Notes under the pieces: model-generated
What the model was told of the DNA's origin: nothing
Database searches by the model: none
The model's input: the letters and a program-made list of their open reading frames with translations, nothing else
In this document: positions 1 to 13,732 of the stretch, in pieces
How positions within the stretch are numbered: the first letter of the stretch is position 1
How the letters are laid out: every line of letters begins with the position of its first letter
From: Verrucomicrobiota bacterium
GTDB lineage: Bacteria > Verrucomicrobiota > Verrucomicrobiia > Opitutales > Cerasicoccaceae
Direction of reading: 5' to 3'
Assembly (NCBI GenBank): GCA_039818205.1
Contig: JBCBUK010000033.1
Span: 1-13,732 of the forward strand
DNA: 13,732 nt
Program-made: the position numbers and the translations under genes

Positions 1-2
1 TT

Positions 3-1823
3 GAGTCCCACGGTGTCAAAACCGTCGATTGGAATCAAGTCACCTCAATTGTGCAGTATGACGAACGAACATTCTGGATTGGGACTGGTGATCAGGGCCT
101 TTACAGGGTCATTGTGACGGGCTCAGACCCAAACGACCTTGAAAGCTATCGCTTCGAGAAGTGGAACCAAAATGCTGCGGAAACATTGGGTGTCACATGG
201 GCTCATGTCGAGATGCTAGACGATCAGCTTTACTTGATTTGTGACACTGGTCTCTATATCTACAATAAAGAGCGAAACCACTTTTTTTACCGAGATAATC
301 TCGGGGATGATCTTGGAAATAATGTCTACAACGTTACTGTTTTTAAGCAGGACAACGATTCATTTTGGGTGCTGTATCAAACTGGTGATGCTGTGCCGCG
401 GCTTAAAAAGTTGACTCGATATGGAACCCATTTACGCGGGCAAGAGTTCTTCGCGCCAGCCCTTCATGAAGCCGCCGTGCCACGTAGTTTTGTGGTTAGT
501 CCTGATGAGTCTAAGATAATCATTAGCGGGGAGAATTTGGTTTGTTCCTCGTTGATTAGCGAGTTGCCAGTCATTTCAGCGCCTGAAGTCGCTCGTATCT
601 TGGTGGATGGCCAGGTAGTAAGAGAGGCTGATATAGATGGATTTTTTAGTTCGGTCGACATTGCGGTTGCTAGCCCCGATGCAACCTCAACCGATGTTCA
701 GTATCGATTTAGGGAGAATAACGAACCTTGGACCGAATGGTCAGATTCACCTATTCACCACCTATATGATCCAGATGATGGAGATATTCTTAGCTATCAA
801 TCGATCGCTTCTGGAGCGTCAATCAGTGATGTAGGTTCAATTGCACTGGCGGTAAACCCGCCTGTTTGGTTAAAACCACATTCGATTGCTTTGTATGCGG
901 CGACAGTATTCGGAGGGGTTTATTGCCTGGCATCCGCCTATCGTCGACGGTTCATGAAAAGGCTCGCTCAAGTCGAATCTGAACACCTAGAAGAGCTTGA
1001 GGTTGTTAAGGAGAAGTGTGAGCGCGATTTGGAAGGTATGCGTGCCAAGCTGATGGAATCGCATGAGGTTTCGCAGGTAGCCCAGGACGCTGGAACAACG
1101 AATTTGCGCGTTGCGGCACACGGATTCAAATCTCTTGTTTCGTCGGGCCTTGCGCACATTCGAGTCATCCTTAGTGACACTGCAATTAGTGTGCGCTCTC
1201 AGGCGTCGCTTGGTGCAATGAAGCTTCTATTCCGCAAGATCGATATTAACTTTCAGGGGGTGTTTCAGTTGGAAGACCTTGAGAAAGGAACGGTCCAACT
1301 GGAAAACGAATCGATCGAGCTAATCCCATTCTCAACCGAAATGGTTGAATGCTTTCAAATGGAAGCGACCGCGCAAGGGGTCCACTACAATTGGGATTTT
1401 GGTAATTTCGAGGAAGTGCTAGTAATGGATTTCTACGGTGACCGAACAATGCTCGAGCGCATTCTTTTCAACCTGATCGGCAATGCCCTTCGGCACTCGA
1501 AAGACGGAAAAGACGAACCGCTAGTCCGGGTCTACCCAAGCACGAGGCAGGTGGACGGAAAGACGGAACTCACACTTTCAATTGAGGATAATGGGTTGGG
1601 TGTGCCGGAGGGAGAGGAAGACAACATTTTTAGAAAATTCTACACGACAGCAGAAGACGGCTCAGGCCTTGGTTTATATCTTTCAAAGCTCATGGCTGAA
1701 TCGATGGGTGGCACTTTGCGCTGTGAAAGAAGCCGCCATGGAGGCGCAGCGTTTATTCTTTCGATACCATTTTCTCCGCCTGGAGTTATATCCAGGGAAG
1801 GAAAACAAACACCAAACGTCTAA
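3..1823 (+). CDS. Membrane-bound sensor histidine kinase, 5'-truncated (extracytoplasmic beta-propeller-like/Y_Y_Y-like sensor, one TM helix, coiled coil, HisKA-like + HATPase_c)
   Basis: Frame is open from base 3 through the GTG at 51, so the gene starts outside the window. 'FWIGTGDQGLYR' resembles two-component propeller repeats. 'QYRFRENNEPWTEWS' is Y_Y_Y-like. TM segment SIALYAATVFGGVYCLASAY is followed by RRR. H-box AAHGFKS, N-box ILFNLIGNALRH, G1 IEDNGLGV, F-box IFRKFYT, G2 GSGLGLYL. Confidence 0.93.
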   Translation, partial: ESHGVKTVDWNQVTSIVQYDERTFWIGTGDQGLYRVIVTGSDPNDLESYRFEKWNQNAAETLGVTWAHVEMLDDQLYLICDTGLYIYNKERNHFFYRDNLGDDLGNNVYNVTVFKQDNDSFWVLYQTGDAVPRLKKLTRYGTHLRGQEFFAPALHEAAVPRSFVVSPDESKIIISGENLVCSSLISELPVISAPEVARILVDGQVVREADIDGFFSSVDIAVASPDATSTDVQYRFRENNEPWTEWSDSPIHHLYDPDDGDILSYQSIASGASISDVGSIALAVNPPVWLKPHSIALYAATVFGGVYCLASAYRRRFMKRLAQVESEHLEELEVVKEKCERDLEGMRAKLMESHEVSQVAQDAGTTNLRVAAHGFKSLVSSGLAHIRVILSDTAISVRSQASLGAMKLLFRKIDINFQGVFQLEDLEKGTVQLENESIELIPFSTEMVECFQMEATAQGVHYNWDFGNFEEVLVMDFYGDRTMLERILFNLIGNALRHSKDGKDEPLVRVYPSTRQVDGKTELTLSIEDNGLGVPEGEEDNIFRKFYTTAEDGSGLGLYLSKLMAESMGGTLRCERSRHGGAAFILSIPFSPPGVISREGKQTPNV

Positions 1824-1840
1824 CATCCAAAATACGAAAT

Positions 1841-2014
1841 ATGATAAAGCTAGTACAATCAGTAATCGCTACTGCAAAATATAACGCCGGATTACGCTCC
1901 GACCATTCCGCCCTAGACCCAATCAGTACCGCAGGCTTTGGTACGTTCCCCTGCGAAGTTAAGTCGCCAAAGCCAACCACGGATGATCCATCACCAACTA
2001 AGCCCAAAGAGTAG
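1841..2014 (+). CDS. Small 57-aa ORF downstream of the kinase (MIKLVQSVIATAKYNAGLRSDHSALDPISTAGFGTFPCEVKSPKPTTDDPSPTKPKE), function unknown
   Basis: Translated by hand (below the ORF-track cutoff): ATG 1841, TAG 2012-2014. It starts 17 nt after the kinase stop, has an A-rich leader like other genes in the window, and lies upstream of the + strand terminator. Confidence 0.55.
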   Translation: MIKLVQSVIATAKYNAGLRSDHSALDPISTAGFGTFPCEVKSPKPTTDDPSPTKPKE

Positions 2015-2077
2015 AGATGTTTCTATGGAACGTTAGAAAAACGTTTTGAGTGTTTTTTCATTATAGATGTTGAAAGA

Positions 2078-2112
2078 GGTGCTCGGGCTTAGGTCCGGGC
2101 GCTTTCTTTTTT
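2078..2112 (+). terminator. Rho-independent terminator for the kinase/small-ORF transcript, overlapping the 3' end of the convergent repressor gene
   Basis: GTGCTCGGGC-TTAG-GTCCGGGCGC stem (2079-2102; three G-U pairs favour the + strand) followed by TTTCTTTTTT. Confidence 0.65.
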
Positions 2113-2838
2113 GGCATCTTGCTTAAGCTGAGCCTCATGCTCGCGCATTGATTTTCGATAGAGCTTATAACGCCGGTCCCCGTAGTCGGGATCGTCGGTC
2201 TTGTTGTTATATCGTGCCCATTGTTCGGCGTTGAGGAATGCTTCGCGGGGCAGGAAATCCTGGCGCTCAAGCATTCTCTTGGCTGCGGACTCCTCGATGT
2301 TCAACATCTTGGCCAATTCCTTGTGCTTGCCCTTATACTGGGCCCGGAAGCGTTCGCAAAAATCGGCTATCGTCTCTCCGGGGCGCGTCCATCCCTCATA
2401 GGGCGCAGGTTCGCCTTTGAATGTTGGTAGCTCCTCGGTGAGGCTAGGGGGACCGGCCTCGGCGGCGGGCTTCTCCAGCTTCGACCGTGGCGCGACGGTC
2501 CAGGGTTCTTCAAGATTTTCGGCGGTGATTGTGTCTGTCGACTTCCAGAGGCCGCGCATGATCAGTTGTACAATTTCGCGCTGATCCTTGATCCCGTTCT
2601 TTTCGCACCATTGCTTGATTTGGTCGGCGTCATACGGGGTTGCTAGCGTGCTAGCAATAGCCCCGAGCGCATCAGCGCGAGAGGAGGAAGGGGATGTGAA
2701 GGCCTCGGTTAGGTCTGCCTCTACGAGCGCCCTAATGTAGTCAGACACAGACTTAGCTCCGACTTGAGCGGCACGCTTGTGAATGCGCCCCTCAAAATCG
2801 GCGGATGCTCGCATTCCGATAATCTTGTCCTTGGTCAT
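2089..2838 (-). CDS. Putative phage repressor with N-terminal ribbon-helix-helix (CopG/Arc/MetJ-like) domain, 249 aa
   Basis: Likely start is ATG at 2838 (MTKDKIIGMRASADFEGRIHKRAAQVGAKSVSDYIRALVEADL), a beta strand plus two helices with the 'S-V-S-D-Y-I-R' RHH signature. The ORF-track extension to 2922 runs through the AT-rich promoter region. It is the only convincing leftward gene and is divergent from the early operon. Confidence 0.75.
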   Translation of the reverse strand: MTKDKIIGMRASADFEGRIHKRAAQVGAKSVSDYIRALVEADLTEAFTSPSSSRADALGAIASTLATPYDADQIKQWCEKNGIKDQREIVQLIMRGLWKSTDTITAENLEEPWTVAPRSKLEKPAAEAGPPSLTEELPTFKGEPAPYEGWTRPGETIADFCERFRAQYKGKHKELAKMLNIEESAAKRMLERQDFLPREAFLNAEQWARYNNKTDDPDYGDRRYKLYRKSMREHEAQLKQDAKKESART

Positions 2839-2968
2839 TCCCTGGGATGTATAACAAAAAAAACACAATGTAAAACGTTGTTTATCAATATCATGTATAA
2901 CCTGTAAAACAGCGTAAAACAAAAACTGTTGACCGAGTCTCCGTTTATCGCTGTATTACGTGTTAAAC
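2839..2968. promoter_or_regulatory. Divergent promoter/operator region with seven TGTAWAAC-like direct repeats
   Basis: TGTATAAC 2848, TGTAAAAC 2869, TGTATAAC 2894, TGTAAAAC 2903, CGTAAAAC 2913, TGTATTAC 2952, TGTTAAAC 2961. Rightward -35-like TTGACC at 2929-2934. Leftward TTTACA (2874-2869) and TGT-TATACA (2856-2848). Confidence 0.75.
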
Positions 2969-3232
2969 ATGAGCACCAATCCGATAGCGTTTCGCCCCCA
3001 AAGGAAATTGAGACTCCTACTCGAAGAGCAGGCAGAGAGGGAGTTTAGGGGTAATGTTTCCCAACTAATAAACCATGCCCTTGAGGCATACTTCGAGGGA
3101 GAGGGGTTGATCGATAACGACCCCAAAGCAGAGTTGCACGGGTACCTAGACGAACTGATCGACCATCACGGCGTCGAGGCCGCTGAACGAATTATCCGTC
3201 GGGGCCGAAAGGGGGCAGCATGGGCCAGCTAA
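2969..3232 (+). CDS. RHH (Arc/CopG-like) DNA-binding protein in the Cro position, 87 aa
   Basis: MSTNPIAFRPQRKLRLLLEEQAEREFRGNVSQLINHALEAYF: strand IAFRP, helix, 'NVSQLI..AL' helix. First gene of the rightward operon. ATG 2969 is preferred to GTG 2960. Confidence 0.75.
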   Translation: MSTNPIAFRPQRKLRLLLEEQAEREFRGNVSQLINHALEAYFEGEGLIDNDPKAELHGYLDELIDHHGVEAAERIIRRGRKGAAWAS

Positions 3233-3573
3233 GCCTATGGGATGAGCCCGCTGATTGGCTCAATGAGTTTGAGCAGCGTCTACGCAAGTTGCGTTTAAAC
3301 AAGCTCTTTTGGTGGACCAAAAGCCTTCGCGATATCTTTGCCGACATCCTGGCCCGTCGTGATCGATCTTACGAACAACTCATGTTGCTCGAAAATGAGC
3401 TTGAGCGCGGCGACACCGCAGCGGCCAAGGACCGAATCGCAACGCTCAAGGGCATGCTGTCGGTCTTGGCGATCATGTTCATCGGGTTTTCTGCATTTAA
3501 CGCAAGTGACGATTTCGTGAGGCATTCACGGGGCCGCCGGAAGAATGAACAATCAACCCTTATCTCAGCATGA
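3220..3573 (+). CDS. Hypothetical phage protein with coiled coil and C-terminal hydrophobic helix
   Basis: AGGGGG SD-like sequence before ATG, overlaps upstream gene, hydrophobic MLSVLAIMFIGFSAF, ATGA coupling to the next ORF. Confidence 0.75.
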   Translation: MGQLSLWDEPADWLNEFEQRLRKLRLNKLFWWTKSLRDIFADILARRDRSYEQLMLLENELERGDTAAAKDRIATLKGMLSVLAIMFIGFSAFNASDDFVRHSRGRRKNEQSTLISA

Positions 3574-3722
3574 GTGATTTTGACAAAGAATGTGAGCTTG
3601 GTGAAACGATCATGGCCTGGGTGCTTGCCGCCTTCGTGATCTTTGGAGCGGTGCAATATGCAACCGCGAACATCGAACCACAACGGCCAACCCCGGAACG
3701 CTTAGCCAAGGTAGAGCGTTAG
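3570..3722 (+). CDS. Small single-TM hypothetical protein, 50 aa (MSDFDKECELGETIMAWVLAAFVIFGAVQYATANIEPQRPTPERLAKVER)
   Basis: Translated by hand. ATGA overlap with the upstream stop, exactly fills the gap before ATG 3726, one hydrophobic helix. Confidence 0.7.
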   Translation: MSDFDKECELGETIMAWVLAAFVIFGAVQYATANIEPQRPTPERLAKVER

Positions 3723-3725
3723 CCC

Positions 3726-4073
3726 ATGAGCAAGATATTCACCAGTGAAGTCACGATTATGTGCATGTATAGCTTCACAGTTAGCTGGGTGAATAAGGGC
3801 TTCGATGAGATCTACGGCCCTGAGCCTGAGATAGTCGATTTCGATATCGACGACTCCGAGTTCGACAGCGGTAAGCGCGACCCCTTTCTCCGCTCATGGC
3901 GTCAGTTGAAGAAGCGCGTCGAGGTAATGAAGAACTACAGCGACGAAGATCTTGAGATTTACGAGGACGTGCGCGAGGCGGTCGAAGCTAATTTCCGGGA
4001 GGTCGATATCAGAACTCCCATTGAAGAGTATTTGCAACGGTCGGTTTATCCGTCCACCCGAATTCCGGCCTAA
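3726..4073 (+). CDS. Acidic hypothetical phage protein, 115 aa
   Basis: Starts 3 nt after the upstream stop, co-directional with the operon, no recognisable motif. Confidence 0.7.
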   Translation: MSKIFTSEVTIMCMYSFTVSWVNKGFDEIYGPEPEIVDFDIDDSEFDSGKRDPFLRSWRQLKKRVEVMKNYSDEDLEIYEDVREAVEANFREVDIRTPIEEYLQRSVYPSTRIPA

Positions 4074-4175
4074 CCCGCCGGGGACTTAGTATCAGTTAGG
4101 TTAGTAGTAGGATAGATAGCATAGGGGAATCAGGGGTCAGCGTTGGTCTAATCCGCGCTGGCCCCACCAACCGCA
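4063..4175 (+). ncRNA. Candidate structured cis-regulatory RNA (two hairpins, each with a possible loop pseudoknot)
   Basis: Hairpin 1: TTCCGGC/GCCGGGG (4063-4083), loop CTAACCC complementary to GGTTAG at 4099-4104. Hairpin 2: GGGGTCAGC/GCTGGCCCC (4133-4165), loop GTTGGT (4142-4147) complementary to ACCAAC (4166-4171). Confidence 0.4.
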
Positions 4176-4182
4176 AACTAAG

Positions 4183-4434
4183 ATGGATATCAACGCTGAC
4201 ATTTTACCAGGCCCGGCACTTTGCCAGATACGCGACGTTGTTCGCGAAGAGATTGAGCGAGCAAAAGAGCCGCAACCGGTTAGCGTGCTGCCGCCCGTAA
4301 TGACAATCGCAGAATTCGCGAAGCGGGTAGGGCGCTCAAGAAGCACGGTTTATAAGTGGGTCAAAGAGGGCAAGGTAAAGACCAACCGCGCAGGACTAAT
4401 CACAGCGCGAGAGGGGCGAGAATTTGGACTCTAG
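4183..4434 (+). CDS. Excisionase/AlpA/MerR-like winged-HTH DNA-binding protein
   Basis: MTIAEFAKRVGRSRSTVYKWVKEGKV matches the HTH_17-type pattern. Confidence 0.85.
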   Translation: MDINADILPGPALCQIRDVVREEIERAKEPQPVSVLPPVMTIAEFAKRVGRSRSTVYKWVKEGKVKTNRAGLITAREGREFGL

Positions 4435-4477
4435 GGGCAAGGGGAGTGATCCCGGCGGCATAGGATGGCCGTCCCTC
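4433..4477 (+). other. Tandem GC-rich hairpins in the leader of the DUF6948-like gene
   Basis: GGGA-GTGA-TCCC (4442-4453, GNRA loop) directly abuts GGCGGC...GCCGTC (4454-4473). ATTTTT follows at about 4479-4484. Confidence 0.35.
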
Positions 4478-4510
4478 GATTTTTCACAACGAACTATAAA
4501 TACCAATACC

Positions 4511-4879
4511 ATGAATAAACCAGAAGTAATATCCATTGACGGCGTTAATTATCGCCGTTCCGACACAGTCCAGTCTCTGGCCCAAAACGAAGGGCTTGAT
4601 TACGTTGTTATTCGCTCCCGTGATTCAGGTTGCCATGCAGGTTACCTAAAATCCCGAAATGACCAATCAGTTACCTTGGTGCAATCGCGTCGTCTCTGGT
4701 ATTGGGATGGGGCAAGTAGCCTTTCCCAGTTGGCTATGGAGGGGGTTAAGAAGCCCGAGAACTGTAAATTTCCCTGCGAGGTTGCAGAGATCGAAGTCCT
4801 GGGAGTCTGCGAAATCATAAAGGCTACAGCAACCGCTCGTGAGAGTATCAACTCCGTCGAGACATGGGAGCAGAAATAG
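4511..4879 (+). CDS. DUF6948-like phage protein, 122 aa
   Basis: YVVIRSRDSGCHAGYL...VTLVQSRRLWYWDGASSLSQLAMEGV...EII motif series, recognised from memory as the family found upstream of Gly-rich ORFs in phages. ATG 4511 follows an AC-rich leader. The ORF-track start 4424 is upstream of the hairpins and unlikely. Confidence 0.8.
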   Translation: MNKPEVISIDGVNYRRSDTVQSLAQNEGLDYVVIRSRDSGCHAGYLKSRNDQSVTLVQSRRLWYWDGASSLSQLAMEGVKKPENCKFPCEVAEIEVLGVCEIIKATATARESINSVETWEQK

Positions 4880-5109
4880 ACAGAAAATACATGCGCGGCT
4901 ATGGCGATGGCGATGGCGATGGCTCTGGCTATGGCGATGGCGATGGCTCTGGCTATGGCGATGGCGATGGCTCTGGCTATGGCGATGGCTCTGGCTCTGG
5001 CTATGGCTATGGCTATGGCTCTGGCTCTGGCTATGGCGATGGCTATGGCTCTGGCTCTGGCTATGGCTCTGGCTATGGCTCTGGCGATGGCTCTGGCGAT
5101 GGCGAGTAG
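4864..5109 (+). CDS. Glycine-rich (Gly-X)35 peptide, X = Tyr/Asp/Ser, 81 aa
   Basis: ATG overlaps the terminal Trp codon of the upstream gene (acATGGgag). An 11-aa leader precedes 35 GX dipeptides, and the stop falls immediately after the repeat. Confidence 0.7.
   Translation: MGAEIDRKYMRGYGDGDGDGSGYGDGDGSGYGDGDGSGYGDGSGSGYGYGYGSGSGYGDGYGSGSGYGSGYGSGDGSGDGE
4897..5106 (+). repeat. 35-unit hexamer tandem repeat (GGCTAT x11, GGCGAT x11, GGCTCT x12, GGCGAG x1)
   Basis: Read directly from the sequence. Unit order YDDDSYDDSYDDSYDSSYYYSSYDYSSYSYSDSDE. Confidence 0.98.
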
Positions 5110-5141
5110 CTCCATATTTAACCAACGAACAGAAACGAACG

Positions 5142-5585
5142 ATGAAAGTAGAAATTGACCTAGCAAAAATGGTAATGACGCGAAACGGCTTAGACATTCG
5201 CACTGTTGCCCAGATCATTGAAGACATCAACTCTGAGCTACAGGCTCAAGCCGAAGACGAGAAGCCGCCGACAATCAAGAAACAGTTTGTCGTGGTGGTT
5301 TCTGATCCCGACGAGGTGCTACAGGGCAAGGTTCTGACGGGCTGGGTTGTCCAGATCCCCGAAGAGGATAGCCCGCACGTAGTTGAAGAGCGCCTATTCA
5401 GTTTGGCGCATGAATACAACATGACCAAGAAGGGTCGGCGCATCCCTGTTAAGACCGTTGCGGAGGTCTGCGAGAACGTTCCGGCACGCCTTCAGAAGGA
5501 GGCCAAGGCTTGGGTGAAGACCAAGGAGCCGGTCTACGTATTCCCGACTAAGAACCGCATTCCCCAGGCGGTAAACGTCGATTGA
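5142..5585 (+). CDS. Conserved hypothetical protein, 147 aa (KKQFVVVVSDP...GWVVQIPEEDS...KKGRRIPVKTV...WVKTKEP)
   Basis: ATG 5142 follows the AC-rich leader TAACCAACGAACAGAAACGAACG and gives a globular composition. The ORF-track extension to 4839 is a shadow frame of the repeat. Confidence 0.8.
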   Translation: MKVEIDLAKMVMTRNGLDIRTVAQIIEDINSELQAQAEDEKPPTIKKQFVVVVSDPDEVLQGKVLTGWVVQIPEEDSPHVVEERLFSLAHEYNMTKKGRRIPVKTVAEVCENVPARLQKEAKAWVKTKEPVYVFPTKNRIPQAVNVD

Positions 5586-5608
5586 TCACTTTAAACGAGG
5601 AACGAATC

Positions 5609-5917
5609 ATGAAAGTATCAGAATTAGCCGAAAAAGAAACCGCAGCAGTTAACGCGCTCAAGGCACTGCGCGAACACCTAATCAACGAGACGGGCGAGTC
5701 TTGGTTACGCCTTCGCGTGGAGGCAAACGGGTCTGGTGCAATCGAGTGGGGTCTGTACACGCCCCGTCTGGCTTGGCTCGACGCTGGGACACTACAGCAA
5801 GTTATTGATAAGGCATCCGGGAAGGGGCGCATCGATACTCTGCGTTTCGAGGCAGAACGTCGCGAACGTGCCGCAGCCGAGGCCAAGGCCGCTCTCGATG
5901 CCGCGTTGAATTCTTAA
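5609..5917 (+). CDS. Hypothetical phage protein, 102 aa
   Basis: GAGG SD-like sequence before ATG 5609, co-directional, C-terminal coiled coil. Confidence 0.75.
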   Translation: MKVSELAEKETAAVNALKALREHLINETGESWLRLRVEANGSGAIEWGLYTPRLAWLDAGTLQQVIDKASGKGRIDTLRFEAERRERAAAEAKAALDAALNS

Positions 5918-5928
5918 CCGAAGCAACA

Positions 5929-6765
5929 ATGAGCAACGCAGACATCGCGAACCTAGCGCCGGGCATCTACTACGATATGCCGTACTCGGACTATCACCAG
6001 ATAATCGCCTTTCGTAGCTCAGAATTGCGCGAAGCCGCCAAGAGCCTGCTGCACTACAAGCGCTACGTCGAACAACGCCGCGAGCCATCCTACGCGCTCG
6101 ATTTTGGTAAGGCCTTTCACGTCACCCTAGAGAAGAACCCAACGGAGATCATCAAGGCAGGGCCGACAAAGACCGCATACACTCAGAAATGGCTCAAGGC
6201 CATGGAAGCTGAGCCCGAAACCGTCTTTATCCAAGAATCAGACATTGAGATGGTTCGAGCGATGCAGCGCGGGGTCCTTGCCCATGAGGTGGGCAACAAC
6301 CTTTATCACGGGGCCGAGCACGACGAGGTGGTGATTGTCTGGGTATGCGCTGAAACGGGTGTTCGCCTGAAGTGCCGAATCGATGCGCTTACCTGTGAAA
6401 CTGCCGCAGTCGACTGGAAGACAACCGGAGCACTGAAGCTAAGAGCGCTCAAGTACGCGATCCGCGATTACGGCTACGACATTCAAATGGCCATGATTCG
6501 CGACGGTCTGCACGCGCACAAGCTCAGCCATCGCCGCGAGTTTTACAACTGCTTTGTCGAGAAGACTGAGCACTTGCCCGACGTGGCGGTTTATGAGTTT
6601 GAGATTGCCGAGCTGAACCAGGCGACGGCCCGTTACCGTCAAGCCATTCGTGACATTGAAGAGGCACGGCGCACCGATTATTGGCCGGGGATTTGCCCGT
6701 CGACATTCAAGTCAGAAGAATACGGCGAGGATTACGTTGCTGGCTTTGGAGAGGGGGCAGCATGA
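5929..6765 (+). CDS. PD-(D/E)XK exonuclease, RecE/exonuclease VIII C-terminal-like (DUF3799-type)
   Basis: PGIYYDMPYSDYH, ALDFGKAFH, EVVIVW, LKCRIDAL, VDWKTT, YGYDIQMA, FVEK motifs. Confidence 0.9.
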   Translation: MSNADIANLAPGIYYDMPYSDYHQIIAFRSSELREAAKSLLHYKRYVEQRREPSYALDFGKAFHVTLEKNPTEIIKAGPTKTAYTQKWLKAMEAEPETVFIQESDIEMVRAMQRGVLAHEVGNNLYHGAEHDEVVIVWVCAETGVRLKCRIDALTCETAAVDWKTTGALKLRALKYAIRDYGYDIQMAMIRDGLHAHKLSHRREFYNCFVEKTEHLPDVAVYEFEIAELNQATARYRQAIRDIEEARRTDYWPGICPSTFKSEEYGEDYVAGFGEGAA

Positions 6766-7184
6766 GCGAAGACACCGTCAGCGCAAATCACCCGCTACTT
6801 TACTCGGCGGATCTTGGCTATACCGGCCAGGGAAACGAGAAGCGGCACAAGGTCGCGATCGAGAAGATTACTCCGCCGGGAGTGATCAGCCGCGAGAATG
6901 GGCAAAAGACCGAGGGGCCAGTTGTGCACTTTGCCGGCAAGGAAAAAGCCCTTGAGCTTTGCAAGGCAAACCAAGTTTTTATGCGTCTTGCATGCGGTCT
7001 GAACGTGAACGCCAAACTTGAACAATGCATCGGCAAAGAGGTTGAGCTCCAAGTCCGTTTTATTGTCGGTATCGGCAACCAGGAAGGCCCAGCGATTCGC
7101 GTAATTGTGAAGAACGCCGGGCTGATCCCATTCAAGTATCAAAACGCAAAATGCATTGGGCGCGACAAGCCCAAGAACAGCTAA
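6762..7184 (+). CDS. Hypothetical beta-rich protein in the RecT position (possible ssDNA-binding/annealing partner), 140 aa
   Basis: ATGA-coupled to the nuclease with an SD-like GAGGGGG. Pattern LYSADL...VVHFAGKEKALELCKAN...IGKEVEL...AIRV recalled from phage proteins next to ExoVIII-like genes. Confidence 0.65.
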   Translation: MSEDTVSANHPLLYSADLGYTGQGNEKRHKVAIEKITPPGVISRENGQKTEGPVVHFAGKEKALELCKANQVFMRLACGLNVNAKLEQCIGKEVELQVRFIVGIGNQEGPAIRVIVKNAGLIPFKYQNAKCIGRDKPKNS

Positions 7185-7196
7185 CCAAGAGAACCA

Positions 7197-8018
7197 ATGA
7201 GCGACACACCGAGAACAGACGAGATTTTCAAAACCAAATGGGAGTGGATCGTGGTCAACTCCTCTGCTGGAAAGGATAGCCAAACGGCTTTGCGTACTGT
7301 CGTCGAAGAGTGCGACCAACAGGGCGTTTCACGCGACCGCATTGTGGTATCCCATCAGGACCTCGGGCACATGGAATGGGACGGCACGCGCGAGTTGGTG
7401 GAAAAGCAGGCCGCACATTATGGATTACGTGTCGAGGTATCTCGCTACCGCAATAAGGATGGCGATGAATTGAGTTTGCTGGACTATGTGCGCAAGCGCG
7501 GAAAATGGCCCGATAGCAAAAACCGCTTCTGCACCTCGGAATTTAAGCGCGGGCCAGGTGGGCGGGTTATCACAAAGTTATTTCGTGAGCGGCCTGGGCC
7601 TATTCTAAATGTTTACGGTTTTCGAGACGAAGAATCCACAGCCAGGGCCAAGAAGCAATCCTTTGTGCGCAATGGGAGATTTAGCACCAAGACTCGTGAA
7701 GTTTGGGACTGGCTACCGATTCGCAATTGGAGCGAAGGCGAGGTATGGCGGAGCATCAGAGAGTCAGGGGTGCCACACCATGAGGCATACGATTTGGGTA
7801 TGCCCAGGCTTTCTTGTTCCTTTTGCATCTTTGCCCCCAAGGCCGCGCTGATGATCGCGGGCCGTGCAAGGCCTGACCTGCTCAACGAATACTGCGACCT
7901 GGAAGAGGAAATCGGCCACACGTTTCAGAATGGCCGCTCGATCAGTGAAATCCGGGCAGCGATTCAGGCGGGTGAAATTATTGAATCAGAGGCGCTGCAT
8001 GGCGCCTGGAACATGTAA
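7197..8018 (+). CDS. Phosphoadenosine phosphosulfate (PAPS) reductase-family / DndC-like PP-loop protein
   Basis: PP-loop VVNSSAGKDS, RFCTSEFK, GFRDEESTARA, PIRNWS, RLSCSFCIF. Confidence 0.9.
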   Translation: MSDTPRTDEIFKTKWEWIVVNSSAGKDSQTALRTVVEECDQQGVSRDRIVVSHQDLGHMEWDGTRELVEKQAAHYGLRVEVSRYRNKDGDELSLLDYVRKRGKWPDSKNRFCTSEFKRGPGGRVITKLFRERPGPILNVYGFRDEESTARAKKQSFVRNGRFSTKTREVWDWLPIRNWSEGEVWRSIRESGVPHHEAYDLGMPRLSCSFCIFAPKAALMIAGRARPDLLNEYCDLEEEIGHTFQNGRSISEIRAAIQAGEIIESEALHGAWNM

Positions 8019-8044
8019 CCCCGCCCCGGCGAACGACCAATAGC

Positions 8045-8512
8045 ATGAGCCTACAAATCTTCATTCCCTGCGACCCACCCAAGGCCACTGCCCAACAGCA
8101 GAAGACAACCGTATTCGCGGGCAAAGTGCGTAAGTACGATCCCAAGAATGTTCGAGACGCGAAAGAATTCCTCGCGTCTGTCCTCGCTTCAAAGGCACCA
8201 GCGACACCATTCACCGGCCCGCTACGCTTCGTTCTGCTCTATCGCTATCCCTGGCGCAAGGCAGAGAAGAAAAGCGTCATGCAGAAGCATAGCAGCTACC
8301 CCTGCGACAAGCGACCCGACTTCGACAACATCGCCAAGGGACTCAATGACATTCTACAGCGTCTTCGCTACTTCGAGGATGACTCACAGATAGCCGATGG
8401 CCGCGTGATCAAGGAATGGGGCGACCAACCTGGAATTGGAATCACCATCGAGCCAATCGACACCGAGAACTACGAACCAGCCTGTGAAGGCCAGCAAGCA
8501 CTTTTCTCATGA
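8045..8512 (+). CDS. rusA: RusA-family Holliday junction resolvase
   Basis: KRPDFDNIAKGLNDIL...FEDDSQI catalytic motifs. Confidence 0.9.
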   Translation: MSLQIFIPCDPPKATAQQQKTTVFAGKVRKYDPKNVRDAKEFLASVLASKAPATPFTGPLRFVLLYRYPWRKAEKKSVMQKHSSYPCDKRPDFDNIAKGLNDILQRLRYFEDDSQIADGRVIKEWGDQPGIGITIEPIDTENYEPACEGQQALFS

Positions 8513-8691
8513 GCGCCTGGAGCAAGCCAGAGTATGCCGCCGCTTTCTGCCAAGGCTATGCCTGGTACTGGGACTGCGAAGACACCCGCTTTGACAGCCC
8601 ATACACCATCTCCCCATACCCACAATTTACCAATCGGCAGAAGGCCTACGTCATGGGCTGGAATGCCGCCAAACGAGAGGATTTGAAATGA
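8509..8691 (+). CDS. Small protein with Rmf/CrpP-like motif, 60 aa
   Basis: ATGA-coupled at both ends. AF.QGY...PY...R.KAY.MGW pattern. Confidence 0.65.
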   Translation: MSAWSKPEYAAAFCQGYAWYWDCEDTRFDSPYTISPYPQFTNRQKAYVMGWNAAKREDLK

Positions 8692-8996
8692 AGAATCTAG
8701 ACCTTATTGAGTTAGTAGTTGCGCAACACATGGACCTAGAGCTCGGCTTTATGGCTTGTAAGAAGCCGAAGGGGCCAAGTTCGGATGCCAGAACAATGGT
8801 ACTGGGTATAGCGCGACAGAATACTGATTGCACATGCCAGCAAATCGGCGACCATTTCGGACGCTGCAACAGCAATGTTTCTGTGGCCGCTAAACGCCAC
8901 CAAGATCTTTACGAAACAGAACTCCCATATCGGAGCAAGGTTGAGGCAATAAAAGATCAGCTTTTGAACGGCGTGCCGGTAGGAGGGCACCGGTAG
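8688..8996 (+). CDS. Stand-alone DnaA C-terminal (domain IV)-like HTH protein, 102 aa
   Basis: ARTMVLGIARQNTDCTCQQIGDHFGRCNSNVSVA parallels the DnaA domain IV pattern PRQ.AM.L..ELT..SL..IG..FG.RDHTTV.HA. Confidence 0.75.
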   Translation: MKNLDLIELVVAQHMDLELGFMACKKPKGPSSDARTMVLGIARQNTDCTCQQIGDHFGRCNSNVSVAAKRHQDLYETELPYRSKVEAIKDQLLNGVPVGGHR

Positions 8997-10558
8997 TGCG
9001 TCTATCAGCGGCAGATCTGTTTTGTGGTGCTGGTGGCACGTCTGGCGGGATGCTAGAAGCGCTTCAGCTACTTGGCTACCGTGTCGACCTCACGGCTATC
9101 AATCACTGGGATGTAGCGATCGCGACACACTCCGCGAACCACCCTGGCGCCCGACATCTTTGCACGTCATTGGACAACGTGAACCCTCGCGAACTGTTCA
9201 AAGAAGGGGGCTTAGATATTCTCTGGGCCTCCCCTGAATGCACCCACCACAGCCAAGCTAGAGGAGGGAAGCCGATCAGTGATCAAAGCCGGGCGACGGC
9301 ATGGTGCGTGACACGATGGGCCGAAGCACTACGTCCGAATGTTATTCTAGTAGAGAATGTACCAGAATTTCAAAGTTGGGGGCCAATTGGAACAAACGGA
9401 AGGCCACTGAAATCTCGTAAGGGAGAGGTCTTCGAGGCCTGGTGTTCTACTTTGCGGGCTTTGGGCTATCGAGTAGAACACCGCGTGCTCTGTTGCGCTG
9501 ACTATGGAGACCCAACGACTCGCCGTCGCCTGTTCGTTCAAGCAGTCCGCGGCCGGCGTAGAATCGTATGGCCTAACCCGACGCACGTGCCACAAGGCGA
9601 GACTGATTTACTTGGACAGCGTAGAGCGTGGGTGCCAGCCCGTGACATCATTAACTGGAACACGCCAAGCCAGAGCATTTTCGACCGCAAGCGTCCACTG
9701 AAGCCGAAGACACTCAAACGGGTCTGGACCGGGTTGCTCAAGTATGGCCTGAAGCCGTATCTTGTTACGCCAGGACACGGCGACCATGCAGACCGCGCCG
9801 ATCAGGACCGCAGCGCAAGCATTGATAATCCACTTGGCACCGTGCCAACATCAAACCGATTTGCGGCCGTCGAACCTTACCTCGTAGAGATGCGAGGCAC
9901 TTCGACGGCCAAGGATATCGATAAGCCTGTTGGTGCTCTGACAACTGGAAATCACCAGAACCTTGCTGAACCCTACTTGATCGGCATGGAGCACGGAGGA
10001 AGCGAACACACCAGCGACAAACCATTGCCGACGGTCACTTGCGCCAAAGGTGGAGCATTCGCCGCCGTAGAGCCTTATATCATCCCTCAACAGTCTGGAG
10101 GCGCGTCCGCCGACAGTATAGAGCGTCCGGTTCGTGCGATCACTTCTCGGGGCGCTGAGCAACTGGCTACGCCGTTCCTGGTCAAATACAACGGTACTGC
10201 GGATTCACGTCCAATTGTCGTGCCGCTCGATAGCGTCACCACTAAGGACCGGTTCGCACTGGTTGAGCCGATCCTGGCTGAGTGCGTTGAAAGCAAGCAG
10301 CTTCCCGTGATCAGCATCGAGGGCAAAATCTATCAGCTTGATATACGCCTCCGGATGCTACAACCGCGTGAACTAGCCCGGGCGCAAGGCTTTCCTGATC
10401 ACTACGAATTCACCGGCAACAAGACTGAGATAACCCGCCAAATCGGCAACGCCGTTCCATGGAAAACGGCCCGTGCCTTGGTCTTAGCCGTTGCTAGCCA
10501 GAACAACGAAATCGCAGGTCTATTGCCTGATGAATCTCAAGCGGAGGGGGCAGCATGA
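8996..10558 (+). CDS. DNA (cytosine-5)-methyltransferase, orphan, phage type
   Basis: Motif I DLFCGAGG, IV WASPECTHHS, VI LVENVPEF, VIII PTTRRRLF, IX RMLQPRELARAQGFP, X IGNAVP. GTG start overlaps the upstream TAG. Confidence 0.95.
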   Translation: MRLSAADLFCGAGGTSGGMLEALQLLGYRVDLTAINHWDVAIATHSANHPGARHLCTSLDNVNPRELFKEGGLDILWASPECTHHSQARGGKPISDQSRATAWCVTRWAEALRPNVILVENVPEFQSWGPIGTNGRPLKSRKGEVFEAWCSTLRALGYRVEHRVLCCADYGDPTTRRRLFVQAVRGRRRIVWPNPTHVPQGETDLLGQRRAWVPARDIINWNTPSQSIFDRKRPLKPKTLKRVWTGLLKYGLKPYLVTPGHGDHADRADQDRSASIDNPLGTVPTSNRFAAVEPYLVEMRGTSTAKDIDKPVGALTTGNHQNLAEPYLIGMEHGGSEHTSDKPLPTVTCAKGGAFAAVEPYIIPQQSGGASADSIERPVRAITSRGAEQLATPFLVKYNGTADSRPIVVPLDSVTTKDRFALVEPILAECVESKQLPVISIEGKIYQLDIRLRMLQPRELARAQGFPDHYEFTGNKTEITRQIGNAVPWKTARALVLAVASQNNEIAGLLPDESQAEGAA

Positions 10559-11409
10559 ATTGGCTTAACATAGAGACCAAGACACTACGCTCTGAGGAGT
10601 ATGTAAGCAGTGAACCAACCGAGAGAGCTGCATGGTTATCGCTGACGGGTTGGTGTGCTGAACAAGAGAATGGCGGAGTGATTAAGGACTGCCGAAACTG
10701 GAAAGACAGGAAGTGGCAACAGCTTTGCGGTGTCTTCAAAAATGAAGTCGATAGCGCCGAAAATCTACTGGTTTGGAAGGGGGATGATCTTTGCGTTTTA
10801 TTTTACCCGGTAGAGAAAGAAGCGGAAATAAGAGCTAAGCGAAAAGCCGGGAAAGTTGGCGGTAAGGCTAGCGGCAAGGCTAGACGTAATGCGGCTTCCG
10901 AAGCACAGCTTAAAGCAGAGCCTGAAGCACCCGGCGAAGCAGAGCTTCAAGCAGAACCCGAAAAGTGCTTGAACGGAAAGGAAGTAGAAGGGGAAAGGAA
11001 AGGAAAGGAAGAGAAGGGAAGTAGTACATTGGCTAACGCCAATGTGTCCAACGCTGAAGCGCCGGACCCGCCCGAAAGCGCCCCGAATTTCAAACTTGAA
11101 CCGGATCCACCAACCAAGGCCAAGGAGCCGAAAACTCCAGCACGCGAAATCGTCGAAGCCTACAACGAGATTCTCGGCCTATCGCTGCCAAAGGCACGAG
11201 CAAAAACCGATAGCAGGCAAGCAGCCATTCGGAGGTTGTGGAAATTCCTAGGCAACGACCTAGGGGAGGTGAGGGCCTACTTTCGAAAGGTCGCCGAAAG
11301 CGACTTCCTTTGTGGCCGTGGCCGCAAGCAGTGGAGGGGCTGCAACTTGGACTGGCTCTGCAAACAAGAACACATCGTAAAAATAATCGAAGGAAACTAT
11401 GACAACTGA
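10555..11409 (+). CDS. Phage replication initiator (lambda O-analogue / replisome-organiser-like)
   Basis: N-terminal helical domain, KRKAGKVGGKASGKARR linker, low-complexity repeat-encoded middle, C-terminal SDFLCGR...W...LDWL...KIIEGNYD motif typical of phage initiators. Confidence 0.75.
   Translation: MNWLNIETKTLRSEEYVSSEPTERAAWLSLTGWCAEQENGGVIKDCRNWKDRKWQQLCGVFKNEVDSAENLLVWKGDDLCVLFYPVEKEAEIRAKRKAGKVGGKASGKARRNAASEAQLKAEPEAPGEAELQAEPEKCLNGKEVEGERKGKEEKGSSTLANANVSNAEAPDPPESAPNFKLEPDPPTKAKEPKTPAREIVEAYNEILGLSLPKARAKTDSRQAAIRRLWKFLGNDLGEVRAYFRKVAESDFLCGRGRKQWRGCNLDWLCKQEHIVKIIEGNYDN
10900..11045 (+). repeat. Putative phage replication origin: five 12-bp iteron-like repeats, purine tract, perfect hairpin
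   Basis: GAAGCACAGCTT, AAAGCAGAGCCT, GAAGCACCCGGC, GAAGCAGAGCTT, CAAGCAGAACCC (10900-10959). Near-pure purine run 10975-11021. ACATTGGC-TAAC-GCCAATGT at 11026-11045. Confidence 0.65.
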
Positions 11410-11848
11410 GCGCAAAGAATGCCGGCATACTCCGCGTAAGCTATTGGTGCAGGACTACCTGCGGTCTTTCAAGCGGCGACGCGAAGCAGGGCGCTGTGGT
11501 GTGTGTGGTACAACATTCCCGGTTGCCTTCCGGCTCGGACGCATGGGAACCGAACTTGTAGACGTAGCCACCGGAAGCGATGAAGCAAAGCGACTGCAAG
11601 AGGCGATGGATTCTGAGGAGCAGCTTGAACGAGCCGTACAGGATGGCGTCATGCCATTCCCGATATGCTCATGCGAAGCCTATTACGGCAACGAGAGTGG
11701 ACACTTCGACGAGGTTCACGAATCGGCAATGCAGATTAAGCGTCAGCAAGAGGCCAAGGCCGAGGAAGACTACTGGGCTCGCAAACGAGAGCTGCTCCAG
11801 GATAGCGAGGAACAGCAAGGGCCGGGCAAGAAGGTCAACACCTGGTAG
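11399..11848 (+). CDS. Hypothetical protein with CxxC/CxC (possible Zn-binding), 149 aa
   Basis: Overlaps the initiator stop, has a GGAAA leader, and contains RCGVCG and ICSCE. Confidence 0.7.
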   Translation: MTTERKECRHTPRKLLVQDYLRSFKRRREAGRCGVCGTTFPVAFRLGRMGTELVDVATGSDEAKRLQEAMDSEEQLERAVQDGVMPFPICSCEAYYGNESGHFDEVHESAMQIKRQQEAKAEEDYWARKRELLQDSEEQQGPGKKVNTW

Positions 11849-11889
11849 CGCGACCAGACGCAGGCGGCACCGCTTAACATTTAACCAAC

Positions 11890-12726
11890 ATGAGCAGCAG
11901 CATACAAAAAGAAGTGAAGCGCCCACCATTACGCTATTTTGGCGGCAAGTTCCTGCTCGCTCCGTGGGTGCTAGAACACGTCCCAGAGCATCGAGGGTGG
12001 GTTGAGCCCTTCGGGGGCGGTGCTGGTGTCCTGTTGCGCAAGACTCGCGCTCATTCAGAGCTATACAACGACCTGGACGGCGAGATTGTAAACTTCTTCA
12101 AGCAGCTGCGTGATCGGGGGCAAGAATTTGTCCAATACCTCGAGCTGACACCGTTTTCGCGTGAGGCGTTCGAGGATTCGTATCGACTTCGAGACTCCGA
12201 AGACCCATTTGAACGTGCAGCAGCTCTGCTTATCCGTAATCAATTTGGGTTCGGGTCCAGTAGCCAAAGCCGAAAGCGTAAAACCGGGTTCCGGCACTCA
12301 GCCTACAACAACCGCCATTCATCGGCGCAAGACTGGCGGAACTTCCCGAAGCACATCCCCGCCATAGTCGACCGGCTGCGTGGCGTCGTGATCGAGAACC
12401 GAGACTATCGCGAGATTATCACCAAATGGGATTTGGAAGGTACCGTCATCTACTGCGATCCGCCTTACGTGCACGAGACCCGTAATAGCTCTGAGCGCTA
12501 TGCGTTCGAGTTTACCGACGCCGATCACCGCCAATTCAGGGAACTCCTTGAGGGCGTCAAAAATGCCTGGGTGATTATCAGCGGATACGACTGCCCGCTT
12601 TACCAGGAGCTGTTCGCCGACTGGCAATCTGTTAATCGAGTGCACCGAACTGACCGCGGAACCAAGCGCATAGAAACCCTTTGGCTGAGCCCGAACATGC
12701 CCCGGATCCAGCCCGAACTTTTTTAA
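11890..12726 (+). CDS. DNA adenine methyltransferase (Dam/D12 class, alpha-type), orphan
   Basis: PLRYFGGK, VEPFGGGAGV (motif I), YNDLDGEIVNFF, YCDPPY (motif IV), IISGYD, ETLWL. Confidence 0.95.
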   Translation: MSSSIQKEVKRPPLRYFGGKFLLAPWVLEHVPEHRGWVEPFGGGAGVLLRKTRAHSELYNDLDGEIVNFFKQLRDRGQEFVQYLELTPFSREAFEDSYRLRDSEDPFERAAALLIRNQFGFGSSSQSRKRKTGFRHSAYNNRHSSAQDWRNFPKHIPAIVDRLRGVVIENRDYREIITKWDLEGTVIYCDPPYVHETRNSSERYAFEFTDADHRQFRELLEGVKNAWVIISGYDCPLYQELFADWQSVNRVHRTDRGTKRIETLWLSPNMPRIQPELF

Positions 12727-12744
12727 CCAACAACCAAACCAACC

Positions 12745-13005
12745 ATGCACTCATTGAATATTAAGGTAGCTGACAGCGTAGACTCAGCGCCTAACTACAA
12801 CCAGGAAGGCAATTGGACAGCCGTCACATTGCACTCCTGTCTAGTCGTACCCAACGGCACCCAATTGGGCAAGCCAACGGTCGATTTGCAGCTAACCGAC
12901 AAACAGGGGAAAAAGTATGTGGCGATGATCACCGGCGATCTACTCATTCAGGCCGGCGCAGTGATCAAGGGGGTAGCAGATCGCCCAGATCCACAGAGCA
13001 ACTAA
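12745..13005 (+). CDS. Hypothetical phage protein, 86 aa
   Basis: AC-rich leader TAACCAACAACCAAACCAACC-ATG, beta-rich sequence, fills the gap between the MTase and J-domain genes. Confidence 0.75.
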   Translation: MHSLNIKVADSVDSAPNYNQEGNWTAVTLHSCLVVPNGTQLGKPTVDLQLTDKQGKKYVAMITGDLLIQAGAVIKGVADRPDPQSN

Positions 13006-13025
13006 CCAACACCGAGGAACGAATC

Positions 13026-13652
13026 ATGAGCACCGAGACCATAGACGCTTATCCACTCTGCTGGCCAGAAGGATGGAAACGAACGCCAGCACACCAACGA
13101 GTCTTTGGACAGTTCAAAGGCACTCCTGGAGAGGTTCAAATGGCAATGGTAGAAGAAGTCGAACGGCTTGTGTATGGCTACTTAGTCCAGTCTAACCGAT
13201 CGCTAAATTTGGTCGTGTCAACGAACATACCAGTGCGGCAAGATGGACTGCCCTATGTCAACGCGCGCCAACCGGAAGACCCGGGTGTTGCGGTCTATTT
13301 CGACCGCAAGGGCAAACAGCAGTGTTTCGCCTGCGATAAATACAATCGTGTATGGAAGAACATGCGGGCCATCCAGAAAACGATTGAAGCCTTACGAGGC
13401 ATCGAACGCTGGGGCAGCAGTGATATGCTAGAACGCGCCTTTACTGGGTTCGCGGCTTTACCCCCTCCTATGGTGATCAAGCCTTGGTGGGAAGTGATCG
13501 GAGTCACCGAGACTGCTCCGTTGGAACAGGTCAAGAAGGCCTACCGAAAAAGAGCAATGCTCTACCATGCGGATGCAAACCAAGGCCGAGAGGATCCGCG
13601 GATGGCAGAACTGAACGCGGCCTACGAACAAGCAATCGAAGGAAGATTATGA
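13026..13652 (+). CDS. Phage protein with C-terminal DnaJ (J)-domain; HPD replaced by HAD, 208 aa
   Basis: Start ATG 13026 after GAGG. N-terminal YPLCWPEGWKRT...DPGVAVYF...ACDKY...IEALRGIERWG...FTGFAALP. J-domain WWEVIGV...VKKAYRKRAMLYHAD...MAELNAAYEQA. Confidence 0.88.
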   Translation: MSTETIDAYPLCWPEGWKRTPAHQRVFGQFKGTPGEVQMAMVEEVERLVYGYLVQSNRSLNLVVSTNIPVRQDGLPYVNARQPEDPGVAVYFDRKGKQQCFACDKYNRVWKNMRAIQKTIEALRGIERWGSSDMLERAFTGFAALPPPMVIKPWWEVIGVTETAPLEQVKKAYRKRAMLYHADANQGREDPRMAELNAAYEQAIEGRL

Positions 13653-13732
13653 GCGAAGAAACGAAACACACGCCGGGACCGTGGGAATGGGATGGCATAG
13701 ACCCTGAGTGGCTGGTTCAGTCTGGCACCGCC
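13649..13732 (+). CDS. Hypothetical phage protein, 3'-truncated (MSEETKHTPGPWEWDG...)
   Basis: ATGA overlap with the J-domain stop, open to the window end. KHTPGPW is a common N-terminus of small phage early proteins. Confidence 0.7.
   Translation, partial: MSEETKHTPGPWEWDGIDPEWLVQSGTA

Follow-up and report, generated by a model that had tools for sequence, protein, structure and literature searches.

A receiver-kinase-peptide module facing the repressor gene in prophages of one Verrucomicrobiota genome

At the repressor end of a phage early region in the genome of a marine Verrucomicrobiota bacterium (G000), a truncated sensor kinase gene and a 57-codon open reading frame (ORF) raise two questions: whether they belong to the phage, and whether they could carry a signal to the lysis-lysogeny switch. 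The window analyzed here is the entire contig C33 (13,732 nucleotides), and its left edge falls within the kinase gene, which lacks about 415 N-terminal residues as judged against the 1009-aa paralogue on contig C29. The features discussed below are as follows.

3-1823, forward: kinase ORF, 606 aa, 5'-open; 5'-truncated sensor histidine kinase with C-terminal propeller blades, a Y_Y_Y-like domain (to ~870), one membrane helix, DHp and ATPase
882-938, forward: predicted single transmembrane helix, residues ~294-312; highest hydropathy window, aligned with the paralogues' hydrophobic segment
1119-1133, forward: H-box, His373 followed by Gly (H+1) and Ser (H+4)
1822-1840, forward: A/C-rich leader 5' of the peptide ATG; similar, read by eye, across the seven peptide genes of G000, that of the host among them
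1841-2014, forward: small ORF, 57 aa; peptide precursor whose leader carries an invariant Y14-N15-x-G17
~1934-1960, forward: candidate core of the peptide, residues 32-40
2065-2119, forward: terminator-like hairpin with U-run (z=-5.7, 0/200 shuffles; terminator scan 2076-2105)
2089-2838, reverse: convergent ORF of a putative repressor, 249 aa from ATG (TTG-extended to 2922); likely RHH head (1-46), middle domain (~50-125) and shared C-terminal domain, no S24
2110-2439, reverse: shared C-terminal domain (CTD) of module-linked repressors, ~110 aa
2847-2865 and 2893-2911, no strand assigned: pair of imperfect direct repeats, 19 bp each, in the space separating the divergent regulators; candidate operators, though two copies can arise by chance
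2960/2969-3232, forward: divergent ORF, 87-90 aa; RHH-like gene at the Cro position, weak match to the genome RHH profile, Atlas leads under 0.9
4183-13652, forward: phage early/replication arm (excisionase-like gene, exonuclease VIII, RusA, two methyltransferases, O-like initiator; PHROG and Pfam matches)

Gene layout and sister prophages

ORF coordinates bear out the layout given in a preliminary description of this DNA (kinase, 57-aa ORF, then 74 bp from the peptide stop to the repressor stop), and its remark that no integrase separates module and repressor holds across the 23 window ORFs scanned, none of which encodes an integrase or AgrB. The contig carries no tRNA. The hairpin sits in the peptide-repressor gap, overlaps the 3' end of the repressor gene and, being terminator-like, would close the kinase-peptide transcript; a promoter scan of the window stayed at chance level. 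GC content is 47.9% in the kinase gene versus ~56% in three adjacent phage genes.

The genome holds four further prophage copies (C30, C29, C13, and C1) in which a kinase and a peptide gene face a repressor. Gene order is the same in all five, with gaps of -1 to 25 bp between kinase and peptide and 14 to 74 bp between peptide and repressor. Integrase genes lie beyond the module in C29, C13, and C1 and are also found on the left-arm contig C44 (PHROG integrase, 4/4); tRNA-linked att-like sites accompany them, placing the C29, C13, and C1 modules between integrase/att and repressor. These three intact copies also carry an intact stand-alone receiver directly upstream of the kinase, so the earlier report of no response regulator stands for C33 and not for its sisters. 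The receivers are 124 to 131 aa long, have no output domain, and keep Asp8, Asp52, and Lys106 in 4/4, as scored on the sister copies, C33's own receiver lying off the contig. Kinase, peptide, and CTD share one grouping (C33 with C30, C29 with C13, and C1).

Because integrase and receiver lie beyond the kinase in three sister copies, kinase and peptide are, on these genomic grounds, phage cargo and not flanking chromosome, as the preliminary description had proposed; inspection of the kinase homologues likewise upheld its pairing of kinase, small ORF, and repressor, which recurs in all five G000 copies. A core-chromosomal kinase was considered separately and rejected: the gene is found in 0/5 other genomes of the genus at E<=1e-25, and the sister copies lie inside integrase/att. 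No contig has the first 15 to 31 bases of C33 and could serve as its left-arm partner; C44, the sole spare left arm with a receiver, could pair with C33, C30, or C28, and a GC comparison gave no decision among them.

The module is known from this genome only. Six viral-contig scans were blank for it (one gave 5 matches, to the ATPase domain only), two metagenome pattern scans gave 0 and 6 matches, none of them a peptide gene once translated, and 50,697 phage records yielded 33 weak partial matches and no module. The repressor homologue search returned only the query itself. Against 1.84 billion representatives the CTD had 8 matches, comprising six proteins of G000 itself (2 verified by sequence, 4 by length) and two repeat proteins. 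We found no published account of such a module in Gram-negative phages, in a literature search that covered few subscription papers.

The peptide and its chromosomal relatives

The 57-aa peptide belongs to no Pfam, PHROG, or NCBIfam family. It matches at E=7e-9 a hidden Markov model (HMM) built solely from chromosomal peptides of five other genomes, in a search of 114,859 six-frame segments where the best 7 matches were the 7 peptide loci and the next stood at E=0.15. With the sister-prophage copies, this match settles the conservation on which the preliminary description had made the small ORF depend, and by sequence the ORF is a genuine gene, beyond chance. Codons 9 to 40 of the C33 and C30 peptides comprise 10 identical, 12 synonymous-only, and 10 amino-acid-changing positions. 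The C33 peptide ends in a 17-aa Pro/charged tail, common in kind only to C30.

The peptide's homologue is encoded on the chromosome, across the genus, with a hybrid kinase gene on one side and a YcaO-like gene on the other; at 5/5 genus/family loci with a close YcaO-like match, the peptide family stands beside a hybrid propeller kinase and the YcaO-like gene. Second peptide matches in genomes G008 and G002 proved to be a host-type duplicate and noise. With this Opitutales locus (hybrid kinase, peptide, YcaO-like enzyme, TonB receptor, and LuxR), for which no published description was found, the phage module shares a homologous peptide and a related sensor. It differs in lacking the YcaO-like, TonB, and LuxR genes, in having a free receiver followed by a non-hybrid kinase, and in the position of the peptide gene, which is downstream of the kinase in the phages and divergent in the chromosomal locus.

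The YcaO-like gene is present in one copy in G000 and on none of its phages. The call is weak for G000 (5e-5, under the Pfam cut-off), a genome-wide family search missed this copy, and the enzyme has no PDB sequence match; its homologues match PF02624 in 13/13 cases (best, 9e-10). YcaO chemistry is azoline formation, and an interchange of Cys, Ser, and Thr at one core column would suit azoline maturation of the peptide.

Kinase and repressor domains

The C33 kinase matches Pfam HATPase_c (5e-21) and has no Pfam HisKA match. His373 aligns with the host HisKA His and is invariant in the kinase alignment, as are Asn494 and the Gly-rich boxes, giving the protein the phospho-acceptor His and the N, G1, F, and G2 boxes of a HisKA-type kinase. 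Identity is 42% to the C30 kinase and 21 to 26% to the C29, C13, and C1 paralogues, and the sensors diverge faster than the kinase cores (34 versus 58% for C33/C30, 45 versus 60% for C29/C13). A sensor profile of the five phage kinases matches the two-component sensor structures 3V9F (6e-20), 4A2L, and 3VA6/3OTT, propeller/Y_Y_Y proteins that we take to be Bacteroides glycan sensors. The phage kinases share this sensor architecture and differ in lacking a fused receiver or DNA-binding domain, in being phage-borne, and in being paired with a peptide gene.

The residues around the phospho-acceptor divide the five kinases. Position H+1 is Gly in C33 and C30, Glu in C29, C13, and C1, and Glu/Asp in 16/16 chromosomal relatives; position H+4 is Ser in C33, Asn in C30, and Glu, Glu, and Ala in C29, C13, and C1. 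An acidic H+1 residue is required for HisKA kinase activity and Thr/Asn at H+4 for phosphatase activity (PMC3510030). C33 and C30 lack the acidic residue, and the C33 kinase may not autophosphorylate by the standard HisKA route. We infer a likely phosphatase bias for the C33 and C30 kinases (H+1 Gly, H+4 Ser/Asn) and a likely kinase-only role for those of C29, C13, and C1 (H+1 Glu, no Thr/Asn at H+4), two subtypes that would drive the receiver in opposite directions.

The repressor opposite the module had been described as part of an RHH switch without an S24 autopeptidase, open to a non-SOS route of induction. Evidence for the head is sub-threshold in Pfam (NikA-like, E=0.0085); a profile of five repressor heads matches RHH structures (CopG family, Arc, NikR, ORF56; best E=0.003), and a model with a mean pLDDT of only 56 places an extended N-terminus before helices 13-25 and 31-46. 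An RHH head is likely on these matches and this model, whereas the divergent 87-90-aa ORF, the other half of the proposed switch, has no Pfam or PHROG match. The middle domain (about 50-125) is 53% identical to that of C45. The lack of S24 is confirmed (none by Pfam, and no match on C33 in a genome-wide PF00717 search), but a non-SOS route does not hold as a mark of these phages: S24 is present in C13, C30, C28, and C22, and the C13 and C30 repressors, two of the five linked to a module, clearly keep it, so that module input would add to SOS rather than replace it.

The CTD, a candidate signal-input domain, occurs in 6 copies in G000 and in 0/400 other genomes of the order. All five module-linked repressors carry it, on swappable heads (RHH, RHH+S24, and HTH+S24). 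It is missing from related repressors on C45, C42, and C22, each without an adjacent peptide gene; these three controls are few and non-independent, and C22 stops 100 bp past its repressor. The CTD model has a pLDDT of 85, and fold searches returned nothing significant (Atlas leads under 0.9). Its best Foldseek rows, themselves non-significant, are XRE/HigA-type HTH proteins, and the CTD may therefore bind DNA instead of a receiver.

Proposed circuit, known systems, and alternatives

We give roughly even credence to a circuit in which peptide, kinase, receiver, and repressor CTD act in that order to tune lysis versus lysogeny, with a host YcaO-like enzyme maturing the peptide. The window holds the right part of a prophage receiver-kinase-peptide module facing the repressor gene. 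The phage peptide would likely be matured by the host's YcaO-like enzyme and then exported, and the propeller domain of the kinase would likely bind and sense it; the signal would pass via the stand-alone receiver, by contact with the repressor, to the CTD, and the repressor's response could tune the decision in either direction. Gene order, integrase/att position (in three sisters), peptide homology, intact receivers, and the CTD on five repressors are observed. As counterpoints, neighbouring genes can travel together by linkage alone, every copy stems from one genome, the YcaO call is weak, and the sensor's solved relatives are glycan sensors. Only tentatively do we suggest a broader picture, that of a Gram-negative phage family whose switch is a complete phosphorelay, from host-matured peptide through propeller kinase and free receiver to a dedicated repressor domain, with several peptide dialects and opposite kinase-only and phosphatase-only polarities, in which co-resident prophages might read the host's and each other's signal to decide who induces.

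The Clostridioides difficile phage phiCDHM1 carries an agr3 cassette, agrC, agrB, and agrD (PMC3901668; PMC7790227), and shares with the phages here a temperate lifestyle and the carriage of a peptide precursor together with a histidine kinase, both with kin in a host peptide-signalling locus. The phages here differ in their Gram-negative host, an unrelated peptide family (that of the YcaO locus, not AgrD), a propeller/Y_Y_Y sensor with one membrane helix, a free-standing receiver of their own, for which no counterpart was found in phiCDHM1, the lack of a processing enzyme on the phage and of any AgrB found in the genome, a neighbouring repressor that bears a dedicated domain, and at least 5 diverged copies in one genome. 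The phage kinase/peptide cassette found in print has, in the portion available, no receiver and no shown output (PMC3901668). Arbitrium (AimP/AimR/AimX) of SPbeta-group phages (PMC7790227; PMC11945551) likewise involves a peptide that the phage encodes, that varies in sequence, and that is proposed to govern the choice between lysis and lysogeny; the arbitrium receptor is a cytoplasmic TPR/RRNPP transcription factor, whereas here we see a membrane kinase and receiver without homology to it and a peptide with a host chromosomal homologue. No TPR family of the AimR type occurs among the 23 window ORFs, and the peptide's neighbour is a histidine kinase. VqmA-phage/Qtip and TF-smORF systems give repressors of Gram-negative polylysogens an extra SOS-independent input, as the module here would, beside S24 in some phages (PMC7790227; PMC10432266). 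No transcription-factor receptor or antirepressor promoter was identified here, and the module gene order includes no DNA-binding protein; the small ORF falls in a peptide family of the host, and phosphotransfer would carry the signal.

Characterised peptide control of lysogeny is that of Gram-positive phages with cytoplasmic receptors (arbitrium), and natural non-SOS prophage inducers are described as largely unknown (PMC10432266). Within a single polylysogen the module supplies candidates for ligand, receptor, relay, and target, and its five natural variants, S24-plus and S24-minus repressors among them, offer specificity controls.

An unlikely but serious alternative is that the module is host-manipulation cargo, with a peptide that mimics or jams host signalling, a kinase and receiver in cross-talk with a host regulator, and the CTD as a linked passenger on a switch left uncontrolled. 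DNA identity between the C13/C29 peptide gene and its host counterpart, upstream region included, is ~80%; the module belongs to the low-GC accessory fraction; and in phiCDHM1, where no response regulator was found, the agr genes were read as influencing the host (Hargreaves 2014, PMC3901668). The phages nevertheless bring their own receiver, the CTD fusion is retained across three head types and absent in three repressors without an adjacent peptide gene, and the C33 peptide core is unlike the host's own.

We consider distinctly improbable an intracellular role for the peptide, as a small antirepressor that targets the CTD in the manner of TF-smORF systems; the kinase pathway would then govern expression of the peptide or act separately. 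Small antirepressors are established (PMC10432266), and C29 and C13 have exchanged peptide and CTD jointly, the sensor not included: a single 660-bp block covers an identical peptide and CTDs of 96% identity, against 45% between the two sensors, and in this pair the peptide follows the CTD more closely than it follows the sensor. The peptide also has no long hydrophobic signal core and an N-terminus only mildly amphipathic (3/10 peptides at p<0.05 against shuffles), and searches of G000, a genome 99.97% complete, gave neither AgrB (PF04647) nor a C39 exporter, the AgrB search being of uncertain sensitivity since its control over 14 genomes likewise gave none above the cut-off. Homology to a chromosomal peptide in genomes without the CTD argues the other way, as do the absence of a DNA-binding activator from the module and the apparent co-transcription of peptide gene and kinase across their short gap (-1 to 25 bp).

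That kinase and receiver feed the switch but sense another periplasmic cue (a glycan, envelope damage, or a superinfecting phage protein), the peptide being a passenger or a separate host signal, seems very unlikely. The sensor fold does match two-component propeller sensors of other phyla, and the phage sensors are only 16 to 19% identical, over the compared part, to the host peptide-locus sensor and form their own clade (SH-aLRT 94, in a quick tree with long branches), not nested among peptide-locus kinases. Yet a peptide gene follows the kinase in 5/5 copies despite 17 to 45% sensor identity, and the nearest genomic sensor relatives lie mostly at peptide/YcaO loci: outside these phages, the sensor profile best matches ~1300-aa hybrid kinases, with a YcaO-like gene at 12/15 such loci examined.

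Least probable is a decaying or chimeric C33 remnant with a kinase dead through its H+1 Gly and a lost left arm: no left arm can be joined to C33 and the C30 kinase frame is broken near its contig end, but the 606 codons of the C33 frame run uninterrupted and include the N, G1, F, and G2 boxes, the His-Gly motif and 58% of the core are common to C30, and one contig of run X1, possibly the source sample, reaches 445 bases beyond the window's left end.

A sensor kinase and peptide carried by prophages

The left end of the window (the full length of contig C33 in the Verrucomicrobiota bacterium genome GCA_039818205.1; its other contigs are cited likewise) encodes a kinase and a peptide facing a regulator:

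3-1823, kinase, 606 aa, frame open at the 5′ end
1841-2014, peptide ORF, 57 aa
2089-2838, convergent regulator (putative repressor), 249 aa
opposite the repressor, divergent ORF, 87-90 aa
beyond the divergent ORF, phage early arm with excisionase-like, exonuclease VIII, RusA, methyltransferase and O-like genes

The peptide and repressor stops lie 74 bp apart, and a strong terminator-like hairpin ends the kinase-peptide unit. Domain searches found no S24 (LexA/CI) autopeptidase domain in the repressor, in agreement with the preliminary description, and the RHH fold named there is likely for both window regulators, at scores beneath curated thresholds. Elsewhere in the window, an 81-aa Gly/Tyr/Asp/Ser repeat ORF (4864-5109) lies immediately 3′ of a DUF6948 gene, and a 147-aa phage gene outside the known families (5142-5585) recurs at 77% DNA identity among genes that look chromosomal (C9:61713-62165), with another copy in prophage C13. 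The early arm (7197-12726) includes a PAPS-reductase-like gene and C5 and N6 methyltransferases.

Within the assembly, no contig joining C33 on its left was found. Four sister copies of the module occur in the same genome, on C30, C29, C13 and the start of C1, and those on C29, C13 and C1 share the order integrase, accessory genes, stand-alone receiver (128-131 aa), kinase (roughly 1010 aa), peptide, convergent repressor. The integrase and response regulator sought to the left of the kinase are thus both present upstream of it in these copies; the earlier remark that no response regulator is visible holds for C33, but a receiver belongs to the module in these sisters. Asp8, Asp52 and Lys106 are invariant in the four receivers compared. 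The integrases of C29, C13, C1 and C44 match the PHROG integrase family (four of four tested). tRNA-Pro precedes the C13 integrase and tRNA-Ala that of C44; next to the C29 integrase is a 38-bp duplicate of part of tRNA-Lys, followed by tail-like genes, and next to that of C1 a 67-bp match (81%) to tRNA-Val. C28 carries terminase-, portal- and capsid-like ORFs (by eye) and, at the contig edge, a repressor with the start of the C-terminal domain described below. Because the copies on C29, C13 and C1 lie with integrases and att-like sites, and the window kinase was found in none of the five other genus genomes (E ≤ 1e-25), the module sits inside prophages, and kinase and peptide are phage cargo, as had been supposed. 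Its conservation among five prophages of one genome is real.

Three further features were recorded. The C30 kinase frame is broken close to the end of the contig, next to an inverted repeat of 124 bp (C30:19150-19320), possibly an assembly artefact; an integrase adjoins tail-like genes over an att-like stretch (C29:13948-13985 and C22:1848-3300), an arrangement like that of an excised (attP) or tandem phage; and seven tRNA genes occupy ~1 kb (C16:13079-14107), possibly on a mobile element.

Sensors and predicted catalytic subtypes of the kinases

Combined in one profile, the five phage sensors match propeller two-component sensor structures. Among 300 further genomes of the order this profile hits 27, nearly all the matches being hybrid kinases of roughly 1300 aa; the YcaO-like gene is present at 12 of the 15 such loci examined. 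A quick tree of 38 sensors groups the phage sensors as one clade (SH-aLRT 94). That clade falls within a well-supported group that includes the matched hybrid kinases and four unrelated sensors, and is not nested among the peptide-locus kinases. This topology, with long branches and with C33 and C30 covering under half the columns, indicated an old phage-specific lineage and points to no donor. Sensors diverge faster than kinase cores.

According to Willett and Kirby (PMC3510030), HisKA kinase activity needs an acid at H+1 and phosphatase activity Thr/Asn at H+4. Both are present in 16 of 16 chromosomal relatives. Gly occupies H+1 in C33 and C30, with Ser/Asn at H+4, whereas H+1 is Glu in C29, C13 and C1, which lack Thr/Asn at H+4; we infer that the two groups are biased in opposite directions.

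Contig depth in run X1, which may be the source sample, was 14.6 for the sensor, 24.3 for the kinase core and peptide and 34.8 for the repressor; such depth does not measure cell share. A separate X1 contig (depth 14.1), absent from the assembled genome, joins at window position 2040 with different upstream sequence, which by eye ends like the peptide's last codons. This is a hint that modules have been swapped onto a single repressor.

The peptide and its chromosomal relatives

The window peptide has a 39-aa chromosomal homologue on C3. There the peptide gene is placed head-to-head with a hybrid propeller kinase (1311 aa) and precedes a YcaO-like gene (306 aa), and genes for a TonB receptor and a LuxR regulator adjoin the locus. 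The YcaO-like gene is present in four of five other genus genomes (the exception is 72% complete) and in 12 of 61 genomes searched, and a close peptide precedes it at all five genus or family loci with a strong match. The same peptide family occurs in records titled Cerasicoccus. When an HMM was built from other genomes' peptides (n = 5), the seven peptide loci of our genome ranked first with nothing between, the window ORF at E = 7e-9; the small ORF is therefore conserved, a point on which the preliminary reading depended. M1, K3, Y14, N15 and G17 are invariant in 10 aligned peptides, whose ends carry an aromatic-Pro-[Cys/Ser/Thr] pattern; the window and C30 peptides have an extra tail of ~17 aa. 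Since YcaO-like genes are missing from the phage copies and the genome has one, the phage peptide would be matured by the host enzyme, itself weakly assigned to YcaO. Neither AgrB nor a C39 exporter was found in the genome.

Several variants of these loci were seen. On an 894-bp contig (C54:31-150, locus L040), the region where the host peptide and kinase genes stand head-to-head occurs as a second allele, 76% identical to C3 in DNA and differing in its peptide core. The contig terminates in a fold-back, so the allele may be a second locus, a strain variant or a chimera. C29:6171-6290 and C13:112839-112958 encode an identical peptide, and gene plus leader are ~80% identical to the host gene (C3:253433-253552), suggesting that the peptide gene was recently exchanged between these phages and the chromosome. 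In genome G010, the gene preceding the YcaO-like gene (L018:1102-1332) encodes a precursor with three repeated cores, whose ends resemble that of the window peptide core; it is a probable multicore RiPP precursor. A second host-type peptide gene in genome G008 (L108:9823-9972) has a TonB receptor and a LuxR regulator nearby; the 20 kb examined showed neither a kinase nor a YcaO-like gene.

Connection to the repressor

All five module-linked repressors, and that of C28, have in common a C-terminal domain (CTD) of ~110 aa.

Domain composition of CTD-bearing repressors
C33: RHH-like head, middle domain, CTD
C29, C1: RHH or RHH-like head, CTD
C13: RHH-like head, S24, CTD
C30, C28: HTH, S24, CTD

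The C45 repressor is 53% identical to the N-terminal half of the C33 repressor but lacks the CTD, and the gene behind it is unrelated; the C42 and C22 repressors have neither CTD nor a peptide gene behind them. Outside this genome, the CTD was absent from every genome and protein cluster searched. Its model is a confident helical domain (pLDDT 85), for which a fold search returned no significant match, the weak top hits being XRE/HigA-type. Retention of the CTD across swapped heads suggests that it receives the module's output, for which the free receiver would be the obvious carrier. Linkage alone could also produce this co-occurrence of CTD and module. We give an even chance to the best explanation, a coherent but putative signalling route from peptide through kinase and receiver to the repressor CTD. 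On that signalling route, the proposed non-SOS induction fares differently among copies: the module may be the only direct input to the repressor in C33, C29 and C1, but the C13 and C30 repressors keep S24, so there its input would be additional to SOS.

The phiCDHM1 agr cassette is likewise a phage copy of a host peptide-kinase pair (PMC3901668), but searches for its defining genes, the AgrB processing enzyme and an AgrD-family precursor, came out negative. Arbitrium (PMC7790227, PMC11945551) and TF-smORF modules (PMC10432266) are similar in logic; no TPR family of the AimR receptor type turned up among the 23 window ORFs, and the module's gene order includes no DNA-binding protein that could activate a small antirepressor gene as in TF-smORF modules.

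C45, C42 and C48 are small elements on which ORFs resembling replication initiators and Zot were seen by eye, and their repressor heads also occur in the tailed prophages.
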